DNA of 64,000 nucleotides, taken from IMG/VR virus record IMGVR_UViG_3300014208_000028, positions 29,123 to 93,122 of that record; one strand, 5' to 3'. Source of the stretch: a virus. This document shows, one piece after another, positions 1 to 64,000 of the stretch. Numbering within the stretch: position 1 is the first letter of the stretch; each line of letters starts with the position of its first letter. A model generated the notes under the pieces. The model had not been told where the DNA came from, made no database searches, and worked only from the letters and a program-made list of their open reading frames with translations. The position numbers were made by a program, and so were the translations under genes.

Positions 1-121
1 TATCGTAATCTTTAGGCTCTGTACCAAGAAAAGTATCTCGTACACAGCCTCCGACTAAAAAACTCTCAAAGTTATTAGCTTTGAGAGTCTCCATAATAAC
101 CTTTACATCATTCGGAATCAT
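1..121 (-). CDS. cca: CCA-adding enzyme / tRNA nucleotidyltransferase, 5' part only (runs off window edge)
   Basis: Manual translation MIPNDVKVIMETLKANNFESFLVGGCVRDTFLGTEPKDYD contains the class II NTase head motif VGGxVRDxxLGxxPxDxD. Not in ORF track; a poly(A) polymerase-type activity cannot be excluded from this fragment. Confidence 0.85.
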   Translation of the reverse strand, partial: MIPNDVKVIMETLKANNFESFLVGGCVRDTFLGTEPKDYD

Positions 122-126
122 TTAAA

Positions 127-345
127 TTATTTAGTCCTTTCTGGTACGCGATGTCGGCTTCTTATACTCTCTTCTTCTAAACGCAGCTTTTCTACTTTAA
201 TCTTGTGTTCTTTTTCTTCGTTAGCTTTTCGAACGCTGCCGTATAATTTGTTTATTTGATAAGCGTCACAAGTACCGTTTTCGTTCTCATCCGCTAAAAT
301 TCTACCTAACGCTACCTCGATATCATACAAAGATATATCACTCAT
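127..345 (-). CDS. hypothetical protein
   Basis: 72-aa ORF, ATGA overlap with upstream gene. Confidence 0.7.
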   Translation of the reverse strand: MSDISLYDIEVALGRILADENENGTCDAYQINKLYGSVRKANEEKEHKIKVEKLRLEEESIRSRHRVPERTK

Positions 346-542
346 TTCTTTCTCCTTTCAGGATCTTGACGAATAACTTCATACACTACCGCTCTTTTTA
401 TAGTAGTAGTATAGAAAGTCTTGTTTATCACCACTGGTTTTTCACGGGCCATAGAAACAGTTGTCGAGATAACTATTCCTATCATAACCCCCACCCACAC
501 CTGAAACAGCACCCACAACAGTCCTCTCACTTTGCTGTTCAT
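342..542 (-). CDS. small membrane protein
   Basis: N-terminal hydrophobic helix; RBS AAGGAG. Confidence 0.7.
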   Translation of the reverse strand: MNSKVRGLLWVLFQVWVGVMIGIVISTTVSMAREKPVVINKTFYTTTIKRAVVYEVIRQDPERRKK

Positions 543-556
543 CTAACTCTCCTTTG

Positions 557-625
557 TTAGCGGACCAAGTAAATTAGAGCTAATCCTCCAACAACTAAAG
601 AATACAGAATCAATGTATCTACCAT
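557..625 (-). CDS. 22-aa hydrophobic peptide MVDTLILYSLVVGGLALIYLVR
   Basis: AAGGAGG 5 nt before ATG, first ORF after a TGTTATAA promoter; below ORF-track cutoff. Confidence 0.7.
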   Translation of the reverse strand: MVDTLILYSLVVGGLALIYLVR

Positions 626-644
626 AATTTCCTCCTTACTGTTT

Positions 645-652
645 TTATAACA
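645..652 (-). promoter_or_regulatory. extended -10 promoter motif TGTTATAA (one of more than 10 intergenic copies)
   Basis: Same (T)GTTATAA motif at 1491, 2163, 18044, 18260, 25664, 25880, 26978, 28824, 45588, 47169, 52724, each upstream of a gene or RNA. Confidence 0.7.
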
Positions 653-675
653 AAAAAAATAGAAAATTATTAAAT

Positions 676-702
676 AAAAAAAGGGCTATTCAAAGATAGC
701 CC
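676..702 (-). terminator. intrinsic terminator
   Basis: GGGCTAT-loop-ATAGCCC followed by T7. Confidence 0.8.
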
Positions 703-744
703 CACATCAATCTACTCTTACATTCTATAAATGGTAGATGATTA

Positions 745-1155
745 TTAAGTAGCCCACCTAACTTCTGGAATATCAGTTAAAGTTTTAAAAGTTATTTTTT
801 TATTATTAAAAACTGACTTAACTATATCTTGTAAAACTTTAACACTTTGAGATCCAACAACTTCTATAGACTTTTTCTTTTTACTACAATCTATAGACAT
901 TTTAACTAAAGACCTACAAAGGTCATCAGAATAAATACCTACTGAAATAGAGTCACTATCAGATACCCAATTTTTGCCGTCTAATATAGTTATATTATTA
1001 AAAAATAACCAAACATCGTTAGTAGCTTCGCTCCACTTCCCTTTAGTATCTAAAGTAACTATCATTTTCCAACTTAATGGAGGAGTTGCCAATACATCAT
1101 CATTTAAATCATAATTAAAAGATATATTTACTATATTACGTAATACAGAATCCAT
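745..1155 (-). CDS. hypothetical protein
   Basis: 136-aa ORF with AGGAG RBS. Confidence 0.7.
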   Translation of the reverse strand: MDSVLRNIVNISFNYDLNDDVLATPPLSWKMIVTLDTKGKWSEATNDVWLFFNNITILDGKNWVSDSDSISVGIYSDDLCRSLVKMSIDCSKKKKSIEVVGSQSVKVLQDIVKSVFNNKKITFKTLTDIPEVRWAT

Positions 1156-1178
1156 ACTTACTCCTTTAAACTATTTCT

Positions 1179-1460
1179 TTACTTTAATTTTTTAGACTTA
1201 GGTAATTTTTTAAGGTTAAGATTCTCATCTATTTCAAAATACTGTTTACTTAAAATATAAGGCGCTGGAATAGAACATATTTGCCTATAATTATCATCTT
1301 CAGTACATTTTTCTAAAGCTACTATAATTCCCGTATCGTCTTCTTTAACTACAAAACCGACAGTCTGTAACTCTATGCCTACCTTAGTAAATTCTTCGGC
1401 TTTCATGCCATCATTCTCGAACGAACACGCATCTAGCCATTTAATATATACTAATTTCAT
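1179..1460 (-). CDS. conserved-looking phage protein (LVYIKWLDA...TVGFV)
   Basis: Motif pattern common among small phage proteins. Confidence 0.7.
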   Translation of the reverse strand: MKLVYIKWLDACSFENDGMKAEEFTKVGIELQTVGFVVKEDDTGIIVALEKCTEDDNYRQICSIPAPYILSKQYFEIDENLNLKKLPKSKKLK

Positions 1461-1524
1461 TAGTGACCCCCATAAGTATAGATAATTATATTATAACATA
1501 TGAGGGTCGCTAAAAAAATACTAA

Positions 1525-1767
1525 TTACTTCTCATTCAAAGACATTAAAATCGCGCCTAAAAGAATTAACTGAATTTTAGTACCTAAATTATCTAAAGTC
1601 ATAAAAGAGGCAATAATAGGATCTTCTTTATTGGCATTTAAAAAATCATCAATTAAATTAATATGTTTAACAAACTCGTCAATAGTATCCGCCGAAGGAC
1701 CGTCATCTTTAGAATTAGCAAAAACTTTAAACTTATCGAACATAGCAAGCATAGTATCGTCTAACAT
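1525..1767 (-). CDS. hypothetical protein
   Basis: 80-aa ORF, AAGGAG RBS, upstream TTGTAT-16-TATAAT promoter. Confidence 0.7.
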   Translation of the reverse strand: MLDDTMLAMFDKFKVFANSKDDGPSADTIDEFVKHINLIDDFLNANKEDPIIASFMTLDNLGTKIQLILLGAILMSLNEK

Positions 1768-1828
1768 AATATTCTCCTTTTCAATCGAATTTTATTTATT
1801 ATATCTTATATTTAAAAAAATACAAATT

Positions 1829-1858
1829 AAAAAAGAGAGTTGGCGGTCCTCTCTTTTT
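1829..1858 (-). terminator. repeated terminator, copy 1 (loop GACCGCCAA)
   Basis: AAAAAGAGAG-GACCGCCAA-CTCTCTTTTTT; related copies at 28509 and 53264. Confidence 0.8.
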
Positions 1859-1873
1859 GTTGCGAATCGTTGG

Positions 1874-2098
1874 TTAGCTTTTGAGGGCTACCGCAACTTT
1901 GCCCGCCTTTTCGACCATGCGGGAGATGAGGCTCTCGATGTTCTTTTCGGTGAAGTTGAACTCGCCCTTGTACTCGAACACCTTGTTCATGGCCCCTTCG
2001 GGATTGGCGATGGACATCTGGACGTATCCGTCCATGTGGACGGCGACATCGGTTTTGGACTCTTTTTCTTCGCCCTGATTCACTTTCAAAGTATTCAT
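1874..2098 (-). CDS. hypothetical protein, GC-elevated cassette gene
   Basis: Own promoter, AGGAGG RBS and terminator; many G/C-ending codons. Confidence 0.75.
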   Translation of the reverse strand: MNTLKVNQGEEKESKTDVAVHMDGYVQMSIANPEGAMNKVFEYKGEFNFTEKNIESLISRMVEKAGKVAVALKS

Positions 2099-2191
2099 GA
2101 TCTCCTCCTAAGAGATTCGTTTCAGAAGGTGGGAATACTAGGTATTCTTCCTTCTATATATTTTATAACAAATTTTAGGAGGAATTTGCGA

Positions 2192-2641
2192 TTAACTAAT
2201 CTTTATAGGTTTTTTAACTTTTTCCACTTTATTTAAAGTAATATATAAAACCCCATTCTCATATTTAGCTTCAATATTGTCTCTATCTATATTTTTATTT
2301 AAAGTAACATACTTTTTAAACGGCCCGTAAATAATTCCTGAGATTAAATACTTTCTATTGCTTTCATCACTATACTTCTGCTTCTTACCACTTATAACTA
2401 GATAATTATCTTCTATCTCTATTTTAATATCTTCTTTATCAACTCCCGGCAATTCCATAATAACTTCTATACTTTTGCCTCCAACTCCTTCATATACATC
2501 TAATCCTACATTATCGCCGCCAATAGGAAGACTTAAGTAATTATCTAAATAATCATATTTATTATAATTATAAAATCCATAACCCCAATTTTTATTAATC
2601 CAACGATTGTCTTCCCACGGCCAAAATTCTCTAAAACTCAT
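2192..2641 (-). CDS. Hsp20/alpha-crystallin small heat-shock protein
   Basis: ELPGVDKEDIKIEIEDNYLVISGKK...YGPF...IEAKYENGVLYITL; start moved to ATG after GGAGG; promoter TTGACT...TACATT upstream. Confidence 0.92.
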   Translation of the reverse strand: MSFREFWPWEDNRWINKNWGYGFYNYNKYDYLDNYLSLPIGGDNVGLDVYEGVGGKSIEVIMELPGVDKEDIKIEIEDNYLVISGKKQKYSDESNRKYLISGIIYGPFKKYVTLNKNIDRDNIEAKYENGVLYITLNKVEKVKKPIKIS

Positions 2642-2702
2642 GTCTAATACCTCCAAAATTATTTTCTATAAATGTAATACACATTCTAATATAGTCAAGA
2701 GG

Positions 2703-3692
2703 CTAGACTAATTTTCTATTTGGCCTATTTTTATACCACTCTATAGTAGTTTTTAAATTGTCTACCATATTGTTTTCGGCCCCCGAAAAACCTAAATCAT
2801 ATAGTTTTTTACTATCTATACTATACCTTTTATCATGCCCCAAACGGTCAGTAACAAATTCTATATTGTCATTATTTAATAATTTTTCAGAATTATACAT
2901 ATATAAAACATTATATATTTTAGATATTATACCTAAATTACTCCACTCATCTTTACAAGATATATTATATATTTCTCCCACTTTTCCTTTTTCTATAATA
3001 AGTCTTATAGCCCGCACATTATCACCTACATAAATCCAATCTCTCATATTCAACCCATTTCCATATACAGGTATTTTTTTATTATTAAGTAAACTATTAA
3101 TTATAGTAGGTATGAACTTTTCTTGATGCTGATAAGGTCCATAATTATTACAACTACGAGTAACTATGACAGGTAAGCCAAAAGTATGATAATAACTCAT
3201 AGCTATTAATTCGGCGGCGGCTTTTGAAGAAGAATAAGGACTACTAGGATTTAATTTACTCTCTTCTGTAAAAGGTATATCATCTATCTCTAACTTACTA
3301 CTTCCATATACTTCATCCGTACTTATTTGTATAAACTTATCTATTCCAAATTCTTTAGAACATTCTAATAAATTAATAGTACCTTGTATATTAGTAGAAT
3401 AGAAGTCATTAGAATTTTTTATACTATTATCAACATGTGTTTCGGCGGCGAAATTAACAATAATTTTAGGTCTACGCTCGAAGAATACTTTACGTAAAGC
3501 TTTAATATCTCTTATATCTACAAACTCACAATCTAGACCTCTAAAATCATATTGAGAAGCATAAGTATAGATATCTAAAGGAATAGGAAACATGTCTCTA
3601 TCTTCACTATCTACTCTTCCAAATGTATTAGACATACTTCTATAAAAGTTATACCCGATAAATCCTGCCGCACCTGTTACTAATATATTCAT
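2703..3692 (-). CDS. rmlB: dTDP-glucose 4,6-dehydratase
   Basis: TGAAGFIG, NFAAETHVD, STDEVYG, YSSSK, NNYGPYQHQEKFIP, DRLGHDKRY. Confidence 0.95.
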   Translation of the reverse strand: MNILVTGAAGFIGYNFYRSMSNTFGRVDSEDRDMFPIPLDIYTYASQYDFRGLDCEFVDIRDIKALRKVFFERRPKIIVNFAAETHVDNSIKNSNDFYSTNIQGTINLLECSKEFGIDKFIQISTDEVYGSSKLEIDDIPFTEESKLNPSSPYSSSKAAAELIAMSYYHTFGLPVIVTRSCNNYGPYQHQEKFIPTIINSLLNNKKIPVYGNGLNMRDWIYVGDNVRAIRLIIEKGKVGEIYNISCKDEWSNLGIISKIYNVLYMYNSEKLLNNDNIEFVTDRLGHDKRYSIDSKKLYDLGFSGAENNMVDNLKTTIEWYKNRPNRKLV

Positions 3693-3712
3693 ACTATATT
3701 TCTCCTTTATTT

Positions 3713-4570
3713 CTAATAAGAATCTGAGTCAAATGTGGTCACTTTTACCATCCCCCGTTTAAATATTAACTGCCCGCACGTAACATCTCTTATTTTTTCT
3801 ATGGGATAGAAATCTATTCTATCGTCCTTATTTGCCCATCCATACACGTAGTCAAATCCCTCTTCATAAGATTTATTTAGAATAAAAGATACCATATCTT
3901 TTTTACTATTTTCAGTAAAAGACTCTACTTTTAAAATATGCCTATTTACAAAATTTGGGCCGTAATACGTTTTATATATAGCCCAATCCTTAGTAATTTT
4001 ATTGTCCTTATAAAAATTTCCAATAAGAGTATAGTGTCCTCTATTATATGGATAATAATTATTTAATCTATGATTTAAATTATACACTTCAAAAGTATCT
4101 ATATTAGAAATACTACATTCTTTTATATGATTATTAGTTAGTAAAGATCTCGTATCGTATCTATATTCATAAACACCTTCTAACTTTTCCCATCCCAGAT
4201 GTTTAAAAAATCCTGGAGCAGAGTTTTTATTTGGAAAACCGTATATGCAAGAAATATTCATATTTCTAGCTATTTCATAAGCCTCTTTTGCTAAAGATAT
4301 GAATATTCCTCTATGTTGATAATTAGGATGAACCATCGTATTAAACGATATAGCAACTTTTCCAAAACCGCTATCTAAAAACTTATCTAAAATTCTTAGC
4401 GCATAATGCCCTACTAATTTATTTCCATCATATCTAAGAGTAACTATAGTAGGTTGAGTATAATACATCCAATTATACATACTTTTATGTAATACTCTTC
4501 CTGTATCCGAATAGCATTCTTTAAAAAGTTTTATAATATTCTCATACTGTTTTTCTGTTACCAATTCCAT
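3713..4570 (-). CDS. GNAT acetyltransferase
   Basis: TMVHPNYQHRGIF (motif A), YGFPNKNSAPGFFKHLGW. Confidence 0.85.
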   Translation of the reverse strand: MELVTEKQYENIIKLFKECYSDTGRVLHKSMYNWMYYTQPTIVTLRYDGNKLVGHYALRILDKFLDSGFGKVAISFNTMVHPNYQHRGIFISLAKEAYEIARNMNISCIYGFPNKNSAPGFFKHLGWEKLEGVYEYRYDTRSLLTNNHIKECSISNIDTFEVYNLNHRLNNYYPYNRGHYTLIGNFYKDNKITKDWAIYKTYYGPNFVNRHILKVESFTENSKKDMVSFILNKSYEEGFDYVYGWANKDDRIDFYPIEKIRDVTCGQLIFKRGMVKVTTFDSDSY

Positions 4571-5184
4571 ATTTCCTTAACTAAATAAAATTTTTCAGCA
4601 TACTCTGTAGATATTTCCATGCCACGCATTTTAGTCCAATCTTTAACTACATTTAAGTTTCTAGGGTGATATTTCTCAATAGATATTTGAGATGAATAAC
4701 ACTTTATAGACTCAAGTTTATTTTTTACATCTTCCCCACTTAAAGGTATATATACTGAAGAACCATCTATTTTAGGCCCCCAATAGGTGTAAGGAAGTTC
4801 ATATTGAAGTATTTTTTTAATGGAAGAATTAGAAGAATACGGTCTAAGAGCAGCTATTGCTGCTTTATATACTATTTCATGATCTTGATGAAAACTAGGG
4901 TATGGTATAAAAAGAGAATCAACCTTATATGATTTGAAAATATTATCCATAAAAAGTACAAAATTTTTAAAAGGCTCTTTATCGAATTCGCCATCTATAA
5001 AATTTCCAAAACATACTTCCATATTTAGATATTGAGCAGATTTAATAGCCTCAGCTTTTCTATCTCCATTATAACAGGAAAAAATTACATTCAAACATTT
5101 ATTATTAGAAAAAGAAAATTTAGATATAGCCCCTCCACATCCCAACTCTGCATCATCCGAATGAGGAGAAAAAATAATAATCAT
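4558..5184 (-). CDS. PIG-L/LmbE family N-deacetylase
   Basis: SPHSDDAELGCGG, HQDH, YSSQ, YAEKF. Confidence 0.9.
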   Translation of the reverse strand: MIIIFSPHSDDAELGCGGAISKFSFSNNKCLNVIFSCYNGDRKAEAIKSAQYLNMEVCFGNFIDGEFDKEPFKNFVLFMDNIFKSYKVDSLFIPYPSFHQDHEIVYKAAIAALRPYSSNSSIKKILQYELPYTYWGPKIDGSSVYIPLSGEDVKNKLESIKCYSSQISIEKYHPRNLNVVKDWTKMRGMEISTEYAEKFYLVKEIWNW

Positions 5185-5187
5185 GTA

Positions 5188-5886
5188 TCATCCCCGTACC
5201 AATATTTCAAAACCAGTTTCCGATAAATTATTTTCTTTTTGATACTTTTTTAAAGTTTCTTTAATTGTATCTATTAAGAGCAGCATTTTTTCCTTACATA
5301 ACTCTTTTTTTATAAAACAACCAGTCCAAGCAGTCGGAGTTTTAAGTATTAATTGATTATGAGTAATGAACATTTCTTTAGGGAAATAATAACTATACCA
5401 ATCTATGCCAGCAGGTTCTTGACAATCATGATAAGCTACTACATCGAAAATATTAATCAATTTACAAATAGCTATAGTTCGACAAGTGCTGTGGTTATCT
5501 ACAAATAGAAAATTAGGAGAGGTTTTCACAAGAGATAGTTCTATAAAAAGTTTAGAATAATACTCTTCTATTTCTTTTCTTTGAGTTTCAGTAAGATTTT
5601 TAGGTAAAGTTTCCCAAACTACTTCATTAGGGAGTTGTTGATGTCTCAATACTATATTATTACCGCCCACAACAGTTTTTTTTATTTCTCCTATCCATTC
5701 CTCATCCGTATCTATCCCAAGATATTTAAACTCATATTTTTGAGGTTTGACCAGAATAGGAGTGGAGAACATGCCTAAACCCAGTTCTACAATTTGAATA
5801 GGCTTATGTATCGATATAATTGCTTGTAATAATGGTTGATGAGAACTCCATTCCCATCCATAATGAGGGGCATTTTTCACTTTCAT
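5188..5886 (-). CDS. methyltransferase-like protein
   Basis: IVELGLGMFST, FLFVD, AYHD Rossmann MTase-type motifs. Confidence 0.6.
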   Translation of the reverse strand: MKVKNAPHYGWEWSSHQPLLQAIISIHKPIQIVELGLGMFSTPILVKPQKYEFKYLGIDTDEEWIGEIKKTVVGGNNIVLRHQQLPNEVVWETLPKNLTETQRKEIEEYYSKLFIELSLVKTSPNFLFVDNHSTCRTIAICKLINIFDVVAYHDCQEPAGIDWYSYYFPKEMFITHNQLILKTPTAWTGCFIKKELCKEKMLLLIDTIKETLKKYQKENNLSETGFEILVRG

Positions 5887-6683
5887 ACCTCCAATATTTT
5901 TCTAACTGATAGTCCTATATAATTATCCATATCTAAAACAGTTTCTGGAGTAAGTATATTTTGAATTTCTCCAGATTTAGGATGCCCTCCAAACCAATGA
6001 AGTCCTATACAGTGCTCCGGTAATAATTTCCCCACCTCTTGAAAAATTTCATCTATATTATTAGCATCAAATGGGCTTATCTTATCCATAGAAATATTAC
6101 ATACTCTTATATTAAAGGCTTCTTCAATATTACTGATATGTGGAAATTTTTTATTATATAAGTTAGCCCCAAATGCCTGATAATCTACGTCTTCTACTTT
6201 ATTAAGAGCCTCCTCATATAGTGAAAAGAAAAATTTATTATTTGAGGCAGCAAGTAAAAATCCTACTCCATACCCATATACATCATTTCTAGATATACAC
6301 ACATCATAACTTAAATCTAAATCTATAGGTTTTATGTATAGAATATCCATATCCGACCAAAGCCCTCCATATTTACTAAGCAAATATAATCTAAGTATAT
6401 CTGATTTATGTACTTCAGATAAACTTTCTTTTGTAGTAATTGTTTTTTTCTCTATAGGAAGAGAATTTAATAAACTGAAATAGTCGCTACCTATATATGG
6501 TACTAACTGTTCATGACTTATCCAAGGAATATTCTCATTTACTGTACTAGGAATATATAATATGATTTTCCAATCAGGATTATATTTGTGGAAGGAGAAA
6601 ATAGTTAAATATCTAAGATAAGATAGTTTTTTAGCCCCCCAATAGAAGTGAGCGATTTTAGGTATCACAATACTGTGCCCCAC
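5883..6683 (-). CDS. GT32-like (DXD) glycosyltransferase
   Basis: IPKIAHFYW, SDILRLYLLSKYGGLWSDMD, LHWFGG. Confidence 0.88.
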   Translation of the reverse strand: MGHSIVIPKIAHFYWGAKKLSYLRYLTIFSFHKYNPDWKIILYIPSTVNENIPWISHEQLVPYIGSDYFSLLNSLPIEKKTITTKESLSEVHKSDILRLYLLSKYGGLWSDMDILYIKPIDLDLSYDVCISRNDVYGYGVGFLLAASNNKFFFSLYEEALNKVEDVDYQAFGANLYNKKFPHISNIEEAFNIRVCNISMDKISPFDANNIDEIFQEVGKLLPEHCIGLHWFGGHPKSGEIQNILTPETVLDMDNYIGLSVRKILEV

Positions 6684-7291
6684 ATACCTCTATCAGACAT
6701 ATTAACTTCAGGATAATCTACTCTAGAAGAAAGAAAAGTAGGATTCATATTTATTGTATTAAATATATTACCTATAGATTCTGGAGTACGCAATACTCTT
6801 CCTGCTTGTAGTAAATTACCAGTAAGATCCTCCTCTCTAGTAACTTCTTCTCCCACATAAGAAGAAGAATATTGAAATGCGAACTTACCTCCAACAACCA
6901 AAGAACTACTTACATTAGTACTAATATTTAAAAAACAGGAAGGAGGGACGTGCTGGAAAACTTTCATGCTAATACAGTAATCAAAATATCTATTAGGCAT
7001 ATCACACATTCTATCGCTGTGACATATCATATCTGATATAGAAGATATTCTAGTTAAGGCAGATTGAGATATATCTACAGAACATACAAAACATCCCAAA
7101 CTCTTTAAAAATACGGCCATAGTACCGAAACCTACTCCAATATCTATTATTTTCTTATTTCTCAATTCTTCTACAGATAGATTTAAGAAATCTAATACAT
7201 ATATGGGATCGCTTCCAGTTAATGTATCAGAGGAAAGATCTTCCATCTCATGCTGACCTTCCCAAAATTTTTCTATGTATTTTTTCATCAA
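6665..7291 (-). CDS. class I SAM-dependent methyltransferase
   Basis: IIDIGVGFG, SVDIS, FDYCISMKVFQHVP, LVVGG. Confidence 0.88.
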   Translation of the reverse strand: MMKKYIEKFWEGQHEMEDLSSDTLTGSDPIYVLDFLNLSVEELRNKKIIDIGVGFGTMAVFLKSLGCFVCSVDISQSALTRISSISDMICHSDRMCDMPNRYFDYCISMKVFQHVPPSCFLNISTNVSSSLVVGGKFAFQYSSSYVGEEVTREEDLTGNLLQAGRVLRTPESIGNIFNTINMNPTFLSSRVDYPEVNMSDRGMWGTVL

Positions 7292-8265
7292 ACAAATTCC
7301 TTATGCTTTACCTCAGACATTAAGGTATTAAGTAAATAATTATATTCCGTATAGTAACATTTTTCACAAATAGATCCATTAAAATATTTTTGATTACCCC
7401 ACATATACTCTAAATTTTCTAACTTTCCCATAATCATTTTTTCTGGAAAAGTTCTATTTTCATCATTTAAAGAATATTGAACTCCACAACAAGGATATAT
7501 ATTTCCATCAGCAGCTACTAAAGGTTTAAGTAAACTTATTAAACATTTAGATGCTCCTTTAGTATGCCTTTCTCTAGACTGATATATGATTAAAGAATCA
7601 TCTATATGTTCTTGAGATAATCTATATTTAATATCTTCCATAATTTTACTGTCAGGATTGTATATATCTGATACTAACCGAATATGAGTAAAATTGTTAT
7701 TATTAGCAAAACTAATTATTTTTACAAGATTATTAAAATTATATTTATTACTTACTACGTAACTAAACGCTAAATCATTGCCATTATCTCTCATATATTC
7801 CATATTTCTAATAAAATTACTGTCCCAAATTCTATCATCCCCGAAAGAAATTCTTATCCATTTACAACTAGATATCTGCTCTTTGCCTAACTTTTTTAAG
7901 ACAGTTCCATTACTAACTAAGCCGATTTTTATATTATTTAGACTTAACATATCTATAAAATTATTGATGTGGGGGTATAGAGCTGGTTCTCCTCCACCAG
8001 TTATAGTAACTCCCGCAGTATGATAGTTAATCATATATTTCAATAAACTGTCTAACTGCTCAGAAGTTAAAGACTCAGCTTTATTTCTATTTCTGCAACT
8101 ACAAAATGTACAATTTAAATTACATACATTAGTAGGAGATACTTGAACATGCCTGGGCAATATTATCTTTTGCTCTAGACTACTAAATAATTCTCTATCC
8201 ATAATAAGTTTAATAGGCAAGCTATTAGCAGAAGTAAAACTTTCTTTATTATTTATATATACCAT
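7288..8265 (-). CDS. radical SAM protein with SPASM/Twitch domain
   Basis: CNLNCTFC, GGGEP, C-terminal C...DGNIYPCC...CEKC. Confidence 0.9.
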   Translation of the reverse strand: MVYINNKESFTSANSLPIKLIMDRELFSSLEQKIILPRHVQVSPTNVCNLNCTFCSCRNRNKAESLTSEQLDSLLKYMINYHTAGVTITGGGEPALYPHINNFIDMLSLNNIKIGLVSNGTVLKKLGKEQISSCKWIRISFGDDRIWDSNFIRNMEYMRDNGNDLAFSYVVSNKYNFNNLVKIISFANNNNFTHIRLVSDIYNPDSKIMEDIKYRLSQEHIDDSLIIYQSRERHTKGASKCLISLLKPLVAADGNIYPCCGVQYSLNDENRTFPEKMIMGKLENLEYMWGNQKYFNGSICEKCYYTEYNYLLNTLMSEVKHKEFV

Positions 8266-8938
8266 TCTTAGTCCTTATATCCGTATTGCTATTAAATAGT
8301 AATTTATTATTACTATATAAAATATTATTTGAAGAGCATCTCTCATGATATTGGTGTTCTCCCTGGATTTCGTCTTTACACATAAAAGATAGTCCTGCTT
8401 GAGAAAATCTTCTACCAAAATCATTATCTTCAAAAGCTAAACCATTCATAAATTCTTCATTCCATCCATTTATACGTAAAATATCCTCTTTTTTGAAATA
8501 AGCTAAAAAATACATAGAGGGGTCGTTGCCTCTAAAATTAGAGTTAACTAAAGACATAGTTTCATTTCCTAGCTCATCTAAATCAAATACTTGGCATATA
8601 TAATTTCCGCGAGGAAGGGCAGATAATTGTTGAACTACATCAGTTTTAGGCATGACTTCTGGACATGTAATTATTATATCTTCTGTTTCAGAAAATCTTA
8701 CTCCCAAATTAAGAGCCGTGCTAGGATTAATATAATCTCCGGGAAACGAATATTTTATAAGTTTTACCTTAAAATTGCTCCTTAAAAAGCCTAGATCCTC
8801 TTCTAATATAGTTCTACTTACTACATATATGATAATATTTTTATGGGAAGGATATTTTATATACTCTTTAATAGAATTTTTAAATAAGCCCAGTCTAGTA
8901 CTTTCACATGGGAATATTATAGAAAATGTTCTAGCCAT
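8249..8938 (-). CDS. GT-A glycosyltransferase (GT2/GT7-like)
   Basis: ALNLG, INGWNEEF-x-G-x-AFEDNDF, HQYH. Confidence 0.85.
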   Translation of the reverse strand: MARTFSIIFPCESTRLGLFKNSIKEYIKYPSHKNIIIYVVSRTILEEDLGFLRSNFKVKLIKYSFPGDYINPSTALNLGVRFSETEDIIITCPEVMPKTDVVQQLSALPRGNYICQVFDLDELGNETMSLVNSNFRGNDPSMYFLAYFKKEDILRINGWNEEFMNGLAFEDNDFGRRFSQAGLSFMCKDEIQGEHQYHERCSSNNILYSNNKLLFNSNTDIRTKNGIYK

Positions 8939-9818
8939 TTAGAACTTTTCTCCATCCTCCAATTTTTTTAGATAGTAAATATTTATCATACACATAGTCT
9001 TTTAATAGGCCAAATTTATCAAAATTGTTTTTCGCCTTTTCAATACTATCTAACCAAGTACCTTCCTGCCTAATAAATGGAAATATATCAGTCAATTTTT
9101 TATACTCTCCTACTGGAGAAGCTATGGGAAATATGCCGCAAATCACATACTCTAAAAATTTTATAGTAGATTTACCCTTATTAAATTGTATATCTGATAA
9201 AGGAATTAATCCTATAGAATTAGAATAATTTCTTAGGTGAGTTATATAATTTTCTACCCCAGTATGGAAAACTGAAGAGCATCCTATATCTAAATCAGTA
9301 GACCCAATAGACTGTATCTCATATTTTTCTCTAATTTTAGCAAGTTCTTCTAATAATCCAGATCCGGGGATATCATACTCATGCCCATTTAATCCATGAT
9401 TTAAAGTTATTTTACCATTAAAATTTGTAAAATCAGATTTATTTATCCAATTATCTGGCACACAATTTTCAGCTACTATTATATTCCTGCCACCAGATTT
9501 TTCAAACATTCTATTTCCTATTTCTACAGTAGTTGCCACTAAAATATCTGCTCTTTTTAACCAATACTCGCAATTTTTAGAGGCCCGAATAATAGCAGAA
9601 TAGTGAGGATGGGAATTAGGAATATCCCAAAACGAGTCATCTAAAGAGTAAACTATTCTTTTAGCTTTAGGAAATTGAGTTGCAGTACTTACTCTTACTA
9701 TTAAAGCCCTATCTGCTAAAATACTATTACTAACTATTGTTCCACCTAAAGCGTTTACAATAATATCTCCTCTATAAAAAGCACTAGGGTCTGGCCTACA
9801 ACTTATGAAATAGTTCAT
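8931..9818 (-). CDS. GT-B (GT4-like) glycosyltransferase
   Basis: YSLDDSFW, IGLIPL...FNKGKSTIKFLEY...IASPVGEY. Confidence 0.8.
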   Translation of the reverse strand: MNYFISCRPDPSAFYRGDIIVNALGGTIVSNSILADRALIVRVSTATQFPKAKRIVYSLDDSFWDIPNSHPHYSAIIRASKNCEYWLKRADILVATTVEIGNRMFEKSGGRNIIVAENCVPDNWINKSDFTNFNGKITLNHGLNGHEYDIPGSGLLEELAKIREKYEIQSIGSTDLDIGCSSVFHTGVENYITHLRNYSNSIGLIPLSDIQFNKGKSTIKFLEYVICGIFPIASPVGEYKKLTDIFPFIRQEGTWLDSIEKAKNNFDKFGLLKDYVYDKYLLSKKIGGWRKVLNG

Positions 9819-9833
9819 ATACTTAAATTTCCT

Positions 9834-10613
9834 TTATATAGATATATTAAAAATATTTTCTACTTTAATAATATTCAAACTATCTCCCTCTATAAATTTC
9901 CAATTTTTATACTCTTCTGATAATTTTTCAGCTAAATTATTAGGTAAGTAATGCTGATAAGCGGAAGTATTTTTATATTTTGATACTAAACTATCCTTAC
10001 GAATATGGCACATATGGTGCATCATAATTACATCATCCCCATATAACTTTACAGGAGGACCAATATCGGTTGTACGAGTAGGGTCTATTAAAGCTATGTG
10101 TCTGTATTTATCACTTTCTGATAACACGAATTTACTAGTAGGGGATACCTTCTGCATAAAGGCTACCTTTGTTTCAGGAATAGCTACCTCTCTATATATC
10201 GGCTCTTTATAGTACATATAAAAGCTACAATATGATATATTTATAGCTTGTTCCTCTATTATTGTTTTAGCTTGTATTAATTCATCATGCTTATAAAACT
10301 CATCTGAATCCATAGACATAATATATTCACATCCATTTTTTCTACAATCATCTAATCCTAAATTTCTTTTACATACTTCCTGCTCATGAGGACTCATCCC
10401 TGATAAAGCAGTAAATATCACTAAATTATCTACTAAGCCGTCTCGTAGTAATTCATCACACAATTCTTTAGCTTCAGAAGTCCAAGGATTGCCAGTATAA
10501 CTAAATTCTTGAGCTACTACTACAACATAATCCACAGAATCACGAATACTTTTAATAGAGTATCTAAGTAATTCTTCTCCATCAAAAAAGCTATAAGACG
10601 CTCCTAATTTCAT
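9834..10613 (-). CDS. GT2-like glycosyltransferase
   Basis: FDGEELL..SIKSIR..VD, KRN.GL, MDSDEFY. Confidence 0.8.
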   Translation of the reverse strand: MKLGASYSFFDGEELLRYSIKSIRDSVDYVVVVAQEFSYTGNPWTSEAKELCDELLRDGLVDNLVIFTALSGMSPHEQEVCKRNLGLDDCRKNGCEYIMSMDSDEFYKHDELIQAKTIIEEQAINISYCSFYMYYKEPIYREVAIPETKVAFMQKVSPTSKFVLSESDKYRHIALIDPTRTTDIGPPVKLYGDDVIMMHHMCHIRKDSLVSKYKNTSAYQHYLPNNLAEKLSEEYKNWKFIEGDSLNIIKVENIFNISI

Positions 10614-10616
10614 GAT

Positions 10617-11369
10617 TTACCACCCATGAGCTTTACCTTGTATACTATTCCCATGATGTAACTTTTCTCCTAAAACTATTCCAGAAATTTTAAATATAGG
10701 TCCTCCAACAGCAATTAATTTATTGAAAAATTCTCCGTCAGGAGCTATGTGCTCGGAGTTCTTAGATATTGGCCAATAAGGGTACTCCATTTTATTAAGT
10801 AATTCTATTTTATGAGTAACACAACTATGGTCAAGGACCGCCACGGCATTTATTATAGATTTATTCAAAGTTCCAGGTATTTTCCCTATCTTCTGACCCC
10901 CAATACTTACTAAATCTATATAATTATAACATGAGGATATGCTGTCATTACTTCTTAAGTATCTTATCGCCAAACTTGTTCTAGTAGGATGATAAATATC
11001 ATCACACGGCAAATAACTTACATATTTTATATTTGGAAGATTATCTATACATATTTTCAGCATAAAATTTATGTTTCTACAAAAAGTAGAAACTTTCTTT
11101 CTCTCTTCATTAGAAGTCTTCGTACTGAAAAAAAGTATATTATCATTTTTACTGGCCAAATTTAAGATGATCTGTTTAGTTTTTTTATTTATAGTATCGC
11201 TATTATCGTCTATTATAAGTATCGCAGTTTTATATTTTTGATTAACCGCCGAATTGAGGGCCTTTTCTAATAAAATATCGCGGCCATAACTAGTAATAAT
11301 TATGGCATAATCGTAATTTTTTAAATTATCAAAACTTCCATACTCTTGAATAATACGTATTTTTTCCAT
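10617..11369 (-). CDS. GT2 glycosyltransferase
   Basis: IIITSYGR..LL..ALNS..NQ, IIDDNS, YLPCDDIYHP. Confidence 0.88.
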   Translation of the reverse strand: MEKIRIIQEYGSFDNLKNYDYAIIITSYGRDILLEKALNSAVNQKYKTAILIIDDNSDTINKKTKQIILNLASKNDNILFFSTKTSNEERKKVSTFCRNINFMLKICIDNLPNIKYVSYLPCDDIYHPTRTSLAIRYLRSNDSISSCYNYIDLVSIGGQKIGKIPGTLNKSIINAVAVLDHSCVTHKIELLNKMEYPYWPISKNSEHIAPDGEFFNKLIAVGGPIFKISGIVLGEKLHHGNSIQGKAHGW

Positions 11370-11375
11370 GTAAAT

Positions 11376-11404
11376 AGTATAAAATAAAATTAAGTAAACA
11401 TCAA
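11376..11404 (-). promoter_or_regulatory. sigma70-like promoter of glycan operon (probably leaderless)
   Basis: TTGATG-17nt-TATACT, 6 nt before ATG, no SD. Confidence 0.65.
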
Positions 11405-11491
11405 GCTAAAAAGAGGAGGAGAATTAATCTTTTCCTTCTCACTTAGACCGCTCCTTCCCCTCAAAGTTGGATAGGCTTTCCTCTTTTTAAG

Positions 11492-11710
11492 TTAAAGATA
11501 TGTCTGTCTTTCTTCTAATTTCATACCCTTCATTCTCCAAACATATCCTAATCCTCTACTCCAACAATCATTTATAGTATTATTATCTTCATCTTTTCTA
11601 GGCATAATAATTGTATCTAGCAAGTCCCCCTCCGAAGATAATATTCTTATATGAACACAAGGAGAATTGTATTCTACAAAATTATTACAATTACGGCAAC
11701 TAGTATCCAT
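11492..11710 (-). CDS. hypothetical Cys-containing protein
   Basis: 72-aa ORF with CxxC. Confidence 0.6.
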   Translation of the reverse strand: MDTSCRNCNNFVEYNSPCVHIRILSSEGDLLDTIIMPRKDEDNNTINDCWSRGLGYVWRMKGMKLEERQTYL

Positions 11711-11712
11711 AA

Positions 11713-12099
11713 TTAATCCTTCTCAATTCCTAAATCAGTAAATACTTTAATAGGAAGTTTGTAATAATCTATTACACTATTTAATTGTTCTAAATAGTAT
11801 TTATCAGATTCTTTTTCTATAATTAAATATATAGCGGGCTGTTTATGAACTAAAGTAGAATAGTATAAACTCTGTCCAATAGCTTCTTCCCATTTAGAAG
11901 CGAATTCTACTTCAACAGCATAATTAGGAGTCACACAATCAATTCTGGCCCGCGAATATTTAACCTCTGTAATACCGTTATGTAACGCACACCACTCATC
12001 CCTATAAGTACTTTCAGGGGTATTATGTTTTCGTAAAGCCGCTCCTATACAGCAAGATAATATGATCGGAAACACTATACAATAAATTACTTTCTTCAT
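11713..12099 (-). CDS. exported PD-(D/E)xK-like protein
   Basis: Signal-peptide-like N-terminus; RIDC...AVEVEF..KWEEAIGQSLYY. Confidence 0.6.
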   Translation of the reverse strand: MKKVIYCIVFPIILSCCIGAALRKHNTPESTYRDEWCALHNGITEVKYSRARIDCVTPNYAVEVEFASKWEEAIGQSLYYSTLVHKQPAIYLIIEKESDKYYLEQLNSVIDYYKLPIKVFTDLGIEKD

Positions 12100-12320
12100 T
12101 TGCCAGTCCTATCGTAAAAAGTTCTACCGAAAAGCTCGTCTGTTACTTCTCTCGATAAAGTTTCTCTATGCTTTAAATTATCATAATAATCTAAAGTAGG
12201 AATTGACCTAGATAGATGTAACTCTATATCATCACAAAACTCAGGCGGAATTTTTCGATCTTTCGTAGCAATACGTAACCCTTCGTCCTTTAAAAATCCT
12301 CTACACCTTATACTTGACAT
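12096..12320 (-). CDS. hypothetical protein
   Basis: GGAGG RBS, ATGA overlap. Confidence 0.65.
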   Translation of the reverse strand: MSSIRCRGFLKDEGLRIATKDRKIPPEFCDDIELHLSRSIPTLDYYDNLKHRETLSREVTDELFGRTFYDRTGK

Positions 12321-12368
12321 GCAACCTCCATAATAAAATAGAATTGTTATACTTACTTTATATCAGAT

Positions 12369-12950
12369 TTATTCCATTTTTTTCACGGTAGGCTTAATGC
12401 CTAATTCTTTATATTTAAATTGAACTACTAATCCATTAGTAAATCTAATCTCATTCTTTTTAGATTTTCTAGTAATCCAATTATATAATTCTTGAAAAGC
12501 TAATTTTTTAAGGATTTTATCTAAGGAGGCGGTTTTTTCATTTATCTCAGAATGAAGATATGCTAATAAGCTTTCAGCTTCTTTTAAATCATTAGCATCT
12601 GCTACCGCGCAATAATAAACATTATCTTTATTAGCTGATGCTGTTACTACAAATTTACGATTATTATGACACATAGGGTAGGCTACAAAAGCGTCTTCTT
12701 TAATATCTTCTGTAGAAGTATTATTTAAAAGCTTTTCTAGTTCTACTTTATCTATCATTCCAGTAGATTCTTTTAACATACTTAAGTATTCTAAAGAATT
12801 ATCTACTAAATCATTAGATATAGAAACTATATTATATCCTAGCCCCGCGCTGTCTATACCGTAAATTAATGTCTTATCATCTACTTTCTTAAGTTTAAAT
12901 TCCCCAATATTCTTTAAATCTATAACCTTATCCCCGTCTTTAATAAACAA
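12369..12950 (-). CDS. hypothetical protein
   Basis: 193-aa ORF, TTG start after AGGAG. Confidence 0.7.
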   Translation of the reverse strand: MFIKDGDKVIDLKNIGEFKLKKVDDKTLIYGIDSAGLGYNIVSISNDLVDNSLEYLSMLKESTGMIDKVELEKLLNNTSTEDIKEDAFVAYPMCHNNRKFVVTASANKDNVYYCAVADANDLKEAESLLAYLHSEINEKTASLDKILKKLAFQELYNWITRKSKKNEIRFTNGLVVQFKYKELGIKPTVKKME

Positions 12951-12959
12951 TATGATCTC

Positions 12960-13673
12960 CTAACACTTAACTTCTCCGGGATTTACTCTATTAAATATTG
13001 TAGGTAACTTTTGCTGTAATATGCTCAATACCATATTCATTACTTCTCGCATTTGAAAATGATTATCTAATTCAGTACGAAGATCTAATACATAATACCA
13101 CTGATGAATAGATCCACTCATTATAATCTCAGACTTAAGGGATAAGGGAAGATTGTTTCTAGCCTTTTCAGGGGACCAATTATAATCTCTAGATAATTGT
13201 ATATATCTTTCAGTCTGATCTATTAATCCTTGTGCCCAAATATATTCATCGTAATGATCCCTTAATGATCCATCTGCTTGACCCATTTTCCATATATCAT
13301 GATCATCATAACTATCTTCCCAAATATGGGATATCCAAGGAGGGATTATATAAGTGAAACTGTTCCTCTTTTGATAATTTATATAACGAGTACTCTCTAC
13401 TAAATAATTAGAATGTTGGTGTCTTACTATCTCATTCTCTATCCCCCTATCAGTAACAATTTTAAATTTAATTAAATTATGCCTAAATAACCCCCAATGA
13501 ACTCTTTTTTGATTAAGTCTAGCCTCTACAAATCGTTGAGCAGAAGTCGGGGTTATTTTATCCTCACTTTTATAACAAGTACGTCCATCTAATTCTATTT
13601 CTTTTAATATTTTATCTTCATCTAACTCAGTCTTTAACTCTACATAAGGACGAATTAATTTAATTCTAGTCAT
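12960..13673 (-). CDS. thyX: FAD-dependent thymidylate synthase
   Basis: GRTCYKSE, DRGIENEIVRHQ..(S)..VESTRY, AR..LPLSLKSE, LR....H.QMRE. Confidence 0.9.
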   Translation of the reverse strand: MTRIKLIRPYVELKTELDEDKILKEIELDGRTCYKSEDKITPTSAQRFVEARLNQKRVHWGLFRHNLIKFKIVTDRGIENEIVRHQHSNYLVESTRYINYQKRNSFTYIIPPWISHIWEDSYDDHDIWKMGQADGSLRDHYDEYIWAQGLIDQTERYIQLSRDYNWSPEKARNNLPLSLKSEIIMSGSIHQWYYVLDLRTELDNHFQMREVMNMVLSILQQKLPTIFNRVNPGEVKC

Positions 13674-14077
13674 GGTTCTCCTTAAATACTTTATGATTTA
13701 CTAAAGCACTAATAACCTTAACTTGTTCATCATTCTCAGCTATAGGTAAATGCCTATGCCAAGTAAGTAATTGAATTCTATCATTACAGTTTATAACTTC
13801 TTCTAAAGTAGGCCACTTCATTTTTCTAGCTTCCCATCCAATATACTTACTTTCTTCAGGCGTAAATCTTGGTCCCATTTTTTGCCTTCTTTCTAAGTTT
13901 AGCTTCCAATATTTTAGAAGCTTTTGTAAAATTTTTTAGTTTTTTGCTGCGGCCAGAAATATGCTTTAAATAAGATTCTAAGCTTTTACAATCTTCTTTA
14001 GCAGTAGGATCTTCTTTTAAAGAATATAACATGCCGCAAGCACACATTATTTTAAATTCTTTAACTCTTTGGCTCAT
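13666..14077 (-). CDS. two small overlapping hypothetical proteins (13666-13878, 13856-14077)
   Basis: ORF track; operon context. Confidence 0.6.
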
Positions 14078-14093
14078 TTTAATTAGATTAAAC

Positions 14094-14164
14094 AGCGGCG
14101 TACCAGGATTGAACTGGTGACTAAAACTTGGAAGGATTTTGTTTTACCACTAAACTAACGCCGC
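14094..14164 (-). tRNA. tRNA-Gly(UCC), CCA not encoded
   Basis: GCGGCGT/ACGCCGC acceptor, loop CTTCCAA, T-loop TTCAATC, U73. Confidence 0.92.
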
Positions 14165-14208
14165 AAACTTAGTTAGGTAGGAATATTTATATTATACATA
14201 ATATAAAA

Positions 14209-14610
14209 TTAATTACCATCTATTAATCTATGATTAAGATACTTAAGAGATTCTTCTAAAGCTTCTAATTTAGATTTACTCTGTAAGGGAATACTTCTAG
14301 AAGCTATATTACAATTAAGTAAGGAAAACTCTAAAATAGAATCTTCCTTAGCATCCCCTTCTACTCTTTTATAGCCGCCGTTTTCTTTATCTTGAGTATA
14401 ATATCCGTATTTCAAATCATAAATATTTACTATATCTCCAGTCGCTCGATATACTTCTACCATTTTAGCTTCTTCTGGATAGATAGCTTTAAGTAAACGA
14501 AAATTATCTTTATCCGCTTTAAACAATAATTTAAATAACATTTCAGAAAAACAAGGGTCTGAAGAATCATTTACAACTCCTACTACCTTAGCCAAATCTA
14601 ATACTAACAT
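14209..14610 (-). CDS. hypothetical protein
   Basis: 133-aa ORF with AGGAG RBS. Confidence 0.7.
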   Translation of the reverse strand: MLVLDLAKVVGVVNDSSDPCFSEMLFKLLFKADKDNFRLLKAIYPEEAKMVEVYRATGDIVNIYDLKYGYYTQDKENGGYKRVEGDAKEDSILEFSLLNCNIASRSIPLQSKSKLEALEESLKYLNHRLIDGN

Positions 14611-14618
14611 TATATCTC

Positions 14619-16100
14619 CTAATATTTTTTAAATTCAGACATTAAGAACTTAGCCAATTGTGAGTGATAGATATAAGTATTCTTTTCAGGAAAATCAGCG
14701 TATTTATCTGCGAAGCTACAACTTCCACAAGTCTTATTTACCGCGTCCACATACATACTAAATTTACCTTCTTCAGTATAATAAGTTCTTTTATCAGCTT
14801 TAATCTTATTTAAATCTTTTTCCATTAAATTAGCTAAACTAGTATCTACAGATATCATCCCCGGATACTCTTTAATTCCAGAAATAATATATGGAATAGT
14901 TTCTTTTACTCTAGATAAAGTATTACTTTTATCTAATGAAGAAGCTCTCCCTTTAAATTTCGGGCCGAGGAAAAGAACTTTAAAAGTATTATGTCTCATA
15001 TACTCAATTATATTTTCAACATCTGCGGGCCAAATTATTCCAGGAATTACCTGGAATACTATTTTATTAATATTTTTCTGCCTGAAATATCTTTCGTCTA
15101 GTTCGGCAAGATAGCAAGCACTAAAGAGTAGATGATAAGCAGTCTTTAATTCATAGAAATTACTTACAGATATTCCTATAGCTCCACTATTCTCTATAAT
15201 AGATTTAAAGTTCTTATTAGTAACTAATTCTTCATAATCTTTAGTACTGAAATTAGGAATAATTCTATTAGCCCTAAATTTCTTTAATAATAAATTAAAC
15301 TTAGGATAAGTTAGTGGATCTCCACCACCTAAAGCTACTTCTAATACTCCCATTTCTTTAAATGCAAAAATTAGATCGTCAATATCCTTATAATCTGCTA
15401 TTTTCCCATTAGGAGTAGATCCCTGATAACAATAATTACAATGACAATCACACCTATCAGTAATTTTAAGATCTACTAACTCTGGAAAATCAGCCTTCTC
15501 TACTACTCCATCCCCGCCAAAATGAATCTTGTCTCCTGTAGAAGTATTAAATAAAACCCAATAATTATTTCCTTTAGAAATTTTATAAGTAGAGTCTCTA
15601 CCCTCATCGACTAAAGCTTCCAGTAAAGGATGATTATTCTTTGCTAATTGGATATAGCTAGGAAGATCGTTATCATCATTATCGTTTCCCCCAAAAACTA
15701 CTACTTTAGGATTTTTAATAACTTCGTCCTTAAGAGCCATTAAAAACTCTCTATGGGGATGGCCACTATCATCTACAGGATATAAAAATCTAGATTGATG
15801 ATCTATTCCATAAAAACTATCGTTTCTAACTTGATCATTAATATAATCTAAATCTTCATCAGTTAAGTCTAACCACTTTTTTATAAAACCTTCATCATAT
15901 AACTTTCCAACCTGCTGTAAATAAGCTGTTAGAAAATACCATTTCTTACTTCTATAAGTACTTAAAGTAAATTTCTCCCATCCATACTCTAAATCCTCAC
16001 TATTAGAGCAGTCATCATCTATTTTCTCATTTTTAACTAATACAATACTATGACTGCTACTACTATTAGTGGCAAATCCTTTTCTAATACGATTAATCAT
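14619..16100 (-). CDS. radical SAM protein with N-terminal GFxTNSSSSHS domain
   Basis: ITDRCDCHCNYCYQGS, EVALGGGDP. Confidence 0.9.
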   Translation of the reverse strand: MINRIRKGFATNSSSSHSIVLVKNEKIDDDCSNSEDLEYGWEKFTLSTYRSKKWYFLTAYLQQVGKLYDEGFIKKWLDLTDEDLDYINDQVRNDSFYGIDHQSRFLYPVDDSGHPHREFLMALKDEVIKNPKVVVFGGNDNDDNDLPSYIQLAKNNHPLLEALVDEGRDSTYKISKGNNYWVLFNTSTGDKIHFGGDGVVEKADFPELVDLKITDRCDCHCNYCYQGSTPNGKIADYKDIDDLIFAFKEMGVLEVALGGGDPLTYPKFNLLLKKFRANRIIPNFSTKDYEELVTNKNFKSIIENSGAIGISVSNFYELKTAYHLLFSACYLAELDERYFRQKNINKIVFQVIPGIIWPADVENIIEYMRHNTFKVLFLGPKFKGRASSLDKSNTLSRVKETIPYIISGIKEYPGMISVDTSLANLMEKDLNKIKADKRTYYTEEGKFSMYVDAVNKTCGSCSFADKYADFPEKNTYIYHSQLAKFLMSEFKKY

Positions 16101-16123
16101 ACTTTCTCCCTTACAAAAAAATA

Positions 16124-16145
16124 AAGGCCGATATTACTCGGCCTT
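16124..16145 (-). terminator. intrinsic terminator
   Basis: AAGGCCGA-loop-TCGGCCTT followed by T-rich tract. Confidence 0.75.
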
Positions 16146-16163
16146 AGAATAGATTAGAAACTT

Positions 16164-17179
16164 CTATAATCCATATCTCTCATCTAAATAGTTGAAGATT
16201 CTTTCCATCAATGGCTTCTTCCGCTTCTTTTCCTCTGCCCGCCTTTTTTCGCGTCTGGTTTTTAATACCTGTTCAGCCAATCTCTGCAATCTGAAAGTGC
16301 CTACTTCATTAAAAGTATCTATAACTATTTGTTCCTGTTTTCTAACTTCTTGGGCAATCTCGTCTAAACATTTATCTAAACTGTATTTCTCATCTTTTTC
16401 TAAAGTCTCTTCTATAGGAGTTTTAGTTAATTCATTCTCTATAACTTTTTTCCATCCCTCTAATTGATCCCTAGTAATGTCCATATAATCGCTATGTATT
16501 TTATTATCATAAAGAAATATGTATTGAAAAGCGTAGATGATTCTAAAGAATAAACTATTATGCCTCTTAAACCCCGATTCTCGCCATTCTAGGCCCCAGA
16601 TATCGCAATCGTCGTCATACCACATACCTAAGTAATGCTCATCACAGAGGCACCACAGCCTCTTTCTATCGACATGCTGAAGGTATCTAACATCACTAGT
16701 AGTCTGTTTAGATATCTTCTCATTATCCTCATATATCTTATTCACTTTTTCTCCTTTTAGCTTCTAATTCAAGTATACCATACACAAAATTTTGTATGAA
16801 TTCTATATTATCATTATTATTTAAATAAGGACCCTTTATAGTCATAGCTATTTGAATTTTTCCACAATTAATATCTATTACATACTTATTATTTCCCTTA
16901 AAAGATATTACAGCCGTCCTTCTATATCCATCTTCATGATAGCTCCATTCTCTAATATCAGGTTCAAATTTACTCATTTATATCCTCCTCAAAGAATTCT
17001 TCAGCTTCCATACTTTCGTCATAATTTCTAACATTTTTTAAGACTTGTCTAACTTTAGTTCTAGGAACTGTATTAGTTAATTTATGCGGCCCCGCTTTTC
17101 TATCTTTTGCATCCTCTACCAATTTTCTACGTTCCTTATTAGAATAATTACGCACTAACTCTCGATTTCCCACCTTCAC
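16164..17179 (-). CDS. three hypothetical proteins (16164-16745, 16738-16977, 16970-17179)
   Basis: Overlapping start/stop chain. Confidence 0.65.
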
Positions 17180-17700
17180 TCCTTAATAGTTATATGGTTA
17201 TTTATCATATATTCTAAAATATCTACATCGCTTACTGGATAATAATCCCATACGTCTACGCCGACATTAATTGTATTTTTAACATGTTTAAATAGATTAT
17301 GTACATGACCGCATAAACTTAATTTTTCGGGAGCTATGACAGTAATAGCTGGATCATGAACTAATAGAGTAGGAATTTTATTCATATATATTTCTAATGC
17401 CGTATGCACAGATAGAAACCCTATATCTGTATAATCAAAAGCTCCCATACGATCATGATTACCTAAAATTAAATGTTTCTGGCCAGGTAATTTATCTAAT
17501 AATCTTTCTAAACTATCTTTATACTTAACTCCCCCCAAACAAAAATCGCCTAGAAAAAATACTTCATCGCTATCTTTTACTTTTTCTCTATATTTTCTAA
17601 CTAATGTTCTATCCATCTCGTCTACATTATTAAAAGGTCTTCCTACATACTTAATTATATTAGAATGTCTAAAATGAGGATCTGCATAGAAAAACATCAT
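17176..17700 (-). CDS. calcineurin-like metallophosphoesterase
   Basis: ADPHFRH, LGDF, GNHD, GHVH, NVGVD. Confidence 0.92.
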   Translation of the reverse strand: MMFFYADPHFRHSNIIKYVGRPFNNVDEMDRTLVRKYREKVKDSDEVFFLGDFCLGGVKYKDSLERLLDKLPGQKHLILGNHDRMGAFDYTDIGFLSVHTALEIYMNKIPTLLVHDPAITVIAPEKLSLCGHVHNLFKHVKNTINVGVDVWDYYPVSDVDILEYMINNHITIKE

Positions 17701-17891
17701 TTCTCCTTCATAGTTAAAATACTTATTAAAATAATAGAAACTACAAGTAATAATATTAATCCTAATATCTCTAGTAAAGTATCTATACCGAATATTATAG
17801 AAAATAATATTAGTAAAACTATTACTACTCCCGCCCTAACCAACAACTTTTTCTTATCTAATTTATTGTCCCTTTCTCTAACTATAGGCAT
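17697..17891 (-). CDS. small two-TM membrane protein
   Basis: Two hydrophobic segments; AGGAG RBS. Confidence 0.7.
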   Translation of the reverse strand: MPIVRERDNKLDKKKLLVRAGVVIVLLILFSIIFGIDTLLEILGLILLLVVSIILISILTMKEK

Positions 17892-17909
17892 TGCCTGTAA
17901 TCTCCTATT

Positions 17910-17999
17910 TGGCGGTCGAGGAAAGATTTGAACTTTCGGAGCCTGTAAGGACTCGACGGGTTAGTAATCCGTTGATTTAAACCACTCATCCACCCGACC
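17910..17999 (-). tRNA. tRNA-Ser with ACU anticodon, CCA encoded
   Basis: GGTCGGG/CTCGACC acceptor, G73, long variable arm, loop TT-ACT-AA, T-loop TTCAAAT. Confidence 0.88.
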
Positions 18000-18095
18000 A
18001 ATTTCAATACTTTATCATACAAGTATCACTCTTACAATTACCTTTATAACTAAAAAAAAGAAATGTTTGCAGTCCATTTCTTTATTTAATTTTAA

Positions 18096-18168
18096 AGCCT
18101 CTTGAGGCACTCGAAGCCCCGACATTCTGCTTACAGGGCAGACGCTCTTCCAACTGAGCTAAAGAGGC
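18096..18168 (-). tRNA. tRNA-Thr(UGU) with C33, CCA not encoded
   Basis: GCCTCTT/AAGAGGC acceptor, TCTGC-CCTGTAA-GCAGA, T-loop TTCGAGT. Confidence 0.88.
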
Positions 18169-18173
18169 GTATT

Positions 18174-18249
18174 TGGTGGGGGCAGAGGAGTACGATTCCC
18201 CGACATTTTGCGTGTAAAGCAAACGCTCTCCCAATTGAGCTATGCCCCC
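18174..18249 (-). tRNA. tRNA-Val(UAC), CCA encoded, atypical T-loop ATCGTAC
   Basis: GGGGGCA/TGCCCCC acceptor, TTTGC-TTTACAC-GCAAA, A73. Confidence 0.9.
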
Positions 18250-18259
18250 ATTACTTATA

Positions 18260-18472
18260 TTATAACATTAATTCTATAATAATTTCAGCTATCATTACCA
18301 GCCCGCCCAAAAAAACGGTGCCGATTAAAAATGATTTATTAGAGAATATGCTACCATTTTCTTCCTGTACCATAAAATTTATATTCAATACTTTCTGTAT
18401 AAATAGAAGTACTGATAATATCTCTATACAAAATATAGAACTTACACATAATGCTTTTAAAAATATAATCAG
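18260..18472 (-). CDS. putative two-TM membrane protein with non-canonical (CTG) start
   Basis: 71-codon open frame (IIFLKALCVSSIFCIEILSVLLFI...FLIGTVFLGGLVMIAEIIIELML); CTG overlaps upstream TGA; not in ORF track. Confidence 0.45.
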   Translation of the reverse strand: MIIFLKALCVSSIFCIEILSVLLFIQKVLNINFMVQEENGSIFSNKSFLIGTVFLGGLVMIAEIIIELML

Positions 18473-19191
18473 ATTAAATTATTCCTTTTCCAAAAATTCT
18501 GGCGCAGATCTATAATTAATTGAGCTATCTTATATTTATCAGGATGATGAGGTAAGTAGGTCTTATTATAAAGTACTTCTCTTATCTCACGATCCATATC
18601 TTTTACATAAATAGATAAATCTTCATAAGATATTTTACCTTTTCGTATTTCTAATAATTCTTCAGCATCAGGACGTTTTATATTAATTTGTCCATCTCTT
18701 AAAGCTTCTTGGCCCATTTTCATAAGTCTAACAAGATGCATAGCATGTTTGCACATTTTAGGATCTTTATTTCTATATTCATTTTCTTTGATTTTAAAAA
18801 ACTGAGCATGTGCGTAACCAGTAGTAGTGTGAGCTATTTTAGAAGATAGAAACATATTCCTATTCCCCCTTAAAATATCATATTCAGGCGTCTTAAATAT
18901 AATGTCTTCTTCTGAAATATACACGCTCTCTAAAATATTAGGGTTACATCCTACTAGCAAATCTATAAAATGTTGATACTCATAAAATACGATGTCTGTT
19001 TCTTTATTCTCTATAATTTCATTTACTTTAAAGAAAGGACTTAGTGTGTTTATTGGATTACTAAAGAATATACCTCTAATATCTATATCACTTTCTGGCG
19101 TCGAAGTTCCGTAAGCGCGACTACCAGCATAATGAGAAACTATTAAGTTATTTTTAATTAGTTCCTCATTATTATAAAGTTTATATTCCAT
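18469..19191 (-). CDS. Pol-beta superfamily nucleotidyltransferase (RlaP/YcgL-like)
   Basis: GSRAYGTSTPESDIDIRGIF, NPNILE, KHAMHLVRLM, LLEIRKG. Confidence 0.9.
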   Translation of the reverse strand: MEYKLYNNEELIKNNLIVSHYAGSRAYGTSTPESDIDIRGIFFSNPINTLSPFFKVNEIIENKETDIVFYEYQHFIDLLVGCNPNILESVYISEEDIIFKTPEYDILRGNRNMFLSSKIAHTTTGYAHAQFFKIKENEYRNKDPKMCKHAMHLVRLMKMGQEALRDGQINIKRPDAEELLEIRKGKISYEDLSIYVKDMDREIREVLYNKTYLPHHPDKYKIAQLIIDLRQNFWKRNNLI

Positions 19192-19377
19192 TTAATTTCT
19201 CATTATATTTTCATTTCTCTCAAACATAATACAGTTATTAGGCGGATCAATATCATCTTTATAAGAAACTACTTCCCCAGTTTTTTTACATTCCCACTTC
19301 AGCCAACCACTTAAATTAGAAGTATGGAAACTATGTATACAGAAATAACAATTATGATCTTTTTTACTTGTCTCCAT
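19192..19377 (-). CDS. small Cys-rich protein
   Basis: CYFCIH...C...C. Confidence 0.6.
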   Translation of the reverse strand: METSKKDHNCYFCIHSFHTSNLSGWLKWECKKTGEVVSYKDDIDPPNNCIMFERNENIMRN

Positions 19378-19383
19378 AATCTC

Positions 19384-20034
19384 TTATTCCTTACTTTCTT
19401 CCATTCCCTCTGGAAAATTTAAAATACACTTATCGACGGCGGTCCCAATTAAATCGCGGCTACTAAGGTAATCACTAAAATAGAATATTAATTCAGGAAT
19501 AGAAAATTTAGATAAATCTCTATTATCTATACTATCTTTACTAGCACCCCAAGGACCCATATGACGCCTGATTAATTGAGTTATAAGTTTTAATTCGGCC
19601 CGAGAAATTATATCCAAAATTTCCGACTCCTTCTCTTCCAAAAGCTCTACCGCCTCTAAGGGATGGTTTTCAGAAAGAGAATGATCATTCCTATAATTCG
19701 CACGTTTGCACATATCATGACATATTACAGCTATCCGCATACAGTCTATCTCATCGTCAGTCAATACTCTTTTACATTCCCTACTTCCAGCAACTTTAGG
19801 GTATCTATACGCTTCTACTAGATAATTTAAAATAGAAATAGATCGTTTATTGTGTATGCACAATCCTCCCATTTTTTTTGTAGCTTCTGGATGGTATCGA
19901 CCAGAACTGCTAGGTCTAATAGTAAAAGTTCTTTCTGGCATTACGTTATCAATTAAATACTCACATAATTTTTTCAACTTCTCGGTCTTAAGCATAGAAA
20001 TTTCTTGTATATACAAATCAGTTTTCCAACTCAA
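19384..20034 (-). CDS. HD-domain phosphohydrolase
   Basis: SSSGRYHP...GGLCIH, CHDMCK, HP, HMGPW, SDYLSSR. Confidence 0.88.
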   Translation of the reverse strand: MSWKTDLYIQEISMLKTEKLKKLCEYLIDNVMPERTFTIRPSSSGRYHPEATKKMGGLCIHNKRSISILNYLVEAYRYPKVAGSRECKRVLTDDEIDCMRIAVICHDMCKRANYRNDHSLSENHPLEAVELLEEKESEILDIISRAELKLITQLIRRHMGPWGASKDSIDNRDLSKFSIPELIFYFSDYLSSRDLIGTAVDKCILNFPEGMEESKE

Positions 20035-20765
20035 TTTTTTTCTCCTTTATAATCTTTAGCGTACATCCATTTAAACTTATATGTTGTTTTATGTTTTCCC
20101 CTACAAACTCTTCCTATAGATCCGCTATATCTTTTTTGTTTAAGATTTAAATGTTTAGTCATTTCTTCTTCTGCTGAAGCAATACTAGGAAAAGTTTTAA
20201 TATATTCTCCAGTTAGACTAAGTTGTACTACGGGAATGCTTTTAGCTAAAACACTCATAGCATTAACCCACATTGGAGGCCCTTTTCCCATACGAGATTT
20301 ACTCATACTTTCACAATGTTTTTTAGAAAACTTCATACCCTTTCTAGATTCACTTAATTTTTTTCTTTGTTCTAGAGATATTACTTTCCCTCTATTAGAA
20401 TTTCCTATTTTTTCTCTATGCTCTTTTGTTAAATGCCCTCCAGCATTAGATATTTCAGTTCTAAAAGTACTATTCAATGAGTCTGGAGATCCTTTATATC
20501 TATCTAAGTAAATTTGTTCTACTTCTACTAAAATATCTACATCCACAAATTCTCTTATAAAAAAGTTCAAATACTGTTTACCATATTTATCTGCCCATCG
20601 TTGAAGAAGAATACTATCACTTCCTCTGTTTAATTGAGTATTATGACCATTATTTCTTTCTTTAAAATCATGTGTTCTACCTAAATAAAATTTATTATCT
20701 AAATCATTAGTAATAAAATATATTCCAGACTTATTTTTATCTTCTTTTTCAACCATAAATTTCAT
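20031..20765 (-). mobile_element. free-standing GIY-YIG homing endonuclease with NUMOD3 repeats and NUMOD1-like end
   Basis: SGIYFITN...FYLGRT, three NUMOD3-like repeats, FPSIASA...IGRVCRGK..T..FKW.Y. Confidence 0.88.
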
Positions 20766-20792
20766 ATCTAATTATATATCCCCAACTACCCA

Positions 20793-21648
20793 TCATTTCT
20801 TCCCTTTCATAAATCTAAAATTTTCAGAATAGTTTCTATGTTCTACTTTTTTAACTTCTATAAATTTATTTATAAATTCATTTTGTTCTTGCATTTCGTC
20901 ATAATCTTTAGCCGCTTGATATCTAGTCCAATAGCCTTTTATAGATTTTCTACAATTACTCATCTCACATTCTCTGCATATATTTTTATCTAACTTATCT
21001 TCTGGCCGACAACTTTCAACAATATTTTCATCAGCCAGTTTTTCTAGCCGAGTTTTATATTTTCTTTTATCATCCCAAGGATTCGTCATTTTCCCTCTTC
21101 AATATAATCACTCAATTTAATGCGTCTAACCTCTTTAAGTTCATATTCAACTATATCACATTTTAAATATTTTTCTGGAAGAGGATAATCACTAGGCCTA
21201 CCATACTTACCTATAAACTGTCTAAGATGAAGTCTTAAATTACATAAACGCCAAATTTTACCCCCTTGAAGCCTAAACCAAGGCTTAACTCCTCCAGTAG
21301 AGTATTCAGGGTTTTTATACTCATTTCTAGGAATTTCTATTCTATATACTTTCTCTGTAGGATTTAAACTAGCTAATACTTCTTTATCTAACTTTTTCAT
21401 CTACCGCCTCCTATAAGTACTGCATCTGCAATACTTTTAATTTTATTAACATTATCCCATTTAATTTCTTCATTAAAATCCATAACAGGTAAATCTTTTC
21501 TACTTTCAACTACTGCCCAATCCACTGAAGCCGCAAATCCCGGAGTCTGACCATGATCTGCGTCTGTATAGACGATACAATCATCTGGAAGGCCCTCTAG
21601 AGCCTGTTTAAGGTCTTTAACTGTCATCTCTTTAACTCCTACTATCAT
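20793..21648 (-). CDS. three hypothetical proteins (20793-21089, 21086-21400, 21397-21648)
   Basis: ATGA-coupled ORFs; the last has the common phage MTVKDLKQALEGLPDD motif. Confidence 0.65.
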
Positions 21649-22346
21649 ATATTATTTTCCCCATAACACTGTTTTATCTTCATAGCCCCTTCTTTTAATC
21701 CTATACGCTTTCTACCTAATTTAAACTTCCTAAAAAATTTAGAGCAGTTTACTTTTTCAGAAGTTTTAATTTCTATACCATTTAATTTTAAATCAAAACT
21801 AGTTATAGGAATTATAGGCTCTTTAATATAAAATACTTTAGATATAATTTGCGCCCAAGTATAGTAATCTACATATTCCGGCCCCGATAAATTATAAGAT
21901 TCGAATATTAGACTTTTACTTTGTCTAACTCTATCTAATATAGCATTTAAAGACGCTATTAAATCAGCTATATATAGAGGACTAATAAAAACATCTTTTA
22001 CGCCTAATAATTGTCCTGAAGGTTTTAAAAGATAATCTACATAAGTTATTTTATCTTTAATTTTCGGGCCATAAATAATGGGAGGTATTTTTAAATCTAT
22101 TAAACTAGCCGCCATATTCCATAACTTACCTCCACAATATCTACTATTATTTATAGTAATAATTGGAGCCTTATTCTCATCATCTTCTAGTATATGATCG
22201 TAAAAAGCTTTATTAGCCTCTTGATTATATATAATTACACAAGGAGCATGCCTTCTATCTTCATACTGATCTATAGAATTATATATAGGCCCGAATCCCG
22301 CTTTATTTAACCATAAATTTTCAAAACTATTCTCACCTATTATCAT
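21645..22346 (-). CDS. degenerate RmlD/extended-SDR-like protein
   Basis: C-terminal SPLYIADL, YNLSGPE..DYYTWAQII resemble the RmlD substrate domain; no GxxGxxG. Confidence 0.5.
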   Translation of the reverse strand: MIIGENSFENLWLNKAGFGPIYNSIDQYEDRRHAPCVIIYNQEANKAFYDHILEDDENKAPIITINNSRYCGGKLWNMAASLIDLKIPPIIYGPKIKDKITYVDYLLKPSGQLLGVKDVFISPLYIADLIASLNAILDRVRQSKSLIFESYNLSGPEYVDYYTWAQIISKVFYIKEPIIPITSFDLKLNGIEIKTSEKVNCSKFFRKFKLGRKRIGLKEGAMKIKQCYGENNI

Positions 22347-22419
22347 TAAAACTCCTTATATAAAAATAAAACAAGGAGCTATTCGCTCCTACTAGTTATA
22401 TTCTTTATACCATAAAATT

Positions 22420-23124
22420 TTATTTATTTTCTATTTTAAATTTAGCCATTAATTTATTTTTATAGTTAGTATCATTCAAACACATTACTGGCCGCGCCAT
22501 AGTTAGACTTCTATTATTTTTATTAGGTATAGCAGATAGTACATGATGCCAGCTTCCGCCGCCATAATGATTAATAGGTATATGATAATTTATTAAAGTT
22601 TTAAATCCGTTTCTATTTAATCTATAACAATACTCTTTATCACTTTCTATATGTACCATCCGCTCATCTAATATCCCCGACTTTTCCATAGCTTTTCTAT
22701 CTATAATCCAACAATGGCCGGTCACATAATTAGGAGGAGATATTATTCTAAAATTATTTATATCTCCATGACCGTTGAAAACACTTCCTACTAATCCTAC
22801 ATTCATATTTGGCTCAAAGCCTTTAAGTAAGTTATCTAACCAGTTTTCACATAGTATAATATCACTATTTAATAAGCATATCTTATCGGCCCCCGATAAA
22901 TAGCTTAAAATTAATAAATCATTAGCAGATCTACTAAACCATTGCTGTCTTCTATGTATTATTATTTTTTTGGCGGGCAAAGACTTTATATAATTATTAG
23001 TCTCTAAATTACTACCATCATCTACTATGTATAAAGTAAAATTATTAGTATAAGCTAATAAAGAATTTATCATAGCTTTTAATTTAGGTAATGCATTAAA
23101 AACCGGGATTCCGATAGCTATCAC
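22420..23124 (-). CDS. GT2 glycosyltransferase
   Basis: IPVFN, IVDDGS, LLNSD, GILDE...SDKEYCYR, HYGGGS. Confidence 0.9.
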   Translation of the reverse strand: MIAIGIPVFNALPKLKAMINSLLAYTNNFTLYIVDDGSNLETNNYIKSLPAKKIIIHRRQQWFSRSANDLLILSYLSGADKICLLNSDIILCENWLDNLLKGFEPNMNVGLVGSVFNGHGDINNFRIISPPNYVTGHCWIIDRKAMEKSGILDERMVHIESDKEYCYRLNRNGFKTLINYHIPINHYGGGSWHHVLSAIPNKNNRSLTMARPVMCLNDTNYKNKLMAKFKIENK

Positions 23125-24358
23125 GACTATTCCTTTGTAGATTTAACTCTACTGACTTTTCAATAAAAGCTTTTACTAATTTTATATTATCATAATCTTC
23201 CTGACTTTTTCTAAATTTCTCATCAAACTTTTCAAAGTCAAAATCTTTAAAATATGCGTCATACCAAAGATGAGCGTTAGTCTCTACATTATATTCTCTC
23301 ATAACTTTTTCTTTAATTTTAGCGCCCATAGATAATCTTAATTCTTTATTATCTATAAGTAACTGTAAGCATTTAATCCACTCACTATCCTTATTTTTCT
23401 TAACTATTAATCCGTCAATACCGTCTTCTATAGTATTTAAATAAGGATAAATAGGGGAGGCTACTGTAGGAATAGATAAGGCTCCATTTTCTATTACCTT
23501 TAAATTACTTTTGCCAGCGTTAAAGATATTATCGTGCAAAGGAGCTATACCAATATCCAATCTTAAACTAGCATATCTTAAATGATAATCTCCTATCTCT
23601 GTAGCGGGCCAGATTTCTAATTGATCGGGCGGAATATTATCTTTCAAGTAATCAGGAGCATACCCCATAAAAACTAAAACTACATTTTTATTCTTTAATA
23701 CTATTTCTTTTAAAGCATATAAGGCTATTTTTATATCATGATAATGTGTACTACTTCCAGCATATCCTATTCTAATTTTGCTATCTTTTTTAGGAAAAGA
23801 TAAATAACTATAACTAGATAATAATGAATTAGGTAATACTTGTATATTTTTACAAAACTCAGAATAGGCATTTTTTAAAGGCTCTGTACTTACTGTCATT
23901 ACGTCAGACAGTCTAAGACAATGAAGTACATCTTGTTTTACAGTTATATTAATTTCTTTTTCTTTTATTACCTTTCCAGTTTGCTTATCTCTTAATTTAA
24001 CTATCTCTTGTCTAGTCTGAGTAAATCCATATCTAGCGGGGTTATTAGGATGTATATTAATTAAATTATCATCAGTATCATATACTATCCTAGCCCCCTG
24101 ATTTTTAAATATTCTCATAGCCATTTGAATTTCAGGCCTATGCTGCCGACAAAAAACAACTACATGCGGTTTCCACTTAAACTTTATATCATCTATAAAA
24201 GTAGATACTACTACTTTACACAATTTATTTCTAGTCATTCCAAAACAAGGTAATAAAGCTCTATAATGTGCTGGGCCAGATAAATCTGCCGCGCAAATAA
24301 GAACTCGTTTGTCAGGAAATCCTTCTTTCTCTTTCATAAATTCTTTAACTAAATCCAT
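23096..24358 (-). CDS. GT4-like glycosyltransferase
   Basis: YDTDD, IGYAGSSTH, DIGIAPL..N.FN.GKSNLKVIE, IEDGIDG. Confidence 0.9.
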   Translation of the reverse strand: MDLVKEFMKEKEGFPDKRVLICAADLSGPAHYRALLPCFGMTRNKLCKVVVSTFIDDIKFKWKPHVVVFCRQHRPEIQMAMRIFKNQGARIVYDTDDNLINIHPNNPARYGFTQTRQEIVKLRDKQTGKVIKEKEINITVKQDVLHCLRLSDVMTVSTEPLKNAYSEFCKNIQVLPNSLLSSYSYLSFPKKDSKIRIGYAGSSTHYHDIKIALYALKEIVLKNKNVVLVFMGYAPDYLKDNIPPDQLEIWPATEIGDYHLRYASLRLDIGIAPLHDNIFNAGKSNLKVIENGALSIPTVASPIYPYLNTIEDGIDGLIVKKNKDSEWIKCLQLLIDNKELRLSMGAKIKEKVMREYNVETNAHLWYDAYFKDFDFEKFDEKFRKSQEDYDNIKLVKAFIEKSVELNLQRNSRDSYRNPGF

Positions 24359-24478
24359 GCTTTATCCTTTTAAAAAATATTTTAAAAATATGATACGTAC
24401 TCTATATATTTTATTTTTATTATGTTAGTCTATTATTAGACCACTTATGGTATTTTTATTTTAAGGAAACCTCTAATT

Positions 24479-24868
24479 ATGAATGTTGAAGATCCTCGTA
24501 TTGTTGAGCTTGAGAGACTTGTTGATAATTTAAAAGAACAACTAATCTCCATCCAGATTAAAGGGACTCTCGATAAATTAGAAACGATGCAGTCTCAATT
24601 AGATGAGATTAAAAATATAGTAAGAGATATCGCTGCTGATGCCCATCCTACTCCTTGTAATCAACTCGAAGAGGCTAAAAAAACTATAACTGAAACTACT
24701 TGTTTAAAATTAGCCGTCATTACGGATAAATTAGACTCTCTTTCTGCCGAATTTAATAAGCATAAAGAGAATCATGTTAGTAATTGGAAATTAATTTTTT
24801 CATACATCTCCAGTGGAATTGGCTGGTTAGTAGCTACAGCTTTAGCTATCCTTTCTTATATGAAATAA
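24479..24868 (+). CDS. coiled-coil protein with C-terminal TM (holin/XhlA-like)
   Basis: Heptad-rich N-terminus, C-terminal GIGWLVATALAILSY; near lysis genes. Confidence 0.55.
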   Translation: MNVEDPRIVELERLVDNLKEQLISIQIKGTLDKLETMQSQLDEIKNIVRDIAADAHPTPCNQLEEAKKTITETTCLKLAVITDKLDSLSAEFNKHKENHVSNWKLIFSYISSGIGWLVATALAILSYMK

Positions 24869-24869
24869 A

Positions 24870-25556
24870 TTATTTAGGAAGTAATCTTCTTTCAACTCTC
24901 AATGTTATTGCAGGGTTTACTATAACTTCGCCCGTAGGAGATATATTAGAAGTAACCCCTACTCCAAGACTTACTTCAGTTTTCTTACCCGTCTCAATGG
25001 CTATACGGGCTTCTGCGGGCAATCCTGCAACACCATAACCGGCCTCTACTTCAGCATTTAAACGAATAGGATGATAAGGAGTAGAATCAGCTAACTCCTT
25101 TTGAGTCTTAATTAATAAGTTTCTACAAGGAGCCGCAACAGCGTCATCATAAGCTGGAAGAATATTTACGCTTAAAGCATTACGAAGTAAGTCAGAGCTT
25201 TCAGCAGTCCAATATTTAGTAGAACTTTTATAAGGTATTGCTATAGTTTCTAAACAATCTTTACAATCAGAAGGAAAATTATCTGCTATAGTTTTTACGG
25301 GCACTTTTAATTTAATTATTTTAATAATAGTTTTAGGTTTAATTTTAGCCATTTCTTCTTTTAAAGCTTGGACCGCATCTTCTCTATCAAATTTCTCAGT
25401 CAATAATATAGATTCAGTTTTAGCTTTACCATCAGCATAAACTTTAATTTTATTATAAGTATATATTCCAGCTAGTAATACTAATAAACAAATAATTACT
25501 ATACCTATAATCTTAACTTTACTGCCCGCCAAAAATCCTTTTATCTTTTCAAACAT
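24870..25556 (-). CDS. membrane-anchored protein, spanin candidate
   Basis: N-terminal TM, helical region, C-terminal amphipathic beta strands. Confidence 0.5.
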   Translation of the reverse strand: MFEKIKGFLAGSKVKIIGIVIICLLVLLAGIYTYNKIKVYADGKAKTESILLTEKFDREDAVQALKEEMAKIKPKTIIKIIKLKVPVKTIADNFPSDCKDCLETIAIPYKSSTKYWTAESSDLLRNALSVNILPAYDDAVAAPCRNLLIKTQKELADSTPYHPIRLNAEVEAGYGVAGLPAEARIAIETGKKTEVSLGVGVTSNISPTGEVIVNPAITLRVERRLLPK

Positions 25557-25574
25557 TATTTACCCCTTATATCT

Positions 25575-25658
25575 AAAAATTAGGGAAGAGAAATGGTTTG
25601 AGCCACTTCCCTTCCCAACAGAAGGAGGAGAACCTGAGAAGCTGCAATCTCTTCTCAT
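25575..25658 (-). ncRNA. putative sRNA with exposed anti-SD (CUCCUCCUU)
   Basis: Directly after GTTATAAT promoter; 7-bp 5' hairpin, single-stranded linker, 14-bp terminator stem with G.U pairs on minus strand. Confidence 0.55.
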
Positions 25659-25663
25659 ACTTA

Positions 25664-25840
25664 TTATAACGTATTTTCCTCGCTTTTTTCAGGAGGCATG
25701 AAGTTAATGATGTTATCATTTTCTACTTTTTTAACCGCTCCATCCAAAAGAACATAACTGACTGTTTCTCCGATTCGTGCAATCGGTCCACGAACCAACT
25801 CTTTTCCTAGTCTTACTTTCACGACATCCCCGATTTCCAT
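25664..25840 (-). CDS. 58-aa KOW/SH3-like small protein
   Basis: MEIGDVVKVRLGKELVRGPIARIGETVSYVLLDG...; GGAGG RBS; own promoter at 25880; not in ORF track. Confidence 0.7.
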   Translation of the reverse strand: MEIGDVVKVRLGKELVRGPIARIGETVSYVLLDGAVKKVENDNIINFMPPEKSEENTL

Positions 25841-25908
25841 GTGTGACCTCCAGTAAAGTATGACATTAGTACAAATATTTTATAACATATTAATTAAAAA
25901 AATATCAG

Positions 25909-26157
25909 CTACTTTTCTACTATATCGATAGCTTTATACGAAATTTTAATAGACTTACCATGAGAAGCGGCCCAGAAAATAGTCTCCAAAGCTTTCTCAA
26001 TTTTACTATAAGTACCTCTAATATATTTAATATCATCATCTAAACATTTTATAGATACTATCATAGCATTATCTAACGTAGATGTACTGACCTGTACATC
26101 ATCAGGCGAATTAACCAAACCCTTTACAATTTCAGCCGCATAAACATTAATATCCAT
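25909..26157 (-). CDS. KhpA-like single KH-domain protein
   Basis: IVKGLVNSPDDVQVS...DDIKYIRG..SK..KALETI matches the KhpA pattern; GxxG loop degenerate. Confidence 0.7.
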   Translation of the reverse strand: MDINVYAAEIVKGLVNSPDDVQVSTSTLDNAMIVSIKCLDDDIKYIRGTYSKIEKALETIFWAASHGKSIKISYKAIDIVEK

Positions 26158-26216
26158 CTCTATTTACCTCCACTTAAACTTAGTATACTTATATTATACT
26201 TATAATTAATTATAAA

Positions 26217-26876
26217 TCAAATACTTGCTTTTAATAATTCATCCTCATTATCTATATACTTATTCCACTGAAAGTATTTATCCATAAAATTCATCGACCG
26301 TTTAAATAATTCATTTCTAAAGTTAGCCATATACCACGGTCTTAACTTGCACAATCTCATAGTTTTATTAAGTACTAATACTTGTCCATTATCTCTAACG
26401 CCTATAACTCCAAATGGATGTTTGCGATTAGGATCTGCACTTATTTTTTCAGCTAATTCTATAGGAGCGGCGTACATAAAATAATTCGGCCGCCAAGAGA
26501 GATCAAAAAAATTAAGCAGCGCGTCATACTTATATACTGGAGCCACTTTAAAACTTTCATATAAAGACCTTAATTTTTCGGGGGCTACAATTTTTTTAAG
26601 TTTAGATATCTCTTTTTCTAAAATTAAATTATGAGCTTTATCCAGATCACTTAATACTTCTCTAAGCTGATAAGTATGTTTAAGTTTATCATTGTTATAA
26701 TCAGCCCAACTACGCTTAATCTCTACTTCTAAGATACCTTTATGACTGCCCCAAGCAATTAAATCGGCCTCCCATACACTATAAGAAATTCTAGGAACTA
26801 CCCACCAATACTGGTTCATCTTTAAATATCTATAAATTTTTACTTCTATATCTTTTACAGGTAATGTATTTTTCAT
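26217..26876 (-). CDS. PD-(D/E)xK nuclease-like (MmcB-like)
   Basis: EADLI...EVEIKRSWADY..D..KH, PNYFMYAAP, FGVI. Confidence 0.7.
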   Translation of the reverse strand: MKNTLPVKDIEVKIYRYLKMNQYWWVVPRISYSVWEADLIAWGSHKGILEVEIKRSWADYNNDKLKHTYQLREVLSDLDKAHNLILEKEISKLKKIVAPEKLRSLYESFKVAPVYKYDALLNFFDLSWRPNYFMYAAPIELAEKISADPNRKHPFGVIGVRDNGQVLVLNKTMRLCKLRPWYMANFRNELFKRSMNFMDKYFQWNKYIDNEDELLKASI

Positions 26877-26903
26877 ACGTTTATATTACCATAATTTATA
26901 AAT

Positions 26904-26970
26904 AAAAAAAGGGGCCGGACTAGGTTTCCCCAATCATGCCCTGACCCCTTCTAAGAGAATATTTTCTCTC
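26904..26970 (-). ncRNA. putative ~67-nt sRNA
   Basis: After TGTTATAAAA promoter: GAGAGAA/TTCTCTT hairpin, then AAGGGGTC/GGCCCCTT plus GATTGGG-GAAA-CCTAGTC stem and T-run; no ORF. Confidence 0.5.
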
Positions 26971-26991
26971 ATATATTTTATAACATATTTT

Positions 26992-27399
26992 TTAAGAAAT
27001 TTTCAACTGCATAGCTTTAATAATTTTAGGATTATTATAGAAATGTTCTTCTGCTATTTTTTTAAGTTTATCTATAGCCCCTTCCTCATCTTCTAATTTT
27101 TTAACTATAGAAGGGGTATCTGTTATACTATCTGCTATTTCTAATCCCCATACATTATCTCTTTTAAAAATACCGAAATAATACCCGCGATTTATAGATA
27201 CCCAACTATTATCTTCAGATCTTATTTTCCAATCTAATTTAAAACTATCTAAATATTCTTGATTATAATTTCCTTTAAAAAAGTCATCAAAAATAGTATA
27301 TAAATCTTTTGTAAATTCATCATACTTAGATATTTTAAGGGCAGATGGGTATAGTTTAACCATTACTTTTTCAAGTAAGTACCATTGAATCTCATTCAT
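26992..27399 (-). CDS. hypothetical protein
   Basis: 135-aa ORF, AGGAG RBS. Confidence 0.7.
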   Translation of the reverse strand: MNEIQWYLLEKVMVKLYPSALKISKYDEFTKDLYTIFDDFFKGNYNQEYLDSFKLDWKIRSEDNSWVSINRGYYFGIFKRDNVWGLEIADSITDTPSIVKKLEDEEGAIDKLKKIAEEHFYNNPKIIKAMQLKIS

Positions 27400-27408
27400 A
27401 TAATTCTC

Positions 27409-28230
27409 CTAAGTGGTCTGTATATTACTAATGTCCTGCGCTGTAACTAAACCCTTTTCAAAATCAGGACAGTTTTCGGTAGAGCCATAAGGATTAATAA
27501 AACCTATAATATTTTGCTGAGTATAATATCTATGACCTAATTTAACTCTATTGCCCTCATTCCCACTTATCGTACAAAATCCTTCTTTTCTATTAGCACT
27601 TACATTACTGACAATTCCTATATGACCAGTATGGGTCCATTTTCCCGCCGCGTTTTTATGTTGAATAAGCATGAAATCGCCGGGATAAGGAGTATAAGTT
27701 TCCTTTTTAAAATAAATACCCTTTTTCTCACTATATTGCCAAGAATTCCAAGTACTCATTTCAAGATGTTCGCCAAAAGGATATTTTCCAGTCGCCTGTT
27801 TAAACACCCAATTTATAAAACAGTCACACCATTGCGCTGGAAAACCAGGAAGATATTTAGTTACTCCATCTCCAGTATTACTGCCATCAGGATCTTCATG
27901 TATATTACTTCTATATTCATGAGTAGCTATTTCTAATACTTTCTGACGAATAGGTGTTAAACCTTTAGGGATAATAGGATCAAAATTATTACGCTGATTA
28001 CTACCACTCGGATTTTCTATAGCCCACCAAGTATTAGGACCTACAATACCATCAGTACTTAAATACTTTTTATCCGGCCCAATATGAGTAGCCTGAAAAT
28101 CATAAACAGCTTTTTCAGTAGCATCTTCAAAAATACCATTAGGAACTATACGTAAGAATCCTTCACGTACTAATAATTCCTGTAACCTCTGTACTTCAGG
28201 CCCACGATCTCCTACTTTAAGTATAGCCAT
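27409..28230 (-). CDS. endolysin: PG-binding domain + CHAP amidase/peptidase
   Basis: LKVGDRGPEVQRLQELL...DGIVGPNTW; QWCDCFINW, PGD, GHIGIV, SGN. Confidence 0.9.
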   Translation of the reverse strand: MAILKVGDRGPEVQRLQELLVREGFLRIVPNGIFEDATEKAVYDFQATHIGPDKKYLSTDGIVGPNTWWAIENPSGSNQRNNFDPIIPKGLTPIRQKVLEIATHEYRSNIHEDPDGSNTGDGVTKYLPGFPAQWCDCFINWVFKQATGKYPFGEHLEMSTWNSWQYSEKKGIYFKKETYTPYPGDFMLIQHKNAAGKWTHTGHIGIVSNVSANRKEGFCTISGNEGNRVKLGHRYYTQQNIIGFINPYGSTENCPDFEKGLVTAQDISNIQTT

Positions 28231-28478
28231 TACTTTTTCTTCTCCACTAAAATATCATCTACTAAAACTTTCAAGGTAACTACTTTAAAAGGAATCTTAC
28301 CGGCATCTTTAATAGTAATATCTTTCAGCCCGTCCAAGTCTATAGAATTTTCGCCATCAGTAAGAACATATCTATCACTCTGCTTAATCTCATTACCATC
28401 TTCATCCTTTCCATAGCCGCGATCAACAATCTTTAATTTCAACATTTCTTTTTTCTCCTTTATATCGATTCTTATCAC
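28230..28478 (-). CDS. hypothetical protein
   Basis: GTG start 5 nt after TATAAT; TAATG-coupled to endolysin. Confidence 0.6.
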   Translation of the reverse strand: MIRIDIKEKKEMLKLKIVDRGYGKDEDGNEIKQSDRYVLTDGENSIDLDGLKDITIKDAGKIPFKVVTLKVLVDDILVEKKK

Positions 28479-28508
28479 AGTATATTATAAAAATAAAAAA
28501 ATACAATT

Positions 28509-28534
28509 AAAAAGAGTTGGCAGTCCTCTTTTTT
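28509..28534 (-). terminator. repeated terminator, copy 2 (loop GACTGCCAA)
   Basis: AAAAAAGAG-GACTGCCAA-CTCTTTTT followed by TTGTAT promoter, as in copy 1. Confidence 0.8.
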
Positions 28535-28546
28535 AGCATTACTTCC

Positions 28547-28801
28547 TTACTCAAACATAGGGCGGAACCACGCTTTAGGGATATTTTTATCTATCCACAC
28601 TAAAGCGGTTTCTTTCAAGCTCATCCACCACACGGTATACATCTGGTCGGGGTAGTCTTCAGCAGGGCTGCTCCAAGCGATTTTGTACCCAGGAACCAGT
28701 GCCTCAATCTGAGGGATAGCCTCAGAAAGAACAGCTTCAGCCTGTTCATCAAACATGCCTCTTTCAGTCAGCAGACTCTTCAACTTGTCTTTTGCCATCA
28801 T
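28547..28801 (-). CDS. hypothetical protein, GC-elevated cassette gene
   Basis: Own TGTTATAA promoter, AAGGAGG RBS, conserved terminator. Confidence 0.75.
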   Translation of the reverse strand: MMAKDKLKSLLTERGMFDEQAEAVLSEAIPQIEALVPGYKIAWSSPAEDYPDQMYTVWWMSLKETALVWIDKNIPKAWFRPMFE

Positions 28802-28878
28802 AATAGTTTCCTCCTTATATATTTTATAACAAAAAACCCCCGCATTTTGCGAGGGCTAATAAAATATAAAAATTATAA

Positions 28879-30504
28879 TTATTTCTTAAAAGATAAAGGT
28901 ATTCTAACTAAACTTCCAGCTAATCCGTAATTAGCTACTGTACCGGAATTATCATAATTATTTACAAAGCAATAAAAAGATCCATCACTTAAATAAATTA
29001 ATTTAGAAGTCGGCCAAGCAGTAGTTACTTCTGGAATATAACTTTTAAAAGTTGTAGTTTGATAAGGAGACAATAAAGTTATTTTGTTCTTCCAAGTAAT
29101 GCCGTAATCACTACTCATTATAGCTTTTATAGTTCCTAAATTATTCTCAGTCCCCGTACTTTGATCTTCACTAGTAGTATAGCTAACTACTAAAGTTAAA
29201 CCTTCAGCATTTTCTACTTTTTCTATAGAAGGACTAGCCATAGAATAAGCACTATCTACTAATACTTCAGCATTAGAGAATGTAGCTCCACTATCTTCAG
29301 AATAACTATGATATATTTTTATTAAACTAGTACTTGTTTCTTTAGCCGAGAATACTACATGAATGTGGCCTAAATGATTACTATCATTAAGTTCTACCAC
29401 ATCCCCGCCATAAACTGCGTAAAAAGAACTACCCTCATGTAATAATTCTACTGTTTCAGGAAGTGAGAAAATAGAAGTAGTTATATTATTCCATACAAAG
29501 TATTCTAAACTAGAAGCGGTTACATAAGCTTTTTTATATATTCTACTTAAGGCAGGACTTTCACTGGCCGCAAAAAATGCTATAAAGTTTTTACCAGTTT
29601 GAGACTTTTTTACAGAAGCATTAAATATATCTTGGTGTCCCCAACGAGAGAAATCATTATCGTATCCAGTATATTTCCAAGTACTATCCGCTAAATCATA
29701 TTTAATTCTTCCTACATATGTTTGCTCATTCGTAATGATATTATCGTCATTAGTATGCCCAAAACTTATTTCAGCTATATCTTTAGGGGCCGCAGGATCG
29801 TAATTAATATAACTAGTATTTCCTATATCTCTAAAAGCAGTTATAGCTCCTATAGTTACTATAGTTCTAGAATAAGCTTGCCTAGTTATTACTGTCTGAG
29901 TCCACGTAGTTCCTCCATCAGGAGAAGAATATAAAGTTAGATGTATATTTCCTGAAGCTATAATATTCATACCGAAAGCTAATAATTCACTAGATGGTAT
30001 TCCTACCCCTCCCCCTACAGAATATACTAAAGGTTGAAGTTGAGTATTTTTACAGAAAGGCCAATCTACACTCGATTCGGGTATTCCCGGCCAAACTTTA
30101 TAATCTACTTCGTCAGGTAAAGGAATAATAATTTCTCCACTCGGAGTAGCATATGGAGTCGTGTCTGTAGGAGTATCAGTATGTGATAATATTAAAGCTT
30201 TTATTCTAGCTATAGCTTTATCTAATTCAGTTAAAGCTTGCCGTACAGACATTCCATCTTTTATATAATAAGGCTTCCCGCCGCCATAATACTGACTATA
30301 TAAAGGATATAATCCATTCTGACGACTTAAAGTATAATCAGTTCCTGCTTTTAAAGATAGATAACTTATATAAGGAACTATGATATCGAAATTTTCAGCT
30401 AACTGACGATGGGGCCGATTTAATATAAGTTCATCTAATAAAGATTCTCCGGGCTGTAAGAAAATCTCCTCATCAATCATGTCTCTTTCATCTTTATATG
30501 CCAT
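28879..30504 (-). CDS. Asp-box (BNR) beta-propeller tail/baseplate protein
   Basis: SPDGGTTW, SEDSGATF, SSDYGITW. Confidence 0.75.
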   Translation of the reverse strand: MAYKDERDMIDEEIFLQPGESLLDELILNRPHRQLAENFDIIVPYISYLSLKAGTDYTLSRQNGLYPLYSQYYGGGKPYYIKDGMSVRQALTELDKAIARIKALILSHTDTPTDTTPYATPSGEIIIPLPDEVDYKVWPGIPESSVDWPFCKNTQLQPLVYSVGGGVGIPSSELLAFGMNIIASGNIHLTLYSSPDGGTTWTQTVITRQAYSRTIVTIGAITAFRDIGNTSYINYDPAAPKDIAEISFGHTNDDNIITNEQTYVGRIKYDLADSTWKYTGYDNDFSRWGHQDIFNASVKKSQTGKNFIAFFAASESPALSRIYKKAYVTASSLEYFVWNNITTSIFSLPETVELLHEGSSFYAVYGGDVVELNDSNHLGHIHVVFSAKETSTSLIKIYHSYSEDSGATFSNAEVLVDSAYSMASPSIEKVENAEGLTLVVSYTTSEDQSTGTENNLGTIKAIMSSDYGITWKNKITLLSPYQTTTFKSYIPEVTTAWPTSKLIYLSDGSFYCFVNNYDNSGTVANYGLAGSLVRIPLSFKK

Positions 30505-30514
30505 TTCTTATTCC

Positions 30515-31969
30515 TTATAATTCTGCCGAATATATTCTAGTAGTAGTTAATAATAAAGGTAACATATCTATACTATCTTCAGTACGATAAAATAAATATA
30601 TCTTACCATTACTTCTTTTTATTAATTTAGGAAATATCCCGGTAACATTTATCTGTTCTGATAATAATGGAGTTGTCCATACAGATTCTCCAGTTCTAAA
30701 GAATGAATAACTTATCTCATCATAAGTGCCATAAGTATAGTCGTTATTATAACATACTAATATCCCGCCGTTGGCGATAGGGATTAAAGTAGGATAGTCA
30801 AAATTATAAGTAGGGTATAAACTGGCGTCTACTATTATTGAAGGAATAGTAGCATCTTCATACCAATTAATTCCATCATAACTACTTCTAAAATATATAT
30901 TTCCAGACTCATCTGAAAATACCATACCTATTTTAGTATCAGTAATCTGAGTCATATCCATAGAAGATATGTAATTAAAATCTACACCCTGACCTTCTAC
31001 ATAAATGCCTATAGTTTTTTCAGCCGGAACTTTTCCATCCTCATCCTGTAAATTGGCCGTTATATCTATTTCATAAACTACTATATCTTCAGGCAGTACC
31101 ATTCTATAAATTCTATCTTCTGAGTAAGTAGGATTACTAGAAATAGTAGGAATTAGATATTCTAATATTTTGCCCGCCAAATTATAAGTAGAATAAGTCT
31201 GTCTAACATAATTCATATCACTATTAGTTCTATCTATAACATAATTAGATGGAGCACTACTTGTTTCGGAAGGGAAAGAGATACTATCAGTACCAGTTAA
31301 AGTGCCTCTTACTAATTTTAAATAGTTAGGAAATGTTACTCCACCTACAGGAGTATATTGATCATAATACGTTCCAGCTAAATAGGGATTGCCCGCTAGT
31401 ATTAAACTACAACTAGTTATTTTTTCTAACGTAAAAGCTAATTTAAATTTATTTACTACAGAACTACTTAATAACCATTTACTAGCGTTATCATCTCCAG
31501 TATATATATTAAAATCCCCATCTTGATTTATAAGCCACATAATAGATCCTAAGTCTATCACTTTAAATTGAGAGGGGTAGTCACTATTAGTTAAATCTAT
31601 TATTTGAGCCGCATCTTCGGCCCTAGTAATGCTCCAAGCATTAGCCCCCGAAATAGCTCTTTGATTTAAAACCTCTATATTTAAATCTTCTAATACTCTT
31701 AACTCTCTATCTAATACTGATATACCATCTACAAAAGTATTTCCAGTTTTAATATAATTAGTGCTTGTAAAAATAGGAATGCCGGGTATCTTTTTCTGAT
31801 ATATACTTAATCCTAATTTATCGGCCAAATTATCTATTCTAGTTTTTAATTCGTCGCTATCTTCCTCTAATTTTTCATGAATAACATTGTGGGTTGAGCA
31901 TAATATCCAATTATCCCCATCTTTTATCATATAAGTTTCTAATTCATTTTTATCTAAATAAGTTCCCAT
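30515..31969 (-). CDS. Asp-box tail/baseplate protein, paralog
   Basis: SYDGINW; shared N-terminal motif with both neighbours. Confidence 0.7.
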   Translation of the reverse strand: MGTYLDKNELETYMIKDGDNWILCSTHNVIHEKLEEDSDELKTRIDNLADKLGLSIYQKKIPGIPIFTSTNYIKTGNTFVDGISVLDRELRVLEDLNIEVLNQRAISGANAWSITRAEDAAQIIDLTNSDYPSQFKVIDLGSIMWLINQDGDFNIYTGDDNASKWLLSSSVVNKFKLAFTLEKITSCSLILAGNPYLAGTYYDQYTPVGGVTFPNYLKLVRGTLTGTDSISFPSETSSAPSNYVIDRTNSDMNYVRQTYSTYNLAGKILEYLIPTISSNPTYSEDRIYRMVLPEDIVVYEIDITANLQDEDGKVPAEKTIGIYVEGQGVDFNYISSMDMTQITDTKIGMVFSDESGNIYFRSSYDGINWYEDATIPSIIVDASLYPTYNFDYPTLIPIANGGILVCYNNDYTYGTYDEISYSFFRTGESVWTTPLLSEQINVTGIFPKLIKRSNGKIYLFYRTEDSIDMLPLLLTTTRIYSAEL

Positions 31970-31972
31970 AAC

Positions 31973-33349
31973 TTAATTTCCTTCTAATCTAAACTCTATC
32001 ATATAAATATTAGAAGTATCTCCACTCTCTACTGGAATAAACCCTAATACTGAATTAGATCCTAGCTGTACTAAACTAACTCTTCTAATATAAGAAGAAT
32101 CTTCTATGTGGGCCGTAGTTAAATCCATATAATTATGATACCATACTGCTCCATCTCTACTAAGCTGAGTATGCACTCTTAATATGTTATCTTCTATAGT
32201 TACATAACTTAAAAAAATATACTCATTTAAAAGTCTAAGAGAGCTTATTCCCCCCCGCAGTTTAGTCATATCTATACTAAACCCAGTAAAACTTTGTAAA
32301 GCAGACCACGTAACTGCATCGTCTATACTTGTAGAAATTTTTAAATTACCACTAGTATCGCATGTGAGTAAGAATATAGCCGTAATACCGCCAGAAGTAA
32401 ATTCAAAAAAACATCCAGGCGCGGCTAATTTACTTACAGTACAATTACTTAAAGATTTAATAAGAGTAAATGCTCCAGCTTGAGGAACTGTCCCAGAATA
32501 ATCTTGTGTAGGATCTTTATAGTAGATATCTAAATCAGTAGATATTACTCCTAAAGGAGCTTTCAATGCGCTAATAAGAGAAGTTCCAGATTTAGTACAA
32601 TAAATATTCAAATGATATGCATCGACTATACTACTTGACCCTAAATACCACACATACTCTCCATCTCCACCTAAACGCATATATTTAGTAAAAATAGTAA
32701 TATCTTCATTAACCCCACCATACATACTATTTACTGCAAATATTTGACGAGGGAGATTATTAGTATCTATATAAAAAAGTAAAGATATTTTATAGGCTCC
32801 TACTACAGATCCAATTTTAATATACCCACTAGTTACTTCATCACTCCAATTATCTCCATCTTTACTAGTTCTAGCTCTTGGATTACCATCTTCATCGAAA
32901 TAATACATCAATAAATTCTGAGCAGCAGAATCCCACATAACATCTAAAAATTCTCCGTGAAGATCTGAACTAAATTCCGTATTAGATACTGTAAAAATAT
33001 CAGTAGGAGTATAAACGTGCATAGTAAATTCTCCAGAAGCGCCCGGAGTTCCACCTTTAGTTACAGTCATAGTATATATAGCATGTAAAGTTTTATCTAA
33101 ACGAGCTATCGTTTTTATCAAATCTTCGCCGTCAACAATATAAATATTGGAGCTATAATCTGGAATAGTTTTAGTAGTAGATACCTCTATTCCAGCTTGG
33201 TCTAATAGATTCAATGTACCTACTAACATAATGTCGGAATTTTCAGATAACTGATAATGAGTAGCATTATGTCTATTAATACTTACAAAATTATCCCCCG
33301 GCACCAAATCTAAATTTTCTTGTATATATTCTTTTTTCTTATAACTCAT
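31973..33349 (-). CDS. Asp-box tail/baseplate protein, paralog
   Basis: SKDGDNW, SIDDAVTW, SRDGAVW. Confidence 0.7.
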   Translation of the reverse strand: MSYKKKEYIQENLDLVPGDNFVSINRHNATHYQLSENSDIMLVGTLNLLDQAGIEVSTTKTIPDYSSNIYIVDGEDLIKTIARLDKTLHAIYTMTVTKGGTPGASGEFTMHVYTPTDIFTVSNTEFSSDLHGEFLDVMWDSAAQNLLMYYFDEDGNPRARTSKDGDNWSDEVTSGYIKIGSVVGAYKISLLFYIDTNNLPRQIFAVNSMYGGVNEDITIFTKYMRLGGDGEYVWYLGSSSIVDAYHLNIYCTKSGTSLISALKAPLGVISTDLDIYYKDPTQDYSGTVPQAGAFTLIKSLSNCTVSKLAAPGCFFEFTSGGITAIFLLTCDTSGNLKISTSIDDAVTWSALQSFTGFSIDMTKLRGGISSLRLLNEYIFLSYVTIEDNILRVHTQLSRDGAVWYHNYMDLTTAHIEDSSYIRRVSLVQLGSNSVLGFIPVESGDTSNIYMIEFRLEGN

Positions 33350-35637
33350 GTATTTATAATAACCGTCCTTAATAATATTTCATCGCTACTATTGCTGCCG
33401 ATAAGTTTAATTACTCCATCCACATCTTCTATAAATACGGGGCGCACATTTTTCTTGAAATAGTTATCATCATTATTTATTCTAGTAGGCTTACACCACA
33501 ATCTTCCTAATGTCTTACTTATAGTTATATAATCATCTTCCATCTCATCCTTATAGTAAAAGTATAAAGTATTATTACTAGAAAGGAAAATTTTAGAAGA
33601 TAATATTGTCTGACTAACTACTGGAGATATACTAGTAGAAGACCACGTTAATCCGTCCGACGAAGACAATAAATGTACTATAGGATAATTAGCTTCTAAA
33701 ATATACAGTCTCCATAAAGAATTTACAGTATCATAAAATAATTGATTATGGCCTACCTCAGTATAAACTATAGGTAAATCTTTCTCAGCCAATTTCTCAG
33801 TAACTGTATATAAATCTGCACAAGTAGGGATATACATTCCCCACGAAGGATGAGAAACTACTTTATAATGATAGGTAGTGTAATAATCTACACTAAATAT
33901 ATCTGAGTAGTCTCTAGCAGTATTTGCTAAATCCCCTACTAATACATACTCACCATCATCTATTTTTCTATATACCCAAAACCCATCCACAGACCCGGTT
34001 CCGAATTCCCACGTTAAGTAATTTTGAGAAAACCCAATCTGAGTCACTTCTAAATTGTACGGAGAGTCTTCTGTTTGAATATCTCTATAATAATAAATAC
34101 TAGACTCGCCCCAATCAAAATATACTTTTACTTGAATATAGTAAATAATTCCATGAGTAAGTCCTGTTGCAGTGTATTCAGTAATTCCTTCTCCTAACTC
34201 TACTGTATATATGTATGGGCCTACACTTCCTATTCGCCCATCAATTTTAGTATAATATACTCCACCAGCCATATCCCAATCAGCCGTAAGCTCAGTATAT
34301 CCAGTTATTAATATCCTTAAATTAGAAAGAATAGTATCTTTATCTGGATACGCTTGATATGCTCCTATATAATAATCAGTACTTGAAGGTCTTGGAAATC
34401 CTGCTAAGTCGTAAGTGGAGGTTCCAGTACTTCCTCCCCCACTTAAAATAGAAGCTGGTCCAGTAGGAATAAATCCTGCGGTCTTTAACCAATAATCTGT
34501 TCTATCAGTATCGTCCGTATAAATATGAGTAATACTATATAAAATATCTCCATAATTAGTTACTCCATCCAACGCTGTTGCAGATGTTCCGGAGAAAGAA
34601 CAATTATATACATCATCACAAGTTTTTATATTATAAAATCCGCCGCCAACAGTATTGGTATCGAATATACAATTACGAATAGATTGAGTACGATTTACAT
34701 TAGTGGAAGTATTTAATATTAAATCATGGGTACTGCTATTTTTATAGAAGGTACAAGAATTTATATTTGTAGTATTATAATCTAAATATGTAGGATCTAT
34801 ATTATTAAAGCTGATTAAATCAGTTACAGTATTTTCTATAAATAATGAATTAATAATATTTACTTGAGTATGTCTAGTGCTGGGGACCTGATTAAATCCA
34901 TTGCTATATATTACTTCTGAGACAGTATTATTTTCAAATACACATCGATCTATACTAATATTTTCTGAGGCAGCTACTTCATGATAAAATAAAGAGTTGT
35001 TGGAGCCCCCAGAATTAATATTATCTTTAAATAAACATTTTTTATAACTTCCACTAGATACATCAAACATAGGATATCCATAAAAAGTATTATCTGTAAA
35101 TTCGCATTTCTCTACCGTACCAGTATCAGCCCCTACTCCACTACCTATACTTAAAAGCTCAGAGTATGTTACAGAACTCCCATAACAATTTTTTAATTTA
35201 CAATTATAGGCATGACTATTTTTACCTAATCTGACTATTCCATAAGGGGAACTAGCTAATCCATTTCTAAATGTAAATCCATCTACTATACAATTAGTAT
35301 AAAGATGCATTATTTCATGACCATCTACCACGCCCGGATTATGAAGTCCGTCTAGAATAGTCTCATTAGTAGTTAAATCTCTAGCTCTTAATACATCATT
35401 ATCTATTGCTGTAACTACAGTTACTCCATCAAAACCTCCATATACTTCTACATCATTTTTAAGGGTAGTCCAAGTAGTAGTATATGAATAGGCATCAGTA
35501 CTATGTTTAGCAATAATTAACTGATCACCAGTATCTAGTGCAGCCAAACCTTCTTCTATAGTTTGAAAAGCAGTACCCCAAGAATACCCATCGTGAGTAG
35601 GGCCTGGAGCATTATCTTTAACTCTTAGTATCGTCAT
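33346..35637 (-). CDS. beta-helix (pectin-lyase-like) + FN3 receptor-binding/tailspike protein
   Basis: GYSWGTAFQTIEEG, VYGGFDG, TILDG, VDGFTFRNG, CxFxxN repeats, DLAGFPR...IGAYQ, two FN3-like segments. Confidence 0.75.
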   Translation of the reverse strand: MTILRVKDNAPGPTHDGYSWGTAFQTIEEGLAALDTGDQLIIAKHSTDAYSYTTTWTTLKNDVEVYGGFDGVTVVTAIDNDVLRARDLTTNETILDGLHNPGVVDGHEIMHLYTNCIVDGFTFRNGLASSPYGIVRLGKNSHAYNCKLKNCYGSSVTYSELLSIGSGVGADTGTVEKCEFTDNTFYGYPMFDVSSGSYKKCLFKDNINSGGSNNSLFYHEVAASENISIDRCVFENNTVSEVIYSNGFNQVPSTRHTQVNIINSLFIENTVTDLISFNNIDPTYLDYNTTNINSCTFYKNSSTHDLILNTSTNVNRTQSIRNCIFDTNTVGGGFYNIKTCDDVYNCSFSGTSATALDGVTNYGDILYSITHIYTDDTDRTDYWLKTAGFIPTGPASILSGGGSTGTSTYDLAGFPRPSSTDYYIGAYQAYPDKDTILSNLRILITGYTELTADWDMAGGVYYTKIDGRIGSVGPYIYTVELGEGITEYTATGLTHGIIYYIQVKVYFDWGESSIYYYRDIQTEDSPYNLEVTQIGFSQNYLTWEFGTGSVDGFWVYRKIDDGEYVLVGDLANTARDYSDIFSVDYYTTYHYKVVSHPSWGMYIPTCADLYTVTEKLAEKDLPIVYTEVGHNQLFYDTVNSLWRLYILEANYPIVHLLSSSDGLTWSSTSISPVVSQTILSSKIFLSSNNTLYFYYKDEMEDDYITISKTLGRLWCKPTRINNDDNYFKKNVRPVFIEDVDGVIKLIGSNSSDEILLRTVIINT

Positions 35638-35988
35638 TTAATAATCCGTTTTAACATGTTCTAAAGTATAAATATTTAATTTAGTCTTATCTGATTCACT
35701 AATACCTATAACTAAAGCCTGACCAGTTATAGGGTTAGTACAAAAAGTACACTTACTATTTATGTCTAATCCCCGCGCATATTTAGCTGGAGCTATACTA
35801 GAACTAGTTACAGTATTTAACTTTAATATAGTACTTTCATATCCTCCAACTACTGTAGCTTCAGGAGAATCTTTGGCTAAACCTCCTACTATCTCTTCTA
35901 CAATATCTATAATTTCAGGCAACTCTGTCCAAGCATTATTTATAAATACAAAAGTTTTAGTTCCTATTGTTATAGTTATATTAGCCAT
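35638..35988 (-). CDS. structural-module hypothetical protein
   Basis: TAATG-coupled. Confidence 0.65.
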   Translation of the reverse strand: MANITITIGTKTFVFINNAWTELPEIIDIVEEIVGGLAKDSPEATVVGGYESTILKLNTVTSSSIAPAKYARGLDINSKCTFCTNPITGQALVIGISESDKTKLNIYTLEHVKTDY

Positions 35989-37862
35989 TACACTAATGGA
36001 TAACCTCCTAAGTCGCTTTCAGGAACTGTAAAGTTCGGTAATAATATAGTTTGAGTCATTCCAATTCCTATAGAATAAGAGGTAACTCCTAATTCATCTA
36101 AATCTATTTCGTCAGGTAATAAATCTTCTCTACTTGGGGAATATCTAATTTCATTAGAACCATTATATACGAATTCTCCCGGCAAAAATATATTCTCATC
36201 TCCTATAATCTCTGCAACTACATAAGGAAGGTATTCATGATTACCTACTACAAATAAAGGAGTAAAGTCTTCCATAGTAAACCAAGCGCGAGTATCGCTA
36301 GGTTTGAGATGATTTATAAAATTACAAACCATTATAGATAAACTCATCGGGGTTAATTCTATAGGCTTTAAAGCTATTCCAAAAGATTTATATTTCTGTA
36401 AAGTAAAGTTTGAAGTAGTATTTAATAAATGATATAGCCACCAATTTGGAGAGCTAATATCATCTACTACGCTTAATGCGTCTGAAAGAGCTTCATATGC
36501 TTTAACCTCATCCCCCGATCTATACTCAACTCCAGTACGAGGATTAATAGCTATTCCAGATACTTTTTTAAATAAGTATGGTAATTCTTCTCCTCCATCG
36601 CTGGGCCTTATAATTATAAGACCGTATAAAGTATTATAATCAGAAGTAATATAAGATATAGTCCCATCTTTAAGAGAATAAGGCTCATTGGCTAAAATAG
36701 ATAATCCTACTTCTATATTAGATATAGTAGGACCAAATACATAGCTATGCCACATTCCTTTTACATTATTTAAATACTCTTTAGTAGTATGTTCTAATAA
36801 ATCTTTTCTATAATCTACTAAACTACCGAAGTTAGATTCTACTGCATCATTATCATAATATACTTTTTCGGCCCACAAATACGTGGCCGGAATAATAGTT
36901 GGAAAATAGAATTCTGAACCTATAATATTATAATCTGTCCCATAAGTTAAAATAGATAAAGGTTCATCTAATTGAGATTGTAATGTAGGTATAGATTGTA
37001 TACTAATATCAAAACTTGGATCTGCATACCCTATATTACTTACTCTAGCTGTACCTGAAGTAGATACTATATCTTTAAAATGATCGTAATTATTTTTATA
37101 ATTAATATTTCCTAATCCAAATCTATTGCATTCGAATACCCCGCTTGTCCCGCCAGAGGCTAATGTCTCTATAGTAGATATTCCTACAAAAGTACTATCT
37201 AATAAATTATTATTAGTATCATAACAATTTATCTCTAAGTTTCCCCCGCTGGCTAAATAAGTAGCAGTTATAACATAAGCGTTTTTAACCTGCATAAATT
37301 CAGAAGTACTATTTATTTCTATATTATTAGAATCATCACATATAACTCCATATACTTTCCCGCTATCCCAACAGAAAGAAATAGAATTAGTTAAATCAGA
37401 ATTATATTTATTAAAATATCCTATTTGCCCGCCAGCCCCTAAACTATCTATATATATTTTAGCTTCCCAATATAAATTAGCTTGATTATCTACAGTACTA
37501 TTTAAATCCTTATAATATAGTTCTCCACTACCTTTAGGAGTAAAGGAACAATCTATATATCCTTTACTATCCCATTTAACATTATCATAATTTAACTTAT
37601 CGTAATCAAATACTGGATCTTCTTCACAACTATGATAGTTCCATATATTAAATTTCCGCCAAGTCTTTTTTAAATAATGCTGAATATCTGATAGAGATTT
37701 ATTATAATCGTACTGATATAATTTAGAATACTGCTCCCCCGCCAACTGCACATATCCCATCCAAATATTCATTAGAGCTAATTGATCTTCTTCAGGCATA
37801 CTTGTCCAAGAAGTTCCTAAAGAGTCTAATAAGAATTTTGTCTGTTCTATTTTAAAAGACAT
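35988..37862 (-). CDS. baseplate wedge-associated protein
   Basis: Follows baseplate J; NFGSLV...GPTISNIEVGL, INHLKPSDT. Confidence 0.6.
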   Translation of the reverse strand: MSFKIEQTKFLLDSLGTSWTSMPEEDQLALMNIWMGYVQLAGEQYSKLYQYDYNKSLSDIQHYLKKTWRKFNIWNYHSCEEDPVFDYDKLNYDNVKWDSKGYIDCSFTPKGSGELYYKDLNSTVDNQANLYWEAKIYIDSLGAGGQIGYFNKYNSDLTNSISFCWDSGKVYGVICDDSNNIEINSTSEFMQVKNAYVITATYLASGGNLEINCYDTNNNLLDSTFVGISTIETLASGGTSGVFECNRFGLGNINYKNNYDHFKDIVSTSGTARVSNIGYADPSFDISIQSIPTLQSQLDEPLSILTYGTDYNIIGSEFYFPTIIPATYLWAEKVYYDNDAVESNFGSLVDYRKDLLEHTTKEYLNNVKGMWHSYVFGPTISNIEVGLSILANEPYSLKDGTISYITSDYNTLYGLIIIRPSDGGEELPYLFKKVSGIAINPRTGVEYRSGDEVKAYEALSDALSVVDDISSPNWWLYHLLNTTSNFTLQKYKSFGIALKPIELTPMSLSIMVCNFINHLKPSDTRAWFTMEDFTPLFVVGNHEYLPYVVAEIIGDENIFLPGEFVYNGSNEIRYSPSREDLLPDEIDLDELGVTSYSIGIGMTQTILLPNFTVPESDLGGYPLV

Positions 37863-37871
37863 TTAATTACC

Positions 37872-39914
37872 TTAAATAGTAGAAGTCTGTGTTATAGATA
37901 AATTCCTAGTTACAAAATGTATACGTTTTTCAGTTTTATAACTATCTTCAAATCTATGAGATTCTATAGTCCTATCTTTCTGTAAAATTATAACTAATAC
38001 CTCTATAGGTAAAGATACTTTAGTAGCTCCATAAGAATATAAAGTATTAATTAAATCTGCTATTTCAAAATCCGCGCCTTGTTCTATAGAATTAATAAAG
38101 TTTCTAACATATACTTCTACATCTTCAGAATTAATCGGACCAGAATAAGATATAGCCATATCTACATAAGCTGGCTGGAAATGTTTTACTAATATATCAG
38201 TAGTTACTACTCTATTCTCATCGTCCTCTACATAATCTTGAATATCTTTTATAGTAGGTGCCCACTCATATATTATTCTAATAGCCTCTCCAGTTACTAC
38301 AATTCCATCATTAAATGTAGTAGAGAAAGTTAAATTAACTGTCTCTCTAGTAGAGAAGGCTAATGAAGTACTTGTCGTACCTAATGTCCACCCTTCTGAA
38401 GTATAGTTTGCCGGGGCCAGATAAGTATTTTGAGCTAATTGAGTATAAGTACTTCCAGAAATATCAGATACTACAGATATATCAAAATAATAATATTTAA
38501 TATTATCAGAATAAACTATATTAGTATCCATCTCAGTACTAGTTATATTCTGCCCAGTGTTTAAACTCATTCCCGAAGCCGGAATCGATTGAGTACTTAT
38601 GGGCCTAAATACTAATCCATCTTCAGTAGTAAAAGTAGTATTAGTAGAATCTACCCCAAAACTAGTAGGCCTATCAAAGAATAGTCGTAACATACCTACA
38701 GATCTATCTACAAAGTTTGGGTCTTTATCTGTATAAAAATCTCGTAAAACTCTAACATCTACAGGATGTGCATATGGAATATATTGTCCAGTCGCGCTCA
38801 TAGAGATGGGGTCTAAACGCTCTACATCTTTAACTCTTATTAAAGGCATATTAATAGAATAAGGAGGAAGACTATTCATATCTATAGATACTGAAGAATC
38901 TAAATAACCTATATCTACATACCCTTCGGCCAAATTAGTTGAGTATACATATACATCTGATTTGCCCCCAGCATGTACCTGTAAAGCTCCTGTAACCACG
39001 CTAGAGCCTACTGGAATTAAAATGCTGCCGCTTAGTATGTTAGTTATAGTAGTGGTCGTAGAATAGCCGGTAGTTATTAAATCCCGCTCCATTTCTATAT
39101 CGCCAAAACCTATAACCTCTATATTTTCTATATTATTAAATTCGCCTAATAGTACGCTTCTTATACTTTTTTTACTGATTAAATTACGTACTGTAATGGA
39201 GTCTTTAGCTCTAGTATATAGATCATCACTTGTTTCTTTAGAAGTACCGCCATTGAAAGCTAATAGATTAGCTACTTTGACATAACTAGCATTTAAATTT
39301 TCGACCGAAACTATAGTTTTGGCGCTAATATTATATTCAGTTCCCGTGCCTTCAGCTATAACAGGAATATCTACATAATATAAGTTTCCTTCCTGATTAA
39401 AAGACATAGCATCTGCTTGGAATACTTGAACTGAAGTAGGTACAAAACCTAATCCATCATTATTTTTAAATTTAACAAATTTAGATACTGAAAATCCTAC
39501 TGGAGAACTGAAATATACTCTTACGCTTCCAGAGGCATAACTTCCAGGATTTCTAGATAAAAAATAATTAGCTACTAAAGAATCAACTTCTTCATCAGGC
39601 ATACTAGTATAATTATCTAAACTCTGATAAGTCTTTAATGCGTTTATTTCCCACTCTAAAGGCTCTAATATAGCTCTTAACGGGCCGACTAAAATATCGT
39701 AGTTAGCACTACCTTTAGCGGTCACTAAACTAGGATTAAATTCCTCCATTCTAGCAGTTAAGAATGCCTCAAAATCTTCAGTACTGTAATCAGCAAATAA
39801 ATTAAGTAAAGGCTTTACTATAATAGCATCTACTCTAGATCCTACCGAAACATCCGCATTAGGCCAGATAGCCTGTATTTTAGTAGTTATAAACTCTCTC
39901 GAAATTGTAGCCAT
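37872..39914 (-). CDS. baseplate wedge J-like protein
   Basis: VANYFLSRNPGSYASGSV, AEGTGTEYNI, NGGTSKETSDDLYTRA. Confidence 0.85.
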   Translation of the reverse strand: MATISREFITTKIQAIWPNADVSVGSRVDAIIVKPLLNLFADYSTEDFEAFLTARMEEFNPSLVTAKGSANYDILVGPLRAILEPLEWEINALKTYQSLDNYTSMPDEEVDSLVANYFLSRNPGSYASGSVRVYFSSPVGFSVSKFVKFKNNDGLGFVPTSVQVFQADAMSFNQEGNLYYVDIPVIAEGTGTEYNISAKTIVSVENLNASYVKVANLLAFNGGTSKETSDDLYTRAKDSITVRNLISKKSIRSVLLGEFNNIENIEVIGFGDIEMERDLITTGYSTTTTITNILSGSILIPVGSSVVTGALQVHAGGKSDVYVYSTNLAEGYVDIGYLDSSVSIDMNSLPPYSINMPLIRVKDVERLDPISMSATGQYIPYAHPVDVRVLRDFYTDKDPNFVDRSVGMLRLFFDRPTSFGVDSTNTTFTTEDGLVFRPISTQSIPASGMSLNTGQNITSTEMDTNIVYSDNIKYYYFDISVVSDISGSTYTQLAQNTYLAPANYTSEGWTLGTTSTSLAFSTRETVNLTFSTTFNDGIVVTGEAIRIIYEWAPTIKDIQDYVEDDENRVVTTDILVKHFQPAYVDMAISYSGPINSEDVEVYVRNFINSIEQGADFEIADLINTLYSYGATKVSLPIEVLVIILQKDRTIESHRFEDSYKTEKRIHFVTRNLSITQTSTI

Positions 39915-39924
39915 AATTATTTCC

Positions 39925-40365
39925 TTAAGTACCAATTTCTATACTAATTGGGTAAGAACTCTGTGGAGTAGAAATTAATATAGTTATATATAATATAAAA
40001 GTTTCTGGATCATAATAAAATCTATATAAAGTCATACCAGTAACTCTTTCTTCTTCTAATATAGAATATTTATTCTGATACTCATCTACTAATGAAAATA
40101 CTTTATCTACCATAGTGGTTGTTTCTGCCATAGAAGATTTTAATATCTGCGAATTTATAGCTTGACCTAATATAGAAAGTAAATCACAGCCCTCATCAGG
40201 ATTAAATATATTGCTCCCGCGAATGGTAAGTAAATTTTTAGATAATAATTGTATAGCATACATAATTTTATTATATTTAGGACTACTTTCTACTATTCCT
40301 AAACTAACAGTATTTATACTAGTAGCCTCGCTTGGAGAAACTTTTATGCTGCCATAATCGTCCAT
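39925..40365 (-). CDS. gp25-like baseplate wedge subunit
   Basis: LLTIRGSNIFNPDEGCDL; upstream of J. Confidence 0.7.
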   Translation of the reverse strand: MDDYGSIKVSPSEATSINTVSLGIVESSPKYNKIMYAIQLLSKNLLTIRGSNIFNPDEGCDLLSILGQAINSQILKSSMAETTTMVDKVFSLVDEYQNKYSILEEERVTGMTLYRFYYDPETFILYITILISTPQSSYPISIEIGT

Positions 40366-40368
40366 TTT

Positions 40369-40842
40369 TTACCTTATATAGTTCATAAGTTTAAAAGAAG
40401 TATTAGAACTAGTGCCTACAGTTTTACGTAAATAGTTGGGATCTAAACCCTCTTCATTTGCTACTTGTTCAGACTCATTTACTAAATCTCCAGCATCAGC
40501 TACTTCAGCATTACTAGAGGTTTTAGCTACTAATGTCTTCACACATTCCTGGCTTTTTAATAAAGATTCTATTTTACTAGTAGGTCTATTACTTTTAGCT
40601 CCAATAGCTCTAAAGGCATCTTGAGTATTATTAACAGGAACTGTAACACCTTTGGCGGTAAACTGTTTTTTTATTTCGCCTATATTTAAAGAGCCGCCAA
40701 ATTCTATATTACCAAAAAGCCCGCCCAAATGATTTTTAATTAGACTTTCAGTACTTCCAGAATAAATTTTAGCTGTAGAGTCGGCCTGTAAATCCTCTTT
40801 AAATTTACTGACACTTCTACGATCTTCTATAGATAAATTCAT
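40369..40842 (-). CDS. hypothetical protein
   Basis: 157-aa ORF. Confidence 0.65.
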   Translation of the reverse strand: MNLSIEDRRSVSKFKEDLQADSTAKIYSGSTESLIKNHLGGLFGNIEFGGSLNIGEIKKQFTAKGVTVPVNNTQDAFRAIGAKSNRPTSKIESLLKSQECVKTLVAKTSSNAEVADAGDLVNESEQVANEEGLDPNYLRKTVGTSSNTSFKLMNYIR

Positions 40843-40916
40843 AGTTATATTATCTCTATTTATAATTTATTATTCAAATAATAAATGACTTATATCTAAA
40901 AAAAGGGATTAAATCC

Positions 40917-41066
40917 CTATTTTTCTTTCTCAGGCCACATAGAGCTATTCACTTTTCGACACATGATTAGGTAATCCCTATCTTTCATGTCTTTTTTAGC
41001 TTTCTTTTTATCTTCTTTTACAATTTTATTCCACTCTTCTGTTAAACTCTTAATATTCAGATACAT
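40917..41066 (-). CDS. 49-aa basic peptide cassette inside structural module
   Basis: MYLNIKSLTEEWNKIVKEDKKKAKKDMKDRDYLIMCRKVNSSMWPEKEK; AAGGAG RBS, TGGTATAA promoter, terminator AGGGATT/AATCCCT-T; not in ORF track. Confidence 0.65.
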   Translation of the reverse strand: MYLNIKSLTEEWNKIVKEDKKKAKKDMKDRDYLIMCRKVNSSMWPEKEK

Positions 41067-41108
41067 ATTAATCTCCTTTTTATCTACACATATTTATACC
41101 AATATATT

Positions 41109-42839
41109 TTAATTTTTAACTAAATCATTTATCTTACTTATAATAGTAAACTTACTGGAGGCGGTATTTAAAGTAGTACTAAAGAATTTTTTAACTTCTC
41201 CATTTAAGAAATTATCTCTCATAGTATCTAAATCATATTCTTGTAATATATCATCTACTAGTTCTATTTCTTGTAGAGAAGGATAGCAATACCCTCCTAA
41301 ACTACTACTTATTTCATCTATAATATTTTTATAGTCAGTAAATTTAGTAACTATAGCTGTTACTTTCTGTTCATGTAAAGTAATATCATAATACTTATTT
41401 CCATATTGAGTTATAAATTCCCATACTGCCTCGCCCAAAATTTTACGAATATCATTAAATTGGGAGGTAGAGTGGTTCTCTCCTAAATCAAAAGAATCTG
41501 GTAAATCTATATTATTTATATATTCACTAACCGCTTTATATTTACAATATCTAGCACTATCTGAAATACAATAATATAAAGTAGTTCCTGTAGTAGGCTT
41601 AAGTACTCTATTATCTAATATAATATTATCCGTAGTAAAACTTAATATAGTAAATTCTGTGGGATAATTATCGGAATCTATAGAAGCAGTATGAAATCCT
41701 ATTTTATCTCCTATAGTAGGAGTACCTATAGTATTAGTTACTATATTACTATAATAACTTCCATCTTGATTAACCCATTCTACCGTTCCTGTAGTAGCTG
41801 CTGTAGTATCTACCGCAGAAGGATCAAATATACCTTCTACAGTTTGTTTAGCCGTACTTAAGAATAGTAATGTATTTCTTAATTCAGTAAATTTAGTTTT
41901 ATCTTCTACTGTATTAAAGTATCTATTCCAATAATTAACCTTATCTTTTATATTATTTAAAATAGCCGTTGAAAATTTATGACCTATTTCTAAATTAATA
42001 AATATATCTACCATAGTCCCAAAATTATCTTTAATATCCATTAAATTAGAATGAATTTTAGATAAATAGTCTGCTCTAACAATTAACTTACGAATAGCGT
42101 TATCGGCCTTATTATATTCAGAGGTAAACTCACTAACATTCTCATCTTGTAAAATAGTATTTATAGAGTTTTTAAAATTATCTACAGACATACTATTACT
42201 ATTACCTTTTTCTGCGGACAATATTAATTTATCTATACTAGTTTCTGCTTCTTTTAAAATATTAGCGTAGTAATTGGGAGGGAAATTCTTTACTTCTTTT
42301 ATATCTACAAATACTTCTCTTCTAGCTAGGCCTTTATTATGTTGATACACTAACGTATTGTGGATTTCATTTATCAAACCAGTTATAGGAATAAGGGGAG
42401 GGGGATTAGCAGAAGTATTACCTATAATAGATTCTATTATCACACTTTCAAATGTAAGTAATACTATTAATTTCTTAGCTACTACTTTAGCCCAATCATA
42501 GATATATTCAGAATTAAGTACGGAACAAGTTCCTATAATTTCTAATATCTTATATACAGCTAATCCTGCCTTTCCTTCCCCCGGATTTGGAGTAGAGTCT
42601 AGCAAAGACTTTAGAATAGTATCTAACATTGTGTAGACTTCTTCATCCTCTACACTAACTCCGTATGAAGCTAACTCACTTTTTATATTACTTTTTAATT
42701 TTTTACTATTAGATTTTTTAAGTTTAGAAGATGTGCTTGTTTTAAGTCGGCCTAAAAAAGAAAATAATCCTACTAGTCTAGTTATCTCTTGCTGTACATA
42801 ACTAGAGTATCCAGTTAATATTTCAGTTTCTAATGACAT
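41109..42839 (-). CDS. hypothetical (probable virion) protein
   Basis: 576-aa ORF in structural operon. Confidence 0.65.
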   Translation of the reverse strand: MSLETEILTGYSSYVQQEITRLVGLFSFLGRLKTSTSSKLKKSNSKKLKSNIKSELASYGVSVEDEEVYTMLDTILKSLLDSTPNPGEGKAGLAVYKILEIIGTCSVLNSEYIYDWAKVVAKKLIVLLTFESVIIESIIGNTSANPPPLIPITGLINEIHNTLVYQHNKGLARREVFVDIKEVKNFPPNYYANILKEAETSIDKLILSAEKGNSNSMSVDNFKNSINTILQDENVSEFTSEYNKADNAIRKLIVRADYLSKIHSNLMDIKDNFGTMVDIFINLEIGHKFSTAILNNIKDKVNYWNRYFNTVEDKTKFTELRNTLLFLSTAKQTVEGIFDPSAVDTTAATTGTVEWVNQDGSYYSNIVTNTIGTPTIGDKIGFHTASIDSDNYPTEFTILSFTTDNIILDNRVLKPTTGTTLYYCISDSARYCKYKAVSEYINNIDLPDSFDLGENHSTSQFNDIRKILGEAVWEFITQYGNKYYDITLHEQKVTAIVTKFTDYKNIIDEISSSLGGYCYPSLQEIELVDDILQEYDLDTMRDNFLNGEVKKFFSTTLNTASSKFTIISKINDLVKN

Positions 42840-45532
42840 TACATTAAAGGTTTTAAATATTCTAAATTAGCGTATTCTAAAATCATCTTTCTTAAAAAAG
42901 TGGGACTTAATTCTAATAAGCTACAAATATGGTCAAATGTAGTTACTTGTATTTTTTTAATATCTTCTTCTTTTAACCAAGAATATGTATTTTCTATATT
43001 ATTTTCTCGTTCTAAAAATAACCATACTAAAGCCGTTCTACCATAATATCTTTGCTCTGGAGTAACGTCCTCTAATTTTAAATACTGTAAATCTTCTATA
43101 GCCTTTTTTATTATATGAAGTAAAAATGTTCTTTCTGCTTCTTCTGAATTACCTATACCTTTATCTTCTATAGGTTTAAATAGAATAATTATATCGTTAG
43201 ATAAAAAATTATTCATAAACAAAGTATTATTAATTTCCATTATACCGGCTCAAGCTCATCTTCAGCCGCATCCAATAAATCAAATATATTTGCTGTCGGC
43301 TCATTAGGTACTTCTATTGTTTTTACTATTCCTAAACTTCCAATTGAAACTCTCACACTTAAACCTCTCAATAATCTAACTTCAAAATATCCTGTAATGT
43401 CTGTAAATATTCTAGATCTTCTAGTTACTGATCCACCTAAATCCGCGAAATTTGTGGGGCTATAAATATTTTCTAATATAACTTCTGTAACCTTATTATA
43501 CGGCTCTCCCTGCATATCTATACAGTTTCCAGAAACTATACAAGTACCTTCTACAGTACTTACACAAGTAAATATTCTATTTGAGAAAAACCAATTATTT
43601 TCTGAACTAGGTATTAGCGTAGATAGGAAAGCTCCAGTAGCATTCAATTCGGTAGGAGTATATCTAATAGAATAGTTTCCATCCCCATCATTAACAAAGT
43701 TATTATAATTTAATACTAAGTCTCCATAATTATCTAAATATCTATTCCAATATTTACATATAATATCATCATGAGTTAAATCTAATACTGGATTATTATC
43801 CGAATCTACTACGCTATGAGTGACCCAACTGGTAGAATTTATAAGTAAAAAAGGATATTCAGGATCTGGAGGAACTATACAAGTATTATCTATTAAAAAA
43901 GCTGCTAATGTAGAGGGTTGAGGAATTATATCTTCCGCATCTATTTTAGCAGTTACCTCTACATAAGCTATTCCAGAAGCATAGTTAGATAATTCTAGAT
44001 CAGTAACATATACATAGCTATTTCCATCAGTATCCGTGCCTTTAACTAACGCAGGAGTAGAAATTGTTGTAGCGGTAAATTGTAAAACATCATCATTATC
44101 ATAAAACTTAACAGATAAAGTAGAGTCCCAATCAGGCCATGATTCTCCCCCATCCAATTCGAAATCGAAATATCCTAAATCATCTATACAGTATGTCGGT
44201 AAGTAGCTCATATTTTATACTCATTAATTAACATAACCCAAGAACTTAAAGTGAAATAATTAGTATCATCGCATCCAGTAGAGACTGCTTTAAATCGTAC
44301 ATAACTTCCAGGAGTAGATATCTCATAACATACTTTTAAAGAAGCGGTTATAGTTAAAAATGCGGCAGCATTATAAGTATACCAATCTACACCTTGATTA
44401 GGGCTATACTCCAAAAATAATGTTATATTAGTAGGGCTATCAGTTTTAATAGCCTCTACCATTAAAGCTACTTTTTTAATATTATATAAATTATAAATAG
44501 GAGAATAAGTTGTAATATTATCTTTAAATTCTACTGGAGTTAATGCGGAGCATTTCTTCTCATCAGCATTATCCCCCGTCCCAAAAACAATTTTTCTTTC
44601 TTTTGTAAAACGTATCATCATATCCTCCAACCTAACATATATTAACCTAAATTCAAATTATTTACCCAATGCGGATCGGGATATTTAGATTCCATAGAAG
44701 CTATTTGATATAATTGGCCAAACTCAAATGGGAAAATTATAAATATATAACTTCTTCCCGGAGTTAAGTCTACTAATTGATGATGCCCTGTCCCCTCTAA
44801 ATACTGTAATGCCACATCATCAATACTTCCGTGACCCGGATCTGTATAGAAAACTAAAAATATTGTGTCTGAACTTAAAGTTGTAGTTATATCAAAATCT
44901 AAAGTAGTGCCATCTTCAGATCTTATTAAATTTGAAGTATCTACTACATCTCCATTAAACATAAATAGTGTAGGTAGGCCGTGGGTACATGTAGCAGTTG
45001 CTCCTACTCCATTTTCTGTAACTGCCCATAAAGTATACGGAACTGCCATAGAATGAGACCACCACACATTACACAATAAACTCATATCTAATGTAACAGT
45101 ACCCGGACCTGTTATTGTCCCAACATGAGCTACAGTAGTAGGATTCGTAGTTAGAATAGCTCCATAAATTTTTACTACCTCAGTAGATCCTATTTCAGAA
45201 ACATCTATAGTTCCAACATTAGCAGAAGTTCTAATATGATTAGTTATAACAGGTACGGAAGGAGGCATATAGATAGTTTCTATATACTCTATTCCCAAAA
45301 CTGGAGATACGTCATATGTCCAATGAGCTTCCCATGTTCCGAAATAATCATCATCATCTATAGTAACGTCTGCATGATATACTCCCAAACTTTCTCTAAC
45401 AGCGGAAGCAGTAAAATAAGTAACCCCGGCATAATCAAAAAACTCAACAGTTGCAGCATTTCCATCCGGATCAAAATTTGTATTAGTTTTCGGATCTAAA
45501 AATGTTTTCGTAACTCTAACTAATTCAGACAT
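42839..45532 (-). CDS. four coupled genes (42839-43240, 43240-44211, 44208-44630, 44642-45532), mostly acidic beta-rich probable virion proteins
   Basis: Overlapping starts/stops; Ig-like/carboxypeptidase-regulatory-like patterns (TDITGYFEVRLLRG). Confidence 0.6.
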
Positions 45533-45644
45533 AAATTATTACCTCAGTATGATAATCTATTTCAATATAACTTATTATATTGTATAATTATAACATTAGA
45601 ACTTATAACTAACAACAATTTATAAGTCTTATTTTGGAGATATA

Positions 45645-46361
45645 ATGCCTGATTTAAATGATAATATTTTAGTAGATAAAGGATTAGAATTGTGGAAGAT
45701 TTGGAAGAAAGCGCCCACAGATATTAATCTTAGAAATCTATTAGAATTCTATAATACTATAATTATGAAACGAGTAAGTATGTTTTCAGGGGCTAATATA
45801 CCTAAACCTACTATGATAATAGCTGCTAAAAAATTAGCTGTAGATGCATTCAATACTTATTCTCCTAATAGAGATACTAATCTTCAAACTCATATTTATA
45901 CTAATTTAAAACGTCTTTCTAGATTTGTCGGAGATCGTCAGAATATGGGTCATTTACCTGAAAATAGAAGATTAAAAATTCAACAATATACTAATATGAA
46001 AAATACTTTAAGTGAAAATTTAGGTAGAGAAGCTAGTAGTTTAGAAACTGCTGAAATGTTAAATTGGCCGGTTAGTGAAATAGAAAGAATGGAAAAAGAA
46101 TTAAGGCCCTCTATTATAGCCTCCACTTTTGAAAGTGATGTAGGAATAGCTACTCCTGGGCATACTAGAGAACATAGAATTATAAGAAATATATATTATG
46201 AGTTAAACCCTCAAGAACAGGTTGTCTATGAATATTTAATGGGAATGAATGGTAAACCTAAATTATCTGAAACTAAAATAGCTGATAAATTAAATACTAG
46301 TGTAACTAAAGTAAGTAGAATTAAAAAAGGTATAGTTAAAAAAATAGAGAAGTGGAAATAG
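45645..46361 (+). CDS. phage-encoded sigma70-family sigma factor
   Basis: Region 2 (AVDAFNTYSPNRDTNLQTHIY), region 3 (LGREASSLETAEML), region 4 HTH (LSETKIADKLNTSVTKVSRIKK). Confidence 0.88.
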   Translation: MPDLNDNILVDKGLELWKIWKKAPTDINLRNLLEFYNTIIMKRVSMFSGANIPKPTMIIAAKKLAVDAFNTYSPNRDTNLQTHIYTNLKRLSRFVGDRQNMGHLPENRRLKIQQYTNMKNTLSENLGREASSLETAEMLNWPVSEIERMEKELRPSIIASTFESDVGIATPGHTREHRIIRNIYYELNPQEQVVYEYLMGMNGKPKLSETKIADKLNTSVTKVSRIKKGIVKKIEKWK

Positions 46362-46364
46362 ATA

Positions 46365-46389
46365 AAAATGGGGAGATTTCTCTCCCCAT
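46365..46389. terminator. terminator hairpin between convergent genes
   Basis: ATGGGGAGA-TT-TCTCTCCCCAT palindrome. Confidence 0.7.
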
Positions 46390-46406
46390 CAGTTATTAGC
46401 AGAAAC

Positions 46407-47141
46407 TTATTTCTTGATGATTGAAACGAGAGAAGAGATGCTCGAAAGAATTCCTTCGAATCGTTTCATTTCTTCCTCCTTGAAACCTTCGATACCACTG
46501 ATGGTAATCACGATGGTCCTACCATCTTTCTCCTCCACAATCGGCGCTACAGGTTCAACAACAGGTTCAGCATACCGCTTTACGATAGCGGCCAAGGCGT
46601 TCCGTAATTTGGTATAGGTGCCTACTTGGAAAGTCTGTCCCTTTTTGACCCGCCCGAAGCAGCCGTAGAGGTAGGTTTCATTTACCTCTGCCTCTCTTGC
46701 CAAGAGAGTCATCAACCCCGCCTCTCCGTCTTTTCTGATTTTGGAATTAAGAGCATTACGAGCCTCTTTAATTTCTTCGACCAATGAAATCGCATTTTCC
46801 TTTTCAACACAATTACAGAAACTTCGATTCATCCTTCTTTTCCTCCATCCTTCTGTTTTCGACGCCAAAATTGCAGCATCGCATCGTCTCATGTTGAACG
46901 GAGCCGAAGAGAGTATTGAGATGATAGTCTCTTTATCTTTACCAGTAACATATTCCACCAGTTCAGAAAACTCCAAAACTTCATCCAATACTCCCTCAGC
47001 ACATTCCGGGCAAATCACCTTCCCGGAAATTTCAAACCACAATTCAGGCTCTAGGGCCTTATGAATTTGTCCGCAGCATCCGCAGTTCCAACTGCCGGTT
47101 ATCAGCCTAACTCTATCGCATCCCTCTAACTTCTTGTGCAT
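46407..47141 (-). CDS. Zn-finger protein, GC-elevated cassette gene
   Basis: CGCCG...CPECA; own promoter at 47169, AAGGAGG RBS. Confidence 0.7.
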   Translation of the reverse strand: MHKKLEGCDRVRLITGSWNCGCCGQIHKALEPELWFEISGKVICPECAEGVLDEVLEFSELVEYVTGKDKETIISILSSAPFNMRRCDAAILASKTEGWRKRRMNRSFCNCVEKENAISLVEEIKEARNALNSKIRKDGEAGLMTLLAREAEVNETYLYGCFGRVKKGQTFQVGTYTKLRNALAAIVKRYAEPVVEPVAPIVEEKDGRTIVITISGIEGFKEEEMKRFEGILSSISSLVSIIKK

Positions 47142-47199
47142 AAGATCCTCCTTATCCTTCTATAAATTTTATAACTAATTTTTAGAAGAATTTTCAGGA

Positions 47200-47670
47200 T
47201 TAACAGAAATATGCATCAACTCCAGCTTCAGCTAACATTTGCATAGAAAGCTCTATATCCTTTTTCCAATCCTCACTCCAAGTTTTTATACGCTCATTGT
47301 GAGTATTAATATTAACTACTACTTTAGTAATTCCAGATTGAATTATTCCTCTAGCACAATCGGTGCAAGGAAATATATTAGTATATAAAGTACAGTTTTT
47401 TATAGATACTCCTATTCTAGCACTATTATAAATAGCATTACGTTCTGCATGTTCATAATATTTATATTTTAATGGCCGCTCATTACGTACCGGAATATCG
47501 TCCTTCATACCTCTAGGTAGTCCATTAAATCCAGTACTTCTTATTTCATTATCTTCGCCAACTATAATAGCCCCTACTTTAGTACTAGGATCTTTACTTT
47601 TAGAAGCTATATAATTTACCATATTTAAGAAGTAATCTTTCCAAGTATTTTTGGGTATATCTATAATCAT
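47200..47670 (-). CDS. dCMP deaminase
   Basis: SKDPSTKVGA, TGFNG, HAERNAI, PCTDCARGIIQSGI. Confidence 0.93.
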   Translation of the reverse strand: MIIDIPKNTWKDYFLNMVNYIASKSKDPSTKVGAIIVGEDNEIRSTGFNGLPRGMKDDIPVRNERPLKYKYYEHAERNAIYNSARIGVSIKNCTLYTNIFPCTDCARGIIQSGITKVVVNINTHNERIKTWSEDWKKDIELSMQMLAEAGVDAYFC

Positions 47671-48251
47671 TTACTTACCATATAATCTATAATTTCTTCT
47701 TTAATAAATTCTATGTCTTTTCTACTAAAGTACTTAACAGGAATATCTGAATAGTGTTCAGGACAATTTTTGGCGGGAGCATAGATTAACTCATTTACAT
47801 ATAATTTCATTCTATTTTCTATATCTTTTATAGAAGAATTTTCATTATTAGGAATAAGTACGTCATGTCCATCACAAGTATAGAAATATATTTTAGTATT
47901 TTTAAACATTTCATTTCTATAATCCATAAATTCGGCCCGCAAAATATTTACCTTATCTAAACTTAAACGAGTAGACATATAAGCAAATACATCCAAAGGA
48001 GAACGATCACTTATAAAACTTCTATTTATCATAAAAGAATATTTAAAGTAATAATATAGCGCATATTCTAGAGCCTCAAAAGTAACTAAATCCATATTTT
48101 GATAATCTAATCCGTACCTAGTTAGAAAATCTCTAGCTTGCTCATCTATCTTTAAAATATCACTATTAACTATTCTTTCATCCTGAAATATCTCATCTAC
48201 TAATGTAGTCTTACCAACTGAATGCGCCCCAATTACTGCTACTCTTTTCAA
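47667..48251 (-). CDS. P-loop nucleotide kinase (AAA_28-like)
   Basis: GAHSVGKTT, ISDRS.LD..AY. Confidence 0.8.
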   Translation of the reverse strand: MKRVAVIGAHSVGKTTLVDEIFQDERIVNSDILKIDEQARDFLTRYGLDYQNMDLVTFEALEYALYYYFKYSFMINRSFISDRSPLDVFAYMSTRLSLDKVNILRAEFMDYRNEMFKNTKIYFYTCDGHDVLIPNNENSSIKDIENRMKLYVNELIYAPAKNCPEHYSDIPVKYFSRKDIEFIKEEIIDYMVSK

Positions 48252-48252
48252 T

Positions 48253-48718
48253 TTACTCTCCTTTATATTTATCTACTAGACTAGATAAATCTATCATACA
48301 TAATTCTTTTAAATGATATAAAAGCGGGCAAGAAATACTTTGCCCCGTAGTTTCTAGTCTATCGCAATTTTCTTTACTATCACACCACTCACATACATAA
48401 TCTACCGCATAATTTAAAATATAATTACCTATGCTATCTCCATCTTCTTCGATTTTAGGAACTACTTCTACTATTTTCATAATTACCTCAACATTCTATT
48501 TTTTCGCGGCCAGACATAAATTCTTTTAAAGTTTTTTCTAAAGTAGTATATAAAGTCTTCTGATTAATATCCCAAGTATTAGGATCATATTTACCTATTA
48601 AATTAAAATCAAATAAATCTACTTCTACTATAGGTACATAATCTTTATCTCTTAAATTCTTATAGAATAAATTACAAAAATCCATAACTTCTTTATTAGA
48701 TGTTTTATTAATCTCCAT
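48253..48718 (-). CDS. two hypothetical proteins (48253-48480, 48488-48718)
   Basis: ORF track. Confidence 0.6.
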
Positions 48719-48719
48719 T

Positions 48720-50540
48720 TAGTTTTCCTCCCCCGCCAAGGCAGGTGCTATATGATGTTTTGAGAATGCCCTTGGCCACGCAGACCTCAGTATCGGCGCA
48801 CGATTTGCCCAGGTTGCAGGGATCATGACACGGGTCTTCCACCGCGTCCGCGAGGGGGCAGCCGGGGTGGATGCCGGTGTAAGGATCACCATCCCAGTCT
48901 TTTGCAAATATCTGACTGCAATCATATATCTCCCCGTTGTGGTGATTGCATCCCTGTTGCGACTCCGAAAAATAGATGCAGTTACAGCACCTCTCAATCA
49001 CCCTCTCCGGTATGATCTTTTTCATCGTATTCTCCTTCCGCTGGTGTCGCCTGGTTTGAACACCGGCAGATGCAGTCGCACTTTAGCAACTATCTCCTCC
49101 TTCATTTCTGTGCCGCAATCATCATCCAAAGGATGAGGTCGGGGAGTAGTGTCTGTCTCTTTTCTCGCGTCCGGTATGATCTTTTTCATCAGTCCTCCTT
49201 CTTCCTTGACCCCTCGAAAAACGATTTACGGTCGATGCCGAGTTTCTTGTCTATGTACTCCAATTCGTTTCTAAGACCGATACTTCCACCGAACACGAAC
49301 ACCACCCCTATTACCTGCATCCAACCCGATTCCCAACACGCCAGACAGATGCCACTCGCAAGAATTACCAACCAATCAAAAGTATGCCTCATCCTTCCTC
49401 CTTCGCGGTCTTGCCTGATTTCTTCCCGGCAACAATTTTTCCTACCCGCTTTCCCAGCGCATCCAACCTCCAACGGGGCCATGTCTGGGGTTTATCGATA
49501 TCGAATTTTGGCTTGCTCATTTGTTTTCCTCCAATGCGGGCTTGCCGCACAGCGGGCAGAATTTCCAATCGTGGTTCCAGTGTTCGCTATTTGGGCCATG
49601 ATCGCGGTCGGGATAGTTGCGGAAAAATTCCTCGGTATAATTATTACGGCCATTCTCTGTGTAAAAGCACTTCTCCGCGCACTCATCCCCTGGCTTGCTC
49701 ATTTGCCCTCCCCGTGGCCGTCAGTGATGGTGATGGTGATGGGTTTAACTTCACTAGTGAGGCAACACCCAAAATAATCGTTGATATTTTTAGGTGGACA
49801 CACAGTACACCATACTCTCGGACTTCCATCATCATCAAAGTGACAAGCCCAAACTTTCTTGACTATCATCCCTTCTCCTCCTCGATGGTGAGGGTTACGG
49901 GGACAGAATCCATGCACATGTACTGCCGCATATAAACGGTAATCATGTCCACATCGCGCCCAACAAGCCCCTTGTGCACCCACCCCTTCACCTTCCTGCC
50001 GTTGTTCATGTCGAGGGCGGTATTGATGAGGTCTTTAGCCTGTTCGCGATCGGCTTCGAGTTCCTTGACGCGGGCGAGGGCGGCGTCCAGCTTGTACCCG
50101 AACAGGTCGAGTTCGTTCTGGGCGGCGTCACGCTCCTGCTCCATCGTTATGAGGGCAAGTTCGGCTTCGTGCGAACGATGCTTGAAGGTTTGACAATCAT
50201 CGAGGGATACCACCCGTTTCTTTTCCTCATCGTTAATCTTGGCGACTAGGTTTACCCTGTCAGCTTTCATCTCCTCCACCACGGCTTCGAGCTCCTTCAC
50301 GCGGGCGAGGGCAGCGTCAAGCTGCTTCTCGACAACCCCTTTAGCACCCGTAAACTCGACACACTCATCGTGCTTACCGGCTTCGGAACATTTGTCCCGC
50401 GCAATACAATTCGCTTTAGGCTGAAAGTGGCGGGCGCAACCCCTTACGATGTTGGGGCGATCAGCCGAGTCAGATAAGCTCAAATAGCAGTTCGCCTCCG
50501 CCCCGCAACTTGGCCACATCAACGCACATTTATTACAAGT
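48720..50540 (-). other. high-GC insert of about six small coupled genes (48708-49025, 49022-49189, 49189-~49386, 49517-49702, 49699-~49869, 49866-50552)
   Basis: Abrupt shift to roughly 50% GC (by eye) and G/C-ending codons; ATGA/TGATG coupling. Confidence 0.8.
49006..49190. repeat. 21-nt direct repeat TCCGGTATGATCTTTTTCATC (49006-49026 and 49170-49190): duplicated gene start MKKIIP
   Basis: Exact repeat read from sequence. Confidence 0.85.
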
Positions 50541-50542
50541 AC

Positions 50543-51070
50543 CTATACACATAATTTCTCCTTTAATTTATAGTACTCTACTATAAACATATTTTTAATT
50601 TCACTCATAGAATATTCTTTTATTTCTATATAAGGAACTTCAATATCTTTTTTATACCAATCTTTTCCTTTATCCGCCATTAATTGCTGAGCCTCATTTA
50701 CAAGTAATATATAGTCAGCATCATGAATAGCTTTTGAAAAGGGATAAATTATATTAGCCCAAGAACATAATTTAATTTGTAAATTTTCTTCTATCAGTTT
50801 ATAGTCCGGCAAATATCTTTTTAACGGTCTACTTACATCCCCTAAATATGCTTCCGTAGCATCGTGCAATAATCCAGTTAATTTTAAATCATTAGACATT
50901 AACTCACTTACTAATAATGAGTGCTGAGCTATACTATAAAATCTATTAGTATGGCCGACAAATCTACATTGATGAGAAAGCGCATGAGCAATATCTATAA
51001 TATTAAATTCAGGATCATCAAATTTGAATTTAATTCCAGTAAATGTCGATATATCCCAACTATCTTTCAT
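50543..51070 (-). CDS. YfbR-like HD 5'-deoxynucleotidase
   Basis: IAHALSHQCRFVGH..FYSIAQHS, LLHDATEAYLGDVSRPLK, AD. Confidence 0.88.
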   Translation of the reverse strand: MKDSWDISTFTGIKFKFDDPEFNIIDIAHALSHQCRFVGHTNRFYSIAQHSLLVSELMSNDLKLTGLLHDATEAYLGDVSRPLKRYLPDYKLIEENLQIKLCSWANIIYPFSKAIHDADYILLVNEAQQLMADKGKDWYKKDIEVPYIEIKEYSMSEIKNMFIVEYYKLKEKLCV

Positions 51071-51327
51071 ATATTCTCCGTGATTTTAGCAATATTGACT
51101 AAATCATCAAGTATTTCTCTATTTTTATATACATATCTACCTACTATTTTTCCTATTTTTACAGCCTCTCTATTAGAATTTATCTCTAAATTAAGATCCT
51201 TAATTATATCGTATTGCAGCATAATTATATTTCGTAAATAATTAACATCATTACCGCTTTTAATAAGAGATTCCTGCCACTCTCTAGGAAAACAAGAATC
51301 TATATACTCTTCCCATTTTAAATCCAT
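51067..51327 (-). CDS. hypothetical protein
   Basis: GGAGG RBS, ATGA overlap. Confidence 0.65.
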   Translation of the reverse strand: MDLKWEEYIDSCFPREWQESLIKSGNDVNYLRNIIMLQYDIIKDLNLEINSNREAVKIGKIVGRYVYKNREILDDLVNIAKITENI

Positions 51328-51330
51328 TAC

Positions 51331-51525
51331 CTATTCCTCCAAATACTTTTCTACAGCATTCTCATCCCAATCTACATCCCAAGTCATAGGATATATAATA
51401 ATGTTATCCTTACTATCTAATTCTCCATTATCATAATCCTTAACTATAATATCTATACCTGCCGTGCTAAAATTAGATACTATATTTTGTATATTTCCAC
51501 CCTCAACATGAATTACTATAGTTTT
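51331..51525 (-). pseudogene. 65-codon frame lacking a canonical start (KTIVIHVEGGNIQNIV...YLEE)
   Basis: Fills the gap exactly with typical codon usage; in frame with upstream TAA; A6 run at the junction. Confidence 0.5.
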
Positions 51526-52471
51526 TTATCTAACATATATATACTCATCTAAGATAGTTAATAACTTTTCAGAATACTCTAATCTCATCTTACAAGCCTC
51601 GTCATATGCTTCCTCTCCCCCATTAGGAAATTTTCGTAAAGCTTTTTTAGTAATAGCCCAATCCACAGCATCAGAAAAGTTTCTACTGAAAACTTTATCT
51701 CTACTTTTTTCCAAATCTTCTTTAGATATTGGAGAAGTAATACCTGCTCTAATTTGTTTCATAAATTCTTTAATCACTTTAATCTCCTCTTTGAATAATT
51801 ACATCTCCATAAGCACTTATAGTCGCCCCAAAATTTTTATCGTTTAATGGGTGAGCTATTTTATATAATTCTATAGCTCTATCTAAATAAACCTCTACTA
51901 TTTCTTTTTCGTATCCTGCATCACTAAAACAAATTGCTCTTCTAGAAGCTTTATTATAATCAGTAATAGAATTAGCGGTTACTTGAGATATTCTAATCTT
52001 CTTTTCTAAAGTCTCGTTTATATGCTTTTTAAAACCAGTAACTCTTTCATGATCGTGATCATCGGGCCGATTTTGAAACTTACCACTACCATATACAAAT
52101 TTAATTTTCTGTATCATAGTTCTATCAGTATATATAGTCCCATGTAAATTAAAGTTATTAGGAATAACTTCCTTAATAGGCTCAGTCTTTATTTTAGATA
52201 ATTTATAAGTCTCTTCTTCATTTAAACCTTTAAATCTATTTTCTAATTTTCTAATTTTTGGTAATTCAAAATTACCTTTCCACTCTAATAATTCCTCACA
52301 GTTATTGCAATAATAAATATGCTCATTACTTATATTACTATTACTATCTTCCATATCTATAGGTAATGGAATATCATCTTTTTCAAAATTCGCGGCCAGA
52401 TAAGTATATTTGTAATTACCGATATATTTAATTACTTTTTTTACTTCCCCGCAAATAGGGCATATAAACAT
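51526..52471 (-). CDS. two hypothetical proteins (51526-51777; 51779-52471 with Zn ribbon CPICG...CNNC)
   Basis: ORF track. Confidence 0.65.
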
Positions 52472-52540
52472 GTATAACTCCTTTCAAAAAATGACCTCCG
52501 TAAAAAAAGACTTTCTACGAAGGTTATATAACATAAAAAT

Positions 52541-52719
52541 AAAAAAATTAACCCCTGAGATTTTATCGTCTAAGTGTAATCCTAAAATCTCTTATTCCTG
52601 CTGGCGACAAGGACAAAAATCCATGCGCCGACACGAACATAATGGAATATTTTATAGAGCCTTTATACTGTAGCTTAGAGCAGTAAAGGTTATACAGAAG
52701 AGGGGTTAGTCCTTCCGTA
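52541..52719 (-). ncRNA. putative ~180-nt four-stem RNA with two long-range pseudoknots
   Basis: TGTTATAAT promoter at 52723-52731; four stems; UAACCCCU/AGGGGUUA and UCUAAG/CUUAGA complementarities; ends in U7. Confidence 0.6.
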
Positions 52720-52818
52720 ATAATTATAACATATTATTTTAATTTTTAACGGCGCAAATAGATATAAAAAATTGTTATATAATACTTGAATCAAATCTAT
52801 TTTAGAAAGGACTTTATA

Positions 52819-53247
52819 ATGTGTAATCCTAGTCTTCCTCCCGAGTTGGAAAAAGATTATTTTCCTGAAACAAGAGTTTTACGTATTTTAAAATTAGAGT
52901 ATACTGCTCTAGTTTACATGAGAAATAAAAAAGTATTGCCTCAGATTGTACAAAAAACATTTACAAGCGGTACTACTGGAGGTACAGTAACTGCTTGGTT
53001 TTATAAAAAAGACCGAGAACGGGACTTGCTAATAACTATTATCAAAGAAAGATTAAGTGGATTTTATAATAACCCTTTCGATTATTCAAATATTTTCAAT
53101 AATAAGCATCTTGACGTACAGCAGCAAAAAGAACTTATAGGATTATTTGCAATAGCAGATTATGAAAATCGAAAAACATACAGAGAGAATTGGGGGGACG
53201 GGAAATTAGGAGATAGAAAACATAATGCCTTTTACACATATATGTAA
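52819..53247 (+). CDS. hypothetical cassette gene
   Basis: ATG after GAAAGGA; promoter CGCAAAT...TGTTATAT; conserved terminator. Confidence 0.7.
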   Translation: MCNPSLPPELEKDYFPETRVLRILKLEYTALVYMRNKKVLPQIVQKTFTSGTTGGTVTAWFYKKDRERDLLITIIKERLSGFYNNPFDYSNIFNNKHLDVQQQKELIGLFAIADYENRKTYRENWGDGKLGDRKHNAFYTYM

Positions 53248-53263
53248 AAAGCATTTAAAGAGG

Positions 53264-53288
53264 AAAAGAGGACTGCCTACTCTTTTTT
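53264..53288 (+). terminator. repeated terminator, copy 3 (loop GACTGCCTA)
   Basis: AAAAGAG-GACTGCCTA-CTCTTTTTT. Confidence 0.8.
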
Positions 53289-53290
53289 AA

Positions 53291-54946
53291 TTATTTATTA
53301 GATTTATCTGAGGGTTTAGTTTCCATAGTTATACCATTCCTACCAGATAAGAAATTTTTAACTTTGGATATTCCTATCTTTCTAGAAGAATTTTTAGCTG
53401 GAGTAATTATAGGAGTATGGTTAGTAGTCCTTAATTGTTTTAAGAATTGTTTAAATTCATCGTTTTGTTTAGCTTTTCTAGAACTTATACTATCGACAAA
53501 CTCTTCCACACTTTTTTTGCGTTTCGTCAAATGCCATCTATTAAGAAAAGTCTCAGGTAAAGTACTTATATATTTCTTAACTACGACTTTTCTATCTTCT
53601 GGTTTACGATTAGATTGTCCTTTTAACCGAACGCCCCTTGCCACAGCCTGATTTTCTGCCTCGGGGTTATAAGTATTTGATAGTAAGGATATGTGTGTAG
53701 TATTTGGAAGGTCAATTCCTTCCTTTCCACTAGAACTTACTAATAATACTTTACTTTTACCTACATTATATTCTTTAACTGCCTTATTCCTATCATTACC
53801 TTTAAATTCTTTGTTTCCCTTTCCAACAAACAGCCCGTGTTTAATATTTTTAGATTTAAGACTTTCAGAAAGTGTTTTCAACCCGCCATTTATGAAATCC
53901 GAGTATACCATAATCTTAGCATCTGGGGTTTCTTTTAAAGTTTTTTGTATGTCTTCTATAACAGCTTTTATTTTAGGAGAATCTTCTATAGTCTTTTCTA
54001 TAGGTTCTTTATTTCCCCATACATCGGTACTAACAGAGGCTTGTCTAGCTCTAAGTAATCTAGTAAATATATGTTTCATTTCTTTAGCAGAAGAGGGAGG
54101 AAGGCCTTGTTCTACTCTCTTTCTATCAGACCTAGATAAGTCCCCCATAGCAAAATCATATAACTGCTTTTCGCGGCCAGCTAAAGGTATTTTAATAGTC
54201 TCTTCTATTTTTTTAGGATAATCTTTTTCTAATTCTTCTTGCCCATAATAGAATACGCTTTTACCAAAAATTTCTTTTAAAGAACGCATATTCTTAAGCC
54301 TAGTCTCTTGTACAGGATGGCCATGTTCGTCTTTAACAGTTACATTCTGCATAAACCGCCTTTTAAAATCTGCCGGGTCTTTAATAGAAAAATTACTCCC
54401 TAATATAGAATGTAACATTGGAACTACTTCAGACGGCGTATTCGAAGAAACACTTCCGGCGAGTCCAATAACATTTCTAACTTTATTAGAAGAGTTCATC
54501 AAAGCATCAGCTAACTTACTATCAAAGTTTTTAGCCCTAGCCATTTCATCTACAATTAAACTATCTATAGGACCTTTAGCCGTCATTAAATACTTATCAG
54601 GATTTAATCTAAATAATTCTTGGCTGACAACATGATAGTTTAATGTTCCATCTCTAGAACTTTGCACAGCATTCATTTTATGAGAACCTTGGATATCGTG
54701 AATACTCACATTATCAGAGAATTTCTTAATGCCGCTATTTATAAAATTATCTTTAAGCGCAGCCGGTACAATGACTAACACATTCTTAGCTTTACCCTGT
54801 TGAGCCAATGACTCAATTCCGGCAATACTAGTGACTGTCTTCCCACTACCTGTAGCCATTGCCAACAAAATTCTTCCATTATTGGAATGTAAATTTTGTA
54901 AGGCTTCTTCCTGATGCGGCTCTAATTTAACATCTTTTTTTAACAT
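53291..54946 (-). CDS. SNF2-family SF2 helicase/ATPase
   Basis: MATGSGKT, IVDEMARAKN, SGKEGIDL, QAVARGVRLKGQ. Confidence 0.88.
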   Translation of the reverse strand: MLKKDVKLEPHQEEALQNLHSNNGRILLAMATGSGKTVTSIAGIESLAQQGKAKNVLVIVPAALKDNFINSGIKKFSDNVSIHDIQGSHKMNAVQSSRDGTLNYHVVSQELFRLNPDKYLMTAKGPIDSLIVDEMARAKNFDSKLADALMNSSNKVRNVIGLAGSVSSNTPSEVVPMLHSILGSNFSIKDPADFKRRFMQNVTVKDEHGHPVQETRLKNMRSLKEIFGKSVFYYGQEELEKDYPKKIEETIKIPLAGREKQLYDFAMGDLSRSDRKRVEQGLPPSSAKEMKHIFTRLLRARQASVSTDVWGNKEPIEKTIEDSPKIKAVIEDIQKTLKETPDAKIMVYSDFINGGLKTLSESLKSKNIKHGLFVGKGNKEFKGNDRNKAVKEYNVGKSKVLLVSSSGKEGIDLPNTTHISLLSNTYNPEAENQAVARGVRLKGQSNRKPEDRKVVVKKYISTLPETFLNRWHLTKRKKSVEEFVDSISSRKAKQNDEFKQFLKQLRTTNHTPIITPAKNSSRKIGISKVKNFLSGRNGITMETKPSDKSNK

Positions 54947-54964
54947 ATAATTATTATACCCTAT

Positions 54965-56134
54965 TTAACTATTCTTTTTCCACATACTAAATGCATTTTT
55001 ATTAGTTAATATTTTCCCATAAGTAGCTGCATTTTTATACCTATCTATCATTTTCTGCTCTACATCTTCGCCCACGTTTTTCCTAATATCATCTCCAACT
55101 GCTTCTGAATATTTCCCACCTTTACCGTAAGTATCAAATTTAAAAAACTTTCTAACCTGATCTCTAGTAGCCATTATTCTAGGAGTATTATTTAATCCTA
55201 AATTATCATATAAATCTTGTATTTCTTGAGTAACAAATGGGGTATAGAAAGAAGCTATACTATGTAGTTCCGCATCTTCAGCTTTAGTACGTATCATACT
55301 TACTTCTACATCAGTAGTATAATTACCGGAGGCTATATCTATAGTATGTCTTACTCCTTCTACATATCCGTAGATAATCTCATTCTCCCCGCCATCATAA
55401 GTATCTTCTATCTCAATTGGAAAACCAGGCATTATATTAGGATTAAATGGCATATGTAATTGCCCGCGCCGTTGAGAGTATCTCCTTATTTGAAACTCAT
55501 AACGTACTATAGATTTCATTAAACTAAATACTTCATTTAATAATTCTGTCTCTGCTTGTTCTTTAGATACTGCCGCAACATCTGAATCATTTGCTACAAC
55601 AGTATTGGCAGTATCTGTCTTTATAGTCTTATCATTTTTAAGTCTATTAGCAGAAAGATCTAAAAATCTTATAGTGACTATTTGAGGGTAACTAGCAACT
55701 ACTTCTTTTCCATTAGATAAGGTAGTTTTAATACTTATATACTCATCAGTAGCTATAGTAGATATAACTAAAGGCATTATTGTTTTTATATTAGTAGTAG
55801 ATACTTCTGAAGAAATTAGATACTGATTATCCTCTAATCCATATATATTATTACAGTCTTTCCAATAAGACTGTATTAATTGTTTATAAATATCTAATTT
55901 CTCTGGAGTAATAGTATATGAAGTACTTTTATTTATTTTTTCTAAGGTATCTCTAAGCGCCGAATTAGATACTAAAGGCCCTATAGTAGAGCCTATAGTA
56001 GCAGTACTAGCATCCCCAGCCCCCTGCATAATACTTATAAATAAATTATAATAAGCTCCATAATTAGATGCTGAGGCATTAGCAACTATAAATGCAGACC
56101 TTAAATCCGCTAATATTTCTCTTATAGTAATCAT
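54965..56134 (-). CDS. baseplate hub C-terminal-like protein
   Basis: FNPNIMPGFPIEI...YGYVEGVRHTIDI...YTTDVEVS resembles a gp27/VgrG-type hub end. Confidence 0.55.
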   Translation of the reverse strand: MITIREILADLRSAFIVANASASNYGAYYNLFISIMQGAGDASTATIGSTIGPLVSNSALRDTLEKINKSTSYTITPEKLDIYKQLIQSYWKDCNNIYGLEDNQYLISSEVSTTNIKTIMPLVISTIATDEYISIKTTLSNGKEVVASYPQIVTIRFLDLSANRLKNDKTIKTDTANTVVANDSDVAAVSKEQAETELLNEVFSLMKSIVRYEFQIRRYSQRRGQLHMPFNPNIMPGFPIEIEDTYDGGENEIIYGYVEGVRHTIDIASGNYTTDVEVSMIRTKAEDAELHSIASFYTPFVTQEIQDLYDNLGLNNTPRIMATRDQVRKFFKFDTYGKGGKYSEAVGDDIRKNVGEDVEQKMIDRYKNAATYGKILTNKNAFSMWKKNS

Positions 56135-59100
56135 TTAGTACTCACAGAAGCGACTATCTGCTCATTTTGTTTTATAATATCTTCCACATTCCTACCCAGT
56201 TTAGTTAACATATCAGCCACCGTATTTCCTTTAACTTCAGCCTCAGTAACCGCTTGACCATAGCCGTAAGCGCCATTATCTACATGCTCAGGATCATTTC
56301 CTACAACTCTTCCTACAACTTGACCTAATCTATTCGAATATTTAGGATTTCTTTCAACAAAAAATTTCTTTAAATATCCATCATAACCAAATCCTTGAGG
56401 CTCTTTATCATAACCTCCCCACCTTAAATTTATATTTGGATCTACAAAAGCTATTCCTAAAGCAGTAATTATTTGTGCTGAAGTTAAAGACTCCATTTGA
56501 TTAGTGTTATAGTTTTTATACTGTCTAATAGTTTTACTAGACCAATCATCTCCCCCTCCACTTTCTTCTACACCTACTCCATTACTCACTTCATGAATAT
56601 CTACAGCTTGAGCTATTTTATGTCTACTCTCTCCCTCTCCAGAATATCTAACTCCGCACTTAAACCAATAATGAGTTCCATACGTAAATCCATAAGTAGC
56701 TCTTACTGCAAGACAAGCCTTCATTAATCTCATCCAGAAAGGATAGTACAATCCTGCTAAATCTTTACGAGTATTAAAATCTATACCAAATGGATTTATA
56801 TCCTTATTTTCTATATTTAAATTAGCTTCTAATGCATCTTGATTAGCATACTTTAAAAATCCTGTCCCATAATTCTGTTCAGCCTGATTTTTTAATTCAG
56901 CTTGAGTAGCCGCACTATAATAATCTGTAGCATCAATCCAATCTGGAAGTATGCCAGTAAATATTTCCCAGGGCATTATTCTATCTACATTAGCCGGATC
57001 TTCAAATTCTTGGGGCGCATAGAATTTAGTTTTTAATACTGAAGGTAAATTTTTACCATCCCAAAATTCTGTTAGATTATTACATATACCTACGCCGCGA
57101 GTTATATCTGTTAATGAGTGTCTATCAAAAGAAAAACGAGTATATTCAGTACTAGATAACTTATTACATTTAGGCGCTTCTTCAAAATAAATTCTAGGGA
57201 CTATCATTCCAGTACCTAATACATTTACATCCTGATCATTCGCCTTGATAGATGGGAAAAGGGCTGGAACATAACTATAATATAATTTACTGAATATATA
57301 AGAAAATATCTGATCCACATTTACTTTCCAACCTGTAAAAATTCCTAATTGACTAGTTAAAGTTGTTTGAGCAAATTCTAAATCAAATAATTTACTTATA
57401 TTACTAGTTTCTCCTACTATCTGATCTAATAATTTAGTTCTAAATAATTCAAACTGTTGATATTTATCTATGTAGTTATTATTGCTAAATTGAATAATTA
57501 AATCTTTAACTACCGCAGCCATACCCTCATTTCCGGCCCGATTAAAACTATTTTTAATGTCAGTTAGAATAGCATTTCCAGCAGTAGCAGATTGAGCATA
57601 CATTTGTATACTAGCATTATTTACTCCTCCAACTACTCCTGAGCCTAATTGAATGTCTTGACTCATATAATTTAAAACTAAAGGAACATATTTTCTAGTC
57701 TCATTTTTAGTTATATATGGTTTTACTTGGTCGTAACTAGTGACATGATGAGAATCTAATAGTCCTTGTATATAAGTATCTCCTCCGTTATATCCCGCCG
57801 CTACTAGACCATAATCTCCTCCAAATTTTTTAAATAATTTAGATATATAGTAAGTGCCTACCATAATATTTTGTTCGGGGTCAGATCTATCCTCAATATT
57901 TCCTCTCAATCCTAATTCTTTAGAAAGTCCTGTCCAAGTATTAGGCATAATTTGCATTAATCCAACAGCCCCGGCCCTAGATACTTGATATTTACCTCCT
58001 TTAGATTCTTGCCATATAATAGCCTTAACGAATTTAGGATCTACTCCATAAATTTGAGCATACTTATTTACTATATCTTCAAAAGGAACTACACTTCCCG
58101 GCGCATAACTAGTGCCGGAAGTAGTTACTTGCTGCCCATTATTAGAACTTGCAGTAGTTATAGGACCAGTACTAGAAGTAGATAACGATTGGTCCCCCCA
58201 CATTATAGAAGTTTTTCCAGAACGAGTCATGTATTCAATATATTTTCCAAATAAACTGGTCTTTAAAGACTGCCAATTTTTAAGCTCTATATAAACTGTA
58301 AAAGTCATAAAATTATATTTAGAAGGAGCTACACTATTAAGTATAGATGAACTATAAAATTCACTACTCACACTAGACGCTCCTACACTCTTACTTCCAT
58401 AATCTATATTTTTAACATCACTTATAGATACTTTAGATAATTCGTCATGACTATTAATAGTATTTATAAATTCTTGTATTATAGGATCTCCAGTAGCACT
58501 AATTCCAGAGGGATTTAAAATTCTTACTGTTACATAAGTACCCAATCCCCATACAGAACTTTCTTTATCCTTATTTAAAGTATTGCTAATTTCTAAAAAT
58601 CCATATTTAATCATGTCTTTAATTACTATACTAGTATCTAAATATGGAGCTATTCTTTCAAATCTATAAGGATTAGATTCAGTATTTCCAGCTACTCCTC
58701 CAACATGATTAGAGTCAATAATTACTGATCCAGGAGAACTATTTTCTATGACAGGCCAGCCGCTGCTTATACTTAAATCAGTAACATAAGCATCGGGGCA
58801 GACCTCTATATTCTCATTATTAGTTCCAAATACTACGCGCTTTATACTATTTACTCCATTATTATAAAAACAAGTTTTAAATTCTGAGGCATACATACCT
58901 CCATGTCTTTTAATTAGAATGTTATTTAAATCTCTTTGAAGTTTTACATATTGGGTCATTAAAGATGGAGATTTACCTTTATAATATTTTACATTATTTC
59001 CCATCGCCCCATTCATCATCCCAAAATATTCCACATATACTTTATCCATCGGCCTTCCTAACAAAATTTTACCGCTATATAGATAGTCTCCTATTTTAGA

Positions 59101-59775
59101 ATATTCATTTCTAGCATCTGGTACTAATAATTGCTTATCTTTAGATACTGCTTGATCTGAATATAACACTACTCTTTCATTAGAATCATAGCCCCATTCT
59201 ACAGCCGGATTTAAATAATTACCGTCCGCACTACGAATAGAGTTTGCAGATATGTCTACAGTAGTCCCAGATAAGTCACTTAATTTATCTGTTACATTTT
59301 CAGCAAAATCATTTTCTAAAACTGTTTCAGCATTAGCCGACACCAATGCTTTACTACTTAATATGCCTGAGAATGCCTCTAAGAAGGTCATAGACTGAGG
59401 ATTAGTGTCTAACTGGATGACGAACATCAAACTAAGTAAAGTATAGAAATCTGCACACATTATAGAAAAACTACGCGTACTTCTATCTTTTACATAACTA
59501 TCACTTAAATAATATCCAGAAAAGGCGGAATAATACTGTACCGCAGGTTTTCCAGAAGAATCTATAATTTGTTTTCCTATATATAAATTAACTATAGATC
59601 TAGGTTTTAAATCTAATACTTGTTTTATAGGAGGTATAGAAATACTTATTTGCGCTGAATTATTTACTGTAGCCATAATAGTAATATTACTAATAGGCAC
59701 ATCTATACCTTCAATCTCGCATTTCCAATATATATTTTTACTCTGTACTGTTCCTAATTCACTAGATAATGGCAT
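56131..59775 (-). CDS. baseplate hub/tail lysin with SLT lytic transglycosylase and M15-like peptidase
   Basis: VKAIIWQES, GAVGLMQIMP, AAGYNGG; SRHKIAQAVDI...LRWGG...DPEHVD. Confidence 0.85.
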   Translation of the reverse strand: MPLSSELGTVQSKNIYWKCEIEGIDVPISNITIMATVNNSAQISISIPPIKQVLDLKPRSIVNLYIGKQIIDSSGKPAVQYYSAFSGYYLSDSYVKDRSTRSFSIMCADFYTLLSLMFVIQLDTNPQSMTFLEAFSGILSSKALVSANAETVLENDFAENVTDKLSDLSGTTVDISANSIRSADGNYLNPAVEWGYDSNERVVLYSDQAVSKDKQLLVPDARNEYSKIGDYLYSGKILLGRPMDKVYVEYFGMMNGAMGNNVKYYKGKSPSLMTQYVKLQRDLNNILIKRHGGMYASEFKTCFYNNGVNSIKRVVFGTNNENIEVCPDAYVTDLSISSGWPVIENSSPGSVIIDSNHVGGVAGNTESNPYRFERIAPYLDTSIVIKDMIKYGFLEISNTLNKDKESSVWGLGTYVTVRILNPSGISATGDPIIQEFINTINSHDELSKVSISDVKNIDYGSKSVGASSVSSEFYSSSILNSVAPSKYNFMTFTVYIELKNWQSLKTSLFGKYIEYMTRSGKTSIMWGDQSLSTSSTGPITTASSNNGQQVTTSGTSYAPGSVVPFEDIVNKYAQIYGVDPKFVKAIIWQESKGGKYQVSRAGAVGLMQIMPNTWTGLSKELGLRGNIEDRSDPEQNIMVGTYYISKLFKKFGGDYGLVAAGYNGGDTYIQGLLDSHHVTSYDQVKPYITKNETRKYVPLVLNYMSQDIQLGSGVVGGVNNASIQMYAQSATAGNAILTDIKNSFNRAGNEGMAAVVKDLIIQFSNNNYIDKYQQFELFRTKLLDQIVGETSNISKLFDLEFAQTTLTSQLGIFTGWKVNVDQIFSYIFSKLYYSYVPALFPSIKANDQDVNVLGTGMIVPRIYFEEAPKCNKLSSTEYTRFSFDRHSLTDITRGVGICNNLTEFWDGKNLPSVLKTKFYAPQEFEDPANVDRIMPWEIFTGILPDWIDATDYYSAATQAELKNQAEQNYGTGFLKYANQDALEANLNIENKDINPFGIDFNTRKDLAGLYYPFWMRLMKACLAVRATYGFTYGTHYWFKCGVRYSGEGESRHKIAQAVDIHEVSNGVGVEESGGGDDWSSKTIRQYKNYNTNQMESLTSAQIITALGIAFVDPNINLRWGGYDKEPQGFGYDGYLKKFFVERNPKYSNRLGQVVGRVVGNDPEHVDNGAYGYGQAVTEAEVKGNTVADMLTKLGRNVEDIIKQNEQIVASVSTK

Positions 59776-60987
59776 TTATAATATCCTTCCTATATCCCAT
59801 AAATCACATCCTTTACTTTCAGCGCGGTCAGATAAAGCAATTAATCCTACATTAGCTACTGACTGTATTTTACCTTCACTCATTAATCCGCCCAAAACTT
59901 TAAATCTACTTATAGAGGCTAAATCAAAACCTATATATTTAGATAAAGCATCAGACATTGTTTGAGATAATTTAACTATAACTTTAGGACCATTATTATT
60001 ACCATCACTATTTGTCGGTCCCCAAGCCCCCATATATTCATAATCTAAGTGGCTGCTACTTTTAGGATCAGGCACTATTAAAGGATTGCCTTCACTATCT
60101 TTTTTAGTTTTACTTACTTTAGTTGGTTTTTGGGCCGGTAAAGTATAATCATAACTAGGAACTATATCTATCTTCTTTACTAAAAATTCAAAAGTAAATC
60201 TACTTAATTCTCTCATTTCATTATCATCAGCTATACTTAAATTAAGTATATACCCTTGTATGACAAAATCATCATAAGCTAACACAGCTATTCTACCTTC
60301 CGCCGTAGCTTTAGAAGCTCTTAATACTTCCTGATAGTTACGTAAAAAATCATTACGCCAATTAAAATCGCGGCTATTTAATAAATAACCTTGAATAGCT
60401 ACACTAGTAGGCTTCTCTCCAAAAAAGAATAAGTATGTTTTACCAAAAGTCTGCATTATCTGGAAATTCTCTACTCGCTGCTGAGATGCGTTGGTTATCA
60501 TAAAATTAGTAGTTATTCTAGAATTTTTAGTAGTTCCTAATAAAGAATCATATAAAGTATTATCTGTAGGCATAGGAAGATCTTTATAATCCATATCACT
60601 AACTAAAGATAAACTAGCATAAGTATTTTCTTTAGGAACTACTCCTAATGTAGGTCTACGAACTGCCAACCCTGCCTCTAATTTACCTTCTTTAGAAGCT
60701 TTAGTTAATTTAGGAGGGCTAGAACTAATCATATACGCCGCGAATTTAGAAGTAGGAATAGGTATATTTTCTACTGTAGCTGGAACATTAGTTGGAGTAC
60801 TATCATTGCCTAATCTAAAAAAATGCTTTAAATCGCTCATCGCCGGGGAGCTAGTAATAGGATTAGAGAAATTGGCTAATCCAGAAGATATACTATTAGT
60901 AATGCCTCCACTTATAGTCGGGCTGGTTATATTAGAACTATTAGTAATCTTACTTTTAAAAGCAAGCATTGAAGTAGTAAAGTCCAT
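59776..60987 (-). CDS. tail/baseplate-associated protein
   Basis: QTFGKTYLFFFGEKP...QGYLLN, tube-initiator-like; lies between tape measure and hub. Confidence 0.55.
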   Translation of the reverse strand: MDFTTSMLAFKSKITNSSNITSPTISGGITNSISSGLANFSNPITSSPAMSDLKHFFRLGNDSTPTNVPATVENIPIPTSKFAAYMISSSPPKLTKASKEGKLEAGLAVRRPTLGVVPKENTYASLSLVSDMDYKDLPMPTDNTLYDSLLGTTKNSRITTNFMITNASQQRVENFQIMQTFGKTYLFFFGEKPTSVAIQGYLLNSRDFNWRNDFLRNYQEVLRASKATAEGRIAVLAYDDFVIQGYILNLSIADDNEMRELSRFTFEFLVKKIDIVPSYDYTLPAQKPTKVSKTKKDSEGNPLIVPDPKSSSHLDYEYMGAWGPTNSDGNNNGPKVIVKLSQTMSDALSKYIGFDLASISRFKVLGGLMSEGKIQSVANVGLIALSDRAESKGCDLWDIGRIL

Positions 60988-60988
60988 A

Positions 60989-61183
60989 TTATTTTTCCTT
61001 TATCAACCAATCTTTAATTCCACGATATGTAGGAATTACTATATCTTTACGCTCACTAATTATTTGATGAATATTAGTCTTAGCTCTGAATATTACTAAT
61101 TCTTCCCAAGTTAAGTTATCTACAACATCTACCTCTACTGTAGAACCATTAATAGAAGATTTAGTTCTATGAATTATAGCCAT
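60989..61183 (-). CDS. small tail-module protein
   Basis: TAATG-coupled to tape measure. Confidence 0.6.
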   Translation of the reverse strand: MAIIHRTKSSINGSTVEVDVVDNLTWEELVIFRAKTNIHQIISERKDIVIPTYRGIKDWLIKEK

Positions 61184-63693
61184 TATCGTCCTCCAGCAGC
61201 TTGTCCATCTTGATCTGTCCTAGCCTCTTTAATTACACTTTCAGTAACCCCACTAAAATAAACTGCTGTAGGGGCCGATATATTGACAGTACCACTTTTA
61301 AAGTTAACTGCTTCTCCACTAGCTCCTAAAGACATACCTTCAGTAGTTTGAGAACGCAATAAATCCCAAGCCCCAGCAACATCATTACCTTGTACACCAG
61401 ACATACTTTGCCATAATAAAGAGTTCGCTATTTTAGCATCCTTACCTAATTTACTTCTTTGAACATCAGACATTTTCTTATATTCTTGATATAAACCTTT
61501 AAATGAGTCTAAGTCTCCAGTAGATTCCCAATTTTGTAATAAATTACTGCTAAATCCTCTACCTCTTAAAGCTCCAGAATCGGGGCTTCTATATCTACGA
61601 CTTTCTACTATATTTTTAGCTTCTCTTTTAGCAACATATTCGCTTAATCCAGCTTTTCCACTAGCACTAGTAAGTCTGCCCATTATCTCACTAACTTCTT
61701 CAGTACTTTTACCGGAGGCTAATAAATATCCTTTTAATTTTTCTTGGCTCTTATCCTCACCAGCAGAATAACTAGATAATAAATTAAGTAATTTTTCTTG
61801 ACCGCCTCTTTCTATATCACTACTTATATCTCCACCTAAATTAGCTACTGCCCACTTTTTCATTTCTGCACTTAAACTTTCAGCACTTCCCCCTCTAATG
61901 CCCCTAGCTAATTGGCTGGCTCTACGTCTAGCAGATTCATTTATCTTTACCTTACTTCCATAATTATATGCTACTCCTTCTTCACCAGATAAAGTCTCCC
62001 ACATACGCTCACCCCAAGCTCTAACTTTGGGCAGTCTATCGCTACGTAAGCTTACAGCCTCTGATAATCTATCCATACTTTGTCCATAACCTCTACCAGC
62101 CTCTGCACCTTGTACATAAGAAGCTCTCATTCTACTGAAAAATCCACTATCTTCTTTAACATTCTCATTCCAATATCCACCATATCCAAAAGGATTAAAT
62201 ACGTTTACTATACCTAAAGCCTTTTGCCAACCGCTTCGTTCAGGCCCTTCTATAGAAGTAGATCCAGCATATTGGCTTCTAATATTAGCCCTTATAGCTT
62301 CTTTACTTCCTTGAGTCATAAGATTTCTAACAGTATTAGAATCCATACCAGTCTTCATAGCTATAATTTCTGGTGTTACAGCCATACCAGCATCTTTCAA
62401 TGCTTTAGCCATTTGATTTACTATTTGTACTCCAGCGTAATCTCCCATCTTACCTTGTAACTGTGATTTAGAATTAGCGTCTAATAATCTAGCTATCTGT
62501 GCTGGATCTGCACTCATTCTACTAGATATAGCCGCCAAACTTCCACCACCGCCCATTTGTTGAGCAAGCATCATTGTACCAAATGCAGTATTCTGTAAAG
62601 TATTAGTAGTTTGTTGAACAGCTAATAAAGAAGCCTGTTCTACTCCACCCATCATTCTTATTCTATCTGATGCCGCTCCTCCGCGAGAATACGCATATCC
62701 TAAACTTCCAACTAAAGAAGTTGCTTGTCCTGCTCCCCATTTTCCACCAGCTAATTGAGCGCCAGTACCAGATATTCTCATAACATCTGCTACTCCCATT
62801 CCGCTTAAATTAGCCGCGCCAACCATAGAGGTCATTTGATTCATCTGCCCTTTTAAATCATAATAACCCATATTTTTTAATTCAGTTAATAATTGCATTC
62901 CTTCTTGAGCAGTTACTTTTAATATCTTACTTATACGTTTAGTAGCGTCATAATACTGTTTAGTAGTTTTGCCGAATTCTTCGAAATTTCTAGTATTATC
63001 GAACATTCCACCAGCTATGCCAGCACTAGTAACGTCCATAAATTCCGACATACCGACATTCTCACCCGCAGCGTATCTACTTTTTAAACTAACGCGAGTC
63101 TCTTTAGCAAAATTATTTAATTGACTAAATCCAGCATGAAATCTATTTAAACTAGGATTTCTACGCATCTCCATTTCCATCTGTCGCGCCATTTTATAAT
63201 CTTGAGAAGGACCTTTAAAAGGCATTCCAGCAACTTCAGATATGCCCCATCCAGCAGCCATAACTCCTAACGCAGCAGGATTTACTATTCCTACACCAGG
63301 CATCATCCACGCCGCATTTTCAAATACTCCTGAGCCTAATTCTGGAAGAGAAGCGAAAGCTCCAACTGCCATATCGCCCATACGTTCTCTCATATACCGT
63401 CTACCCGCTCGACTAGATTCTGCTCCAGTATAGCCAGGACCTGCGGGCATCCCCATCATTCCTCGTATAGCCGATCCTGTAGTCTGATAAAAAGGCTGAA
63501 CCATACTAGGAGGCATCATCATACCGTTCATAGCCATTGGCGGGGGAGGAGGAGCATAAGAAGAAATAGCAGGAGGAGGAGGTCCACCAGTCTCTCTACT
63601 TCTCATACCCTGATTATAGGCCGCATTCTGCATAAAGAATGCTTGATCTGCTCCTATAACTCCTTGTATATAATTTGAATCGTAAGGCGGCAT
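61183..63693 (-). CDS. tape measure protein (probable)
   Basis: 836 aa, Gly/Ala/Met-rich helical, upstream of hub genes. Confidence 0.7.
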   Translation of the reverse strand: MPPYDSNYIQGVIGADQAFFMQNAAYNQGMRSRETGGPPPPAISSYAPPPPPMAMNGMMMPPSMVQPFYQTTGSAIRGMMGMPAGPGYTGAESSRAGRRYMRERMGDMAVGAFASLPELGSGVFENAAWMMPGVGIVNPAALGVMAAGWGISEVAGMPFKGPSQDYKMARQMEMEMRRNPSLNRFHAGFSQLNNFAKETRVSLKSRYAAGENVGMSEFMDVTSAGIAGGMFDNTRNFEEFGKTTKQYYDATKRISKILKVTAQEGMQLLTELKNMGYYDLKGQMNQMTSMVGAANLSGMGVADVMRISGTGAQLAGGKWGAGQATSLVGSLGYAYSRGGAASDRIRMMGGVEQASLLAVQQTTNTLQNTAFGTMMLAQQMGGGGSLAAISSRMSADPAQIARLLDANSKSQLQGKMGDYAGVQIVNQMAKALKDAGMAVTPEIIAMKTGMDSNTVRNLMTQGSKEAIRANIRSQYAGSTSIEGPERSGWQKALGIVNVFNPFGYGGYWNENVKEDSGFFSRMRASYVQGAEAGRGYGQSMDRLSEAVSLRSDRLPKVRAWGERMWETLSGEEGVAYNYGSKVKINESARRRASQLARGIRGGSAESLSAEMKKWAVANLGGDISSDIERGGQEKLLNLLSSYSAGEDKSQEKLKGYLLASGKSTEEVSEIMGRLTSASGKAGLSEYVAKREAKNIVESRRYRSPDSGALRGRGFSSNLLQNWESTGDLDSFKGLYQEYKKMSDVQRSKLGKDAKIANSLLWQSMSGVQGNDVAGAWDLLRSQTTEGMSLGASGEAVNFKSGTVNISAPTAVYFSGVTESVIKEARTDQDGQAAGGR

Positions 63694-63703
63694 TTAAACT
63701 CCG

Positions 63704-63979
63704 TTAAATAATTAATTTAGTATAGTCTTTCATATTACTATTTAAATTACTTATATTCTCCATAATCTTATCTTGATAGACTCTTATTATAGTTTCATCA
63801 TTAGTATTTATATAAATCGGTCTGGGAATAATATCCTCAAACATATGATTATCATAATCTACAGTAACAACTATATCAGCATTAGTAAATATTGGCCGCT
63901 CCGAAAATTTAGTTCTTAATAAAGTAAATATCTTATCTAAAGATATATTCTTAAAATAAGTAGTATATTCAGGTATCAA
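63704..63979 (-). CDS. hypothetical protein
   Basis: TTG start after GAGGA. Confidence 0.55.
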   Translation of the reverse strand: MIPEYTTYFKNISLDKIFTLLRTKFSERPIFTNADIVVTVDYDNHMFEDIIPRPIYINTNDETIIRVYQDKIMENISNLNSNMKDYTKLII

Positions 63980-64000
63980 TTCCTCTGTAGTTTCGTTAGC

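Follow-up and report, generated by a model that had tools for sequence, protein, structure and literature searches.

The 107-nt gap at positions 25557–25663, between two minus-strand genes of an uncultured phage, is entirely occupied by a promoter-hairpin-linker-terminator unit, which probably directs the synthesis of an RNA of ~80 bases that starts at a phage promoter of its own and stops at a strong terminator before a gene for a 228-aa membrane protein. In our judgment there is an even chance that this unit is a promoter-proximal terminated leader, or attenuator, of the 228-aa gene, whose linker acts in cis. The unit looks more like a gate on this one gene than like the general silencer of ribosome-binding sites that had been proposed for it in the initial annotation. 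Judging from the sequence, it is also the sole transcription route into the 228-aa gene, a point that the initial annotation had missed. Promoter likeness, the terminator, the lack of any other promoter before the gene and the alternative pairings of the linker were all established in silico. Positions given here are those of the window, i.e., the whole stretch of 64,000 nucleotides that was analyzed, which corresponds to bases 29123–93122 of a 199,871-bp IMG/VR phage record. The G+C content of this phage genome is ~31%, and its minus strand holds most of the genes. The features of the unit and of its two flanking genes, in the order of transcription, are as follows.

25664–25840, minus strand: 58-aa ORF upstream of the unit, with its own promoter at ~25887; its transcript would also end at the terminator of the unit.
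25692–25687, minus strand: −35-like box CTGAAA(AA), whose spacing to the −10 box equals that of TGAAAA in the other promoters of the phage.
25671–25662, minus strand: promoter core CGTTATAATA, within the final codons and the stop of the 58-aa ORF.
25668–25663, minus strand: −10 box TATAAT, overlapping the stop codon (TAA) of the 58-aa ORF.
25656–25636, minus strand: 5'-terminal hairpin (hairpin 1) found by folding, in which GAGAAG (25656–25651) pairs with CUUCUC (25641–25636) around a 9-nt loop.
25634–25617, minus strand: CU-rich linker GGUUCUCCUCCUUCUGUU of 18 nt, in which CCUCCUU is the core of the 16S tail.
25616–25583, minus strand: hairpin of the intrinsic terminator, with 14 bp, of which 7 are G-C pairs, and the loop CUCAAA.
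25582–25575, minus strand: U-tract UAAUUUUU, whose first U is followed by an interruption.
25568–25563, minus strand: AAGGGG, the Shine-Dalgarno sequence (SD) 6 nt upstream of the ATG of the 228-aa gene at 25556.
24870–25556, minus strand: 228-aa ORF downstream of the unit, with an N-terminal membrane anchor.

In the proposed mechanism, the phage-type promoter in the end of the 58-aa gene would start an RNA at about G25656, and a protective hairpin would form at the 5' end of this RNA. Most transcripts would stop ~80 nt further on, at an intrinsic terminator that is the strongest in the genome and that would also end the mRNA of the upstream 58-aa gene. The 228-aa membrane gene, a homolog of which is found in the neighborhood of lysis genes, would then be expressed only by the polymerases that continue past this terminator. 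The short RNA would thus be a terminated leader, and the terminator would serve as an attenuator or a dosage gate. In cis, the linker would be an alternative, antiterminator-like partner of the GA-rich 5' arm of the terminator, and in the read-through RNA it would close onto the SD of the 228-aa gene or onto its early codons, damping its translation.

The intergenic regions of this phage share a bipartite motif that consists of a −35-like cTGAAAA, a spacer of ~13 nt and TG(T/G)TATAAAATAT. A weight matrix was built from 33 intergenic sites of the phage, with the site studied here left out of the training. On this phage-specific matrix, the studied site scored 19.8 bits and ranked 35th of 399,614 positions, and only ~0.10 sites scoring as high are expected per random genome of the same dinucleotide content. 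The whole promoter family comprised 45 sites of at least 15 bits, as compared to 1.1 expected in such random genomes. The TGAAAAA box of the studied promoter lies at the exact spacing of the family, and the promoter is embedded in the final 30 nt of the 58-aa gene. Its predicted transcription start at the standard position, G25656, is the first base of hairpin 1. In addition, the matches found with the unit region in its own genome by low-stringency blastn were mostly other promoter regions. The description of the RNA as promoter-driven is thus borne out in silico by a match far beyond chance, and the presence of a phage-type promoter is well supported by its sequence; we infer that this promoter fires. 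The family promoters of at least 15 bits are nearly all found 5' of genes, tRNAs or non-coding units, such as those at 26985, 28831, 25887, and 47176 on the minus strand. A GC-rich word, C(C/G)GCC(A/G)AAA, often in the form GCCCGCCAAAAA, was also observed in 26 copies in this genome of 31% G+C (for instance at window coordinates 157030, 97837, 142892, and 125546). Several of these copies sit just 5' of promoters, and the word may be a site for a regulator.

The hairpin, the CU-rich linker and the terminator are all present on the minus strand as had been claimed, with 6–7 bp, 18 nt, and 14 bp, respectively. Hairpin 1 has 6 bp, and a seventh pair, U25657-A25635, forms only when U25657 is transcribed. 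In the other non-coding units with a phage promoter, a 5'-terminal stem is found in the same register. The two G.U pairs of the terminator, G25610.U25589 and G25606.U25593, are specific to the minus strand, as was also claimed, given that the plus strand would have A-C mismatches instead. Of 57 terminator-like hairpins in the genome, the hairpin of this terminator ranks first in stability, at −22.0 kcal/mol. Folding of the region gave −37.9 kcal/mol for the minus strand and −26.3 kcal/mol for the plus strand, with z scores of −3.5 and −1.9, respectively. Interruption of the U-tract was considered as a sign of leakiness, which was set aside as a weak argument, since several other terminators of the phage also have one or two non-U bases after the stem. 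In the terminated RNA of 82 nt, CUCCUCCUU of the linker had a predicted mean unpaired probability of 0.65. The linker is therefore predicted to be mostly single-stranded in the terminated form, and its CCUCCUU is identical to the core of the 16S tail. The statement that the unit contains no ORF is to be qualified, as an ATG frame of 32 codons (25658–25560) and a frame of 48 codons overlap the region, both without an SD. The Rfam search called for in the initial annotation matched no family to the unit: at the gathering thresholds of Rfam 15, tRNAs alone passed in the window and the rest of the genome, and at permissive E-values positions 25300–25950 gave only chance matches (E 3.6–7.7).

The same features could be read more simply, with the spacer serving the 58-aa gene alone, as its 3' UTR and terminator, the promoter-like site inactive, the CU run functionless and the 228-aa gene fed by leak-through from upstream promoters. 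Several results are consistent with this reading, which we nevertheless consider unlikely. A generic sigma-70 scan found promoter-like matches no more numerous than in shuffles, a result that is uninformative in AT-rich DNA. The studied core has CG where the training sites have TG, and its TATAAT arises from a Leu codon followed by a double stop (TTA-TAA-TAA). The CU-rich word CTCCTCCTT occurred twice in the window as compared to 0.8 times expected and was thus not rarer than chance. However, the rank of the site on the phage matrix, with 0.1 such sites expected, and the correctly spaced −35-like box argue against an inactive site. The T is also absent from other high-scoring sites upstream of real genes, such as AGTTATAAAA at 47176. 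Moreover, the hairpin starts exactly at the predicted transcription start, as it does in other units of the phage.

For the preferred reading of the unit as a terminated leader, the position of the terminator relative to the 228-aa gene is central. The U-tract and the ATG at 25556 are only 26 nt apart, a stretch that includes the SD AAGGGG, and neither the generic sigma-70 scan nor the phage-matrix scan found a second promoter between the terminator and this ATG. A terminator thus lies between promoter and ORF with no other promoter, as in an attenuator. Because the 228-aa gene has no promoter of its own, RNA polymerase would enter it solely by reading through the terminator. Given that the gene requires read-through, the unit would be a leader with an attenuator or a dosage gate, whatever the short RNA does, and termination would be partial or regulated. 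Pfam searches of the genome for a factor that could relieve termination found no Phage_antitermQ (PF06530, E ≤ 0.01), NusG or sigma70 region 2.

Protein searches identified three homologs of the 228-aa protein with identities of 53–56%, and on the strength of these homologs the 228-aa ORF is taken as a real gene. One homolog with 55% identity (L002:1281–2922) is directly after a gene for an endolysin (PG_binding_1) and a gene for an 83-aa, two-helix holin-like protein, an arrangement that points to a spanin-like, lysis-associated role of the protein family. For the endolysin of the phage itself, no relatives were found in the genome collection searched. A plus-strand 129-aa ORF is convergent with the 228-aa gene, so that the latter is the last gene of its transcription unit.

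The 58-aa ORF upstream of the unit has no homolog that could be found by protein search. Its predicted fold, from a single sequence with a pLDDT of 81, is a five-stranded, SH3-like small beta-barrel. The top Foldseek matches of this structure were Hfq, and an identification as Hfq was rejected, because their E-values were only ~8e-3 and an exhaustive structural search preferred other domains, with integrase C-terminal domains, Tudor domains and KOW domains ranking at Z ~7; the protein is best described as a generic small beta-barrel. The adjacent 82-aa ORF matched a KhpA/B KH domain with an E-value of 0.009, below the Pfam cut-off. The KH-like neighbor and the SH3-like 58-aa protein are no more than candidates for a sensor of the attenuator.

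The linker also has predicted partners in cis, which the initial annotation had not considered. In the nascent RNA (nucleotides 1–54), UUCUC-C-UCCU of the linker is predicted to form 9 bp with GGGA-A-GGGAA of the GA-rich 5' arm of the terminator. The gain from this pairing, −7.9 kcal/mol, ranked first among the 57 terminators, by a small margin over the next two, which gained −7.1 and −6.8 kcal/mol. This antiterminator-like helix (~−8 kcal/mol) is much weaker than the terminator (−22 kcal/mol). In read-through RNAs, the predicted unpaired probability of the linker was 0.15–0.26. The probability of pairing between CUCCUU of the linker and the SD was 0.78–0.92 in RNAs that end 3–15 nt past the ATG and 0.28–0.42 in longer RNAs; otherwise, the linker paired with a purine run in codons 8–10. 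Mutation of the linker in silico freed the SD to ~0.9. All of these pairings are thermodynamic predictions whose outcome varies with the length of the RNA folded, and robust sequestration of the SD in cis was for this reason rejected and kept only as a sub-step of the mechanism. If the predicted pairings are correct, they may matter functionally. They also offer a simple reason for the CU-rich, anti-SD-like composition of the linker, which adjoins a GA-rich arm and lies upstream of a purine-rich start region.

DNA relatives of the region were found neither in the phage collection, by near or distant searches, nor in IMG/VR. Searches of IMG/VR with both flanking proteins, the 219-aa protein encoded nearby and a 22-nt word of the element yielded no usable relative, and tblastn in phages found nothing. 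The same 228-aa protein occurs on four other contigs; the two that were compared (L006 and L007) were identical to the window, with 0 differences in 6.7 kb. As the other copies are identical, covariation analysis and a covariance model would be pointless. The three loci of the distant 228-aa homologs lack such a spacer and have either overlapping upstream genes or an unrelated spacer.

The initial annotation had interpreted the linker as acting in trans. In this interpretation, the product is a stable sRNA of 82 nt whose unpaired CUCCUCCUU blocks the SDs of phage or host mRNAs, an activity that may coexist with a role as a leader, as in StxS; we consider it doubtful. A promoter, a 5' hairpin and a terminator are together the signature of a stable sRNA (PMC2790875). 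The linker is largely unpaired in the terminated form and carries the core of the 16S tail. The order of the elements also bears on this point. In most other spacers of the phage, the terminator comes before the promoter; the reversed order found here, promoter and then terminator, speaks against the leader reading in that the short RNA itself could be the intended product.

A second promoter-driven RNA points in the same direction. This RNA of 77 nt, at genome positions 181950–182026 (L014:16150–16226, minus strand), is behind the second-best promoter of the genome, is closed by a long GA/CU stem and ends in a U6 tail. The apical loop presents CCUCC, part of a ACCUCCUUU that equals nine letters of the canonical 16S tail, with a predicted unpaired probability of 1.0. 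Moreover, CCTCCTT was found twice in the promoter-driven leaders (3.7 kb) as compared to 0.28 times expected (P = 0.03, uncorrected), which is a nominal enrichment only. The shorter CCTCC, however, was not enriched in these leaders, with three occurrences and two expected. The loop of the second RNA and the CCTCCTT count make a role in trans possible, and they do not establish one.

The complementarity of the linker to its supposed targets argues against such a role. For 318 phage ORFs, duplex energies between the linker and the start region of each ORF (−35 to +20) were calculated, with shuffled linkers as the control. The mean energy was −10.5 kcal/mol for the linker and −9.8 ± 0.6 kcal/mol for the shuffles, and the linker had 94 sites of −12 kcal/mol or lower, as compared to 79 ± 20 for the shuffles. 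The best target in the phage, the gene starting at 47141 with −23.5 kcal/mol, was matched or beaten by 17% of the shuffles. Since shuffled linkers do as well, the fit of the linker to ribosome-binding sites is an effect of its CU-rich composition, and the claim of a global silencer of SD-led mRNAs finds no support in the start regions of the 318 phage ORFs. A non-specific anti-SD RNA would also compete with ribosomes, which are far more abundant. The 9-nt match that had been pointed out before the ATG at 2098, AGGAGGAGA, does exist (2101–2109, minus strand). Matches of this kind are expected, because AGGAGG sites are many (56 on the minus strand). A small gene of higher G+C content at ~1880–2170 on the minus strand has the same AGGAGGAGA as its SD and a dedicated promoter of the family, with its core at 2170; the long plus-strand ORF to which it is antisense is probably spurious. 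An antisense match of 21/25 at window coordinate −24251 was rejected, because it is inside a coding region and has an E-value of 0.17.

A broader version of the proposal is that the phage makes a few RNAs that mimic the 16S tail, namely the one with the CUCCUCCUU linker and the one with ACCUCCUUU, which would mask the SDs of the host, the phage or both, while leaderless genes would escape and the RNAs would have a dual role similar to that of StxS. This is quite improbable in our estimate. If true, it would amount to a phage-driven translation switch and a new route to the takeover of translation, for which the present evidence is insufficient.

Finally, it is very improbable that the unit is a leader-peptide attenuator. 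In this reading, transcription would start at A25658 and yield a leaderless ORF of 32 codons (25658–25560) that spans hairpin, linker and terminator, and a ribosome translating this ORF would open the terminator stem and link its translation to that of the 228-aa gene. In favor of this reading, no stop interrupts the frame between the ATG at 25658 and the TAA at 25562–25560, 3 nt before the 228-aa ATG, and leaderless genes seem to occur in this phage. Against it, the ATG is only 4 nt after the −10 box, and an RNA started at the standard position, G25656, would lack the AUG. The ORF also has no SD and a composition unlike that of phage genes, and in the sister unit at 26970 the frame in this register is only 12 codons long. 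The apparent leaderless gene is the 219-aa gene (26876–26900, minus strand), which has its start 6 nt downstream of the −10 box TAATAT, lacks a Shine-Dalgarno sequence and, as judged from this arrangement, is a candidate for a leaderless mRNA.

Besides tRNAs, the genome contains at least nine promoter-to-terminator non-coding units, and no match to Rfam was found for the non-tRNA RNAs of the phage. One of them, the sister unit at 26904–26970 on the minus strand, is a promoter-driven RNA of 67 nt with a 5' hairpin (GAGAGAA/UUCUCUC), a bulged terminator of ~−22 kcal/mol and a U7 tail; a weak second promoter follows, and it is a stand-alone non-coding unit. Two longer non-coding promoter-to-terminator RNAs, both from the minus strand, are at genome positions 186169–186317 (L015:2369–2517; ~150 nt, containing CUCCUCC) and 154054–154313 (L013:6254–6513; ~260 nt). 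More such units are near window coordinates −15762, 123453, 123302, 154044, 129824, and 160752. The order of promoter, terminator and SD was found a second time at 22347–22419 on the minus strand, directly 5' of a gene for a 233-aa protein. The terminator there is a short hairpin (AGGAGC/GCUCCU) followed by a U-run, and the 3' arm of this hairpin could also pair with the SD of the 233-aa gene, AAGGAG. With at least nine units that belong to no known RNA family, the phage is a good subject for studies of phage RNA biology.

When compared with known systems, the unit shares features with several of them. C-rich sRNAs of Bacillota bind SD sequences, including RsaE, other Rsa RNAs and the hairpins of RNAIII (PMC2790875) as well as LhrC (PMC4132741). 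Similar to these sRNAs, the RNA studied here is predicted to combine a hairpin at its 5' end and a terminator at its 3' end with an unpaired, SD-complementary motif rich in C and U. This motif is predicted to be unpaired in the 82-nt RNA (0.65), with ~0.2 in the read-through RNA. Different from them, the unit has no match in Rfam, its complementarity to targets is not beyond that of its composition, and it is physically the leader of a gene. Pairing with the start regions of the 318 phage ORFs was not beyond chance, and membership in the C-rich anti-SD sRNAs fails on target specificity.

Type-I 3'UTR-derived sRNAs, such as those of the DapZ and MicL type, are transcribed from a promoter in the last part of the coding sequence upstream of them and share a terminator with the mRNA of that gene. 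The layout of the unit, with its promoter in the upstream ORF and its shared terminator, is the same; what differs is the read-through-dependent gene that is immediately after the terminator here. Classical attenuators form alternative terminator and antiterminator helices, and in other leaders, such as those of early T4 lysozyme transcripts, the SD is sequestered. The unit resembles both, because a terminator is between promoter and gene, an upstream strand is predicted to pair with the 5' arm of this terminator, and an anti-SD strand is predicted to pair with the SD. Unlike in classical attenuators, the antiterminator helix is weak relative to the terminator, and no sensor was identified.

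The closest parallel in layout is the late leader of lambdoid phages, PR'-tR', which gives rise to the 6S RNA of lambda and to StxS. The short terminated RNA of PR'-tR' is a by-product of the antitermination control 5' of the lysis genes, and in Stx phages it is now the trans-acting sRNA StxS (PMC7547250). Both systems consist of a phage promoter with an intrinsic terminator within ~80–200 nt, just upstream of lysis or late genes, and both would yield a short terminated RNA by default. This geometry was found here in the promoter and its close terminator, and a homolog of the 228-aa protein adjoins genes for an endolysin and a holin-like protein. Different from PR'-tR', the genome has no Pfam match to Phage_antitermQ, only one gene is found before the convergent gene, rather than a long late operon, the host is of a different type (AT-rich, with strong SDs), and the sequences are not similar. 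If the unit is indeed a terminated leader, an unrelated, AT-rich phage with no recognizable antiterminator would share a logic known from lambdoid late genes, in that this uncultured phage of 200 kb would gate a membrane gene of the lysis neighborhood via a promoter-proximal terminator.

What the first reader, a model, noticed from the sequence alone, without database searches (positions are those of the whole stretch)
52541..52731. Candidate novel ~180-nt structured RNA with two long-range pseudoknots
The largest ORF-free gap on the minus strand starts right after a TGTTATAAT promoter and ends in U7. Manual fold (minus strand): P1 UACGGAAG/CUUCUGUA (52712-19/52693-700, G.U supports this strand); P2 CCUUUA-CUG/CAG-UAAAGG; P3 AUUCC..GGCG..GGA/UCC..CGCC..GGAAU; P4 GAGAUUUUA/UAAAAUCUC. 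The P1 loop UAACCCCU (52701-08) is perfectly complementary to the 3' tail AGGGGUUA (52549-56), and the P2 loop UCUAAG (52674-79) to the P4 loop CUUAGA (52569-74). Two independent loop pairings suggest a compact tertiary fold, or intermolecular hand-in-hand multimers as in phi29 pRNA. I recognise no known family.
Basis: partly seen in the sequence, partly recalled or inferred. Interest (0 to 1): 0.85.

Follow-up and report, generated by a model that had tools for sequence, protein, structure and literature searches.

The report
Orphan structured small RNA in jumbo phage
A 200-kb uncultured phage carries a roughly 176-base stretch that has no gene, sits behind its own promoter and probably makes a folded small RNA, but no relative could be found, so the two "pseudoknots" and any function are unproven.

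Summary
The stretch lies in a 347-nt gene-free gap between divergent promoters, inside a ~7-kb accessory island of a 199,871-bp AT-rich jumbo phage.

Evidence for an RNA gene:
- The TGTTATAAT motif is a real promoter type in this genome; one copy drives a tRNA cluster.
- GC is 38%, against 17-27% in the flanking spacers.
- Fold z is -3.6, with 0 of 200 shuffles as good.
- The minus strand folds 10.9 kcal/mol better than the mirror structure on plus.
- No gene was called there and there is no Rfam match.

Limits:
- About 2.5% of local 180-nt windows, some of them coding, fold as well.
- "Pseudoknot 1" is simply the nested closing stem of a four-way junction (pair probability 0.95-0.98).
- P1 uses bases upstream of the likely start site.
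- The loop-loop pairing occurs in 1-5% of shuffles.
- Only 100% identical copies exist, so covariation cannot be tested.

New lead: the exposed P4 loop is complementary over 11 nt to the start-codon region of the divergent 142-aa gene, which ranks 1 of 299 genes.

Verdict: a plausible orphan phage small RNA. The pRNA-like reading is unsupported.

The parts
52723..52731 (-). Extended -10 promoter TGTTATAAT (P1) of the candidate RNA. The expected start site is about G52716.
   Evidence: Sequence. The genome holds 15 copies of the 9-mer, 13 of them on the gene-bearing strand and about 9 in non-coding DNA. One copy drives a tRNA cluster.
52541..52716 (-). Predicted small RNA of about 176 nt, folding as a four-way junction with paired termini.
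   Evidence: MFE -51.0 kcal/mol, z -3.6. GC is 38% against 17-27% in flanking spacers. No gene was called here on two independent assemblies. No Rfam, tRNA or tmRNA match.
52701..52708 (-).
   Evidence: Pairs with 52549-52556. Pair probability 0.95-0.98. I12.
52549..52556 (-). 3' strand of the closing stem (AGGGGUUA). One base later comes U7, which is terminator-like geometry.
   Evidence: The duplex is worth -11.3 kcal/mol.
52660..52689 (-). P2 hairpin. Its loop contains (U)CUAAG.
   Evidence: Pair probability 0.86.
52593..52647 (-). P3, a long irregular GC-rich hairpin (GGCG/CGCC, GGA/UCC). Its base can pair in two ways: AUUCC/GGAAU or UGUUC/GAAUA.
52557..52591 (-). P4 hairpin, with a 9-bp stem and a 17-nt open loop.
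   Evidence: Pair probability 0.98. I9.
52574..52584 (-). P4-loop segment UAGGAUUACAC, the candidate antisense seed.
   Evidence: Opening cost is 0.6 kcal/mol. It is complementary over 11 nt to 52821-52831 of the plus-strand mRNA.
52541..52547 (-). U7 run, the proposed 3' end. It can also pair with the 5' GGAAGGA.
   Evidence: Sequence. Pair probability 0.84-0.88. The simple terminator scan did not call it, because the 'loop' is 140 nt long.
52821..52831 (+). Candidate target site GUGUAAUCCUA, covering +3 to +13 of the 142-aa gene (G of the AUG through codon 5).
   Evidence: This gene ranks 1 of 299 gene starts in an accessibility-aware interaction scan, at -8.67 kcal/mol.
52819..53247 (+). 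Divergent orphan gene of 142 aa. It has its own TGTTATATAAT promoter (52773-52783), an RBS, and a terminator at 53224-53255 that also follows the convergent helicase gene.
   Evidence: It has no relatives. There are weak leads to MerR/DUF4004 or antirepressor-N folds.
52494..52533 (-). A second promoter-like TGTTATATA (52533-52525), followed by a 14-bp hairpin (52524-52494), U6 (52491-52486), the RBS and the ATG at 52471 of the 230-aa orphan gene.
   Evidence: A similar layout (-10, then an ACCTTYGTA hairpin, a U-run and an RBS) sits after another ncRNA unit at genome 13124.

Best explanation
This is a stand-alone, phage-encoded small RNA of about 176 nt.

- Start: it is transcribed from the extended -10 promoter at 52731-52723, starting near G52716.
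- Fold: it forms a four-way junction. An 8-bp GC-rich closing stem (52708-01 with 52556-49) encloses three hairpins, P2, P3 and P4.
- End: the closing stem sits one base before U7, so it would act as the RNA's own intrinsic terminator and as a clamp on its ends. The downstream 230-aa gene then uses its own weak promoter.
- Most likely action: the open 17-nt P4 loop base-pairs with the start-codon region (+3 to +13) of the divergently transcribed 142-aa gene and lowers its translation. This would be a divergent sRNA/neighbour-gene regulatory pair inside an accessory island.

Shown in silico: the promoter type, the lack of coding, the GC enrichment, the stability of the fold, the strand preference, and the loop-to-start-site complementarity with its rank.

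Inferred, not shown: transcription itself, the 5' and 3' ends, termination at U7, and any regulation.

My estimates: about 0.55 that a discrete structured RNA is made here, and about 0.2 that it acts on the 142-aa gene.
For: - Promoter: TGTTATAAT is enriched in non-coding DNA and co-oriented with genes, and one copy precedes a tRNA cluster.
- No coding: no gene was called in the 347-nt gap on two other assemblies, and the small ORFs have no Pfam signal.
- Composition: GC is 38% against 17-27% in the adjacent spacers of a 32.5% GC genome.
- Fold: z is -3.57 and -3.63, with 0 of 200 shuffles as good. Closing stem, P2 and P4 have pair probabilities of 0.86-0.98 whichever ends are assumed.
- Strand: the mirrored structure on the plus strand is 10.9 kcal/mol weaker.
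- Layout: the same promoter / ncRNA / terminator / second promoter / gene arrangement occurs at genome 13360/13124.
- Target: the P4 loop is complementary over 11 nt to 52821-52831. Only 3 of 299 gene starts have an 11-nt match. That neighbour ranks 1 of 299 once accessibility is included. In three other ncRNA units used as controls, neighbouring genes rank 10 to 294.
Against:
- No homologue exists, so there is no covariation.
- About 2.5% of local windows, including coding ones, fold as well.
- U7 after a stem that encloses a 140-nt branched 'loop' is not a canonical terminator and was not called by the scan. T7 runs are common in this AT-rich genome.
- A canonical hairpin plus U6 follows 25 nt later, so the RNA could be ~230 nt long or a leader.
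- The predicted interaction energy (-8.7 kcal/mol) is no better than the best chance hits of the control RNAs, which reach -6.8 to -10.4. Only its location is unusual, and I noticed it after the fact.
- The second promoter has TATATA as its -10 hexamer and lacks the final T.
Confidence: 0.4

Rival explanations
1. It is a cis-acting 5' leader of the 230-aa gene and its operon. Transcription from P1 runs through the structured domain and meets two successive terminators: the closing stem plus U7, then the 14-bp hairpin plus U6. Expression of the accessory genes would depend on conditional read-through by a protein, a ligand or a phage antiterminator. The folded domain would be a sensor or a put/EAR-like antitermination element.
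For: The structured region lies directly between a strong promoter and the gene's RBS. A canonical terminator-like hairpin sits 13 nt before the RBS. The second 'promoter' is imperfect. The RNA segment UGUAUAAC is complementary to GUUAUACA at -7 to +1 of the 230-aa gene (I11).
Against: No riboswitch, T-box or leader family matched, even at E up to 10. An orphan riboswitch with no relatives in any collection is unlikely. The 5' segment UACGGAAGG pairs with the hairpin's 5' arm only with a bulge, less well than the hairpin's own 3' arm does, so I saw no clear antiterminator. The 8-nt match to the 230-aa gene start is ordinary: 49 of 299 genes have a longest match of 8 nt, and that gene ranks 230 of 299. 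A parallel unit at genome 13360/13124 has a full TGTTATAAT promoter between its RNA and its gene.
Confidence: 0.2
3. There is no functional RNA. The stretch is spacer or regulatory DNA between divergent promoters, for example operator sites for the 142-aa putative DNA-binding protein, or a decayed gene remnant, and the fold is chance.
For: Windows inside coding genes reach similar z-scores. Each tertiary pairing is only marginally significant. There are no relatives anywhere. Inverted repeats are expected around divergently regulated promoters.
Against: GC is about 11-21 points above the adjacent spacers. 179 nt is far more than operators need, and it lies downstream of the promoter rather than between the two -10 elements. 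There is a strand asymmetry of 10.9 kcal/mol. No protein similarity was found for the ORFs in it. There is no GC-skew inflection that would suggest an origin. The stretch is kept 100% identical in independent samples, but so is all the flanking DNA I aligned, so that says little.
Confidence: 0.25

Closest known systems
Divergently encoded, non-overlapping antisense sRNAs that block a neighbour's translation start (E. coli IstR-1/tisB, OhsC/shoB, OrzO/zorO), and sRNA genes divergent from a regulator gene (OxyS/oxyR, SgrS/sgrR). From established knowledge.
   Same: The RNA and the neighbouring gene have back-to-back promoters and do not overlap. A short complementary stretch (here 11 nt) in an accessible sRNA loop covers the neighbour's start codon region.
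   Different: The neighbour is a 142-aa hydrophilic orphan, not a small hydrophobic toxin. The complementarity is shorter than the ~18-21 nt of the E. coli pairs. The RNA is a large four-way junction rather than a short sRNA. Nothing has been tested experimentally.
phi29 packaging RNA (pRNA, Rfam RF00044)
   Same: Similar size (~174 nt), paired 5'/3' ends, a multi-helix junction and two loops with mutual complementarity.
   Different: No model match. pRNA is confined to small phi29-like podoviruses with terminal protein and lies at the genome end, whereas this is an internal accessory island of a 200-kb phage. The loop complementarity here can form within one molecule and is only marginally above chance.
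Uncharacterised phage small RNAs found by transcript mapping, such as those of Pseudomonas phage phiKZ (PMC8244752), those mapped by ONT-cappable-seq (PMC10914365), and T4 species 1/2 (band C/D) RNAs (from memory)
   Same: Promoter-driven, terminator-bounded non-coding units of 100-250 nt in large lytic phage genomes, with no known family or function. This phage has at least four more such units.
   Different: Those were detected as transcripts. This one is only predicted. I tested no sequence or structural relation to them beyond the negative GenBank-phage DNA search and Rfam.
Processive antitermination RNAs (HK022 putL/putR, Bacillus EAR). From established knowledge.
   Same: A structured RNA just downstream of a strong promoter and upstream of terminators, at the head of a long co-directional gene block.
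   Different: put is two ~35-nt stem-loops and EAR has its own Rfam model. Neither matched. The architecture here is a closed four-way junction that itself looks like a terminator.

Membership tests
Any Rfam 15 family (riboswitches, ribozymes, 6S, tmRNA, Y RNA, pRNA, T-box, leaders, known sRNAs) | Covariance-model score at or near the family's gathering threshold | tested here: not met
   At gathering thresholds the whole window yields only 4 tRNAs. For 52300-53000 at E up to 10, the best hits score 8.6-19.4 bits against thresholds of 48-150. The rest of the genome yields only tRNAs.
phi29 pRNA | Match to RF00044 | tested here: not met
   No RF00044 hit.
phi29 pRNA | Small phi29-like genome with the pRNA gene at the genome end | tested here: not met
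   The genome is 199,871 bp and the locus is internal, at about 81.7 kb.
phi29 pRNA | Intermolecular loop-loop pairing that forms rings on the connector | not testable with these tools
   The loop complementarity exists (UCUAAG/CUUAGA), but whether it forms within or between molecules cannot be decided in silico. It occurs in 1.3-5% of shuffles.
Bacterial Y RNA / YrlA | A Ro60/Rsr (TROVE) protein partner encoded nearby or in the genome, and a match to a Y RNA model | tested here: not met
   No PF05731 match in the phage genome, while the control genomes gave hits. No Y RNA hit in Rfam.
tRNA / tmRNA / tRNA-like | Cloverleaf recognised by ARAGORN or RF00005 | tested here: not met
   ARAGORN finds no gene in 52300-53000. 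No RF00005 hit there.
Type I toxin-antitoxin with a divergent antitoxin sRNA (tisB/istR-like) | sRNA complementary to the translation start or standby region of the neighbouring mRNA | tested here: met
   11-nt perfect match at +3 to +13. Rank 1 of 299.
Type I toxin-antitoxin with a divergent antitoxin sRNA (tisB/istR-like) | The toxin is a small (under ~60 aa) hydrophobic membrane peptide | tested here: not met
   The neighbour is 142 aa and hydrophilic, with no obvious hydrophobic segment in its translated sequence (read by eye). It matches no PADLOC or Pfam family.
Type III toxin-antitoxin (ToxIN-like) | Tandem direct repeats of the antitoxin RNA before a terminator and the toxin gene | tested here: not met
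   No tandem repeats, only scattered 9-11-nt two-copy repeats. The 230-aa protein matches no PADLOC model.
Conserved structured RNA family (generic criterion) | Homologues with compensatory base changes in the proposed helices | tested here: inconclusive
   Only 100% identical copies were found. A single-sequence CM found nothing in the phage's own genome, in 73 loci around related helicase genes, in 50 whole related phage records, or among pattern-scan hits from the viral, metagenome and prokaryote collections.

The most novel reading that the evidence does not exclude
The RNA is the first seen member of a new class of self-terminating four-way-junction RNAs. Its closing stem doubles as the intrinsic terminator. 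A tRNA-elbow-like kiss between the first and third arms gives a compact scaffold that acts as a protein decoy or assembly cofactor rather than as an antisense RNA. It would be one of a set of at least five orphan promoter-driven RNAs that this groundwater jumbo phage deploys early in infection.
Probability: 0.08. Interest if true: 0.6.

Novelty: new member of a known kind. Interest (0 to 1): 0.3.

Why it matters
Large uncultured phages appear to carry many promoter-driven non-coding units, and almost none has a known role. If this one is real, it would be a compact example of a phage RNA whose closing stem also serves as its terminator. It may also switch off the gene next to it, inside a variable accessory island. 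That would give a small, testable regulatory pair: the RNA loop and the start codon of the neighbouring gene. As it stands, it is a single-sequence prediction in an uncultured phage with unknown host. Its value is as a lead, not a result.

Tried and rejected
1. DNA and protein similarity to GenBank phages: none for the region or the 230-aa protein. The helicase has only distant hits.
2. Relatives of the flanking orphan proteins: none for the 230-aa or 142-aa proteins.
3. Closest relative: a phage whose helicase is 49% identical (L002). It has no gap longer than 130 nt within 10 kb of the helicase on either side. Its opposite-strand gene matches window 45645-46361, so the RNA lies in a ~7-kb insertion.
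4. Single-sequence covariance model R1: it finds only itself in the phage genome. It finds nothing in 73 loci near related helicases or in 50 whole related jumbo-phage records.
5. Pattern scans for the closing helix or the P3 core in the viral, metagenome and prokaryote collections: only chance hits. For example, the L095 hit lies antisense inside a 306-aa ORF.
6. nhmmer and blastn against all fetched loci: nothing.
8. Long-range antiterminator idea: the 5' UACGGAAGG pairs with the downstream hairpin's 5' arm only with a bulged G, less well than the hairpin's own 3' arm does. I dropped the idea.
9. Leader peptide idea: a 16-codon uORF starts at 52534, but the only SD-like run (AGGGG) is 17 nt upstream. 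I dropped the idea.
10. Replication origin: the cumulative GC skew is monotonic with no inflection here.
11. Ro60/Y RNA: no TROVE gene.
12. Structure of the 142-aa protein: pLDDT 45, unusable. The ESM Atlas gives only weak leads to MerR/DUF4004 and antirepressor-N folds. The Atlas search for the 230-aa protein was uninformative.
13. Nested co-folding and plain duplexfold for target ranking: unsuitable, because they cannot model a hairpin loop pairing with another molecule and they allow huge interior loops. I replaced them with an accessibility-aware gapless scan.

Full report
**Context.**
The window is G000:C1:29123-93122 of a 199,871-bp IMG/VR virus record. The genome has 32.5% GC and nearly all genes are on the minus strand.

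Reading along the minus strand around the finding:
- An SNF2-type helicase gene (53291-54946).
- A terminator-like hairpin (53224-53255) that also overlaps the end of the convergent plus-strand gene.
- A plus-strand 142-aa orphan gene (52819-53247), with its own TGTTATATAAT promoter and RBS.
- A 347-nt gap (52472-52818).
- A 230-aa orphan gene (51779-52471).

Gene callers on two other assemblies of the same phage also left the gap empty.

Compared with the nearest relative (helicase 49% identical, a 205-kb JGI contig, L002), the block from about 46362 to 53290 is an insertion. L002's opposite-strand gene next to the helicase matches window 45645-46361 at 51% identity. L002 has no intergenic gap above about 130 nt within 10 kb of the helicase on either side. 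The candidate therefore heads a ~7-kb accessory island, which explains why its neighbours are orphans.

**Observation.**
- Fold energy: the 191-nt stretch folds at -51.1 kcal/mol, z -3.57, with no shuffle of 200 as good. The 176-nt version from the likely start site gives z -3.63.
- Strand: the plus strand folds nearly as well in its own MFE (z -3.49). However, the minus-strand structure mirrored onto plus loses 10.9 kcal/mol because of nine G.U pairs, which favours minus.
- Local background: 161 windows of 180 nt on the minus strand between 64000 and 49421 give mean z -0.21 and sd 1.18. Four windows fall below -4, two of them inside coding genes. The window covering P3, P4 and the next hairpin ranks second. 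The fold is in the top 2-3% locally, not unique.
- Composition: 52541-52719 has 38% GC. The spacers on either side have 27.5% and 17%. This is the usual signature of structured RNA genes in AT-rich genomes.

**Promoter.**
TGTTATAAT occurs 15 times in the genome, 13 of them on the gene-bearing strand. About nine copies lie in non-coding DNA, although only 8-19% of the genome is non-coding. One copy sits directly before a tRNA cluster, and others sit before RBS-ATG starts. It is a credible promoter type. By the usual sigma-70 spacing, the start site is G52716, seven bases after TATAAT.

**Structure.**
In the thermodynamic ensemble:
- P4 has probability 0.98 and P2 has 0.86.
- P3 is a long irregular GC-rich hairpin with two alternative bases.
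- The 5' GGAAGGA pairs with the 3' U7 (probability 0.84-0.88).
- P1 has probability ~0. Three of its eight pairs use 52717-52719, which lie upstream of the expected start. Forcing P1 costs 4.5 kcal/mol in a nested model.

The first "pseudoknot" is therefore unnecessary.

Shuffle tests:
- A hairpin whose loop finds an 8-nt Watson-Crick partner elsewhere arises in 5.7% of dinucleotide shuffles.
- Loop-loop complementarity of at least 5 nt arises in 5% of shuffles, and of at least 6 nt in 1.3%.

The P2/P4 kiss remains a reasonable idea, since first-arm to third-arm contact resembles the tRNA elbow. It is not established.

**3' end.**
The closing stem ends one base before U7, which is terminator geometry. 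But the stem encloses 140 nt of branched RNA, so the simple scan did not call it. About 25 nt further on come, in order:
- a weaker promoter-like TGTTATATA;
- a canonical 14-bp hairpin plus U6;
- the RBS of the 230-aa gene.

A parallel unit at genome 13360/13124 has the same order: promoter, ~200-nt ncRNA, hairpin terminator, full TGTTATAAT, an ACCTTYGTA hairpin, a U-run and an RBS. This favours a stand-alone RNA followed by a separate gene promoter. A ~230-nt RNA or a leader cannot be excluded.

**Known families.**
- Rfam 15 gives nothing at gathering thresholds and only noise at E up to 10.
- ARAGORN finds nothing.
- The phage has no TROVE/Ro60 gene.
- There are no tandem repeats of the type III antitoxin kind.
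- The small ORFs in the stretch have no Pfam signal.
- The cumulative GC skew shows no origin-like inflection.

**Homologues.**
- Two other assemblies (Logan SRR18595301 and JGI 3300037810) carry the gap at 100% identity.
- Nothing was found in GenBank phages.
- The flanking proteins have no relatives in 5.8 or 1.8 billion proteins.
- A covariance model built from the single sequence found only itself in the phage genome. It found nothing in 73 loci near related helicases or in 50 whole related jumbo-phage records.
- Pattern scans for the closing helix or the P3 core across the viral, metagenome and prokaryote collections gave only chance-level CM scores. One hit lay antisense inside an ORF.

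Covariation cannot be tested at present.

**New lead on function.**
- The P4 loop segment UAGGAUUACAC (52584-52574) is the exact complement of 52821-52831. That site runs from the G of the AUG into codon 5 of the divergent 142-aa gene (D1).
- Only 3 of 299 gene starts have an 11-nt match to the RNA, and the other two are A/T runs.
- I ran a gapless interaction scan that adds the opening energies of both partners. The neighbour ranks 1 of 299 at -8.67 kcal/mol, with a loop opening cost of 0.6.
- A second, imperfect match (10 of 11) links the P2 3' arm to positions -7 to +4 of the same mRNA (D2).
- As controls, three other ncRNA units of this phage show neighbour ranks of 10 to 294. Their best chance hits reach -6.8 to -10.4 kcal/mol. 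The energy is therefore ordinary, and only the position is unusual: roughly 2 chances in 299, noticed after the fact.
- The 142-aa protein is an orphan with weak ESM Atlas leads to MerR/DUF4004 and antirepressor-N folds. The AlphaFold model was unusable.

**Verdict.**
The most likely reading is a stand-alone phage small RNA that folds as a closed four-way junction. It may act as an antisense regulator of its divergent neighbour. I give about 0.55 that the RNA exists as a discrete species and about 0.2 for that mechanism.

It is a new, so far single-member example of a known kind: orphan phage sRNAs of the sort seen by transcript mapping in phiKZ and other phages (PMC8244752, PMC10914365, found). 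Interest is modest until a transcript or homologues are found.

Noticed in passing
L087:13140-13345 (-); L091:19750-19909 (-); L093:10928-11115 (+): Three more units with an extended -10 promoter, about 160-210 nt and no ORF. The first two (z -2.3 and -2.2) end in a hairpin followed by a U-run; the third shows no fold signal (z +0.2). None matches Rfam or model R1. The phage seems to carry a set of unrelated orphan ncRNAs.
   Followed up: partly
L088:5210-5355 (-): A TGTTATAAT promoter is followed by a cloverleaf with a 7-bp acceptor stem, a CUUAAAA anticodon-like loop (UAA, Leu), a long variable arm and a GGAGG/CCUCU T-arm (z -4.85). Rfam tRNA did not call it at the gathering threshold. It may be an atypical tRNA-Leu.
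   Followed up: partly
L087:1-190 and L094:7640-7971: Both ends of the 199,871-bp record consist of tandem 15-nt units (GCGCCACGGAGGTTC / GCGCCACAGAGGTCC variants). This is a terminal repeat array that IMG/VR scores as 'linear, no end repeats'.
   Followed up: no
window 46362-53290: This ~7-kb block is an insertion relative to the closest relative, L002. L002's opposite-strand gene beside the helicase is homologous (51%) to window 45645-46361 (+). The block holds the candidate RNA, several orphan genes, a dNMP-phosphatase-like gene (50543-51070) and the high-GC segment noted by another reader.
   Followed up: partly
L085:5172-5769 versus window 49866-50552: A copy of the phage that is identical across the intergenic gap I aligned (JGI 3300037810) has different gene calls just downstream: a 144-aa gene plus a 24-aa gene on the opposite strand, in place of the 228-aa gene and the 56-aa gene after it. 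This suggests strain-level variation inside the accessory island.
   Followed up: no
window 52494-52533 and L087:13068-13124: Both sites share the same layout: a -10 element immediately followed by an ACCTTYGTA...AAAG hairpin, a U-run and an RBS. The ACCTTYGTA core occurs three times in the genome, the third copy in a region without the promoter layout. It may be an operator or a 5'-UTR element common to two early genes.
   Followed up: partly
window 55811-55990 (-) and 62741-62920 (-): Windows inside coding genes have fold z-scores of -4.9 and -4.1 (40 shuffles each), as strong as the candidate RNA. They may be internal structured elements or simply the tail of the background distribution.
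   Followed up: no
window 18259-18267 (-): A TGTTATAAT promoter lies directly upstream of the tRNA genes at 18096-18249. This was useful as a positive control for this promoter type.
   Followed up: yes
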